Translations under genes and position numbers: made by a program | NCBI GenBank assembly: GCA_951406725.2 | Contig: OX597824.1 | Span: 11,470,001 to 11,534,000 of the forward strand | Source: Octopus vulgaris | Lineage: Eukaryota | Reading direction: 5' to 3' | DNA: 64,000 nucleotides | Shown here: positions 1 through 64,000 of the stretch, one piece after another | Layout of the letters: each line of letters opens with the position of its first letter | Position numbering within the stretch: position 1 is the stretch's first letter | The notes under the pieces: model-generated | The model's input: only the letters and a program-made list of their open reading frames with translations | The model's database searches: none | What the model was told of the DNA's origin: nothing

Positions 1-371
1 GTTGAGTCCAGTGTTCAACTGGCACTTATTTTATCGACCCTAAAAGGATAAAAGGTCAAGTTGACCTCAGTGGAGTTTGAACCTGGAACATAAAGATGGA
101 TGAAATGCCACTAAGCATTTTGCTTAGTGCAGTAATGATTCTACTGGCTTATCCCTGAACCCGGAACCATGTGGTTGGTAAGCAAGCTACTTACCCCACA
201 GCCACTCCTGAGTACCAAACCTTCTTATGGGACCAAGCCAATTACCATCCTCAACAAAGCATCACCAAACACCATTGTTCTTTTCTTTTTTTTTTTTTAC
301 AAATTCTAGTGTTTAACTGTTTTGCTTTAATTCTTTTATACCCTCTTCCTTGGATTGGTAACACCATGCAG

Positions 372-488
372 AAGAAGCAGTCATGGAAGAAAGAGTGCCC
401 AAAATTGACTACAAGCCACCTCCAATTATACCAAAAGAAGAGAAAGGAAGTGGCACCAATAAGAAGACATATTTTGTCTGCAATGAGC
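372..488 (+). CDS. RSPH4A: Radial spoke head protein 4A/6A-like, internal exon (first visible in window)
   Basis: Pyrimidine tract then CAG|; reads (E)EAVMEERVPKIDYKPPPIIPKEEKGSGTNKKTYFVCNE(P), then |GTAAGT. Resembles the RSPH4/6 'PK..YK.P..IPKE...G.NK..YFVCNEPG' segment, and the phase fits the next exon. The acceptor could shift by 3/6/9 nt (CAG AAG AAG CAG). Confidence 0.85.
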
Positions 489-1811
489 GTAAGTACTCTC
501 TCTGTCTATTTATAGATTTCAAATTTCGGCACAATGCCAGCATTTATGGAGGAGGCAGGTAAGCTGATAACAGTGGCCCCAGTGCCAAACAGGTACATAT
601 TTTATCAACTCTGAGAGGATGAAAGGCAAAGTTGATTCTGGTGGAATTTGAACTCAGGATGTAAAGACGAACGAAATTCCAATAAGAATTTTGCCTGGCG
701 TGCTAATGATTCCTTTTCTACTCTAGGCACAAGGCTCGAAATGTTTGGGAAGGGGGTTGCCAGTCAATTAGATCAACCCCAGTACACAACAGGTACTTAA
801 TTTATTGACCCCAAAAGGATGAAAGGCAAAGTTGACCTCAGTGGAATTTTAACTCAGAATGTAGCGGCAGAAGAAATACTTATTTCTTTACTACCCACAA
901 GGGGCTAAACACAGAGGGGACAAAGAAGGACAGACAAACGGATTAAGTCGATTATATCAACCCCAGTGCGTAACTGGTACTTATTTAATCGACCCCGAAA
1001 TGATGAAAGGCAAAGTCGACCTCGGCGGAATTTGAACTCAGAACGTAGCGAAATACTGCTAAGCATTTCGCCCAGCGAGCTAACGTTTCTGCCAGCTCAA
1101 AAAATAGCTTTTGTTTGGTGCAACACAAAGCACGGTATTATGCTTGTAAAGTATCCGCATTTCATTGGTCTACTGCTAGTCTCGTGATTTGAACGTAACC
1201 TAAAATAGTTAAGATAATGCATGGGATGGCGAGCGCATGCACCTAGCGAATGTAAACATACGTCAGCCCCTAAAAAGTCCGTGATAGATGTAGGGCAGTT
1301 CTACATTGTATATTTACATTAGCCATGGGTAGGCAAGCAAAAGTAAGGCAGTGAGCTGGCAGAAACGTTAGCATGCTGGGTGAAATGCTTAGCAGTATTT
1401 CGTCTGCTGCTACGTTCTGAGTTCAAATTCTGCCGAGGTTGACTTTGCCTTTCATCCTTTCGGGGTCGATAAATTAAGGACCGGTTACACACTGCGGTTG
1501 ATATAATCGACTTAATACGTTTGTCTGTCTTTGTTTGTCCCCTCTGGGTTTAGCCCCTTGTGTCTCCTTATCTTTACATCACATGATAGTTGTAAATGAA
1601 TGTCACTGTTATATAAGCAACATCATTCATTTCCAAAATCTTGCAGTCATGCCTGGCCATGGGGAAATAATACCTGGCTTGGAAACAGGTGAAGATTGGT
1701 CTCAAGAAGGGAATCCAGCCATAGAATTAAAACCTTGTCCAACCCATGCAAGCATGGAAAAATGAACATTAAAATGATGATGATGAATATTTATTACACC
1801 TGCATATATAC

Positions 1812-2150
1812 TTGCTGGGGCTGCCTGCTGGAGCCTAGTGGCAGGTATTTAAAGGGAAAATTTAACAAGTCAGCCAGTCACCGGCTGACACTCGCTGACG
1901 ATACATCGAAGAGGCCAGGGAACAGAAGAAAGAAGAAGAAAGAAGACATGCACCCAACACCAGAGCTGAAGACACCTCCGAAAGGGGTTGCCCCGCCACG
2001 TCAAAACGGTTGAGGAGTAGGGGCTGAAACTGGACGTGGTTCCTCTTGATGATGTCTTGAGCTAACTGGATCCTATAAAGGAGTTGTTGTTGTAGCAGAC
2101 CACGAAACACAGTTGTAACTCCTGTTAGTTTTAGTGAGTTTGCAAATCCT
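1812..2150 (+). mobile_element. Probable degenerate 3' end of an RLE/HERO-like retrotransposon
   Basis: GC-richer island carrying the same 3' UTR fold as 60841-61267; weak 'SASHRL' echo of 'KASHWI'. Confidence 0.4.
1964..2063 (+). ncRNA. Permuted/pseudoknotted hammerhead-like RNA motif, copy 2 (C3U)
   Basis: CGGUU-GAGGA-GUA-GGGGC-U-GAAACUG-GACGUGG-U-UCCUC-UUGAUGA-UGUCUU; same helix order as 61090-61203 with different stem sequences. Confidence 0.55.
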
Positions 2151-2512
2151 TAAAACAATTTTTTATAACTAGATTCCATCTCTTCTACTAATAAACAAAA
2201 AAAAAAACGATTGAAAAACTGAACTGTAGACTCATCTTTTCTCTTCCACAGCTGACAGCTGTCATTGTGTTGCCTCCATTAAGAGGAAACAGCTGCAGAT
2301 TGTAGATATATACTTTTAAGTGTTGGGTGTATTTACATTGTTCCAGGAGACGGCTAGATTATCTCTAATGTAGACCTGGCAAGGTGTTAGTTTGTAAAAT
2401 GAATGACCCTGGAGCAGCTCTTTGAGGCTTGGCATCATTTCTGTTGCTCTACCTAAGACTAGCCTCATCTGTTATTCATTTTTCTCAGAAATGAAAATAA
2501 CTGTTATACAAA

Positions 2513-2910
2513 TAGGCGCAGAAGTGGCTGTGTGGTAAGTAGCTTGCTAACCAACCACATGGTTCCGGGTTCAGTCCCACTGCGTGGCATCTTGGGCAAG
2601 TGTCTTCTGCTATAGCCCTGGGCTGACCAAAGCCTTGTGAGTGGATTTGGTAGACGGAAACTGAAAGAAGCCATCGTATATATATATATATATATATATA
2701 TATGTTTGTGTGTCTGTGTTTGTCCCCCTAGCATTGCTTGACAACCGATGCTGGTGTGTTTATGTCCCCGTCACTTAGCGGTTCGGCAAAAGTGACCGAT
2801 AGAATAAGTACTGGGCTTACAAAGAATAAGTCCCGGGGTCGATTTGCTCGACTAAAGGCGGTGCTCCAGCATGGCCGCAGTCAAATGACTGAAACAAGTA
2901 AAAGAGTAAA
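2513..2910 (+). mobile_element. tRNA-derived SINE family A (CORE-like), full length
   Basis: Head GTGGCTGTGTGGTAAG..GGTTCAGTCCC, internal (TA)n, tail GACTGAAACAAGTAAAAGAG. Other + copies: 23136-23531, 40910-41158, 49441-49880, 53157-53600, 58228-58634. Confidence 0.9.
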
Positions 2911-3097
2911 ATGAAAAATTAAATGCAATTAACCATAATGAATATTCCGTTTTTGGATTTGGTTTGCAAGATTCTTTATGTGAGTTCGTGTGTTGAAGCA
3001 TATTCTGTTGTGTCTGTGGAGAGTCATTTTCTTTTTGTGCCTTATATTATAACACACTCACTGGTAAAATTTCCACTTTTTTCTTATTTTTATTTCC

Positions 3098-3134
3098 CTA
3101 AAATTTTCGTTGCGTCTTGCAACCTTTTCAATAG
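3098..3134 (-). ncRNA. Minimal type I hammerhead motif, U3-A8 core variant
   Basis: Minus strand: CUA-UUGAAAA-G-GUUGC-AAGAC-GCAAC-GAA-AAUU-U-UAG; lies in repeat 2945-3141, whose relatives are at 20335-20522 and 20636-20780. Confidence 0.55.
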
Positions 3135-3317
3135 TCTTGACTCTCATAATAAACAGATTATGGAACAAAAGACCATGCTAAGATAACTCTGTAGATCTCC
3201 CAAAAAGTAGAGTTGCTGTCCTTACTTTTTGACTTGCATGATGCGGTGTATCAAAAGATGTAGTTATATATGTTTGACTGAAGCTAAATGATTATTCTGT
3301 TTGTTTCTTATTTGCAG

Positions 3318-3415
3318 CTGGGAAACCCTGGATACGTTTGCCTCTAGTGACCCCAATACAGATTGTAATTGCCAGACAGATCAAGAAATATTTTACTGGA
3401 AGATTAGATGCCCCA
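3318..3415 (+). CDS. RSPH4A: RSPH4A/6A-like exon
   Basis: TTGCAG|..|GTAAG; (P)[32 protein letters not shown], a conserved radial spoke head motif. Confidence 0.93.
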
Positions 3416-4170
3416 GTAAGTCTTGAAACAATCTTATTTTAATGTAATGACATCATCATCATCATCATCATCGTTTAACATCCGTTTTCCATGCTAGCAT
3501 GGGTTGGACGGTTCAACTGGGGTCTGGGAAGCCAGAAGGCTGCGCCAGGCCCAGTCTGATCTGGCAGTGTTTCTACAGCTGGATGCCCTTCCTAACGCCA
3601 ACCACTCCGTGAGTGCTTTTTACGTGCCACCTGCACAGGTGCCAGACAAGGCTGGCAAACGGCCACGATCGGATGGTACTTTTTACGTGCCACCGGCACG
3701 GAGGCCAGTCATGTTTCAGTAAAAAAAAAAAAGGTATATGTCTCTTGCTATGTCTGCAGTGAGAGCTTTTCTTGTATAAACTGTATGTGTTGCATTGAAA
3801 TTTACTGGCAGCTGTTCCAAGCTTAGCTTTTGGTACCTGAAAAAGTGAACATTTTGTATTTCTCCAACCCTATTAAATCTGATTTACCATTCTCAAAACT
3901 CTTTGGCATTTAGGTTACTCTGTCAAATGTAATGCTTATTTATTCACATTGTTTTGATTTAATCATGCATTATCTTGTAGTTTTGGGATTTCAATGACGT
4001 GATTGTGAGGTATACTTGCCATCTCAATATGGCTAACCACTAAGGGTGGGTGTTACTGTAGCTTGTAGCCCCAGGAGAACATCGTCTCCAGCTGGCTTTA
4101 GGCACACTTTCTGTGCTCTTATGGTATTTGCAAAGGGGGGGTCACCCTTCCCTCGTCAACCTAAGTGATA

Positions 4171-4215
4171 CGCACAGACTGCAGTTTCTAGGTATTGACC
4201 TGTCTTCAGCGTACG
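4171..4215 (-). ncRNA. Type I hammerhead ribozyme motif (Penelope-like element type)
   Basis: Minus strand: CGUACG-CUGAAGA-C-AGGU-CAAU-ACCU-A-GAA-ACUGCAGU-C-UGUGCG; palindromic stem III, GUC cleavage triplet. Confidence 0.7.
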
Positions 4216-4644
4216 ACAATCACCGGTTTTCGATGAAAGAGGGTCCCAATGCAAATATTTATATCGTTTTTCCAGTAACTTTTCATTACTGATCTCGAAA
4301 AACTGTATTTATTAATAATGTGATTATTTAGTTATAAAGCACCATTCGAGCATGATCATTACCGAACCGCTAAGTAACAGGGACATAAACACACCAGCAT
4401 CGGTTGTCAAGCAATGCTAGGGAGACAAACACAGACACACAAACACACACACGCATATGTATATATACATATATACGACGGGCTTCTTTCAGTTTCCATC
4501 TTCCAAATTCACTCACAAGGCTTTGGTCGGCCCGAGGCTATAGTAGAAGACACTTGCCCAAGGTGCCATGCAGTGGGACTGAACCCGGAACCATGTGGTT
4601 GGTAAACAAGCTACTTACCACACAGCCACTCCTGCACCTGTTCC

Positions 4645-5313
4645 CACCTGTAACACAATCTTATGTTGGGTGAATGCGCTTCATATACGAGGTACACTTA
4701 GGAATAGGAGACTGGTGGGGATGCCACGAACAGTATGGACCCCAGAAAATGTGGAATGCGTCAGACAAGCTTTGATATGGAGTCTGAATCGCTCTGCTCT
4801 GCTCAAAGGCATTCCACTGAATTTGGCATCAATAATCAATGAGTAAGGCATATTTTGCATGAAGACCTGTATTTCCACCTGTACAAATTGGTCATTTAGC
4901 AACATTTGAAACCATGGGACTATGCATAACAGCTTGAATTCGAACAACAGATGGATACAATATTTGAAGCAAATGACAACCTCGTTTAGTTAATGAGTGA
5001 TGAAGCTCATTTTTATTTCAATGGCATTGTGAATCAACAGAACTGTCATTACTGGGCTCTTGAAAATCTATGAGAGCAATGTTGCCCAAATTGACAGGGC
5101 AATGCTGAAGAGAGCAGAGGTCAACTTCCAAGAAAGCCTTCAGAAATGATTCAATGAAAAAGGATACCACATAATGAATATTGTTTTCCACACTTGATTT
5201 TGACATATGCTAATTCAATACTAACACATTGAAGTCAATAAAATTTGTTTGCAGTTAAATTTAATGATTTTGTGAATTTTTCAAAAACGCCCGTCCTCTC
5301 TGCTCCACCTGGT
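4645..5313 (+). mobile_element. Decayed Tc1/mariner-superfamily transposon
   Basis: Broken transposase: GMPRTVWTPENVECVRQ.., RHILHEDLYFHLYKL.., MSDEAHF..NGIVNQQNCHYW; ends in a TIR-like ..CTCCACCTGGTA. Confidence 0.75.
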
Positions 5314-5411
5314 AATATGTAGTGTGCTTAGTAACACAGTCACCCAACAAGTGATAGATACATGGTTCAAATCCCATCTTTTCTGTATTAAATTGGTATT
5401 TTATAATGACA

Positions 5412-6019
5412 AATACCTATTTCTTTATTACCCACAAGGGGATAAATACAGAGAGGACAAACAAGGACAGACAAACGGATTAAGTCGATTATATCGACCC
5501 CAGTGTGTAACTGGTACTTATTTAATCGAGTCCGAAAGGATGAAAGGCAAAGTCGACCTCGGTGGAATTTGAACTCAGAACGTTAACGGCAGACGAAATA
5601 CCTATTTCTTTACTACCCACAAGGGGCTAAACACAGAAGGGACAAACAAGGAGAGACAAACGGATTAAGTCGATTATATCGACCCCAGTGTGTAACTGGT
5701 ACTTATTTAATCGACCCCGAAAGAATGAAAGGCAAAGTCGACCTCGGCGGAATTTGAACTCAGAACATTAGCGACAGGCGAAATACCTATTTCTTTACTA
5801 TCCACAAGGGGCTAAACACAGAGAGGACAAACAAGGACAGACATAGGTATTAAGTCGATTACATAGACCCCAGTGCGTAACTGGTACTTAATTTATCGAC
5901 CCCGAAAAGATGGAAGGTAAAGTCGACCTCGGTGGAATTTGAACTCAGAACGTAACGGCAGACAAAATACGGCTACGCATTTCGCCCGGCGTGCTAACGA
6001 TTCTGCCAGCTCGCCGCCT
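5412..6019 (-). mobile_element. tRNA-derived SINE family B (MetaSINE-like) with a triplicated ~185-bp body
   Basis: Domain GACTTTGCCTTTCATCCTTTCGGGGTCGAT repeated three times. Other copies at ~1-150, 520-1098, 1345-1560 (+), 27370-27587, 31510-31900, 34850-35075, 37535-37735, 40695-40910. Confidence 0.8.
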
Positions 6020-6073
6020 ATTTATAATGACAAATACCATCATATAATGTATGTGGTTCTTTATTTCTCCTAG

Positions 6074-6215
6074 ATAATCACATATCCTCCATTTCCTGGT
6101 AATGAAATGAACTACCTTCGAACTCAAATAGCACGCATCAGTGCTGGCACCCAGGCCTCAATGATGGGGTTCTATCAATTTGATGAGGAAGAGGAAGAGG
6201 AAGAAGAAGGCGAGG
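6074..6215 (+). CDS. RSPH4A: RSPH4A/6A-like exon
   Basis: CCTAG|..|GTAAG; [47 protein letters not shown]. Confidence 0.95.
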
Positions 6216-7141
6216 GTAAGTCCCAGAACATCTCATGTTTCCATTTTTGTTGTTTGTTCCTTCCCGAGCCATGCTTGGCTCATAAGGGCCGGTTACCCGG
6301 TTTCTTGGCGTATAGGTTCCCCACCTGGATGGGACGCTGGTCCGTCACAGGTGAGCTGCAAGATGCAGGAGGAAAGAGTGAGAGAAAGTTGTGGTGAAAG
6401 AGTCAGCAGAAGTTAGCCATTACCTTCTGCAGGAGCCGCGTGGAACTTAAGTGTTTCGCTCATAAACACACACATCGCCTGGTCTGAGATTCGAACCCGC
6501 GATCCCTCGACCGCGAGTCCGCTGCTCTAACCAATAGGCCATGTGCCTCCACCATGTTTCCATTAGCTGTTGTTTTATCAATTCCTCTTTTATCTTTTGC
6601 TTGTTCCAGTCATTGGACTGTGGCCATGCTGGGGCACCGCCTTGAAAGGTTTGTTTGAAAGAATCAACCCTGGTGCTTATGTTTTTTTTTGTGTGTGTGT
6701 GTGTTTTATTTTGGCAAGTCTGGTACATTTTCTATCAGTCTCTTTTGCTGAACCACTAAGTTATGGGGAGGTAAGCAATCCAACACTGGTTGTCAAGCAG
6801 TGGTGAAGGACAAACACACACGCACATATGTATGCATGCACATGCACACACACACACACACACACATGATGGGCTTCTTTCAGTTTCCTTCTACCAGATC
6901 TACTCACAAAACTTTGGTCAGCCTGAAACTATAACAGAGGACAATTGCCCAAGGTGCCACACAGTGGCACTGAACATGAAACCACGTGGTTGAGAAATTA
7001 TCTTCTTACCACATAGCCACCTTGCACTTATAAGCAAAAACACATCTCCAGCCTGCTCTTGGAGATGCTATGTATTGAACCTGGGGCCTTTTGCATGCAA
7101 AGCAAAGACTCTACCATTGAGCCACATCCCGCTCAAATGCT

Positions 7142-7363
7142 TACTCTCTCTCTTTACTCTTTTACTTGTTTCAGTCATTTGACTGCGGCCATGCTGGAGC
7201 ACCACCTTTAATCGAGCAACTCAACCCCGGGACTTATTCTTTTTGTAAGCCCAGTACTTATTCTATCGGTCTCTTTTGCCGAACCGCTAAGTAACGTGGA
7301 CGTAAACACACCAGCATCAGTTGTCAAGCAATGGTAGGGGGACAAACACAGACACACAAACAT

Positions 7364-7422
<59 letters not shown>

Positions 7423-7587
7423 CATATATACGACAGGCTTCTTTCAGTTTCCGTCTAACAAATCCACTCACAAGGCTTTGGTCGGCCTGAGGCTATAGTA
7501 GAAGACACTTACCCAAGGTGCCACGCAGTGGGACTGAACCCGGAACTATGTGGTTGGTAAACAAGCTACTTACCACACAGCCACTCC
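7142..7587 (-). mobile_element. SINE family A, minus-strand copy
   Basis: Reverse complement of 2513-2910. Other - copies: 4365-4639, 6590-7030, 22000-22180, 22612-22975, 32908-33351, 49960-50230, 54016-54409, 60330-60580. Confidence 0.9.
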
Positions 7588-7643
7588 ATTGCTTCCCAAT
7601 GTTCAAATCATTTTTTTCATTTCAATCTTTTGCTTCTTTCCAG

Positions 7644-7750
7644 TACGAGACACTTACATCGAAAACATTGACTTTGATGGACTCACAATGAGGGAACTGT
7701 GCGAATCCTTAAGTAACTGGGTCCATCATACCTTGCACATTTTACCGCAG
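7644..7750 (+). CDS. RSPH4A: RSPH4A/6A-like exon
   Basis: TTCCAG|..|GTCAGT; (V)[35 protein letters not shown]. Confidence 0.93.
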
Positions 7751-7898
7751 GTCAGTTTACTTCTCTCTCTCTCTCTCTGTCTCTCTCTCTTGTTTTCTTC
7801 TATCTTATTTACTTCACTCTCTATTTCTCTCTTTTCCCCCACTCTCCCTTTGTTTCTATCTCTTTCACTCTATATTTCTCTACCTCTCTCTCTCTTTT

Positions 7899-7929
<31 letters not shown>

Positions 7930-8122
7930 TTCCTTCTCTTTCTCTTCCTGCTTCACTTTCTCTCCCTCTTTTAATGTACTTATTTATCCCATGCAAGTAT
8001 AGAAAAACAGATATTAAGATGGTGATGACGATGACGACAACAGCGACAATAACGATGATGATGATGATGACGATGCTGCTACTGCTGCTGCTGTTGTTGT
8101 TGTTGTTAAGCAACAAGACGGG

Positions 8123-8750
8123 TAAGGGTGATTAGGTGATGGTCTAGGGCTTAGGGGCAGGAGACCCCAGACCTTGGGGGAGGGGGAACTTTGGTCGTCT
8201 TGTTGTAGTCGAGGGCTCTTCGTTGACGCCCGACACCACTGGGAGGTGTGACCCTCGAAGTCGCTGGAAGTGGAGATCTCCAGGTCCAAATTCTTGAACG
8301 GCTGTTGTTGATGCTGATGTTGTTGGAGGCGATGGTGGTGGTGGTGGTAGTGGTAGTGGTGGTGGTGGTGGTGGTGGTGGTGGTGGTGGTGGTGGTGGTG
8401 GTGGTGGTGGTGGTGGTGGTGGTGGTGGTTGTGGTGGTGGTGGTGGTGGTTGTGGTGGTGGTGGTTGTGGTGGTGGTGGTTTGTGGTGGTGGTGGTTGTG
8501 GTGGTGGTGTTGCTACTGTTGTTGATTCTGATGTCGTTGTTGTTGTTGTTGTTAAGATGGCTAAGGGTGATTAGGTGATGGTCCTAGGGCTTAGGGGCGG
8601 GAGACCCCAGACCTTGGAAAAAAAAAGAAAAAAACATTGGTCATCTTGTTGTAGTCGAGGGCTCTTCGTTGACGCCCGACACTACTGGGAGGTGTGACCC
8701 TCGAAGTCGCTGGAAGTGGAGATCTCCAGGTCCAAATTCTTGAACGGCTG
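8123..8750. repeat. Two ~185-bp direct repeats flanking a (GGT)n/(GTT)n microsatellite
   Basis: 8123-8304 matches 8562-8750; (GGT)n at 8333-8510. Confidence 0.9.
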
Positions 8751-8974
8751 CTACTGCTGCTGCTGATGATGATGATGACAATAACATCACTGGCAATGGT
8801 GATGACTACAACAGCAGCATCAGCAGCAGTGCCAGCACCAATGGTACCAACTTAGGTTTCTGCTGCTCTGTTTCATGATAAGAAAATCTCACGTCTCTCT
8901 TTCTTTTGTCCTGAAACATTTGTAAACCTCTTTCAGCTTCTCCTCTCTGTTATGTATACACAAAGCCTTCGTGT

Positions 8975-9729
8975 GAACGTGACCTGGGTGTTATTGTCGA
9001 CAGCGATTTGCCTTGGACAAAACATATCGCTAAAATTGCCAAGAAGGCTGAGGGTGTCTTGGCATCACTCACCAAGTCCTTTGTGAGCTGCTCTCCGGCT
9101 ACCTATCTGCGACTTTATATAGCTATGGTAAGACCTCACCTGGAATTTGCATCACCGGTCTGGAACCCCTATCTTGCCCAGGATATTTATCGTCTGGAAG
9201 CCGTTCAGCAACGTGCAACCAAAAGAATACCCTCCATCAGGCATTTGCCATATTCTGAACGCCTTACTTCCCTGGGCATGGACACATTGAAACTCCGACG
9301 TCTGGCAGATGACTTGGCAGACACCCATAAAATTATTAACCATCTTACAAACAATAACTCTGAGCACCTTTTCAAACTCCACCCGTCTAACACCCCTGGA
9401 CATGATTACAAAGTCAGAAAACAGCACAGCTCCCATGACTTTAGGAAGCATTTTTTTCACGCTGAGAGTTGCTGAAGCAAGGAACAAACTGCCGGCATCA
9501 GTCGTTAGTTGTCGGAGCACTGCATCCTTCAAAACTTCCATGCTTCCTGAGATTCGCCAACACTACACCTGATTTTCTTCCCTCCATACACATACAAGCA
9601 TGTATCTGACTCATACACTGTTCACTTCCCAGACATTTGTATATTACTGCACATACTTTATACGCACTTTCTGACAAGTTGTGGGACACCTGAACACTGT
9701 ATACAATAATTTCATTATTATTATTATAT
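8975..9729 (+). mobile_element. CR1-clade LINE 3' fragment
   Basis: DLGVIVDSDL..LYIAMVRPHLEFASPVWNPY..LEAVQQRATK..YSERL..L..RR..FF.LRV...NKLP; one frameshift near 9455; 3' UTR and (ATT)n tail. Confidence 0.9.
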
Positions 9730-10974
9730 AACATCCAGTTTCTCTCACTGCCTTATCTGTTACTGTTGATTTAGATCACTTTAAAACAGTTTATATCATA
9801 AAACCAAGGACAGGCTCAAGTGGATTATAATTTGTAGGTCATGGATTATAATTTATAATAATTTCTTTATGAATGGTTCTGTACAAAAACGAATATTGTC
9901 CAGACGACTGAAGAAATTAAGCGAGAAAGATGAAATTAGTCAAGGGAAGTAATTCATTTAAAAATCCATTAAAATAGTTATATTTATCTCCCTTGAACAA
10001 TGTTCACTGCCAGTTTAGACTTTAACAAACAATCTTTTTGGTACGTAACAGTTTTCCCCTGTGAGAACAAGCGTATGTTACGTAAATTTTGATGTCTTTG
10101 TGTTAGGCGGACAATTGGGATATTTTTTTTTAAGTAAGGAATTGTTTTTGGAATTTTGTGAAGAGCCAACTGGAATATGGCTAAGTCTTTTAGTTTTTTT
10201 CTTTTTGGATTATCTTATTAGTTTCTGATTGTATTCACGAAGCGAAAGATGTGCAATTAATTGGGTATGGTAGATTAAAAAGACCCCAGTAGCTATTTCT
10301 TGGACTCAAAAATGATGCAATATAAAAGTCGAACCAGAGGGATATTAAACTTTATTTTTATACTGATCTAGAGGATAAGGGAAGAGGAATAGGACGGGAT
10401 AGGGAGGGAGGAGAGGAGAAAGAAGAGGAAGGGTAGGAGGGAAAAGATAAAGGGAGGAGGAAGAAGGGCGGTGAAAGGGGAGGAAGTAGAGGAGGAGGAG
10501 GAGAAAAAGAGGAGTGTCTGTGACCTTTTCAAGAACTTTGAAATTAGACAGATAAATAGATAGATTGGTACATATATAGCTTACCCTACAGGTGTGTGAC
10601 CTGGAGTGAGCCTTGCTGCTGGGTGTTATAGCTTATTTGTTAGTTCCTTCTTGAGCCATGCCTGGCTCATAAGGGCCGGTTTCCCGGTTTCCTTAGCGTA
10701 TAGGTTCCCAACCTGGACGGGACGCTTGTCCGTCGCAGGTGAGCTGCAAGATGCAGGAGGAAAGAGTGAGAAAAAGTTCTGGCGAAAGAGTCAGCAGAAG
10801 TTCGCCATTACCTTCTGCCTGAGCCTTATGAAGCTTAGGTGTTTCACTCATAAACACACATCTCTCAACCGGTCTGAGATTCAAACCCATGATCCCTTGA
10901 CTACGAGTCCGCTGCTCTAATCACTGGGCAATATGCCTCCACTATAGCGGGCGGGCGGACGGACGGACGGATGG

Positions 10975-13900
10975 ATGGGTTGGTTAAAAGTTTTTGGCAT
11001 GCAAATTAGGGACTCCAGCATAGAATTAACTGATGTATTTGTTGAGTATATATAAACTTTATACAGCAGGTAAAATTTTTTGGTATGCAAATTAGAGACG
11101 CCAGCATAGAGTTAACTGCTGTATTCAATGAGTTTATATAGTGGTTAAAATTTTGTGGTATGCAAATTAGGGACGCCAGCAAAGAATTAACTGGTATATT
11201 TGTTAAGTATATATAGAGTTTATGGAGCAGTTAAAATTTTACGGTATGCAAATTAGGGACTCAAGCATCGAATTAACTGGTGTATTTGTTGTGTATATAT
11301 AGAGTTAATAGAGCAGTTAAAATTTTTTAATAGGCAAATTAGGGACGCCAGCATGGAATTAACTACTCTTTTGGATGGGTTTATATAGTGGTTAAAATTT
11401 TTTGGTATGCAAATTAGGGAATCCAGCAAAGAATTAACTACTCTTTTGGATGGGTTTATATAGTGGTTAAAATTTTTTGGTATGCAAATTAGGGAATCCA
11501 GCATAGAATTAACTACTCTTTTGGATGGGTTTATATAGTGGTTATAATTTTTTAGTATGCAAATTAGGGAATCCAGCAAAGAATTAACTACTCTTTTGGA
11601 TGGGTTTATATAGTGGTTAAAATTTTGTGGTATGCAAATTAGAGAATCCAGCAAAGAATTAACTACTCTTTTGGATGGGTTTATATAGTGGTTAAAATTT
11701 TTTGGTATGCAAATTAGGGAATCCAGCAAAGAATTAACTACTCTTTTGGAGGGGTTTATATAGTGGTTAAAATTTTTGGTATGCAAATTAGGGAATCCAG
11801 CATAGAATTAACTACTCTTTTGGATGGGTTTATATAGTGGTTATAATTTTTTAGTATGCAAATTAGGGAATCCAGCAAAGAATTAACTACTCTTTTGGAT
11901 GGGTTTATATAGTGGTTAAAATTTTGTGGTATGCAAATTAGAGAATCCAGCAAAGAATTAACTACTCTTTTGGATGGGTTTATATAGTGGTTAAAATTTT
12001 TGGTATGCAAATTAGGGAATCCAGCAAAGAATTAACTACTCTTTTGGAGGGGTTTATATAGTGGTTAAAATTTTTTAGTATGCAAATTAGGGAATCCAGC
12101 AAAGAATTAACTACTCTTTTGGATGAGTTTATATAGAGGTTAAAATTTTTTGGTATGCAAATTAGAGAATCCAGCAAAGAATTAACTACTCTTTTGGATG
12201 GGTTTATATAGTGATTAAAATTTTTTGGTATGCAAATTAGGGAATCCAGCAAAGAGTTAACTACTCTTTTGGATGGGTTTATATAGTGGTTAAAACTTTT
12301 TGGTATGCAAATTAGAGAATCCAGCAAAGAATTAACTACTCTTTTGGATGGGTTTATATAGTGGTTAAAATTTTTTGGTATGCAAATTAGGGAATCCAGC
12401 AAAGAATTAACTGCTCTTTTGGATGGGTTTATATAGTGGTTAAAATTTTTTGGTATGCAAATTAGGGAATCCAGCAAAGAATTAACTACTCTTTTGGATG
12501 GGTTTATATAGTGGTTAAAATTTTTTGGTATGCAAATTAGGGAATCCAGCAAAGAATTAACTACTCTTTTGGATGGGTTTATATAGTGGTTAAAATTTTT
12601 TGGTATGCAAATTAGGGAATCCAGCATAGAATTAACTACTCTTTTGGATGGGTTTATATAGTGGTTATAATTTTTTAGTATGCAAATTAGGGAATCCAGC
12701 AAAGAATTAACTACTCTTTTGGATGGGTTTATATAGTGGTTAAAATTTTGTGGTATGCAAATTAGAGAATCCAGCAAAGAATTAACTACTCTTTTGGATG
12801 GGTTTATATAGTGGTTAAAATTTTTTGGTATGCAAATTAGGGAATCCAGCAAAGAATTAACTACTCTTTTGGAGGGGTTTATATAGTGGTTAAAATTTTT
12901 TGGTATGCAAATTAGGGAATCCAGCATAGAATTAACTACTCTTTTGGATGGGTTTATATAGTGGTTATAATTTTTTTAGTATGCAAATTAGGGAATCCAG
13001 CAAAGAATTAACTACTCTTTTGGATGGGTTTATATAGTGGTTAAAATTTTGTGGTATGCAAATTAGAGAATCCAGCAAAGAATTAACTACTCTTTTGGAT
13101 GGGTTTATATAGTGGTTAAAATTTTTTGGTATGCAAATTAGGGAATCCAGCAAAGAATTAACTACTCTTTTGGAGGGGTTTATATAGTGGTTAAAATTTT
13201 TTAGTATGCAAATTAGGGAATCCAGCAAAGAATTAACTACTCTTTTGGATGAGTTTATATAGAGGTTAAAATTTTTTGGTATGCAAATTAGAGAATCCAG
13301 CAAAGAATTAACTACTCTTTTGGATGGGTTTATATAGTGATTAAAATTTTTTGGTATGCAAATTAGGGAATCCAGCAAAGAGTTAACTACTCTTTTGGAT
13401 GGGTTTATATAGTGGTTAAAACTTTTTGGTATGCAAATTAGAGAATCCAGCAAAGAATTAACTACTCTTTTGGATGGGTTTATATAGTGGTTAAAATTTT
13501 TTAGTATGCAAATTAGGGAATGCAGCAAAGAATTAACTGCTCTTTTGGATGGGTTTATATAGTGGTTAAAATTTTTTGGTATGCAAATTAGGGAATCCAG
13601 CAAAGAATTAACTACTCTTTTGGATGGGTTTATATAGTGGTTAAAATTTTTTGGTATGCAAATTAGGGAATCCAGCAAAGAATTAACTACTCTTTTGGAT
13701 GGGTTTATATAGTGGTTAAAATTTTTTGGTATGCAAATTAGGGAATCCAGCAAAGAATTAACTACTCTTTTGGATGGGTTTATATAGTGGTTAAAATTTT
13801 TTGGTATGCAAATTAGGGAATCCAGCAAAGAATTAACTACTCTTTTGGATGGGTTTATATAGTGGTTAAAATTTTTTGGTATGCAAATTAGAGAATCCAG

Positions 13901-16900
13901 CAAAGAATTAACTACTCTTTTGGATGGGTTTATATAGTGGTTAAAATTTTTTGGTATGCAAATTAGGGAATCCAGCAAAGAATTAACTACTCTTTTGGAT
14001 GGGTTTATATAGTGGTTAAAATTTTGTGGTATGCAAATTAGGGAATCCAGCAAAGAATTAACTACTCTTTTGGATGGGTTTATATAGTGGTTAAAATTTT
14101 TTGGTATGCAAATTAGGGAATCCAGCAAAGAATTAACTACTCTTTTGGATGGGTTTATATAGTGGTTAAAATTTTTTGGTATGCAAATTAGGGAATCCAG
14201 CAAAGAATTAACTACTCTTTTGGATGGGTTTATATAGTGGTTAAAATATTTTGGTATGCAAATTAGGGAATCCAGCAAAGAATTAACTACTCTTTTGGAT
14301 GGGTTTATATAGTGGTTAAATTTTTTTGGTATGCAAATTAGGGAATCCAGCAAAGAATTAACTACTCTTTTGGATGGGTTTATATAGTGGTTAAAATTTT
14401 TTGGTATGCAAATTAGAGAATCCAGCAAAGAATTAACTACTCTTTTGGATGGGTTTATATAGTGGTTAAAATTTTTTGGTATGCAAATTAGGGAATCCAG
14501 CAAAGAATTAACTACTCTTTTGGATGGGTTTATATAGTGGTTAAAATTTTTGGTATGCAAATTAGAGAATCCAGCAAAGAATTAACTACTCTTTTGGATG
14601 GGTTTATATAGTGGTTAAAATTTTTTGGTATGCAAATTAGGGAATCCAGCAAAGAATTAACTACTCTTTTGGATGGGTTTATATAGTGGTTAAAATTTTT
14701 TGGTATGCAAATTAGGGAATCCAGCAAAGAATTAACTAGTCTTTTGGATGGGTTTATATAGTGGTTAAAATTTTTTGGTATGCAAATTAGGGAATCCAGC
14801 AAAGAATTAACTACTCTTTTGGATGGGTTTATATAGTGGTTAAAATTTTTTGGTATGCAAATTAGGGAATCCAGCAAAGAATTAACTACTCTTTTGGATG
14901 GGTTTATATAGTGGTTAAAATTTTTTGGTATGCAAATTAGGGAATCCAGCAAAGAATTAACTACTCTTTTGGATGGGTTTATATAGTGGTTAAAATATTT
15001 TTGGTATGCAAATTAGGGAATCCAGCAAAGAATTAACTACTCTTTTGGATGGGTTTATATAGTGGTTAAAATTTTTTGGTATGCAAATTAGAGGAATCCA
15101 GCAAAGAATTAACTACTCTTTTGGATGGGTTTATATAGTGGTTAAAATTTTTTGGTATGCAAATTAGGGAATCCAGCAAAGAATTAACTACTCTTTTGGA
15201 TGGGTTTATATAGTGGTTAAAATTTTTTGGTATGCAAATTAGGGAATCCAGCAAAGAATTAACTACTCTTTTGGATGGGTTTATATAGTGGTTAAAATTT
15301 TTTGGTATGCAAATTAGGGAATCCAGCAAAGAATTAACTACTCTTTTGGATGGGTTTATATAGTGGTTAAAATTTTTTGGTATGCAAATTAGAGAATCCA
15401 GCAAAGAATTAACTACTCTTTTGGATGGGTTTATATAGTGGTTAAAATTTTTTGGTATGCAAATTAGGGAATCCAGCAAAGAATTAACTACTCTTTTGGA
15501 TGGGTTTATATAGTGGTTAAAATTTTTTGGTATGCAAATTAGGGAATCCAGCAAAGAATTAACTACTCTTTTGGATGGGTTTATATAGTGGTTAAAATTT
15601 TTTGGTATGCAAATTAGGGAATCCAGCAAAGAATTAACTACTCTTTTGGATGGGTTTATATAGTGGTTAAAATTTTTGGTATGCAAATTAGAGAATCCAG
15701 CAAAGAATTAACTACTCTTTTGGATGGGTTTATATAGTGGTTAAAATTTTTGGTATGCAAATTAGGGAATCCAGCAAAGAATTAACTACTCTTTTGGATG
15801 GGTTTATATAGTGGTTAAAATTTTTTGGTATGCAAATTAGAGAATCCAGCAAAGAATTAACTACTCTTTTGGATGGGTTTATATAGTGGTTAAAATTTTT
15901 TGGTATGCAAATTAGGGAATCCAGCAAAGAATTAACTACTCTTTTGGATGGGTTTATATAGTGGTTAAAATTTTTTGGTATGCAAATTAGAGAATCCAGC
16001 AAAGAATTAACTACTCTTTTGGATGGGTTTATATAGTGGTTAAAATTTTTTGGTATGCAAATTAGGGAATCCAGCAAAGAATTAACTACTCTTTTGGATG
16101 GGTTTATATAGTGGTTAAAATTTTTTGGTATGCAAATTAGGGAATCCAGCAAAGAATTAACTACTCTTTTGGATGGGTTTATATAGCGGTTAAAATTTTT
16201 TGGTATGCAAATTAGGGAATCCAGCAAAGAATTAACTACTCTTTTGGATGGGTTTATATAGTGGTTAAAATTTTTTGGTATGCAAATTAGGGAATCCAGC
16301 AAAGAATTAACTACTCTTTTGGATGGGTTTATATAGTGGTTAAAATTTTTTGGTATGCAAATTAGGGAATCCAGCAAAGAATTAACTACTCTTTTGGATG
16401 GGTTTATATAGTGGTTAAAATTTTTTGGTATGCAAATTAGGGAATCCAGCAAAGAATTAACTACTCTTTTGGATGGGTTTATATAGTGGTTAAAATTTTT
16501 TGGTATGCAAATTAGGGAATCCAGCAAAGAATTAACTACTCTTTTGGATGGGTTTATATAGTGGTTAAAATTTTTTGGTATGCAAATTAGAATCCAGCAA
16601 AGAATTAACTACTCTTTTGGATGGGTTTATATAGTGGTTAAAATTTTTTGGTATGCAAATTAGGGAATCCAGCAAAGAATTAACTACTCTTTTGGATGGG
16701 TTTATATAGTGGTTAAAATTTTTTGGTATGCAAATTAGGGAATCCAGCAAAGAATTAACTACTCTTTTGGATGGGTTTATATAGTGGTTAAAATTTTTTG
16801 GTATGCAAATTAGGGAATCCAGCAAAGAATTAACTACTCTTTTGGATGGGTTTATATAGTGGTTAAAATTTTTTGGTATGCAAATTAGAGAATCCAGCAA

Positions 16901-18779
16901 AGAATTAACTACTCTTTTGGATGGGTTTATATAGTGGTTAAAATTTTTTGGTATGCAAATTAGGGAATCCAGCAAAGAATTAACTACTCTTTTGGATGGG
17001 TTTATATAGTGGTTAAAATTTTTTGGTATGCAAATTAGGGAATCCAGCAAAGAATTAACTACTCTTTTGGATGGGTTTATATAGTGGTTAAAATTTTTGG
17101 TATGCAAATTAGGGAATCCAGCAAAGAATTAACTACTCTTTTGGATGGGTTTATATAGTGGTTAAAATTTTTGGTATGCAAATTAGGGAATCCAGCAAAG
17201 AATTAACTACTCTTTTGGATGGGTTTATATAGTGGTTAAAATTTTTGGTATGCAAATTAGAGAATCCAGCAAAGAATTAACTACTCTTTTGGATGGGTTT
17301 ATATAGTGGTTAAAATTTTTTGGTATGCAAATTAGGGAATCCAGCAAAGAATTAACTACTCTTTTGGATGGGTTTATATAGTGGTTAAAATTTTTTGGTA
17401 TGCAAATTAGGGAATCCAGCAAAGAATTAACTACTCTTTTGGATGGGTTTATATAGTGGTTAAAATTTTTGGTATGCAAATTAGAGAATCCAGCAAAGAA
17501 TTAACTACTCTTTTGGATGGGTTTATATAGTGGTTAAAATTTTTGGTATGCAAATTAGGGAATCCAGCAAAGAATTAACTACTCTTTTGGATGGGTTTAT
17601 ATAGTGGTTAAAATTTTTTGTGGTTAAAATTTTTGGTATGCAAATTAGAGAATCCAGCAAAGAATTAACTACTCTTTTGGATGGGTTTATATAGTGGTTA
17701 AAATTTTTGGTATGCAAATTAGGGAATCCAGCAAAGAATTAACTACTCTTTTGGATGGGTTTATATAGTGGTTAAAATTTTTGGTATGCAAATTAGGGAA
17801 TCCAGCAAAGAATTAACTACTCTTTTGGATGGGTTTATATAGTGGTTAAAATTTTTTGGTATGCAAATTAGGGAATCCAGCAAAGAATTAACTACTCTTT
17901 TGGATGGGTTTATATAGTGGTTAAAATTTTTTGGTATGCAAATTAGGGAATCCAGGAAAGAATTAACTACTCTTTTGGATGGGTTTATATAGTGGTTAAA
18001 ATATTTTGGTATGCAAATTAGAGAATCCAGCAAAGAATTAACTACTCTTTTTGATGGGTTTATATAGTGGTTAAAATTTTTGGTATGCAAATTAGGGAAT
18101 CCAGCAAAGAATTAACTACTCTTTTGGATGGGTTTATATAGTGGTTAAAATTTTTGGTATGCAAATTAGGGAATCCAGCAAAGAATTAACTACTCTTTTG
18201 GATGGGTTTATATAGTGGTTAAAATTTTTTGGTATGCAAATTAGAGAATCCAGCAAAGAATTAACTACTCTTTTGGATGGGTTTATATAGTGGTTAAAAT
18301 TTTTGGTATGCAAATTAGGGAATCCAGCAAAGAATTAACTACTCTTTTGGATGGGTTTATATAGTGGTTAAATTTTTTTGGTATGCAAATTAGAGAATCC
18401 AGCAAAGAATTAACTACTCTTTTGGATGGGTTTATATAGTGGTTAAAATTTTTTGGTATGCAAATTAGGGAATCCAGCAAAGAATTAACTACTCTTTTGG
18501 ATGGGTTTATATAGTGGTTAAAATTTTTTGGTATGCAAATTAGGGAATCCAGCAAAGAATTAACTACTCTTTTGGATGGGTTTATATAGTGGTTAAAATT
18601 TTTTGGTATGCAAATTAGAGAATCCAGCAAAGAATTAACTACTCTTTTGGATGGGTTTATATAGTGGTTATAACTTTTTGGTATGCAAATTAGGGAATCC
18701 AGCAAAGAATTAACTACTCTTTTGGATGGGTTTATATAGTGGTTATAACTTTTTGGTATGCAAATTAGCATAGAATTAA
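10975..18779. repeat. 75-bp tandem satellite array (~100 units) in an RSPH4A-like intron
   Basis: Unit TTGGTATGCAAATTAGGGAATCCAGCAAAGAATTAACTACTCTTTTGGATGGGTTTATATAGTGGTTAAAATTTT; diverged units at 10975-11340, highly homogeneous after that. Confidence 0.98.
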
Positions 18780-18895
18780 AAAATACGTACCAGTTGAGCA
18801 CCGGGGTTGATGTAATCTACTTAATCACTCTCCTAAACTTTGCTGGCCTTGTGCCAAAACTTTCAACCAATATAAATGTATTCTTTATCCTGTAG

Positions 18896-19152
18896 GGGCG
18901 ATGTAAGTGGTTCAATGCAACCGCCAAAACTGAGGAAGAGGTTGAAGAAGATGAAGAAGAAGAACGAGAAGAAATGGAAGAACCGCAGCCTGAAATTGGT
19001 CCACCTCTATTAACTCCACTCTCTGAAGACATTAGTCTAAGTGGAATAATACCTTGGACATTATCTGCGTCATCATCAATTATCCCACAGTATGCTGTAG
19101 CTGTATTACAATCCAACTTATGGCCCGGTGCCTATACTTTTTCCACAAGTAG
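18896..19152 (+). CDS. RSPH4A: RSPH4A/6A-like exon
   Basis: TGTAG|..|GTTAGT; [85 protein letters not shown](R). Confidence 0.95.
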
Positions 19153-19982
19153 GTTAGTATGTTCTCTTCTTTGAGTTATACCAGAAAAGATATAGGACCA
19201 TTCTTGTGAGAGTTACACCAAAATGTTTTCAAAAACTTTTTGAAAACACGGGGGAAAAATCACTATATTCACATAAAGGTATGTTGAAGTGGATTGTTTA
19301 GACCCTTGCAAAATATACATGTCAACATAAATTAAGCTCTTTACAGTGCTGTCTTTAAAATCATCATCATCATCATCATCGTTTGACGATAAATGGATGG
19401 AAGCACTCCGTCGGTTATGACGACGAGGGTTCCGGTTGATCCGAATCAACGGAACAGCCTGCTCGTGAAATTAACGTGTAAGTGGCTGAGCACTCCACAG
19501 ACACGTGTACCCTTAACGTAGTTCTTGGGGATATTCAGTGTGACACAGAGAGTGACAAGGCGGGCCCTTTGAAATACAGGTACAACAGAAACAGGAAGTA
19601 AGAGTGAGAGAAAGTTGTGGTGAAAGAGTACAGCAGGGATCACCACCATCCCCTGCCGGAGCCTCGTGGAGCTTTAGGTGTTTTCGCTCAATAAACACTC
19701 ACAACGCCCGGTCTGGGAATCGAAACCGCGAGTCCGCTGCTCTAACCACTGGGCCATTGCGCCTCCACATGATGATAAATGACAATGATGATGATGATGA
19801 TGAGAATCATACATTTCACCCCCTTACAAAACTACTTTGAAATGTCTGTCAATAAGTCTACGATGATACAAGAATTTTGTTTCTTCCACAAAATTTTCTT
19901 GGAAAACCAGTGTGAGTTTTATGCACAAGTGCATCTTATACACCAGAAAATATGGCATATATAAGTGTAGGATAGTTGTAAT

Positions 19983-20290
19983 GGAAGCACTCCGTCGGTT
20001 GAGGGTTCCGGTTGATCCGATCAACGGAACAGCCTGCTCGTGAAATTAACGTAGTTCTCGGGGATATTCAGCATGACAACAGAAACAGGTACAACAGAAA
20101 CAGGAAGTAAGAGTGAGAGAAAGTTGTGGTGAAAGAGTACAGCAGGGATCACCACCATCCCCTGCCGGAGCCTCGTGGAGCTTTAGGTGTTTTCGCTCAA
20201 TAAACACTCACAATGCCTGGTCTGGGAATCGAAACCGCGATCCTACGACCACGAGTCCGCTGCCCTAACCACTGGGCCATTGCGCCTCCA
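19983..20290 (-). mobile_element. tRNA-derived SINE family C
   Basis: Head TGGAGGCGCAATGGCCCAGTGGTTAG..GGTTTCGATTCCC; 15-bp TSD TAGGATAGTTGTAAT. Other copies: 6251-6552, 10640-10942, 19398-19768, 30804-31048, 43275-43490, 55196-55500, 58870-59158, 60013-60298. Confidence 0.88.
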
Positions 20291-20334
20291 TAGGATAGTT
20301 GTAATATTTTTGTTTATATATACGTTGTAAATTT

Positions 20335-20780
20335 CGTTTTTGGATTTTGTTTGCAAGATTCTTTATATTAGTTCGTGTGTTGAAGCATATTCTGTTGTGT
20401 CTGGGGAGAGTCATTTTCTTTTTGTGCCTAACAATGTAACGCACTCACCGGTAAAATTTCCTCTTATTTCTTATATTTATTTTCCTAAAATTTTCGCTGC
20501 GTCTTACAACCTTTTCAATAGTGTTACTTTCTAGCCATGCAGTTTTCAAGTTCAATCCCATTGCACAGCACTTTGGGTAAGTGTCTTCTGCTATGACTTT
20601 GGGTGTCTTCTGCTATAATCCCCTGAGCTCACCAAAGTCAAGACTATTGAAAAGGCTGCAAGACGCAATGAAAATGTTAGCAAAATAAAAATAAGAAATA
20701 AGTGGAAATTTTACCGGTGAGTGTGTTACATTATAAGGGACAAAAAGAAAATGACTCTCCCCAGACACAACAGAATACGT
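20335..20780. mobile_element. Inverted pair of Penelope-like terminal repeat fragments
   Basis: 20385-20522 and 20641-20778 are reverse complements; same family as 2945-3141; both carry decayed U3-A8 hammerhead motifs. Confidence 0.6.
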
Positions 20781-21006
20781 CGTAAATGTTTTGTCTAATA
20801 TTAGTTTTTCTTTTGTTTTTTTTCTCACTTGTTTACATTTGTATTTTTTATTGTTTTTTTTTATATCACTTTGCTGATCACGCATCTCTTTTTCCACTAC
20901 ATCTGCACAGGCAGGATGGCTTTTACAAGTTTGGACATTTATAAACTGTGGAGAATGACAGCTGGATGGTTGAACAACCTCTCTACTCTAACTTTTCCAT
21001 TGTGGT

Positions 21007-21246
21007 TTAACCCTTTTGTTACTGTATTTATTTTGAGATGCTCTATGTTTCTTTTAATTACTTTTAAATATAACGAAGAATTTAGGAAAAAAACCCAAAC
21101 AAACTTAGTTATCATTCAGCTAGTGTTAGGAACATAAATTATGAATAAGGTTTGGTGGAAGATTTTAATTCAAAGCTTATGAAAACAAGACATTTGTAGT
21201 ACAGAGCCAGAGGTGGTTTCATCTGGGTTGGTATCAAAAGGGTTAA
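21007..21246. mobile_element. piggyBac-like TTAA MITE; relatives at 45802-46028, 46050-46244, 56114-56316
   Basis: TTAA-CCCTT...AAGGG-TTAA ends and a shared internal sequence. Confidence 0.7.
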
Positions 21247-21304
21247 CTGATGCTTGTTTTAGTTGTTTTATAGTTGTTTTTTTCCCCCGTTTTAATCATT
21301 GCAG

Positions 21305-21533
21305 GAGATTTGAAAATATTTACATTGGCTGGGGTCACAAGGCAGCGGCTGAAAACTACACCCCACCTCTAATACCAGCCCCAATGGATGAATACTTAGA
21401 TGGGCCGGAAGTGATTGAGATTGATGACCCAACTCCAGAGCAAGAAGCTGCCTTGAGAGCCGAGCAGCAGGCCAATGCCGCAGCTGAAGAAGAATTAGAA
21501 GAAGAGGAGGAAGAGGAAGAAGAAGAGGCTTAA
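21305..21533 (+). CDS. RSPH4A: RSPH4A/6A-like terminal coding exon
   Basis: TTGCAG|; RFENIYIGWGHKAAAENYTPPLIPAPMDEYLDGPEVIEIDDPTPEQEAALRAEQQ... then an acidic tail and a TAA stop; phases of all six exons are consistent. Confidence 0.95.
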
Positions 21534-21584
21534 AACTTCAAACAAAACTTTAGATGTCCCAGAACTATTTATTTTCCTAGTTTC

Positions 21585-21590
21585 AATAAA
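21585..21590 (+). promoter_or_regulatory. Candidate polyadenylation signal of the RSPH4A-like gene
   Basis: AATAAA ~50 nt after the stop, a second AATAAA near 21645, and T-rich sequence downstream. Confidence 0.55.
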
Positions 21591-22479
21591 TTATATGTTT
21601 GGCGAATTTACAGGTGTGAAACAATTCTATAACAACTGTCTCTTAATAAAATCACGATAGCCATATCAAACACACGCGTATTACTGTTATGTTCACTTTT
21701 GCTTTATTTTGTAATGATGATATCTGGCATTTTGTAACGTTCACTTTACGTTCACTTTAGCTTTATTTTGTAATGATTGATATTTGGCATTCTCTCACTT
21801 ATGATGACCTAGCTGGGACTTTTCACCAGCCACAGATTGGGTCAGTGGCCTCCAGCAGATTGTCCACGGGAACTCCCAATTGTCCTCTAAGTTATATGCC
21901 CCTTCCTTCTTCTCTCTATCATCAGAGGCTTCTATTAGAATCTCTCTAAATGTCTGCTGGTTTGCAGGGATTTTGAGCTTCCATAATCCTTCCTAGTATA
22001 CTCTTTACTCTTTTACTTGTTTCAGTCATTTGACTGTGGCCATGCTGGAGCACCGCCTTTAATCGAGCAAATCGACCCCAGGACTTATTCTTTGTAAGGC
22101 TAGTACTTATTCTATCAGTCTCTTTTGCCGAACAGCTAAGTTACGGGGACGTAAACACACCAGCATCGGTTGTCAAGTGATATTGAGGTTGTCTGCAGAA
22201 GGACCTCATAGAATTGGCCATCAGCCAGTCCAGCCTGTGGAACATAGGCAGAGATAGGGACAGTGTTTTAGACAGTGGACTATGGCCACTCTGGGGCACC
22301 ATCTTGAAAGGTTTCAGTTGAATAAATCAAAAACAGTACTTATGATTTTTTATTTGTTTTTTTCTTTTTTTTAATCTAGTACTTTATCAGACTCTTGGTG
22401 AACTACTAAGTTAGAGGAACATAAACAAACCAATACATGTAAAAAGGGGGAAGTGTGCAACAAGCACATGCACACAATA

Positions 22480-22593
22480 TACAGGATGGGCCAAAAGTCA
22501 CGCACCAAGACATTTGACATTTTATTTATATTATTCATTATGTACAAATGTGTATTGAACTCATTTTGTGTGTGATTTTTGGCCCACCTTGTA
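22480..22593. mobile_element. Tc1/mariner-type MITE
   Basis: TA-CAGGATGGGCCAAAAGTCACGCAC ... GTGTGTGATTTTTGGCCCACCTTG-TA. Confidence 0.7.
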
Positions 22594-23273
22594 TTATATA
22601 TATATATATATTACTTGTTTCAGTCATTTGACTGTGGCCATGCTGGGGCACCATCTTGAAGGGTTTTAGCTGAACAAATTGCCCTCAGAATTTTTGTTTT
22701 TTAAGCCTAGAACTTTTGGTTCTATTGGTCTTTTTGCCAAACTGCTAAATTATGACGGCGTAAACACACCAACACCAGTTGTCAAGGAATAGGGGACAAA
22801 GATACACACACACACAATGGGCTTCTTTCAGTTTCCACTTGCCAAATCCACTCACAAGGCTTTGGTTGGCCCAAGATGGTAGAAGACGCTTGCCCAAAGT
22901 GCCACACAGTGATACCGAACCCGGAACCATGTGATTGGAAAGGAAATTTCTTACCACACAGCCATGCCTGCGCCATATATATTTGGCCCACCTTGTATAT
23001 TGTGTGTATGTGCTTGTCACCCACCTCCTCCTTTTACATGTATTGGTTTATGTTCTCGTTAACTTAGTAGTTCAGCTAAAGAGTCTGATAAAGTACTAGA
23101 CTAAAAAATTAAAAAGCCATGAGTACCAGGACTGAGCTTGCTTATCAACCACATGGTTCCAAGTTCAGTCCCACTGCATGGCATCTTGGGCAAGTGCCTT
23201 CTGCTATAGCCTCGGGCCGACCAATGCCTTGTGAGTGGATTTGGTAGACGGAAACTGAAAGAAGCCTGTCGTA

Positions 23274-23310
<37 letters not shown>

Positions 23311-25007
23311 GTGTGTGTATATGTTTGTGTTTGACCCCCTAGCATTGCTTGACAACCGATGCTGGTGTGTTTACGTTCCCGTCACTTAGCGGTTCGGCAA
23401 AAGAGACCGATAGAATAAGTAATGGGCTTACTTACAAAGAATAAGTCCTGTGGTCGATTTGCTCGACTAAAGGCGGTGCTCCAGCATGGCCGCAGTCAAA
23501 TGACTGAAACAAGTAAAAGAGTAAGTAAAAGACTAACTAAAATCCTTTCAAAACGATGCCCCATAGTTCAATGTCTGAAATGATTAGATGATAAAAGAAA
23601 AAGAGGAAACGAAATCAAAAAATAAAGTAACAAAAATACGTTAATATGTAACAAAGTAGTTTGACATTTTATTCACATGTTTCCAAAACACACAAGCATT
23701 TGGTTAGATGGAAGCAGTCTATTTACACTTGACACTGCATTGTACATCAAAACTTGAGAGGCGTTGAACAAAGAAAAAAAAAGTGATAATTCTAATTAAA
23801 AATAAGAATAAGATGTCAAAATAATAATAATAATAATTATTATTATAATAAAATAAAAATAAATGATTGATTGTTTCAGAATTGAGTTTCCATATTTAAA
23901 ATTCCATAATTGTTTCAGGAGATGAATATTTTCATTTATCCATAAAATTTATTAATCTCAATTTTTTTTTTTTTTTTAATATATTTCTGTATATCATTAT
24001 TATTTATTAGTTTTAGTTTCTTTATGTATGATTTTTAAAATTTTTTTTATTTCTCTCTTTTCTTTTAGAAAAGAAATATTTTAAGTATTATTTACAGCAT
24101 TTAATGTCAAGGCTGAGCCATAACAGAAGTGAAAAATGTTCTGAAAGAAAAAAAAAAAAAAAAGAAAAAAAGTTGTTATGATGAGAAACAGAAAAAGCTG
24201 TTGGGAGACAAAAATAAAACAAAAAAAAAAAACTAATAGTTTTTAACAATGTTTTTGCAATGCTTTTTGAGTAAGGAACTGGAACTAAATGGAAATCAAG
24301 ACAAGCACCAACAGCAAAGATGGTAAAAGTACACTCAATGTATCCATATGGAAAATAAAATAGAATTTCTTTAAAACTTCTGAAGTACAAGGAAGTGATT
24401 GTATGTGCTTGTGTTTCAACTACAGTTATTATCCAACACTATATAACTTTTCAAACTAGTAACTTCATCTTTGGAGAGAGAAAAAAAAAAGAGAAAAAAA
24501 AAACTTTAATATTTACATCTATACTACATTTCGACTGATTTGATCTCTGATTCTTGGATGCAGTGTACACATGCAGGAATGATGGTTGGAGATAAAACCA
24601 AAAGCAACGTAGCATAGATGAGAATGTTAAAAAAACAGTTCAATGCGAAGATTAAGCTAGTAGTACAAGAACTAATAGTAACTAATAGTAACTAATAGTA
24701 ACAGTTGTTGTACAAGAACTAATAGTAACAGTATCATCCATTGTTGTAATTTTATTTCAGTATAGTCTATATTTGTCTAAATTCATTTATTTTTTTTACT
24801 AATAATAACACAAAATTTATGAGGAACCTAAACTGCTATATATATATATATAGCAATTAAGGACAACTTCTTAATAAGGAAAACTTAACAAGAAATTATC
24901 AGGTAGATAGCGTGAAAGACCTCATAAGAGAAAAAAATTTCGAAAATAATTCTTTCTTATTGAACATATTAATTTATATATAGAGGGCATGTATGTATAA
25001 TAATGCC

Positions 25008-25046
<39 letters not shown>

Positions 25047-25167
25047 ATTTTTAAATTTAAAATGAGGGTGAGAAATTAGATATTAATTTAATTAACATCG
25101 ATTTCACACCAGTGGTCTAGCATTACTGAACATACAATAACACAAATATATATATATATATATATAA

Positions 25168-25330
25168 TTATAATAAAGGGTTATTTGCAACAAGTTGCTT
25201 AAACCACATACCGAAAATATTAGAAATAGCAGCCAAATAGGTTATCATTACTATTACCTATTTGGCTGCTATTTCTAATATTTTCGGTATGTGGTTTAAG
25301 CAACTTGTTGCAAATAACCCTTTATTATAA
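25168..25330. repeat. Perfect 75-bp inverted repeat with a 13-nt loop
   Basis: 25168-25242 is the exact reverse complement of 25256-25330. Confidence 0.92.
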
Positions 25331-25615
25331 GGATATATAATTTTTACCGAATATGGTCCTTTCCATACCAAAAGACTACTAGGTGAAATTTATTAATTTT
25401 ATTAAATTATATTTCACCCTTTATATGTGTATGTGTGTGTGTGTGTGTGTGTGTATGTTATATATGCATTTCATTTAATAAAAGTCTGATTCAGCTTCAT
25501 GCAACTAAAATTTTTGTAGGTTCACCAAACGAACCAAATTTGTCAGGCTCATAGAACCAAATCTGAAACTTCTACCAATTGTGTCAAGTGCTACTTTCTT
25601 TCATTTGTCCACTCA

Positions 25616-25644
<29 letters not shown>

Positions 25645-25646
<2 letters not shown>

Positions 25647-25929
25647 GGTGTCCCAGGATGGCCACAACGTTTGCGTTGGTATACAAAGGAATATATATGT
25701 GTATATATGTATATATATATATGGTGTCCCAGCATGGCCACAACATTTGCATTGGTATACAAAGGAATATATATGTATATATATATATGGTGTACCAGCA
25801 TGGCCACAACATTTGCGTTGGTATACAAAGGAATATATATGTGTATTTATGTATATATATATATATATATGGTGTCCCAGCATGGCCACAACATTTGCGT
25901 TGGTATACAAAGGAATATATATGTGTATT

Positions 25930-25964
<35 letters not shown>

Positions 25965-26157
25965 TGTCCCAGCATGGCCACAACATTTGCGTTGGTATAC
26001 AAAGGAATATATATGTGTATATATGTATATATGGTGTCCCAGCATGGCCACAACATTTGCGTTGGTATACAAAGGAATATATATATATGTGTATATATGT
26101 ATATATATATATGGTGTCCCAGCATGGCCACAACGTTTGCATTGGTATACAAAGGAA
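25645..26157. repeat. Minisatellite, 7 units of a ~46-bp core with variable (TA)-rich spacers
   Basis: Core ATGGTGTCCCAGCATGGCCACAACATTTGCGTTGGTATACAAAGGA. Confidence 0.92.
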
Positions 26158-26362
26158 TGAAAATATATATATATAACTCAACTGGAAGGTGTACAGAATG
26201 CCACACATGGTAAATTCTTAATTTACTGAAATTTCTGTTGGGGGACAGAGAAGGAAAACAAACAATAAAAACCTTGTGATAACAGTTAAGAAACTCTGAA
26301 TAAAGGGAGATAATCTTGAGAAATTAAAAAAATAATTTCACGGTTAAATCAACATGCCTTAA

Positions 26363-26736
26363 TCTCTCTCTATATAAACGGCAGTTTGTCTGTGCGTGTT
26401 TCTGTGTGTCTGTTTGCTTGTACCCTCACTCTGACCACGGCTTTCGACCGATTCTGATGAAACTTGACACACACATAGCCCAATGTCATAATTCAAAACT
26501 AACGTAGCGAAAAGTTCCCCCAGTTCTGAAAATAATAGATAAATTCGACATGGGGTCGAGAATCAGAAACACAAACCGCAAACTGTCTAGGGGACGCAAC
26601 TCCACCTTTTTTTACTCTCAAAAGAAATTTAACATCATTTTTTTTCCATTTTTTTGCTATTTTTTGGCTATAACTCTCTAAAAATGCTTTATAGTTATTT
26701 CCCTTACAAACCTGAGCAACGCCGGGCGATACTGTA

Positions 26737-26737
<1 letters not shown>
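26363..26737 (+). mobile_element. Non-autonomous Helitron-like element
   Basis: A|TC.. start, GTCT-type microsatellite, subterminal GC hairpin CCTGAGCAACGCCGGG, ends ..TAG|T, no TSD. Confidence 0.65.
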
Positions 26738-26775
<38 letters not shown>

Positions 26776-26975
26776 TAACAATGAGGGTTTTTGCAACAGG
26801 TTGCTAGACCACATACCGAAAGTTGCAAAGACCCTCATTGTTATAATTATATATAATTTTACCAAATATGGTCCTTTTCCATACTGAAAAACTACTTGGT
26901 GAAATTTGTTGATTTTATTAAATTAATTATATTTCACCCTTTATCTGTATTGTATATATATATATGTGTGTGTGT

Positions 26976-27007
<32 letters not shown>

Positions 27008-29087
27008 TGTATTAGTAAAAACTGAACATCTCTATAATAAAGAAAACGTAAAGATTTCCCTAAGAGAAAATATGGGGTGGGGGTGGAGAAACTGTTTCTT
27101 TACAGAGTTGTGTGTGAGAGAAAGAGATAGAACAATGTAATAGATTCGGGCCCAGCTACATAGTAGCCCACCCTCTTCAAAAGCAACATAGGGTTTATAT
27201 GGTGCACCAAACCTTTATTGGCATGTTATCGGAAATAACCCGACATAAATAGGTAAATTCATTTATGCCCCTGATGCAACGGATTATATCAGAATCTTAC
27301 AAAACATCCAGCTGGCCCCTACATGTATGATGCGCTATCAAGAAAAGGATTGAAAATAATAATGATCGTTTCAAATTTTGGCACAAGGCCAGCAATTTTA
27401 AAGGAAAGAGTAAGTAGGTCACTCTGACCCCAGTGCTCAACTGGTACTTATTTAATCATCTCCGAAAGGATGAAAGGCAAAGTCAACCTTGATGGCCTCT
27501 TTTGGATTCAGAATGTAAAAGAGCTGAAAGAAAAGGTGCTAAGCATTTTGTCCAGAATGGTAATGATTCTAACAGCTCACTGCCTTGAAAAAAAAAAAAA
27601 AAATTTAAATGCCTAGGAAAAAAATTATTTAGAAGAAAAAGTAAAAGAAATTTCTGGAAAGACGATTTTTCAAAAAAAAAAATTTCTGTTTTGCAAATTT
27701 TAACTTTTTTTAAAACTGCCTCCCAATCAAATATTTAAGGTGTGAAAGAAACCTGGCAAACATCATCATCACCACCACATCACTAACTTCAATGTTAATC
27801 TTAAGTCACTTTTGGATAATCAATTCTTTTTCTACTTTCTTCTTAACATCATCATCATAATCTAGACTTAAGATTTAAGTTGTTTCACTGGTACTACATT
27901 TTATTGATCCCAGGAGGGTGAAAGGCAAAGTTGAACTCAGAACATAAAAAAAGCAAAAAAACTGCAAAGCATTTTGTCCAATGCTCTAACTACAGAACTA
28001 ATTTTCAGAACAATTACAAGAAACACGACAGTACAAGATGATTTATCAATATATATATATATATATATATATTATAACTATTAATAAAGAAAAAAACCAA
28101 TATCCAGACTCATCATAACGATATACCCGTGTGAAAGGCAAAGTCAACCTTGATGGTCTCTTTGGACTCAGAATGTAAAGAGCTGAAAGAAAAGCTGCTG
28201 AGTACATCGTTACGATGAGTATGGATATTGATTTTCTTTATTAATAATAATAATATATTAAAAAATATATGTATATATCGCTCGTATTAAATATATAAAT
28301 ACTTTAATAGTATTAATATTTTTTATACAATGGAGCACTCAATATAAATTCAGTATATAATATTCTCATTGAATATATTTACCTAAAGATATATATATAT
28401 ATATATATGTGTATATATATATATAACAAAATACAGAATCTAAAATTTGCCATTCCAAGCAATAATGTAAAATACACAAAAATGATAAAGAAATTAAAAT
28501 ATTTATAAAGGTGTGAAGACTAAATTCAACCAATTGACTCCATTTTACAATTGATATTAATATCAAATAGTTAATATCTTTAGAGTGTGAAGTTAGTATT
28601 ATACACCATGCTACTTTACATATATTTATACATACATGGTACTGCAAATTTAGGGTGAATACTTGATAAGTGTAAGCACCTGTATACGCCAGATAGTGGC
28701 AGAGGTGTTCTGTTCTTGATTTTATTTTATACATACATGAATATATACATAGACATATATATATATCAAATATTTGTCTATACTCTGCACTGGATCACAC
28801 TGGGAGAAGAGCATTCTGATTTCCATGATATTGGCAAAGGTTTATCATGCTTACAGAGATTTAGATCAAACAGAGAAATGGTTACCATTTAACTTATATG
28901 CATTACATACAATCACTTATATATAAGGACATAAATGTATAATATCAGTGGTAGTAATAGCTAGCTGTAGGTCATCAGTACAAAGATAGGACTTGGTGCT
29001 AAGATAATAGAACATGTGTGCGTGTGTATATATGCCTGTGTATGCTTTATAATCTTAACAATTAAGATTAATCATATAGTATCTATT

Positions 29088-29350
29088 AAGAGTTGCTGAA
29101 GCATGGAACAAACTGCCGGCATCAGTCGTTAGTTGTCGGAGCACTGCATCCTTCAAAACTTCCATGCTTCCTGAGATTCGCCAACACTACACCTGATTTT
29201 CTCCCCTCCATACACACACAAGCATGTATCTGACTCATACACTGTTCGCTTTCCAGACATTTGTACATTACTGCATATACTTTATACACACTTTCTGACA
29301 AGTTGTGGTGCACCCGAGCACTGTATACAATAATTTCATTATTATTATAT
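29088..29350 (+). mobile_element. Second, shorter 3' fragment of the same CR1-clade LINE
   Basis: Near-identical to 9466-9729, including the (ATT)n tail. Confidence 0.88.
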
Positions 29351-32300
29351 ATTATTAAATTATATTAAATTATATTATATATATTATATTAAATTTCAAT
29401 CAAATTTAATAAATGCTCCAGTAATAAAACTTCCTCAGTTCAAAATCATATTTTAGTGTTAAGGACACATTTATAGATTTACTGATAATCATGTTCTGGT
29501 TACATTAACCTAAACTTCATGCAAAAAACATAACTCTGCTGTTTCCAATTGCCCATGCCATTAATGGTGCGCTGAATCTGAAATGGATCTGGTTAGCTTC
29601 ATTTAGATACAAAATATCTTCAGCCACCAACTGATATCCAGTTCACAGAACATTTAAGAATATTTCGAGTAGAAACGTTAAATAAAGGACAGCTCCAGTT
29701 GGCCAAGTAGTTAGAATGTTTCATAGAAATACTCAAGGATCATATCCAATCAATAATGCTGTACTATGTGTCTAAGTCAAGACATATCACTCTCAAATAG
29801 CCCAGCACACTTAGATGTAAAAACAATGGGTAAACATAGGTGACCACTATAAGCAGCAAGAGCTTTGTTCAACTAATTTCCAATATAAGAAGGTCACACA
29901 TTTAGGGGTAGGATACTATCAATATGTGGTATATGAGTAGTACAACCACTGAAGAATGAAAGGTAAAGAGGACTGGTGGAATTTGAAATCAGAACAAAGA
30001 GCAATAATATCACAAGATGTTTTAACCAATGCTAACAATTCTGTTAATACACAGCTCTGTAAATATAAGTGCTGAACTCAAATCCTTCCAAGAGTGTTGC
30101 TTGAAGAGAAACAAGATCCACAAAGCTGACTTGCTCTCAAGAAAATACACCATGAAACAGTGGTGTAGCTACAATGTGTGCCACCCAGGACAGCCCTTGA
30201 GTTATACAGGTTTATATAGAAGACCCAAAAGTACTTCCCCAATAAAAGTGTTCACCAGGGTAGACCAACATTCTTGCCTCCTATAGCTATGCTATGAATG
30301 CAAAGTATTATGGTCTAATGTCTTAGCAACAATCCACACCTAGTTGGCAACCTGACTTACTTTACTACATATTTTTTTAAAAATCTACTTATCAAAATAT
30401 TGTAAAATTCCATGAAATATTATAAATCTATGCAATTAGCAGTCTCTTAGAAACAACAGAAATACAAATTTGCAATCTGCTTCCATGTACAGAGCTGTCA
30501 ACATTTATGGCCTCCACAGAGCTATCCATCATTAATTACTGTTGTAGCCAAGTGAAATATAAATATATTCTCTAGAATGTTTGCCATTAACATTTATGAG
30601 TGTTTACAGGAAATGACAAGCTTTGGCAGGAATGCTTTTGGCAAAGCCATAAATGACAGGACAGAAGCTGTGGCAACTGACAGTTGAGACAATGTGGAAC
30701 CATCTGCTGCACCATCGTATTTTACTTTTCATAATGTTGGTCTTTTCCATGACTAGATACTGAGGTGCCATATTTTGCTATTGTATATATATATAGGAGA
30801 TACTGTGGAGGCGCAATGGCCCGGTGGTTAGGGCAGCGGACTCGTGGTTGTAAGATTGCAGTTTCGATTCCCAGACCGGGTGTTGGCGATCCCTGCTGTA
30901 CTCTTTCACCACAACTTTCTCTCACTTTCTTCTGTTGGCCTGTTTGCTTAGCCAGCAGGGTGGCATCACTTGAAGGCTAAAACAATGCAAAGCGCATTGT
31001 GACCAGCGATGTGTAGCAACATCTGATAGTCTGGTCGGTCACAGTGATATATAGGAGATACACATGCATTTCCTAAAGGCGTTTTTAGTGTTAGTGAAAT
31101 GACATGGCTTTAACTGGGGACCAATATTATACTTCAATCTTGTGAGAAGATTACTATTTCCTTTATAATACTTCTCATTAATCTTTCACCTTACTTGTTT
31201 CAGTCATTGAACTGCAGCCATATTGGAGCACCACCTTGAAGGGCTTAGCTGAACAAATTGACCCCAGTAATTATTTTTTAAGACTGGTACTTATTCCATC
31301 AGTCTTTTTTGCTGAACCGCTCAGTTATGGGGATATAAACAAACCAACACCGGTTGTCAAGCAATGGTAAGGAGACAAACAAAACATACATGATGGGATT
31401 CCACACAGTTTCTTCTACTAATGTTAAAAATTTCTCACTTGTAGATAATGCCACAAATTATATTCCAGTAGATTTGGATTAATCAACCTCACTAATACTT
31501 TCTTACATAGGTACAAGATTTCAAATTTGATGGAAGGGGACAAATATATTGACCCCTCCCCCAGTATTTGACTTGTACTCATTTTATCAACCCAAGACAG
31601 ATGAAAAGCTAAAATCAACCACAGCAAGATCTAAACTTAGAATATTAACAGACATGACTAAATACCTAAGGCATTTTTAATTAACCTTGGGAGGATTTAG
31701 TAATGGCCATCATTTCTAAAATAGGAATAAGGCCAGAAATTTGGGGTAGGAGTTAGTTGATTAAATCAACCCCAGTACTTAACAGGTACTTTATCAACCC
31801 TGAAAGGATAAAAAGGTAAAGATGACCACTACAGGATTTGAACTTGGACTGTAAAGAGCTAGAATATATATATACTGCAAGGCATTTTATCCGATGCTCT
31901 AACAAATTAATGAAATATTTCTAGGAAGTCTTTAGGCCTAATTTCTTGTTATGAAATTCAACAGAGTTATAAAATATTTTTTAGCAAAAAAGACTTGATC
32001 TTTGAATCTCAGGTATGCCTTCCTCTTTCCTCAGAGCTGCTGCTATTTTTATAAACTGTTTTACAAGATATCATATGCACACACACACACACACACACAC
32101 ACACTTTCGGGTTTTCTGACAGAGCAGAGAAGGGATTTCTCGACAACAAATTACACAAGTTATCTATCTTTCTATAGATTTATTGTAATTTTAACAGAAA
32201 TAAAGAGGAACTGGTAGCTATAGGCTTATATTTACACCAACCTGACAGAATAGGTTTTATTCAAATTATTATAACATGGCAATATTTAGTTATCAAGCGA

Positions 32301-33117
32301 CAAAATTTTTAGGGAGATGCCAACAGTCTTTGGATCTCAAGTTCAATTCTTGCTGTTTAGCGCCAGGTCAGTTTTGATCAAGCAGACCTAAGGTCAAAAG
32401 GCATTACACATGATAATCATACCATCTTATTTGCCAAATTATAATGTACCTAGAATGCACCTTCCTCTTTTTTCGAGAATGTAAAATGTAATTTGAAGAA
32501 AATTTGGCTGCTATTTCTAGCAGGTCAAGTAAACATGCAGAGACCCTCTCAAATTGTAAATAAAACATCAGAACAAAGGTCTCTTCTATCACAGTCAGAA
32601 CCTTCTGCAAGAAGCAGGATAAGGGTGATAAAAGAAAGAAATGCTAAAGACAAACAGTGTCTTAATACGGAACAAAAGCTGATATTAATGCAACGTTATT
32701 TCTCTTTTTCACACACTCACAGACACACACCATTAACCCTTTAGTGTTTAAACCAGCCACATCTGGCCCAGATAATCTACTTGTTTTATATTTGAACTAG
32801 CCATATCCAGCCTCTCACACCTAACCTACACTGACATTCTAAAAATAAACAATCACATCATTGAAACCTCAAAGCTGTAAGACAATGCATGAGTAATTCA
32901 AAACAATTTACTCTTTTACTTGTTTCAGTCATTTGACTGCGGCCATGCTGGAGCACTGCCTTTAGTCGACCAAATCGACCCAGGGACTTCTTTTTGTAAG
33001 CCCAGTACTTATTCTATCGGTTTCTTTTGCTGAACCGCTAAGTGACGGGGGACGTAAACACACCAGCATCGGTTGTCAAGCAATGCTAGGGGGACAAACA
33101 CAGACACACAAACATAT

Positions 33118-33184
<67 letters not shown>

Positions 33185-34359
33185 TACGACAGGCTTCTTT
33201 CAGTTTCCGTCTATCAAATCCACTCACAAGGCTTTGGTCGGCCCGGGGCTATAGCAGAAGACACTTGCCCAAGATGCCACGCAGTGGGACTGAACCCGGA
33301 ACCATGTGGTTGGTAAGCAAGCTACTTACCACACAGCCACTCCTGCGCCTATTTGAGTGAAAAAATATTACATTTAACAGAGTAATCTGAACACTAAAGG
33401 GTTAAAGCCAGCACAACACTGGCATTGAAGTGTACGCACAAAGTGAGAACATATTTATTACATGTAACAAAGTAAATATATTTTATTTGAAGCTGAAGCT
33501 TTTTAAATCATAACTCTTTAGTTTCATGTTTCCAAGTGTTCAGATAGAAATATAAAACTGACCTATGATAAAAGAATCCTTTTACAGACTTTACTATTCT
33601 GTGCATGCTGCTGCAGGCCAGGAAATGGATATGAGGAAGAGAGAGAGCCAGGATGTATACAGAAAAGTTTAGTTAATTCCATTGAAAATAACTCGTCATT
33701 ATCATTGTCAGAAGAGATGACCTACCTAAATACAAAATAAAAAAGGTTAGCCGATAGCTTTGTTGTTATAAGAGGAGAATTTTTTTGGAGGGATTTTAAG
33801 ATATTTTCAAATGACCTGACATCAAACCAGTCAGGTGAAGATGAACAGCAAATTAGAAACAATAAAAGGGGCAAAAAATATTTAAATAGTCTTTTTTTTT
33901 TTTTTAGAGAAATATTTTAAATTCTAATATTGCAAAGGTTTTGTTTCTTTATGAAACTTTTTCTCACCTGGTTTCTTTTTCTTTAGAACCTATGTGTGTG
34001 TGTTTTATTTGATTTGTTTATTCCAAAGCTTACTTTTAAATTAATACAAAGGTAACTAACGCAATAAATCATTGCTGGTAGAGAGACGCAAAACCTCATT
34101 AACGAGAATAGGGATCTGTTTCAATTTCAAGACTGATTGACCCTTCTATTCCTGGATTAAAAAGAATAAATGAAAACAAACTCTGAAGATGCACAAAAAA
34201 AAAAAAAAAGAAAGAAAATTGAGGTGGGGGGGGTGGGTGGGGGGTGGAAAGCTACAATGTAAAGATTACAAATGTACATTAATAATTGTTTCAAATATTC
34301 TAATATTGAATAGTTGTTTCTCATGTGGCTGTGGCACACCTTATGGAAACCCATTCCCA

Positions 34360-34572
34360 GCATTACAAGGCAGGCCCTCCAATGGACACCCTGAAGAAGA
34401 CAGAAGCATAGCAGACCAAAACGACAGATGGTCCATTGAAACTGAAATGCTGGCAGGCAACTACCCCTGGGGAAAACTGCAATCCATTGCCAAAGATACA
34501 GACAGATGGAAATCCCTTAGGGGCGACCTATGCTCCACATGGTGCCAAGGGAATTAAGACAAAGCTAAGATA
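34360..34572 (+). mobile_element. Degenerate RTE-like LINE 3' end
   Basis: ..WGKLQSIAKDTDRWKSLRGDLCST.. resembles the RTE ORF C-terminus (A.DR..W). Confidence 0.5.
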
Positions 34573-36240
34573 TACATTCAATAATACTAGCAGCAGAATA
34601 CAAATTTAAAATCTATAATCCATCAACTTGACCAAGAAAGAGAAACCTGGCCTGTTTTATAAAAGCAGTGGCAACTCTTAAGTGCACCAATGTCAAGCAT
34701 AACATTTTAGAAGTATTTATTGATCTCAATGATGAAATAACCTTGAAAGATTTTGTATTAAGCACAGTAAGACACAAACAAAAACTTTACACTTCAGACT
34801 GTCTGGTCCAGTTTTATAACATTTATGCCAACGACATAATAATAATTCTTTCCAATTTTGTCACAAGACCGGCAATTTCGAGGAGAGAGAAAAATCAATT
34901 ACACTGACATCTCTCCACCCCCTCTACTCAACTGGTACTTTTTTTTTTTATTGACCCCCAAAATGATGAAGGGCAAAGTTGACCGTGACAGAATTTAAAT
35001 TCAGAAAGTAAAAAACCAGAAGAAATGCCACTAAACATTTTGTTTGACTCAGTAATAATTCAGCTTGCTACCTTAGTAATCGTTTAGCGTCCGTTTTCCA
35101 TGCTAGCATGGGTTAATTATAAGAATATGACCAGTTTGAGTTGAAAGGAGTAACAAATTGTTTTGGGGGACATTATATCATTACTATTAACATCAAAGAA
35201 ATGAAATGAAATTAAGTGCACATCTAAATACTATGAACCAAGTTTGAAAGAGAAGTATTTAGGGGTTACATTGAACTTCATGTATGTCTACATGCCTGGT
35301 GCTTGCTGGTGAAGTCACTTGCCAAATGATAGTGAACTTTAAGGAGTTTTTTTTTTCTTCTTAATAATAGAAAGAGGTTGTTGGTTGTTAGAACACAGGC
35401 AGAAAAATTTCAATGTGTTGGATTTTTGGAAATATATTCAAATATAAAATATTAGATAATTGATAATTGAAAAGGGATCAAACTTTTTTAACAAGTTAGG
35501 TTAACTTGTTGTTAATACAATTCGCATTCATAGTATGTATTCTAAAAAAAGAAAAAAAACCCAGAAGAAATTGATATAATTTTCAACATGATTAATAGAA
35601 AGAGGAAAAAATTTAAATTAAATTAAATAGAAATATGATACAATATAAAAGTATCTGAAATGAGTTTCAAAAGAGAAGAAAAAAAGAATGCAGGGAGCAA
35701 ATCCAGTTAGAGATTTAAAGTATTAATAAGAAAAGTAAATAAATTTCAAACTAAAAGGAAAAGCAATGATATATATACACATACATACACACACATATAT
35801 ATACATAGAGACATTATATATGTAGTTTTGTTCAAATGTTATAGAACAGCATAGAGTCATTGAGTAGATGTTCCTTATAAAGGAGTTCCTTGTGAAACAG
35901 GCTGCACAGCCATGGATACACCACATATGTAGATGATGCACAAGTATTTTGCTTTCAGTGGATTTAAAGAAAACAGTGATAGTCTATCTATAGTAATGGC
36001 CTCCTCCTTCAATCTCAGATGAAGAGTCTGACCCCCAAAACAAAAGAAATTTCCTCTCTTCTTGGCACACTTAACATACCTCGGTTCTTACCTGTTGTTT
36101 TCATTATTGCCTAGTTTTAAAACAATAAATGAATCTAAATTTTATGTCATGGCAGTATGCTTTGTATATACAGGTGTGAACAGAAGAGAAAAATTGTGTG
36201 TATGCATGTATATGTATATATATATGTGTGTGTGTGTGTG

Positions 36241-36285
<45 letters not shown>

Positions 36286-36378
36286 TAGATAAAAAAGGTA
36301 AGATAACAAAAGAAAGAAAGAGACCTTGATATTATGTAAATAGAGGAATTTATCTGTAAATGTGACAATTATTCAGTT

Positions 36379-36448
36379 GCCAAGATAAAACTCCGAGTTT
36401 CGGATGCTGAGGTGGAAATCCACGCCACCATCTCTTCAGTTATCTGGC
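36379..36448 (-). ncRNA. Type I hammerhead ribozyme motif within an inverted-repeat (Penelope-like) insert
   Basis: Minus strand: GCCAGAUAA-CUGAAGA-GAUG..CAUC-C-GAA-ACUCGGAGU-U-UUAUCU(U)GGC. Confidence 0.65.
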
Positions 36449-36813
36449 CATCGGAAAAACGCCATCGGAGTTTTTTATCTTGACTACCGAATAATTGTCA
36501 CATATTACGTTTACAGATATATATATATATATATATATATATATGGGTGTATTATACACACAAGGCTAATACACATAGCGTTTGCTCAAGACCAGTATCA
36601 TTTTGTCTCCTTAAATTTATTTGGAAGACAGACAGTGGTAGTGAGGAAAGAAAAAAAAAAAGGGCTGTACCTCCTTTCAGGAAAAAAATAAAGCTTTTCT
36701 CTTTCTCTCTGTAGCATTGTTGTATGGCACTGGGACATTACAATTTAAGAACCTACAAGATGGAAATATCACATATAGCGATACAAACCTAGCATTGCTT
36801 AAGATTACAACCT

Positions 36814-36859
<46 letters not shown>

Positions 36860-37070
36860 CACACACACACTGTTGTTGGTAATGATCCGGAGAAGTACTC
36901 AATACAAATGTAGAGTGCAGTAGGTTGTTTGAGCGGGTCTAGTACCCTGGAGTTTTCTTAGCATGACTGCTTCTTGAAACAAGGTAGACATGGCTCAGTC
37001 TGAGTTGTCTAAAAAGGCACTTGCATGCAGTTGAAACTCCAGAATAACAGGCAACTTGAGTGGCATATAT

Positions 37071-37107
<37 letters not shown>

Positions 37108-38555
37108 TATTAAAACAGGTTTTCCAAAGGTAGCCCAGCTTCCAAATAATTCAGCCATTAACATTAACACTGTCACAATGTTTAAACCAAATGAAACACC
37201 ACTTCCCTTAGTAAAACAAAGTTTATTATAAATAGCAAACTTTCTGAGTGCCTTAAGTAAATAAAGCATTAATAACGATTCAGTAACAATAAATATTTTC
37301 ATCACATTGGAAAAAAAAAAATGTCGGAAACAAAAGCATCATGTGTGTGTTTGGTCGGAGTGTTGCGGTAAGCCACTAAGGATGTTGCAGGATTTTCTCT
37401 ACAGACATGCCAAGTATTTAAACTTTAAAAAGGCAATTTATGGAGATATTGCTGAAGTAAGCCAACTAAGGTACTGATTGCAACAAAAATTTGAAAACTC
37501 ACTAATCTAATATTAATGCTGCTTCAATAGTAATCCTTTCTGCTCAAGGCACAAGGCCTGGAATTTTGTGGGGAGAAGACTAGTAAATTACACTGACTGC
37601 AGTTTTTCACTGGTTCTTAACTTATTGACCCCCAAAAGGATGAAAGGCAAAGTCAACGTTAGCAGACTTTGAAAGACAAAATACAGCTAAGCATTTTGCC
37701 TAGCAAGCTAACAATTCTACCAGCTCACCGCCTTAATAATAATAATAATAATAAAATGCAATTTAGAATGATTCAATACAAATTATCTAGCATACATGCT
37801 GAATAAACAAAAATATATAATAATAGAGATATGTACTGCTTAATTTTTCTTTTTTTTTACAGGGTAATTTAGGTGTAAATTAAACATAACTTTTCTGAAA
37901 TATATACTAATTTAACATATAACTTATATAATTTATTTATATTAATTTCACAAGCTAGGGGATAACTTGAACAAAGGAAGGTTTAGAAAACTCCCCCAAA
38001 GAATTTAAAGCTTTAGAAATAAAACCTGTTGTTTTAGAATAACACAATAAGATATTAAATTAAAGAAACCATTAAATCATTAGGTCAGGTTTGGGATTTG
38101 GCAACTTGGCCAACAATCAAAAAAACAATCACATAATTTTCATAATTTTATATTAAGTTAAATTTATGTAAAAAAAAAAAAAAAGGGGGGGGTGGGGGGA
38201 CGAACCATAATGAAACTGTTATTGCTGAATCTATAAATTCTAAAATGAAAATTTAATTAAAAAAAAAATTTCTTTTCAGGTTATTCAATTTTCACATTAT
38301 TCCACACAACAATTGCCTCATATTTGGTTCAAAATGCTTTGTACAGCAGCCACCATATATCATCGTAATCATCATCATTGCTATTATTTAGAGTAGGTCC
38401 AGAAGCTGACCATGAACAGAAAACAGAATTGTTCAGTTGCTCCCTATCAAAGTAAACAGTGGCTTATATCAAACCTCTTGCTATCAACACTAGGAAACAG
38501 AGAAACAAATTCATACACCAGCTCATTAGTTATGTTGTTAATTACCATTACTCGT

Positions 38556-38784
38556 TTAACCCTTTAGCATTTAAACCGGCCATATCCGGCCAAAAGTATT
38601 CTGCTTGTTTTATGTTCAAATTGGCCATATCTGGTCTCTTACACCAACCCTACAATATCATCTTAAAAATTAACAGCTACCTCATCAAAATCTCAAAGCT
38701 ACAAGATAATGCCTGATTAGTTCAAAACAATGAAGATGTAAAAGCATTAATTTTGGCAGAATAATGTGAACACTAAAGGGTTAA
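38556..38784. mobile_element. Second piggyBac-like TTAA MITE family; relatives at 32733-33405 (split by a SINE), 63450-63671 and partial 3895-4005
   Basis: TTAACCCTTTAG...CTAAAGGGTTAA ends and a shared internal sequence. Confidence 0.7.
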
Positions 38785-39875
38785 ATTATCACATCCTAGG
38801 ATGGTAACATGTTCAGTTATTTACCTTTTCACTAAAAAATATTTTTGAACTGGACATAATATTCCTTAGGAGAGAGAGAAAGCTCAGTCTTGGATGTTTA
38901 GATAATATACTCTAGTTGTGATTTATATTTGAAAAATTAAACAAACACAAAAAAAATGTTCCTTCTTAAATCTGTGAGTGGAGGAAGTGTATAGGAGTAA
39001 ATAAAGGTATTTTATGAAGAAGATATTGGTAACTGGTTTGAAACACTTAAGATGGATGTTACAGAGATGTAATCAAAAAGGAAAGTTGTCTTGGTAGATA
39101 GCTGGATGGAAGCAGAACTGCTAGCCATGAGAAATACAGTACTCAGCAGCAAAATTTAATTTATAATTAACAAGTCATCTGATTTAATTACTTTTCGGCT
39201 TTTAAATAAATTTATAGAGGAGAAAATTTGAAACTTTGTAATTGAAAGGTCAAATTTCTTTTTGCTTCCATCTGCATCAGAGATGAGAAAAACATTGAAA
39301 AAAAAAGGGGGGGGGGGTAGCTTGTGGGGGATTAGCCATGCTAAATATTATATAATGTGGTGTGTGGCTCTGTAAGTATGTATAGTGTATTGGAGAAATA
39401 AAACAAATGAGAGCGGAGGTCGGAACGAAAGACAGAAACTGTTGACAAACTGTATTGCGGCAACATACAGCTAATAATGACACAACAGTGATTGTAAAAA
39501 TAGCACTGAACCAAAAGACAAACAAAATCAATAATAATAATAATAATCAACCTTTGCAGACTGTGGCAAACAAAAAGAATACAGTGGAGGTTTTGTTCAT
39601 GTAGAAATTGCTTTCACATCATTGCCATCATCATTATTAATATTAATATATAATTATCGTTATTATTAAATGTTGGCTGGTTGAATTATCTTCCAAATTA
39701 TCAACAGAGAGTGTTCTTCCCTTGCATCATGACCAATGCCTAATAGAAGTTATAGTAAAAGTAGCATTAGTGTATGAAGGAATCTCAGTAAAATGAACCT
39801 TAGCTGGCAGCGAGACAAGTAAATAAGACAGGTGTGTAGCAGCCAGAGAATGTTAAGGTGTCGATGCTAATCTCC

Positions 39876-39985
39876 TCAGCAGGCACAGTCTGGTCTTTGA
39901 GTCTGTTGTTGTTGCCGGTGCAGACGGCGAAGTGAAGCATCTCCATACTGAATACCAGAACCCATTCTTTCAGGATCAAGTTCAC
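39876..39985 (-). CDS. RAB4: Rab4 terminal coding exon
   Basis: TCCAG|; [35 protein letters not shown], with the Rab4-type [12 protein letters not shown] segment and a CXC prenylation motif. Confidence 0.95.
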
Positions 39986-41082
39986 CTGGATTAAGAGAAG
40001 AGAGATAGAGAGAGAGAAGAATTAAAAAAAGATATAGATTAACCTTTTTGACCATAACTTACCTGGCACCACTTTTGCTTCGTGATCGTTACCAGCGTCG
40101 CCTTACTGGCACTTGGGCCAGTGGCACGTAAAAAAAACATTCGAGCGAGGTCGTTACCAGTGCCGCTGGACTGGCTCCTGTACAGGTGGCATGTAAAAAG
40201 CACCAACCGATCGTGGCTGTTGCCAGGTCCTCTGTCCCTTGTGCCGGTGGCACGTAAAAAGCACCCACCACACTCACGGAGTGGTTGGTGTTAGGAAGGG
40301 CATCCAGCTGTAGAAACTCTGCCAGATCAAGATTGGAGCCTGGTGCAGCCATCTGGTTCACCAGTCCTCAGTCAAATCGTCCAACCCATGCTAGCATGGA
40401 AAGCGGACGTTAAACAATGATGATGATGATACAAAACCAATCAATGCAAAGAGTTCAAATTTAAATTTAATTCTTCCATCATAATTAAAACTATGAATCT
40501 TTTAAGTTATGTTCTAAACATTCATTTTAAATAGTGAAAAACCTTTTTCTTTTAGTAATCCTTCAAAATTCTAGATCACTTAAAAAAATTATTTAAACAC
40601 ATAAATGGAGTATTTCGTAAGAAATATGGCTATGGAAAAGTTATTAGTGAAAAGAGGCAGACAAAAATAATAATAACAATAATAATCATAATGGTTTCAA
40701 ATTTTGGCACAAAGCCAGCAGTTTTAGGGAAAGCAGTAAGTCAATTATGTTGGCCCCAATACTAAGCTGGTAATTATTTTAGTGAACCTGAAAGGATGGA
40801 AACCAAAGCTGACTTTGGAAGAATTTGAACGCAGAACATAAAGAACCGGAAGAAATGATGTTAAGCATTTTGTCCAACACCAAAGCAATTCTACCAGCTT
40901 GTCACTTTATAGGTGCAGGAGTGGCTGTGTGGTAAGTAGCTTGCTTACCAACCACACAGTTCTGGGTTCAGTCCCACTGCATGGCAACTTGGGCAAGTGT
41001 CTTCTATTATAGCTCCGGGCTGACCAAAGCCTTGTGAGTGGATTTGGTAGACGGAAACTGAAAGAAGCCTATCAATTATATG

Positions 41083-41122
<40 letters not shown>

Positions 41123-41194
41123 ACTGTGTTTGTCCCCCCAACATCGCTTGATAACCGATTTAAGAGCACCCAGCCCATTTAAGAACACCCTTCA

Positions 41195-41970
41195 ATCATT
41201 GGGCAATAAACTGTGCTTGTGAAGACCTGTTGAGTCAAGTGAAGTCATTGTTGTGGCCGATGACAGTACTGCCTGATTGGCACCCATGCTGGTGGTGCCA
41301 TTCGAGCATGGTCGATGCCAGTGCCGCCTGACTGGTCTCGTGCCAGTGGCACGTAAAAAGCACCATTCAAGTGTGATCCTTGCCAATGCTGCCTGACTGA
41401 TTCCTGTGCTGGTGGCACGTAAAAAGCACCATTCAAATGTGATCAATGCCAGTGCTACCCAACTGGCTCCCGTGCTGGTGGCACATAAAAAGCACCATTT
41501 GAGTGTGGTCATTGCCAGTGCCACCTAACTAGCTCCCGTGCCAGCGGCACATAAAAAGATCAATTCAAGCTTGATTGTTGCCAGTGCCACCTGACTGGCT
41601 CCTGTACCGGTGGCACGTAAAAAGCACCATTCGAATGTGGTCAATGCTAGTGCTGGCTGACAGGTCCTATGCCGGTGGCATGTAAAAGGCACCATTTGAG
41701 CGGTGGTCATTGCCAGTGCTGCCTCACTGGCAGCCTGTGCCAGTAGCACATAAAAAGCACTACTCAAGCGTGGCCTATGCCAGTACCGCCTGACTGGCCC
41801 TCATGCTGGTAGAACATAAAAAGCACTCAATACACTCTCAGAGTGGTTGGCATTAGGAAGGGCACCCAGCTGTAGAAACCATGCCAAGTCAGATTGGTAC
41901 CTGGTGCAGCTCCCCAGCTTACCAGTTTTCAGTCAAACCAGCCAACCCATGCCAGTATGATGATGATATA
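41195..41970 (+). mobile_element. SINE-like family D with internal ~60-bp tandem units and a (GAT)n tail
   Basis: About 9 units ..GTGCC(A/G)GTGGCACGTAAAAAGCACC.., then TTAGGAAGGGCA.CCAGCTGTAGAAAC..AACCCATGC. Other copies: 3452-3710, 40080-40430, 46770-47020, 48335-48590, 61505-61700, 62806-62950. Confidence 0.8.
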
Positions 41971-42037
41971 CACACATATGATGATGATGATATACAAACA
42001 CACACATATACAGCTCTAGATTAAGCAATGCCTTTAC

Positions 42038-42133
42038 CTGATTCAATTTTAGTAAGTATTGACCGTGCACACTTCAAAAATGTCTCTTCCACATTCTCTC
42101 CAGTCAAAGCACTTGTTTCCAAAAACATCAACT
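42038..42133 (-). CDS. RAB4: Rab4 coding exon 6
   Basis: TTTCAG|..|GTAAAG; (E)[31 protein letters not shown](G). Confidence 0.95.
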
Positions 42134-42487
42134 CTGAAAAAGAGAATCACAAGTCACAATATCAGTAAAGCCGAAAGCAGAGGCTGAAGCTTTTACAGCT
42201 GCAGTCACGGCATAACAGAAACCATACGAATTAAATTTTACATGTGAATACATCTTTCTATCTTTGATCTATAATAATCTGAGAGATAACTCTTCGGAAG
42301 AAAGTGTGGGTTTTAGAACCAAAACTATTTTAGTTGTGATTAAAAGCATGGTTGATTTCTCAGTCATTACATATCCTGTTTTGAGCATGTTTCGCCATGT
42401 GGGCACACAGCCTGAGGATTGCGCAAAGACACCAGGCGTGTTTAAAAAATGCTGCCTGAACTGTTTATATTGCATGAAAATAATAGT

Positions 42488-42863
42488 CTGTGAATTAATG
42501 CATTTGAGCTTTGGTGTTGGAGAAGACTTTTATGGATTCCATGGACAGCGAGGCTCACCAATGGAGAAGTTCTTAAGCAGATCAGGCCGAAAATGTCACT
42601 AGAAGCTAGGATCACCAAGCATAGATTGGCATATTTCGGTCATATTATGCGGAGAAAATCCCTGGAGAAAGACATCATGCTCGGAATGGTCAGTGGCAAG
42701 AGAGGAAGAGGCCAACCAAGAACCCGTTGGCTTGACACCATCAAGAGTGATACCGGAATGGACATAGCCAATCTGAAAGAAGCGGCCCAGGATAGAACTG
42801 GCTGGAGGACACTGATCCATCGAGTAACCGAGAGTCGACTTCGACTGAGCGGATAGATAGATA
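42488..42863 (+). mobile_element. RTE (BovB-like) LINE 3' fragment
   Basis: INAFELWCWRRLLWIPWTAR..YFGHIMRR.SLEKDIMLG.VSGKRGRGQPRTRWLD..; (GATA)n tail; TSD GAAAATAATAGT at 42476-42487 and 42864-42875. Confidence 0.9.
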
Positions 42864-43540
42864 GAAAATAATAGTATCTCATGAAAATATATATTATGTT
42901 TATTAATGTGTGTGTGTTTGAGACACTGTTCAGAATATACCACAGCTAAGATAGATTTGACAAATATATGAAGAAAATTATGCAATACCATAAAGCATAG
43001 GAAATCATTATTTCAATATACTGAAGATATATTACTGATCTGATTCAAAACGGGTGATTATAAACAACTTTCATTCAAAATTCCATCAATTTTTACTGCA
43101 GAAAACAGTTTTATACACTGACCTATCTTTTGTTGAGGAAAGTAAAGTTTGAAATTATATTTTGTTGAGGTATATCAAGTTTATCATGGAAACAAAACCT
43201 GCAGAAAATACCAATTCTGTTTTTTATAATTACAATATAGTTAAATATATTTTTCAACAACAGCTGTGTGTTAATATGTTGTGTGTGTTTATTGAGCGAA
43301 AACACCTAAAGCTCCATGAGGCTCTGGCAGGGGGTGGTGGCGACCCCTGTTGTGCTCTTTCGCCCCAACTTTCACTCTTCCGGTTTCTTGAGTAACGCTG
43401 CGATGGACTGGCGTCCTGTCCAGCTGGGGGGAACACATATGCCACAGAAACCGGGCCTATGAGCCTGGCTAGGCTTGAAAAGGGTGCATAAATAAATAAA
43501 TAAATAATTCCTTTTTTCTCTCCTTGTTTTTTCTGCATCC

Positions 43541-43576
43541 CTTTCTGTACAAGAGTGTAGGCTCGAAACGTAAAAG
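43541..43576 (+). ncRNA. Degenerate minimal hammerhead motif
   Basis: CUUU-CUGUACA-A-GAGU-GUAG-GCUC-GAA-ACGU-A-AAAG; stems intact, CUGANGA box mutated. Confidence 0.4.
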
Positions 43577-43748
43577 ACCTTTTTCTATTCTTAAGCTTTA
43601 TACTAATACATCAGTTTGTTTTGTACACCACCTGTCTTTGTCTTTTGTTTTTTTCGTAAACTCTCCCAATATATATATATATGAAAAGAAAAATCTCATT
43701 ACACAATCAAGGTTTCATGTATGGATAGAACAAAGAAGGAAACATTAC

Positions 43749-43903
43749 CATTCTCTTGTGCAAAGCGGCTAGCTTCCAAGAATGTTACTTCACGATCAGC
43801 TTCCAAATCTTTTTTGTTGCCCACCAATATGATGACAATGTTCGGACTAGCAAGTGTGCGGGCGTCTGTTAACCAGTTAGTTAGAGCGTTGTATGTTTCT
43901 CGA
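43749..43903 (-). CDS. RAB4: Rab4 coding exon 5
   Basis: TTTCAG|..|GTAATG; [51 protein letters not shown]. Confidence 0.96.
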
Positions 43904-44239
43904 CTGAAATGTAAGAGAGACAGCACTTAAGGATGAGGTTTGCAGTTGAATAACACGGCTGTGGAAGAAGGGAAGGTAATATGGTCCTAGATAAATTATG
44001 TTTAATTAAAATACAGGATGGTCATAGTTGGAACAACTTTGAGAATATGTTTACTGAATTACAGCAGACCTGGGCTCAGTGGTGAATATTATTATCACTA
44101 CCAACTTGTTAGAAATAGCAGCCAGGTCCCCAGCAAATCACACCTACTGTCTTTAAAAGAGAATGACACATTGGTTATTGTGATCATGGGAAGGTCATAG
44201 CTAGAACACTTTTGCTAATAGGTTTGTATTGGTCTAAGC

Positions 44240-44427
44240 CAGAGCTGTGCAACTGGTATGCCATAGCACACTGATGTGCCACAAGATGATGCTCAGTGTG
44301 CCACAGTGTAACCTGAATATATTGTTTTTTTCTCTATACTTTTAGTTATATCTTTAGTTCAGGTGTGCTGTCAAATTTTGAAAAGAATGTAGGTGTACCA
44401 CAAGTGAAAAAAGATTGCAGAGCACTG
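44240..44427. mobile_element. hAT (Charlie-like) MITE
   Basis: CAG..CTG termini, 8-bp TSD GTCTAAGC/GTCTAGGC. Confidence 0.65.
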
Positions 44428-45410
44428 GTCTAGGCAACAACAGCAAGAACCAAGATTCTAATTAACACCACCAGCTAATCATCACCATCATCATCGTGGT
44501 TGTTTTAATGTCCATTTTTCCATGCTCAAATGGGTCAGACGGAATTCGCTGAGGTGAATTTTCCACGGATGAATTATACTTCCTCTTGCCAAAACTTGCC
44601 AGTTCCCAGGAAGGGAAATGCTTCCCTATGACCAGACATTGTTTTTATGAAAGTTTGGAAGTGAAGGACACCACTTATATGATATTGACACTTATTTACA
44701 ACTATCACATGAAGTCCAAGCAAAAAGACAGTAACACACACATACACGAACAGGCTTTTTTCAGTTTCCTTTTGTCAAATCCACTCACAGGACTAGTTGG
44801 CCTGGGACTATGATAAAAGACACTTGCCCATGGTGGCACACAGTGGAAGTGAACCCAGAAGCATGTGGTTGTAAAGCAAACATTTTACCACACAGCCAGT
44901 TCTGCACCAAAATCTCCCATAGATTATACCCTAACACCCTGCCATCTCATTGTAGTCCTCGACATATAGGTCTGAAGAGAGAAAAAATGTCCACAGCCAG
45001 AATACTTTTGATGTTAGGTCTGCTCAATCAGGACTGACTTTCAGCTAACTACTACCACCATTAAAAAGTTTCATTTATCAAAGAGTACACAAGTCCTTCC
45101 AAAATTCAATGACCAACACTACTGATTACTTCAGCATCATCTACGCCTGTGTTAAAAGCAAGTGGGAGTTATAACATGTATTACAATCATTGTGAACTTA
45201 TTCCACCACAAAATAGAAAAGAGCATATTTATGGGTGAAGACATGTGGCCTAGGAGTTAAGAGTGTTGCACTTATGAACACAAGGTCATAGTTTCGATTC
45301 CTGGACTGAGCAGTGCATAGCCTTCGTGAGCGAAACACTTCATTTCAGATTTCTCCAGTCCACTCAGTTGTGAGTAACCCTGCGACTGACTAGCAAAAGG
45401 ATGCATCCTA

Positions 45411-45524
<114 letters not shown>

Positions 45525-46356
45525 TCAACAGTTAATTAGACATCAAGAGAATCATATTAAATTTATTTTGGCTGATCCAGTTGTCTGTTCCTCTAGAATT
45601 TACCGAATATCTAGCTGGTACAACTGGCGAGATAAAGTAGATGAGGGTAAAAAAGAAAAGAAAGACTATTTTCTGTAATGGTAGACAAATGTTAGTATAC
45701 AAATGGTTGGCTGATTGGACACCAGGTAGATGACTGGAAGTACTGGTAACCTCACAAACTTGGTTGTAATGTTTGTCACTGCATCCGATCTTGTACTTTC
45801 ATTAACCCTTTCGTTACCAATCCGGCTGAAACCGACTCAAGCTCTGAGTACAAATGTCTTGTTTTCATAAGTTTTGAATTAAAATCTTCCACCAAACCTT
45901 AGTTATCATTCAGCTAGTGTTAGGAACATAAATTGTGACTAAGTTATTTTACTAAATTCTTTGTTAAATTTAAAGTAACTGAAAGAAACACAGAGCATCT
46001 CAACAGAAATATGGTAACTAAAGGGTCAAAGTCACCATGATATTTTTAATGAACCCTTTTGATACCAACCCACCTTAAACCAGCTCTGGCTCTGTGTACA
46101 AATGTCTTGTTCTCATAAGTTTTGAATTAAAATCTTCCACCAAACCTTAGTCACAATTTATGTTCCTATCACTAAATGATAACTAAGTTATTTTACTAAA
46201 TTCTAAACACAGAGCATCTCAAAATACAGTAACAGAAGGGTTAAAAGCTGTCCATTTTATATGGGGAAATGGTAAAACCAGGAATTAGTGAAGCATTTAA
46301 TATCTTCACAGACAATTCAACTGTACTACATTCATCTTCACCATCTACTATTTCTG

Positions 46357-46590
46357 GGTCAGGGGTGGATAAAGTCCTCCAAGTACCTCCTCCACTGGAC
46401 CCTATCAGAAACAACCATCATCACTGTTTTCCTGTTGGATTCTAAAACATGGCCAACTGAGGCTAAGGATATTATCCAACCATATTGCTCTTGGTCTATC
46501 CCCAGTCCTTCTGCTGGTTGGCTCAGGTTGAAGAATCTGTTTTGTGATCCTTTCCTTTGGCATTCTAACCACATTCCCAGAGTAACTTAT
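46357..46590 (-). mobile_element. Degenerate RTE-like LINE 3' end
   Basis: GNVVRMPKERITKQILQPEPTSRRTGDRPRAIWLD..DRVQWRR. Confidence 0.6.
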
Positions 46591-47647
46591 CAATGTACTA
46601 CATTTAGTTGTAATATAAACTACATTTTATATCCTTGGAACATGAACCATTGGACATCAGCTAATACATTGCTTTGCCATATCATAACCTGTGACACCAA
46701 TACTTTTATGCATGCCTTAGTTTCATCTTGGTTTGTGTTCCCTATTTATTTTATCCTTAGTCCACATAGTAAAGTGGTTGGCATTTGGAAGGGCATCCAG
46801 TTGTAAAAACTTTGCCAAAACTGACCCTGTGCCACATTAAAAGCACTCAGTCCACTCTGCTGGATGGGTGGTTGGTGTTAGGAAGGGCATCCAGCTGTAA
46901 AAACCCTGCCAAAACAGACACAGAAGTCTGGTGCGGTCTTATACCTGGCCAGCTCTGGTCAAACCATCCAACCCATGCCAGCATGGAAGGCAGATGAAAA
47001 AGGATAACGATGATGATGTCATATCTGGTTTGGATTTGTCAAGATCAACCTAAACTTCTATGATGTTGTGGTCAGTGAGAAATCTCAAACTACTTAGATC
47101 TTACATTATGGTCACAATATGTGCACTACGACTACTGCACATAAAGTGGACAACAATTTCTGGCTGTTTTACAAACAAATTTCAGAAATTTACTCAATAT
47201 TTATGGAACTTGGTAACAGGACTTGATTTCAGTTCCCAGTTAGAGCTGTTTTACATTTATATCTGAAACCCTTTGCAAAAAGACATATTATAAGTTTTTA
47301 TTTGTCAGAAAGTAACCAATATTTTTCTAACCTGAAAACAGCTCAATTCTTTTTAACCTTCAGCAATTTGACCAGTCCAGAAACAATCCCTCAGAATTTA
47401 GAGTACAAAAACCTAGTTATCCACAGTTAAAATGTCTCATCTTCATTAGCAAACCCTCTTCTATATAAAACCTTCAGCAGCATTTAATTGTTGTCATTCT
47501 CACAAGCCAAGTCATCAATTAAGCTTTAACTCCTGATTCAAATCCTTTCATTTCATTTACTTTGTTAATACTAATACATTGGTCAACCCTTTCCAGTTAG
47601 TTTGATTTAATAGAGTGAAACTCAAATTAACTAATCTCTGTTACTTA

Positions 47648-47845
<198 letters not shown>

Positions 47846-49602
47846 TTATACAAATTTAGAAAAACAAGAGTAGAAATATCTACAAATTTATCACTGACAA
47901 AAAAAGTATATACATCAGCAATTTAACAACATTAATTTTGATGGAGAAAAAAAAAAGAATTAATTAAAAATATTCTTATAATGATTTCTAATAGTCACAA
48001 GGCTACAAAGTATGACTGATTAAATTGACTCGTGTACTTAGCTGTTATTTATTTTAACTTGTCCAGGAAGCATGAATGGCAAATCCACCCTAGTTGTGAT
48101 TTGAACTTAAAATATTCTAATAGGCTTAGTTACATCTCTTTTATTTTATCTTTTTCATGTTTCAGTCCTTAAAGGGTTTAGTGAAATCAACCCCAGTATT
48201 TATTTAAGTTTGATACTTACTCTTTTGGTATCTTTTGCTGAACTGCTCAGTTATGGAGACAAAGAAACCTATACTGGTTGTCAAGTTGTGGAGGGGAATA
48301 AACACAACACGCCCAAACACACACAATATGACTGGCTTCCGTGCTGATGGCACGTAAAAAGTACCAGCCGATCATGGCTGTTGCCAGCCTCCCCTGGCAC
48401 CTGTGCCGGTGGCCTGTAAAAAGCAAGCACTACATTCACGGAGTGGTTGGCATTAGGAAGGGCATCCAGCTGTAAAAACACTGCCAGATCAGACTGGAGC
48501 CTGGTGCAGCCTCCTGGCTTCCCAGACCCTGGTTGAACCATCCAACCCATGCTAGCATGGAAAACAGACGTTAAACTATGATGATGATAATCTCTATAGT
48601 TTTTAGTATTTACAGTGGTTCTTACCCAACTTATAAATGTTCATATTTGTGTTTCTACCTTTCTGTATCCAATAATTTCCATGGAAAACGGACGCTAAAC
48701 GATGATGATGATGATGATGATGATAGTAAGCCAATGTACAGTAAGTTCATATAGTAAATGATTGTGGCCAGCGTCTGAATGTTTATTTATATAATCATCC
48801 TTGTTTAAATTTATCTGATAAAAGTTCTAAAAAGAGCATGTTTTTCATTTATTCATCAGTTTTGTTGACCAACATTTGTATCTTCAAACAGGTTGAGTAA
48901 ACTTTTAAAGATTTTGGTCACTAGATCAGCCAGATACACACCAATCTTGCTTAAAAGAATCTTGCATACAAAGGCAAATGCAATAACTGTGCTGTCTGGA
49001 CTTGTATTATACAGATAAGTGAAATCCAATCTAGCTACATTATCTTCTATTCTAGGCTAAATAAATAAATAAAAGCATCCCTTTATTTGAACACCAGGGA
49101 AGGATTTCTCCATAACACTGTGGGCAGCTAGTTTAAAATTTGACATTTAGTTAAATTTAATTGAAGTGGGTCTCAAATTAGGTTCATTTTCTTTTCTATA
49201 ACTCAAACATTTTTACATATGTGGTGAATTGCTTGCTGAACAAAAGAGTATGCACAATATAGTGAACTCCATGTCCCCACCCCAGCTCTAAATTACACAC
49301 ATCTGAGAAGAGAAGCTGGGAACATTACTAAATGTGCCAGCTACCAATTACATGTCATTAAAGATTGAAGCCAGTTCACTCTTCTGAAGATGTAAGTCTA
49401 ATTGGGGCCTGGTCAACTATTGAAACAAAAAGTTTTCATTCCAGGAGTGGCTGTATGGTAAGTAGCTTGCTAACCAACCACATGGTTCCGGGTTCAGTCC
49501 CACTGCGTGGCATCTTGGGCAAGTGTCTTCTGCTATAGCCCCGGGCCGACCAATGCCTTGCGAGTAGATTTGGTAGACGGAAACTGAAAGAAGCCTGTCG
49601 TA

Positions 49603-49645
<43 letters not shown>

Positions 49646-51311
49646 CTATATATATATATATATGTGTGTGTGTGTATGTGTTTGTGTGTCTGTCCCCCAA
49701 GCATTGCTTGACAACCGATGTTGGTGTGTTTACGTCCCCATCATTTAGCGGTTTGGCAAAAGAGACCGATAGAATAAGTACTGGGCTTACAAAGAATAAG
49801 TCCCGGGGTCGATTTGCTCGACTAAAAACGGTGCTCCAGCATGGCCGCAGTCAAATGACTGAAACAAGTAAAAGAGAGAGAAAGAGAGATACCTAATTGA
49901 GAAACATGTTCTGTAATAAATGATCATATGCATAGTAAACAGCAAGAGTCAAAACCTACTTTATCTTTTTATTTGTACCAGTCATAGACTCTGCCCTTGC
50001 TGGGGCATCACCTCTGCTAAGTTACAGGGATGTAAACACACAAACACTGGTTGTTAAACAGTGTTGAAACACAAACATACACACACAATGGGCTTCTTTC
50101 AGTTTCTGTCTGCCAGATACACTCACAAGGCTTTGGTTAGCAAGAGGTTATTGTAGAAGGCACTTGCCCGAGGTGCCACACAGTGGGACTGAACCTGGAA
50201 CCATGTAGTTGGAAAGCAAACTTCTTACTACATTCTTATACCTACATTTATTCTTAATATGTTCTGGCAGATTTGAACATGAATATGCTAATGACTATGG
50301 TATTTCGTCACTAGCTTCTCTTTTACAACAACTACAATGCATGGTGGACAGTAAAATTCAAAACAATGCCTTGCATATTTATTTTTAATAAGCATTCTGA
50401 TAAGAACCGTTTGTAAATCCGTTGGACTGGTGACAGCATTGTTCAGTACATCACATTTTTTGTGCTATTTCTTTCAAAGCAGAAGTATTAGGAATAGTGG
50501 CTTAAATAGTTTGGATTATGTTAGTTAAATACCCATTAACAACTGCCAGAGACTGAAGAATATTTAGTTAAAAAATACATAAAAATATAGCAAGAGAATG
50601 CAATACTTGTGGTAGAGTACACACAGCAAACACAACTGTCTGTAGGACCAGTGGTGCCATCTGTACCGTAAATTAGCAGCTAAACAAGGTTTGGTAACTG
50701 AGTAGTTTGGTAGTGTTAACTTTTGAATTTAAAAATGTGTAGAATAAAAGCCGGTTTCCTGCTTTCAGTACAATAGAAGGTGGTCTGAGTCTTGTGGGGG
50801 ACACCTGAGATGCTGGGCATATGGAGGATTCGTGATATCCACCCACCTCAATGCAGGTTAGCTGCTGTTCTACCTCAGCCTGTTTGCAAATGTTCATCAC
50901 CTTCTGTGGACATATGCAACAAGTGGTACTGTTGTTCAGTGGCCAAAGGTACCTCAATAAGAGGTAAAAGAAGATCCAATGATGCTGAACTGGCAGAAGG
51001 AAAGTGAGGGGAAACCTAAGAATGATTCTTAGTATTATTTACAGACCCATACTGTCAAAGAAACAGGTTTGTGAGTGATTTCATGTCAATTAGTTGATAG
51101 CCTTCTTCCAATGCAGTCTAAGATGCCTGTATGTATAGCAGCAGCATCTTGAATGTGGGGACAGTACACTATTGTGGCTATCACTAAAGCTTTGTAGACA
51201 GTTTGCCTGTGTGCACCAAATGAGTCCTCATGCATTATATACCAGATTCACAACAACTTAGAAAGTGTGAGTGATTGTGCATTTGTGATTTATAATTTCT
51301 AAGTCCTTGTG

Positions 51312-51347
<36 letters not shown>

Positions 51348-51846
51348 ACAAGAAAGATATTACCCACTCTGGCTGAATCTCCCCAAAATGAGACACTAGC
51401 AGCTTAAAAAAAAACAACAAAAGGACATATTCACATTATATATATATATATATAAAAGGTTTGTGTGATTGTGTATAGAGGGATATATATTATTCCAACT
51501 CTGTTTTTTTTTTTTTTATATTCTTTATAATATTAATGTAGAATATAGAATATATAGTATAAATAATATATATATATAGTAAAATGAAATGAATGAAGTA
51601 TTGATTGTCTTATTGAATAGATGAAATGTTGAATATTAAATATTAGGGGACTAGTATACTTTCAAGTGTTATAGCAGTCTTCAAGGTCCCAGGTTGTGAC
51701 AGGAGTGTGTGAGTATATATATAGTTATAAATACAATATCTCTGAATAAAAGATGGGATGGTCATAGCTGGAAATACCAACTGGATCAGAGCTAACTAAC
51801 AACCAGATGGATAGGAGTGTGATGTAAAAGAAAACTTTATACTTAC

Positions 51847-51927
51847 ATTTGTTCTCAATGAATTGATGTAAAATACAGGACTTCCCAGTACCAGCACTTC
51901 CTATGACTAGGAATTTGAATAAGAAAT
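51847..51927 (-). CDS. RAB4: Rab4 small GTPase, coding exon 2 (P-loop)
   Basis: TTTCAG|..|GTAAGT; (D)[26 protein letters not shown](F). The short first exon (M...Y) was not identified in the window. Confidence 0.95.
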
Positions 51928-52613
51928 CTGAAAAATTGAAACAACATTTATTAAGAGAGATTAAAGGATTTGCTAGAAGTGTCAAGAAACGCATACAGAT
52001 TAAATAAATAAAATTTAAAAAACATCAAAAGATCAGGAGGAAATGAGAGAAAAATAATCTTCAAAACTGCTGAACTCTGAAGGAAATTATTTCTGTGAAA
52101 AAAAAGAAGAAAAAAAAAAATGTTGGGGAAAATAAACTTGTATAAAAAAATTTAATAGACAAAAAAAATTTCATGACTGTCATGAAATACAAATGCTTAA
52201 ATGTTTCAATTAATTTTGGAAATAAGATTGCGGAGAGATTTGGGAAGATAAATTTTTCATTATTAAACTTGACTTTGGAAGATATTTTTTCAAAACAAAA
52301 GATTCTTACAGAAAATTAGGGTAGAAGATTTTAATTTAAACAAGAACATTTTGAAAACGAGAGGGTTTGCATCATAGGCAGTCTTGAGCAGACAAAAGAG
52401 TGAGGGGTAGAAAGTGAGATATTAAAATTTGAGAAGAAAGGGTTCTTAAATCACATGGCTAAGAATAATTTAGAATATTAGTCTCGATCCATTAATTTTT
52501 AGGTATAGAATTTGATAGGTCAGAGGGCTGTGTTGAATCTTTTATAGTATTTGGATAGGTACTCTTTTAGTGGTTCCAGCCAGTGTGTTAGGATCATGTT
52601 GGGGTACAGTCAT

Positions 52614-53061
52614 TGACGGGCATCGCTGTTCATGTTGCGGTAGCGCGCCCACTTCCTGGTTGTTTCGGTCCGCACGGTTCCTCCAAGGGTGCTCTTTGCC
52701 GAGTGTCCGAAGCGGCTGGTACGTTCACTGCGAAAAAATTAGAGTGCTCAGAGCGAGCCCCACCGGCTTGCATACAAAAGGCATGGAATGATGGAAATGG
52801 CCTCGTCCGCGCGTTATCTGTCGGTCTCCGTTCATGATGAGGCAATGATCGAAGGGAGTGATTGGGGCCACTCGTATTGCGATGTTAAAGGTGAAATTCC
52901 TGGATCGTCGCAAGACGCACTGCAGCGATGGTGTGTGGCAAGCACATTTTCCTCGATCAAGAGTGAAAGTTGGAGGTTCGAAGACAATCAGATACCGTCG
53001 TAGTTCCAACCGTAAAAGATGCCGACTGGTGCTCTGCCAGCGTTCACTTCGATGACCCGGC
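52614..53061 (+). pseudogene. 18S rRNA gene fragment (V4-V5 region)
   Basis: Conserved SSU landmarks in order: GAAAAAATTAGAGTGCTCA, GGTGAAATTCCTGGAT, GAAAGTTGGAGGTTCGAAGAC.ATCAGATACCGTCGTAGTTCC..CCGTAAA.GATGCCGAC. Isolated ~450 bp inside a Rab4 intron. Confidence 0.92.
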
Positions 53062-53314
53062 TTCTTAAATCACATGGTTAAGAATAATTTAGAATATCAT
53101 AGTCTCAATCTTTTTGCTATATAGCCATTAATTTTTATGAAAAGAATTTGTATGCTCAGGAGTGGCTGTGTGGTAAGTAGCTTGTTTACCAACCACATGG
53201 TTCCGGGTTCAGTCCCACTGCGTGGCACCTTGGGCAAGCGTCTTCTACTATAGCCTCGGGCCAACCAAAGCCTTGTGAGTGGATTTTGTAGACGGAAACT
53301 GAAAGAAGCCCGTC

Positions 53315-53369
<55 letters not shown>

Positions 53370-55757
53370 CGTGCGTGTATGTTTGTGTGTCTGTGTGTCT
53401 GTGTTTGTCCCCCAAGCATTGCTTGACAACCAATGCTGGTATGTTTATGTCCCCCGTCACTTAGCGGTTCGGCAAAAGACACCGATAGAATAAGTACTGG
53501 GCTTACAAAGAATAAGTCCCAGGGTCGAGTTGCTCGATTAAAGGCGGTGCTCCAGCATGGCCGCAGTCAAAATAACTGAAACAAGTTAAAAAAAAAAAAA
53601 GGTCTTTTATAGTATTTGGATAGGTACTCTTTTAGTGGATCCAGCCAGTGTGTTAGGATCATGCTGGGGTACAGTCATCAGCACTGTCATAATTTTTGAA
53701 GTCGAATTGAGTCAGAATATTACTTGTGTTAGTAGCTTAGTGAATAGTAATGTTAGTACGCTTTGTCTATAAATAAACACTTTTTGTTTGGAATTTGGTG
53801 TGGTCCTAGATACATATCCAGACATATCTGAGATCGAACTGATTGGATGAGAGTTTAAATGTAGACGTTAGAAAATGTTTCATATATAAAGATGTGGTTA
53901 TAAGTGTGAAAAATCAATCATTTTAACAATAATTCATATCAGATGCATGAATGAATTCTGTATTTTGTTTTCCAAGGGGTCACCAACATAACATCTTTTT
54001 TTCTTCTTTTTTTTTTTACTTGTTTCAGTCATTTGACTGCGGCCATGCTGGAGCACCGCCTTTAATCAAGCAACTCAACCCCAGGACTTATTCTTTGTAA
54101 GCCCAGTACTTATTCTATCGGTCTCTTTTGCTGAACCGCTAAGTGACGGGGTCATAAACACACCAGCATCGGTTGTCAAGCAATGCTAGGGGGACAAACA
54201 CAGACACACAAACATACAAGCACACACATATATATACATATATATGATGGGCTTCTTTCAGTTTTCATTTACCAAATCCACTCACAAGGCTTTGGTCGGC
54301 CCGAGGCTATAGCAGAAGACGCTTGCCCAAGGTGCCACGCAGTGGGACTGAACCCAGAACCATGTGGTTGGTAAGCCAGCTACTTACCACACAGCCACTC
54401 CTGCACCTATATTTGTATATAATTAATAGTTATTTAATCAATAATAGCTCACTCTTGTGAGAGAGAAAGGGAGAGATAGAGGGTGTGCGTGTGTAAAACA
54501 GGTAGAATGTAGAGAAAGAGAGAGAGTGAGCGAAATACGCATGCTTAAAAATAAAAGAAAATTATTAGCAGATAATACATCAAACACAGAAGAATAAAGC
54601 CATAGGCAAGTAAAGTGATCCAGTTTCAATCCTTGATTGTATAGCAGATTCATTTCACTAAAATCACTAACGTTTTTAGAAAAAAAACCTGAGCATCGTA
54701 CAATCTGATAACACCCATCTACCCAACCTGTTCTCCTGAAAAAATATTAAATTTACAGCTTTTGTAAGAAAACCATTTACAACCAAATAACACACAAAAT
54801 GAAATGAAAAGAAAGAAAACACACAAAGAAAACAGCATGCCAAATGAAATGTGAAACATGGATGGAGATGATGTGTAGATAACTGAAACACTGATGGATA
54901 AACAGACAGGGGCCAGATTCCTCGATTGACCCCTCTTCCTTCAGTTCAGTTACAAAGCACAAAACTAATTTAAACAAGATATTGTTTTCCCTGAATCAAT
55001 ACAAATTGAGGCAGAAGTATATTGTGAGATAAATTGCTTAGAAATTATAACCAGAATATATTCTTAAAGGGAAGGAATACCAACCAGCTAAGAGAATTTT
55101 ACTAACAATTGTATCAAAATATTGTCTTTAGGTAGCAGTGGTGATAATATTGATGATGATCTTGTAACAATATCACTACCACTATTGTCACCATCGTGGA
55201 GGCACATGGCCTAGTGGTTAGAGCAGCAGACTCGCAGTTGAGGGATCGCGGGTTCGAATGTCAGACCAGGTGATGTGTGTGTTTATGAGCGAAACACCTA
55301 AGCTCCACGCGGCTCCAGCAGAAGGTAATGGCGAACTTCTGCTTACTCTTTCGCCACAACTTTCTCTCACTCTTTCCTCTTGCATCTTGCAGCTCACCTG
55401 CGACGGACCGGCGTCCCGTCCAGGTGGGGAACCTATACGCCAAGGAAACTGGGAAACTGGCCCATATGAGCCCAGGCATAGCTTGAGAAGGAACAAACAA
55501 TCGTCACCATCATCCTTTTATTTTCCCACAACCAACATCATGACTAAGGTCCAATCTCCAAACCATATGTTGACAAAATTCTATTGTTTCAAAACTGCTT
55601 TATTCTCTATGTATACTTTTTTTTTTTTTCTTTTACAGAGGTCTTTAACCCTTTAATGTTCAGATGTACTTAATTGGAAAATGATTTGATCCGAGACAGT
55701 CTGTTTAACAATTACAGTATTGAAGGCACATATTAGACATTCAAGAACACACAAAAT

Positions 55758-55911
55758 TTAACTTCACTTAAAGATTTATTATTTGGTGTCAAAATTTTCA
55801 CCAAAATCTTCCCACTGCAACTCAGTTACAACAGAGCTCTGTTTGTGACCAGATTGCAGTCAGTGCAATGAAAATTTTGACACCAAATAATAAGTGTTTA
55901 AGTGAAGTTAA
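55758..55911. repeat. ~155-bp foldback palindrome (MITE-like)
   Basis: Arms TTAACTTCACTTAAA..ATTATTTGGTGTCAAAATTTTCA / TGAAAATTTTGACACCAAATAAT..TTTAAGTGAAGTTAA; centre CAGAGCTCTG. Confidence 0.75.
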
Positions 55912-57257
55912 TTGAATGGCTCCAAACTGTTATTGCTTAAATAGTGTGTATGTAAAGAATTATTTATACCCATCTATATCATTTCATATTCCTTTATGTT
56001 AGAAGATTAGCAGAAATGACAGACTGTTGAGATAGTTGTTCCTTCACATTTTCAGTTGAAACTTTGTTGAGTTGATTTTACCTTTTGTTCTCGTTAGGTG
56101 GGTGAGGTATTCATTAACCCTTTCATTACTGTATTTATTTTGAGATGCTCTGTGTTTTTTTCAATTACTTTAAATATAACAAAGAATTTAGTAAAATAAT
56201 TTAGTCATCATTCAGCTAATTGTGACTAAGGTTTGGTGGAAGATTTTAATTCAAAACTTATGAAAGCAAGACATTTGTACTTAGAGCCAGAGCCGGTTTG
56301 GTAACGAAAGGGTTAAAATAGGTATCAGTCAAGTACTAAAGTTAGTTTATTCAACTACACCCTTCCCTTAAATTTGAGGGTTTGCACCAATGTAGGAAAC
56401 CAATGTGCCAGACAGATTGGCTCTATGGGTAATGTATTGAATTACTAGCTGGTGGATCAGGAGTTCAAAACTGTTGGACAAGATACTTCATTCTACTTGA
56501 TTCGGATCATTCTACTGTTGAAGAAATAGGTCCCAGATATTTTGAAAACGCTACTTCTGATAGACTAGCATCACTTCCAGGAACTGAAACAATCATATCC
56601 CCAACACTAGTATGTGTACTTATCCAACACCATTTATGGTAACATCTCTCTTTCTCTCTCTCTTCAGAAATTCCAATCAAGCAGTGGCTCTTGGACTACA
56701 GTAATTCATGGAAAGGAAAATATTAATGACTTTAATGAATTAATTAATTATGTAACAAAACACATGATTAAGTCACAGACGTTCAGAATTCTTCACAATG
56801 TAGTAATTATCACACACACATTATCTGAATGAATGATTTAACCAATTGAAAGAACAAGGTAGCTATCTGTAACAAAGCAATAGTTTTATCTGCTCTACTA
56901 ATCAGCAACAATATATTACATAGAAGATGGATAATTAAAGTGCCAATCTCATACTGAAACACAGAGTGCAGCTACTCTTTCATACAGACATATCAACCAA
57001 GGAATAAAAGTAATTTTCACTTTCTCAAGACATTAACCAAACCTCTTAACAATGGTAATTGGTTGATATTGCTTCTATCGGACACCTTCTCCCTGTTCCA
57101 ACAGAATCTTCCAAATGACTTAACTTTGTTAAATGAAAGCCTGAAGAAATTAATAGACACTGTAACCAGGGACTAGGAATTTGGCAGGAGCAAAACGGAA
57201 AGGCTTGACACTTGGAATAGACTTGGAATGTGTGCGTGTGCGTGTGTGTGTGTAGGG

Positions 57258-57436
57258 CAGTGGTTTTCAACCAGGGTTCCGCAAGAAGTTACAAAACTGC
57301 TAAAATCGACAGTAATTTTTTATTCTCCTGTGCAGATATGTGTGCATAAGACAATTAAATTATTGCACAGAGGTTCCTCGAGCCAGTGGAATGTTTCCTT
57401 GGGGTTCCGCTCCAGCAAAAAGGTTGAAAAGCACTG
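57258..57436. mobile_element. hAT (Charlie-like) MITE
   Basis: TIR CAGTGGTTTTCAACC / GGTTGAAAAGCACTG, perfect 8-bp TSD GTGTAGGG. Confidence 0.8.
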
Positions 57437-59199
57437 GTGTAGGGGAAGGCAGCTGGGCTGACACTCCACACCCAGTATATGACTGTTACTACTTTTACCA
57501 ATCCTTGTAGGAAGAAAAACAAAGGTCATCACTTAATGTGATCTGAACTCAACATAAAGGGACCAGGCAAAATACTGTAAGTGCAATGTGCTGCCGTTCC
57601 GGCTTTCTCTCCACCATGATAGTGTTAACAATAACAAAAGAGTGTGAACACTAGAAACATCGGCCATCCATTGAGTATGAAGAATGGAGATAATTATCAA
57701 CAGATGATATATCAATTATCCATTGTCTGTGAGCAGTTGAGATATTAACTATTAATGTAGTGTGAACAAAAGAGATATCAGCTATCAATCAAGTATGAGA
57801 AAAGCTGTAAGTCAATTTTGTCGAGTTCCATACTGTGAATTAAATGATTAATAATAAAAACTCAAATTCAAACTGTGTACAAGTTATGAGGAGCCATTCT
57901 GCCAAACTTACACATTCTATAGTAAAATATAATTGGTTGTTCACATATCCCTGGGCAAAACATATGAGCAAGTCACAAGTTGATGCCTGCTCCTTACTGA
58001 GAAACTAACCTTTGGTCAACAAAAGAGTCACTTTAACATCAGTGAATGTGAACAGCTTTTTGCTGAATTTTCCACAAGGTGATACACATATTGTTGGTGC
58101 TCCTAGACATACAAAATCCACAATGGGTTTCAGGAAGAATTTGCTTCACATGTCTTTCAACAGTTACTAAGACGGGGCTTATAGACCCTACTCAAAAGAT
58201 CTGGGTGTCAAGATCAATATGTGAACATAGGTGCAGGAGTGGCTGTGTGTTAAGTAGCTTGCTTACCAACAACATGGTTCTGGGTTCAGTCCCACTGTGT
58301 GGCACCTTGGGCAAGTGTCTTCTACTATAGCCTAAGGCCGACCAAAGGCTTGTGGATTTGGTAGACGGAAACTGAAAGAAGCCCGTCATATATATGTATA
58401 TATATGTGTGTGTGTGTGTTTGTGTGTCTGTGTTTGTCCTCCCTGCCCCAACATCACTTGACAACAGATGCTGGTGTGTTTATGTCCCCGTAACTTAGCG
58501 GTTCAGCAAAAAAAGACCGATAGAATAAGTACTAGGCTTACAAAGAATAAGTCCTGAGATCGATTTCCTTGACTAAAGGTGGTGCTCCAGCAAGGCCGCA
58601 GTCAAATGACTGAAAGAAGTAAAAGAGTAAAAGAATAGTCAAGCAGTCCCACAATGATATAATCTTCCATGATTTTTCTTGGGAGCACCAGCTAAACCAC
58701 TTTTCCAATCAAAGCAGGTTTGTATATATTTGCTCCAACACTCTTTGTATTATTTCTGGATGCTGCATTTCAAAACACAGCAAGCAAGATTATCCACATA
58801 AGAGCAGATGGTGGGTTACTGAACTTAACTATGTTTAAGGTCCACTAGGAAGTACTATAATATTTATTTTTTATGCGCCCTTTCAAGCCTATCCAAGCTC
58901 ATGGGCCCGGTTTCTGTGGCATATGTGTTCCCCCCAGCTGGACGGGACGCCAGTCCATCGCAGCGTTACTCAAAAAACAGGAAGAAAGAGAGGGGGCAAA
59001 AGAGTACAACAGGGGTCGCCACCACCCCCTGCTGGAACCTCGTGAGCTTTAGGTGTTTTCGCTTAATAAACACATACAACGCCTGGTCTGGGAATCGAAA
59101 CCGTGATCCTCCGACTGCGAGTCCACTGCCCTAACCACTGGGCCATTGCGCCTCTACACTATAATATTTACAATCACAAATTTCTCCTCAATGTTAACT

Positions 59200-59790
59200 T
59201 AGGTGGACTCATTTCCCTCAAAAATAGCCAGAAAGTTATATATTCTGAATGTGCGTGAGGTGACAACGTTCAGCTTGTTGATAAATGTGAAAACAAAAAA
59301 AAAATTTTTTAATCTGAATTCATATCAATGTAAATCTCAAATGCTAGAACATGAACCATCAACCATCATGAGGACAAGACAACCACTAAGTGTAGTGAAA
59401 ATGTTTAACTATTTGGGTAGTATGATTTTTGACTGTAACAGCCTAGATATGGAAGTGGAATGCTGCATACAGTCTGCTACAATTGCTTTCAGGAAGCTCA
59501 ATAATTTAACTGTAGAAACATGAAACTATGAACAATATACCAAATATATTGAGCAGTAGTACCATCCTGTCTCTTGTATGTTGCTGAGACTTACACACTG
59601 AATCAGCAACATATCAAAATGCTGATGAGCAACCAGTTATGATCAATAATGAACATTACTTGGCAAGACCACATCTCCAACCAGGAAATCTGAAGCAAAT
59701 ATGCTTGGTGTTGAGTCTATCCTGTTAGAATTGCTGGTGAGCTGGATCAGATATATGATCCATAAAAGGCTGGACTCTACAGTGAGCTAA
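59200..59790 (+). mobile_element. Highly decayed RTE-like LINE RT C-terminal region
   Basis: LLINVKTK..VVKMFNYLGS...SLDMEVECCIQSATIAFRKL..LLYVAET..WQDHISN. Confidence 0.6.
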
Positions 59791-60840
59791 AAAGGCAGAG
59801 GGCTATAAATAATGGAGTAGAGGTTACTAAGTTGATCTGAAACAAGAAGGAAAAGATAGAGCAAGATCTGTGTGTGTGTGTGTGTGTGTGCATGTGGTGC
59901 TAGTGTCTTTGGTCTACAGTTCCACAAAAGAATGAAGCATTTGTAGATGAAGATTTTTTTTTTTCCCATTATATTTTATCTTTTACATTTTCAGTCATAG
60001 GACTGGAGCCATGTTGGTTCTTTCTCGAGCCATGCCTGGCTCATAAGGGCCGGTTTCCCAGTTTCCTTAGAGATAAGTTCCCCACCTGGACGGGACGCCG
60101 GTGAGCTGCAAGATGCAGGAGGAAAGAGTGAGAGAAAGTTGTGGCGAAAGAGCAGAAGTTCACCATTACCTTCTGCCGGAGCCGCGTGGAGCTTAGGTGT
60201 TTCGCTCATAAACACACACATCACCTGGTCTGGGATTTGAACCTGCGATCCCTCGACCGTGAGTCCGCTGCTCTAACCAGTAGGCCATATGCCTCCACAG
60301 CCATGTTGGTGCATTGCCTTGAAGTATTTTGATGAAACAAATGATCGGCAGTTATTTTTAAGTCTGGTACTTATTCTGTTGGTTTCTTTTGCCAAATCAC
60401 TAAGTTACAGGGATGTAAACAAACCAACCCCAGTTATCAAGCAGTACAGTGGAGATCAAACACAGATACAATGACACAATGACACATATATTATGATGAG
60501 CTTCCACACAGTTTCTACCTACCAAATTCACTCACAAAGTACTGAACTGCCCAGAGCTATAATAGAAGACATTTGCCTTAAGTACTGCAGTTTGATGCTC
60601 ATGCCATTCTTGAGATCCGTAGTGACATAAATAGAATGGCATGACTACAAAACCGAGCTGCATAAGTGACACATTAGGAAATTACAGATACTCAATGGTA
60701 CTCACCGCACTTCGAGACAAAGTATTTCCTACATTAGTAAACAGCCACAAATTCAAAGAAAAGGAAATGTAGTTGACTATGTTATCATCCGACTAACAGA
60801 TGGAGGAAAAGGCAAATCCAATGGTAGTTAAATAAAATGA

Positions 60841-61267
60841 AAACCTCCTCGAGGAATGTGAAGACGCAGGCTGGAAAGCGGAACATTTTCCTATCGAAGT
60901 CGGATGTAGAGGGTTTGTAGGACACAGCGTGAGACGACTGTTGTTATCGTTAGGCCTAACTCATCGTAAAGTCAATACTACCATGACTGATATCCAATCT
61001 ACAGTGGAGAAGGCTAGCCACTGGATTTGGTTAAAAAGAGACGATGAGCGATGGCTAGAAGTATATTGAGTTCTTCATAACCAGCTGATCTAGCAAGCGG
61101 GGCCCTCATATCAGTGAGGGGGGCCGGTGCGCATTGATGCCGTCGAGAGGTAGGCCCCCGAAACGGCGCGCATTCTCTCCTGATGACCCCATACACTTGC
61201 TAGCTTCCGATATACGGAGCTTTTAACTGGTAGCACTTGCATGTGCAAGTTGTTTGCAAGACATCTA
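60841..61267 (+). mobile_element. 5'-truncated RLE-type non-LTR retrotransposon (HERO-like): ORF end plus structured 3' UTR
   Basis: LEECEDAGWKAEHFPIEVGCRGFVGHSVRRLLLSLG...EKASHWIWLKRDDERWLEVY* (stop 61067-61069), typical of a restriction-like endonuclease C-terminus; flanked by direct repeats 60798-60840 and 61268-61319. Confidence 0.8.
61090..61203 (+). ncRNA. Permuted/pseudoknotted hammerhead-like RNA motif, copy 1
   Basis: GCCGUC-GAGAG..GAAACGGC..CUCUC-CUGAUGA: intact core with stems I and III pairing, plus additional helices (see findings). Confidence 0.65.
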
Positions 61268-62648
61268 AGATGGAGGAAAAGACAAATCCAATGGTAGTTA
61301 AATTCAGTAAATAAAATGATGCAACTAAATGCCAGAAGGATCTTTGCCAGTAGTTCTACTGATACTTCCACACTGTTGCTTGTCTTTAGGATGAATAATA
61401 CTTATATAGATTATCAGAAGAATAAACCGTCTGACACTTAAGACTTTATTATAGAATATCTAAGGAAATTTTAATCTGGTAACTTAATGGTTTTTAATTT
61501 TAAATCATCATCATCACCATCATTTAATCTTTTTTTCTATGCTGGCATGGGTTGAATGGTTTGACAGGAGCTGGTGAGCCAAAGGACTGTGCCAAGCCCC
61601 ACTATATGTTTTGGTATGGTTTCTACGACTAGATGCCCTTCCTAATGCCAACCACTTTAGAGAACATATTGGGTGCTTTTAACATGGGACTGTCATCCGT
61701 GACCTCACCAAGTAACTTGCAAGACAAAATCCTTTCACTGAAGTGGGGGTAGAAATAAGGGAATATGGATTTATGCCAGGTGATGAGAGGTTAAAGTGTA
61801 ATAAAGGACTTTTGAAGGAAAAAAATGGATCATTATGACAATTTAATGACCTGGAAAAGTAGTTTAGAGGGTCCTTGTGAACAGAAGGTCTCAGATTCGA
61901 TCTCATTGCATAGCATCTTGAGCAAATGTTCTTTAGAATAGATCAGGGTCAACCCAAGTAAAGCAAGAGAAATCGGGTTGACAGAAACTGCGTGACAGTC
62001 CACTGAATAGATTCACCTGTAATTTAAAGGTCCAGCTTTTTCCAACTGTGTGTTGTCAGTGTGACATCTGTGGAATGTTTATCCATTTACATACTAATTC
62101 AATGAGGAGGTAGTTTGGTTGATCAAAAACTGAATATTCATCGTCAACATTGATGGAGATCTATGTACTTATAGTTTTAATGTTGTTTTGTAACTTAATA
62201 GCCATTGCAGTTTAATTGTTTTGGCAATAATGACTTTTGCAAATATAAAAGAAATATTTCCATTTAAAACAGGATGTTATTGTTCCTGACTTGAGAACAA
62301 GCTTTACTGGAGCTTAATGACTAACAAGTATCTGATGTCAAAAATATTAGAAGTGATATTGTTTAGTGTTATGGTTTAAAGAACAGATTCCCATACAACA
62401 GTATGCAGAAGGTCTATATCATTATATAAGTAGGCTGACAGCAGACATACCGATACACTGCTGTTATACTGTCATAGAAGATTAGACACCTATACAGGAC
62501 TTGTAAAGAGACACATGGAATAGTTAAGTAATATTAGGATAAACAACTAACAGATTCAATAAAGTGAAAGACAAATGCCTAATAGAGTTGCATCTCAACA
62601 TTTTCAGATTCTGATGGGTTAAATTTACTTTTCATCAGCTTTGAAGTA

Positions 62649-63099
62649 CATTATTTACATTCGACGGATATTTGTCCTCATCTTGTTTGTTGTTAACACA
62701 ACGTTTTGGCTGATATACCCTCCAGCCTTCTTCAGGTGTCTTGGGGAAATTTTGAACCTGAGTTCTCATTCCTAAGGTATTCTTCGATATTATTATTATT
62801 ATTCAGAGTGGTTAGCGTTAGGAAAGGCATCCAGCTGTAGAAACTCTGCCAGATCAAGACTGGAGCTTGGTGCAGCCATCTTGTTCACCAGCCCACAGTC
62901 AAACCGTCCAACCCATGCTAGCATGGAAAGCGAACGTTAAACGACGATGATTATGATTATTATAGTTCAGGTCACTGCTTGGAATCGAACTCAGAATCTT
63001 GGGGTTAGTAGCCCGCGCTCTTAACCACTACGCCATATGCCTGTGGGCATATCAGTCGAATGTAAATAATTCCTCATCTCTTAAATATAGAACTGTATT
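62649..63099 (-). mobile_element. Composite element: tRNA-derived head plus minimal hammerhead, inverted ends, 12-bp TSD
   Basis: TSD AGCTTTGAAGTA at 62637-62648 and 63100-63111; A box 63025-63035 and B box 62981-62990 on -; hammerhead 62696-62739 with G12A; nested SINE fragment at 62806-62950. Confidence 0.7.
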
Positions 63100-64000
63100 A
63101 GCTTTGAAGTAGCTAAAATAAATGTCAGTAGTTTTAAATACCTACAGTATTAACCCTTTGCCTGTCCTGTGTATTACATGTGATATGCATCATATATGGT
63201 TCACATTCTCATATTTTTTTCAAGTACCAAAGTAACTTGGAACTTATGAAAGGAAAGCTTTATATTACTCAGAACAGATGAAACAAGGGTTAACTAAAAG
63301 CCTGAAAACAAACATGGACATTTGGGATAAACTTATGAAACTGCTTTGGACAGGTAAAGGATGGACTTAGAATTGATAGAGCATCAGATTGAAGGATGGG
63401 CAACATAACAATGTTCCTACCTACAAACATGTGGAACTTTGTACATATGTTAACCCTTTAATGTTCAGATTACTCTGTTAAATGTAATACTTTTTCACTC
63501 AAGTTGTTTTGAATTAATCATGCATTATCTCATAGCTTTGAAATCTCAATGATTTATTTATTTTTAGAATTTCAATGTAGGTTAGGTGCGAGCGGCTAGA
63601 TATGGCTAGTTGAAATGTAAAACGTAGAATATTTGGGCCGGATGTGGCCGGTTTAAACACTAAAGGGTTAAGCATCAATATTAAACGAGACAGCTCCATA
63701 TTTGCTATCAAAATCTGTGGTAAATGTGTAGACAATACTTTCTTGGTTGCATTTCTAATAAGTAATCTACTTTGAAGTTTTAATTTTTAATATAATCAAG
63801 ATTTTACCTATAGATAACATTGTTGAGACCTCAATCATTCCTGCTGAAAAAGACTCATAAAACTGAAGCAGCTAATCAGTTTGACAGTGTTTTGATGGTG
63901 GTGTTGTAGGCAAAGAAAGTGGAGCATCCTATCTTTATTATGGAACAGGCTACAACAGCAGGTTGTAAAACAGGTGATCTACATTTTACAGAAAAGTGAT

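Follow-up and report, generated by a model that had tools for sequence, protein, structure and literature searches.

A hammerhead fold opened at A9/G10.1 in the 3′ UTR of an octopus LINE that may copy from RNA circles

The 3′ untranslated region (UTR) of an abundant LINE in Octopus vulgaris carries a conserved hammerhead fold in which the strand of the core is interrupted between nucleotides A9 and G10.1. This layout is that expected for a circular permutant of the published type SGC hammerhead. We propose that the permutant likely cuts after C61144 and likely lets the LINE copy from a unit-length RNA circle, a combined reading to which we assign slightly better than even chances. The copy examined lies in a 64,000-nucleotide stretch of genomic DNA, hereafter the window, and all coordinates are positions on its plus strand.

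Results

A young RLE LINE hosts the fold

The window contains a 5′-truncated copy (60837..61267) of an RLE non-LTR retrotransposon, whose complete unit spans 3737 nt and carries a single open frame of 1175 codons. A search of the animal's own 2.8-Gb genome with this repeat returned 2322 candidates, and the 40 that were scored are 98-100% identical; the repeat is a young, high-copy RLE LINE. The reverse transcriptase (RT) of the encoded protein corresponds to PF00078, and its best relatives of solved structure are the R2 and LINE-1 proteins. An N-terminal zinc finger, a C-terminal zinc knuckle and a PD-(D/E)xK nuclease can be recognized by eye, and no RNase H family was found in the protein. 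The element is an RLE non-LTR retrotransposon, as evident by its single ORF, RT, zinc knuckle and nuclease and by its dispersed, 5′-truncated copies.

Membership of the HERO clade is likely. In a quick tree of the C-terminus, built without named HERO references, the octopus LINE grouped with fish and lancelet relatives (SH-aLRT 88). Copy flanks are unrelated to one another and AT is preferred at the junctions, which indicates that there is no strict target specificity, as is the case for HERO. With HERO as described in the available text (PMC4640811), the octopus LINE shares a single ORF that encodes a zinc finger, an RT, a zinc knuckle and an RLE, as well as the lack of a fixed target site; fish relatives lie on its branch of the quick tree.

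Most copies are short (160-642 nt in 25 of 30). Among 22 copies with scorable 3′ ends, 11 end at GAYAT (61260..61264 in the window), which is the most frequent 3′ end and the presumed priming point, whereas 2 end one base earlier and 9 up to 6 bases later. These ends point to no fixed RNA end. The window copy itself retains the C-terminal remnant of the ORF, comprising the end of the RLE domain (60842..61069, stop codon at 61067-69). It is bordered by a 36-nt flank duplication, with an upstream copy at 60798..60833 that carries one mismatch and a downstream copy at 61268..61303; this duplication is unusual for the family, since by eye 33 of 34 scored copies have none outside microsatellites. 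A small hairpin (61206..61218, seen by eye) is also present in the closest relatives and is a candidate protein-binding element of the tail.

Several other features were observed. Internally deleted units of roughly 0.6-1.5 kb (L048, L050, L053, L056, L060, L062, L064, L069 and one sequencing-run contig) retain the unit start, the junction and the ribozyme sequence, and are possible non-autonomous, retrozyme-like derivatives. At L224, L267 and G000:C5:131682815, an inverted piece lies beside the ribozyme sequence, which is the pattern expected from twin priming. Elsewhere in the window, three related repeat copies (55222-55656, 58829-59134 and 59991-60288), with a tRNA-like stretch at 60228-60288, probably represent a SINE family, and long inverted repeats at 55756-55913 and 60577-60666 are MITE-like. 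A short frame at 59203-59523 resembles part of the RT region of another LINE.

Architecture and conservation of the fold

The structured region begins 20 nt after the stop codon, as had been claimed, with the 5′ strand of a closing helix (61090-97) and that of a helix termed P0 (61099-102), which together occupy 61090..61102. These are followed by the hairpin arm (61104..61119) of a four-way junction that forms at A9/G10.1 between P0 and stem II, and by the 5′ strand of stem II with G10.1 (61119..61125), which is located upstream of every core block. Next is a segment (61126..61138) consisting of the 5′ strand of P4, the I-II interaction helix (61126-32), and a 6-nt bulge (61133-38). Block S (61139..61149) holds the 5′ strand of stem III, the triplet GUC, after whose C61144 the cut is predicted, and one strand of stem I. 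A 3-nt linker then leads into block G, with the 3′ strand of stem II, GAAA and the 3′ strand of stem III (61150..61167). The remaining strands are those of P4 (61168-74) and stem I (61175-79) and the core sequence CUGAUGA (61180-86), which fill 61168..61186, and finally the 3′ strands of P0 (61187-90) and the closing helix (61196-203) within 61187..61203.

The core of the original prediction is in place throughout (GUC at 61142-44, stem III at 61139-43/61163-67, stem I at 61145-49/61175-79, GAAA at 61160-63 and CUGAUGA at 61180-86), and the closing helix (61090-97/61196-203) and P0 (61099-102/61187-90) are both present within the single closing helix that it described. Some of its registers had to be revised. 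Stem II was drawn at 61121-25/61153-57, which leaves two C nucleotides unpaired; this stem must adjoin GAAA and is instead formed by 61119-25/61153-59. The hairpin proposed within 61103-20 exists with pairing between 61104-09 and 61114-19, and the extra helix proposed at 61127-32/61168-73 exists but is one pair longer, giving the 7 bp of P4 (61126-32/61168-74). Stem II comprises 6 bp in the majority sequence. The window copy carries two extra C nucleotides (one near 61103 and one in 61155-59), neither of which occurs in any of the 29 other closest loci, and once both are removed, P0, the hairpin, the stem II strand and P4 account for every base of the region.

Relatives of the element were collected from metagenomes (80 loci with 29-47% protein identity, the best 80 of 284 confirmed), and the 700 nt after each ORF were searched with a descriptor that comprises the core and stems I, II, III and P4 with at most one mismatch. 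Matches are present in 23 of the downstream regions of these best 80 of 284, versus 0 of 80 antisense regions, 0 of 80 upstream regions and 0 of 230 shuffled sequences, and a search of both strands of the 64-kb window yields a single match. By sequence alone, the bare core order can be read in 27 of the 80 downstream regions and in 17 of the 80 upstream ones, and no upstream case fits the stems. Four downstream cases fall outside the descriptor: L084 and L140 adopt the same fold by eye, and L115 and L139 carry a canonical SGC. A quick tree places 23 of 24 descriptor matches in one branch of 37 rows with an SH-aLRT of 88, which is not firm.

Among the 23 distinct sequences, the pair U16.1-A15.1 is U-A in all 23, as the descriptor required, C11.1 is kept in 22, and the cleavage triplets are GUC, GUA, GUU and AUA. 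Stems I-III display many pair types. Because these stems were selected for pairing by the descriptor, the independent test is provided by the four-way junction, whose P0 and hairpin are absent from the descriptor. The junction forms in 19 of 22 sequences and is gap-free in 18 of 22, compared with shuffled means of 6.7 (maximum 14) and 3.7 (maximum 8), respectively; this count leaves out L081 (a duplicate), L105 (which passed the descriptor with an unconvincing stem II) and the window copy. A cruder count detected the junction in 13 of 23 sequences, with a mean of 5.5 (maximum 12) after shuffling. Furthermore, an unfitted alignment of six close members has 93% of cells paired, with both sides changed in 12 of 23 pairs, versus 45-59% of cells paired in slid-partner controls; P4 and most of stem III, which contain gaps, do not enter this covariation count.

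A search of Rfam with the window end gave no relevant match, and the plain folding energy of the region is ordinary (z -0.28). Both outcomes are expected because stems I and II cross, which is beyond such tools. The nested part (P0, P4 and III) is the predicted minimum-energy fold, with pair probabilities of 0.84-0.90. Across the 3′ UTRs of relatives, the core is kept and compensatory changes are seen (23 of 80 against three controls of zero). The original prediction of a permuted hammerhead fold in the 3′ UTR of RLE LINEs is thus upheld by the descriptor and by covariation, which show the fold to be conserved and its permutation to be non-circular, as is its placement outside hammerhead types I-III, with reversed order and pairwise crossing of stems I, II and III. 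We regard it as nearly certain that the hammerhead fold is real.

A layout related to the type SGC hammerhead

The strand order had also been thought unusual. This order is already that of type SGC (site, GAAA, CUGAnGA), for which cleavage and the rescue of four stems have been demonstrated (Eckert et al. 2023, PMC10085705), and it is the opening at A9/G10.1 that differs. The octopus fold shares with SGC ribozymes (HRIMA-1 and variants) the order of blocks S, G and C, an I-to-II linker of about 3 nt, the full core, the crossing stems, and a helix that joins the other distal strands of stems I and II. According to the available text of that report, SGC ribozymes that share this I-II linker and I-II helix cleave co-transcriptionally, the rates are slow (0.007-0.19 per min), no SGC was seen in genomes of known organisms, and no retrotransposon context is named (PMC10085705).

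In SGC the stem II strand directly follows CUGAnGA, and the authors assume that the two are inseparable (PMC10085705). In the octopus fold, by contrast, A9 leads into an extra helix and a hairpin, whereas the strand that pairs in stem II is found ~60 nt upstream, followed by the interaction strand and the link to stem III. A canonical SGC reading of the octopus locus was tried and rejected, as pairing between 11.1 and the base that follows A9 is seen in 1 of 23 sequences, with no run longer than 1 bp. If the ends of an SGC hammerhead are joined and the chain is reopened at A9/G10.1, the layout of the octopus fold results, from which we infer that it is a circular permutant of SGC. The new feature is the upstream location of the stem II 5′ strand, with the chain opening at A9/G10.1 into a four-way junction that is gap-free in 18 of 22 sequences. 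This break violates the block rule as worded in the available text of Eckert et al. (PMC10085705), and our search of the literature found no tested natural hammerhead broken at A9/G10.1.

Genomic copies that begin at the predicted cut

If the RNA cleaves, some genomic copies might begin at the cleavage site. We retrieved all genome copies that keep the core and do not have the upstream G-run (94 matches). A script classed 40 of them as 5′ junctions and 2 as inversions, and the other 52 continue upstream into element sequence. Exactly at G1.1 there are 8 of the 40 junctions, each belonging to a copy of 119 nt; the script had placed 10 there, and L242 and L251 were left out as diverged copies. 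Other positions hold one or two junctions each; the exceptions, close to the anchor, are +25 with 3 and +26 with 6, among which are a duplicated locus and diverged copies. The excess at G1.1 has a Poisson P of 2e-7 (28 events over 47 other positions), or 1e-5 after allowing for 48 positions, and two further loci begin at G1.1.

Such copies are expected if an RT reaches the 5′ terminus of a cleavage product and runs off, and they constitute indirect evidence of cutting. We think it very probable that the hammerhead cleaves after C17 (C61144). Approximately 1-3% of the templates that reach the cut site appear to stop there, a proportion that also fits weak cleavage. The site is crossed at exact length in 704 of 711 copies, and an indel falls within the 15-nt window in 7. 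Ligation scars add little evidence because they are so rare, with an indel at the cut or beside it in only 4 of 711 copies. Changes of C17 to T were likewise set aside as evidence, as the site is a CpG.

Head-to-tail copies and the nature of the template

Long copies have a peculiar organization. Of 30 loci examined for the unit start, 25 reach it, two of which possibly represent a single duplicated locus. In each of the 25, a tail of the element itself lies directly upstream; the junction is free of indels throughout, and three copies have a substitution at one base. The upstream tails extend beyond the cut site in 18 copies, end short of it in 7 and end at it in none. When upstream and downstream tails were compared within 19 arrays, 176 of 188 diagnostic cells agreed, whereas permuted arrays reached 65% on average and 87% at most, and none of 2000 permutations was as high as observed. 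The other 12 of 188 cells disagree, and two old arrays, C3c and C4, are closer to others than to themselves. The match of tails within arrays implies that a single sequence renews both, as happens with LTR pairs. Among the relatives, 10 of 80 also have a head-to-tail layout or terminal repeat, although collapsed assemblies can mimic this. No array with two full units was seen, and the longest upstream piece measures 1981 nt. A sequencing-run contig has an internally deleted unit joined end to start, which fits either a circle or a tandem copy, and no RNA sequencing run with the LINE was among the matches listed.

It had been proposed that the fold is a 3′ module of the element. The ribozyme does reside in the 3′ UTR but, since every long copy is arranged head to tail, it also lies ~315 nt upstream of the next ORF and is more than a 3′ module. 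The genomic pattern points to a template that would be circular, or seamlessly rejoined. A circle would account in one step for the head-to-tail layout, the lack of a stop at the junction and the matching tails; seamless strand transfer predicts an identical genomic pattern. On balance we lean toward an RNA circle as the probable template of LINE copying.

The foremost competing explanation, which we judge to be unlikely, supposes a linear RNA that is terminally redundant and whose 5′ end is generated by an active ribozyme, as is that of R2 by an HDV-like ribozyme. Head-to-tail copies would be regenerated when RT, on reaching this end, jumps to the matching tail of that RNA or of a sister RNA. 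The R2 RT makes end-to-end jumps, and the scheme would account for both the 119-nt copies from G1.1 and the matching tails. However, an RNA of this kind would terminate at the upstream cut, and none of the 25 long copies stops there. Template jumps by RTs usually leave scars, yet indels near the site are confined to the 7 of 711 copies noted above. In addition, one ribozyme would have to cut while the other stays uncut, and the LINE protein has no RNase H family that we could find.

Somewhat less likely again is that templates are mostly uncut multimers, and that a slow ribozyme, dispensable for copying, acts as a brake, marks the RNA for processing or assists translation. Consistent with this idea, ~97-99% of copies pass the cut site, SGC ribozymes are slow at 0.007-0.19 per min in the available text (PMC10085705), and ribozyme-aided translation has been reported for retrotransposons and RNA viruses. 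But upstream pieces that are dispensable should erode and drift, and those observed carry each subfamily's variants; moreover, distant relatives repeat the head-to-tail layout.

Other ribozyme-like folds in sister elements

The same position of the 3′ UTR is occupied by different folds in sister elements. A canonical SGC hammerhead with a candidate I-II helix is present at 2 of 80 loci (L115:3960-4030 and L139:1590-1670), and an unbroken block C, with the stem II strand directly after CUGAnGA, is present in these two only. At 10 of 80 loci (L114:4135-4200, L101, L103, L109, L112, L120, L125, L134, L137 and L149, with a partial case in L132) there is instead a twister-sister-like motif, consisting of a stem-flanked loop pair plus a pseudoknot, which is absent from antisense and upstream sequences (0 in each). 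None of the 10 carriers also has the hammerhead, and in three carriers the tail is found upstream of the ORF as well. Seven sequences of this motif have 89% of cells paired, a figure that rises to 100% in the 5-bp pseudoknot, where 3 double changes occur.

The twister-sister-like motif has internal loops of 5 nt and 6 nt. Compared with the residues given for the LINE-1 ribozyme in the available text of PMC11620745, the 6-nt side is the same and the 5-nt side is one or two bases off the list. Unlike twister-sister as described there (PMC11620745), the motif has, in place of the second stem, a 4-nt linker paired to a distal strand. Rfam gave no twister-sister match for the motif, which we regard as a candidate for a new ribozyme variant. 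A longer motif with the same 6-nt loop sequence and extra hairpins, again with no Rfam match, was observed 150-230 nt after the ORF in L096, L122 and L142, and is possibly a multi-way version of the twister-sister-like fold.

If these sister folds are ribozymes, then cutting is the selected function of the 3′ UTR position. The RLE LINE lineage might then copy from ribozyme-made circles with an exchangeable cutter, which would be the opened hammerhead, a canonical SGC or the pseudoknotted twister-sister-like fold, although we place this broader proposal a little below an even chance.

These observations also bear on whether the fold is catalytic at all. That it is a non-catalytic, hammerhead-like scaffold bound by the RT/RLE protein, comparable to the protein-bound pseudoknots described for the 3′ UTRs of RLE LINEs such as R2, would agree with the interruption of the core strand at A9/G10.1. 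We consider this very improbable, given that CUGAnGA, GAAA, U16.1-A15.1, NUH and C11.1 are all kept, that copies pile up at the exact predicted cut, and that sister elements have different ribozyme-like folds instead.

Stem III meets P4 without a linker on one strand, and it had been suggested that activity possibly requires a dimer. At this joint, 10 of 23 sequences show by eye a kink-turn signature, in which one strand carries GA and the opposite strand combines a 3-nt bulge with GA; the octopus element's own subclade has a 3-6 nt bulge there. A sharp bend at the III-P4 joint would permit monomer folding. Activity solely as a dimer is the least probable alternative and we give it very little weight, as the P4 palindrome is not kept in L070 and L071 and stems I-III are of the normal length that minimal dimeric hammerheads lack, even though P4 strands in the octopus family are partly palindromic and a cofold lies 9 kcal/mol below two monomers. 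The no-linker geometry is flagged by Eckert et al. as not obviously compatible with the crystal structure, but the SGC ribozymes that share the I-II linker and helix, and that cleave during transcription, appear in the same text (PMC10085705).

Discussion

A proposed replication cycle

According to the circle model that we favor, a head-to-tail copy would be transcribed through two ribozymes, both of which would cut to release a 3737-nt RNA with 5′-OH and cyclic-phosphate ends. The fold would act as a monomer that is sharply bent between stem III and P4. RtcB or the ribozyme itself could then join the RNA ends, and the ORF would be translated without a cap. The protein would nick AT-rich DNA and start priming within the circle at GAYAT, which lies 119 nt past the cut in the downstream direction. 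RT would stop at random to give mostly short copies, and the rare copy that exceeds one unit plus 119 nt would carry two ribozymes and serve as a new master. RNA that escapes ligation would yield the 119-nt copies that start at G1.1. A point against this cycle is that a circle with an intact ribozyme would have to be protected from re-cutting.

Comparison with known elements

Animal retrozymes are processed by hammerhead cutting and RtcB circularization (PMC7229834; bioRxiv 10.64898/2026.07.22.740005). As described in the available text of these sources, animal non-LTR retrozymes and Penelope-like elements resemble the octopus LINE in having tandem genomic copies, and their hammerhead processing to monomers, their RtcB circles and the reverse transcription of circles proposed for them are features that we propose here too. 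Retrozymes are, however, non-coding, 170-400 nt in length and equipped with standard type I folds, whereas the octopus LINE is autonomous and encodes its own RT; at 3.7 kb (a 3737-nt unit with a 1175-codon frame), it is neither small nor non-coding.

R2 and other LINEs have a 5′ HDV-like ribozyme, and the cut defines the 5′ end of full-length R2 copies. In the octopus LINE, by contrast, the template continues across the cut, and none of the long copies ends there. What is shared with R2, also an RLE LINE, is a self-cleaving RNA (predicted here) upstream of the ORF, with a possible role in cap-independent translation (PMC13725137, available text). We found no ribozymes or circles in print for HERO, and no published description of the A9/G10.1 layout or of circles in RLE LINEs in a search that lay outside subscription journals and Repbase Reports.

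Implications

Should the octopus RNA cleave, it would be a natural hammerhead that breaks the continuity rule for CUGAnGA and stem II, and SGC-type folds, which so far come from metatranscriptomes, would be placed in genomic retrotransposons. With three folds that stand in for one another at a single position, the role of cutting can be tested directly, and they point to a second candidate ribozyme. If the circle model is true, a LINE could begin reverse transcription elsewhere than at the 3′ terminus of a linear RNA, and the retrozyme cycle, so far described for small elements that encode no protein, would extend to one that does.
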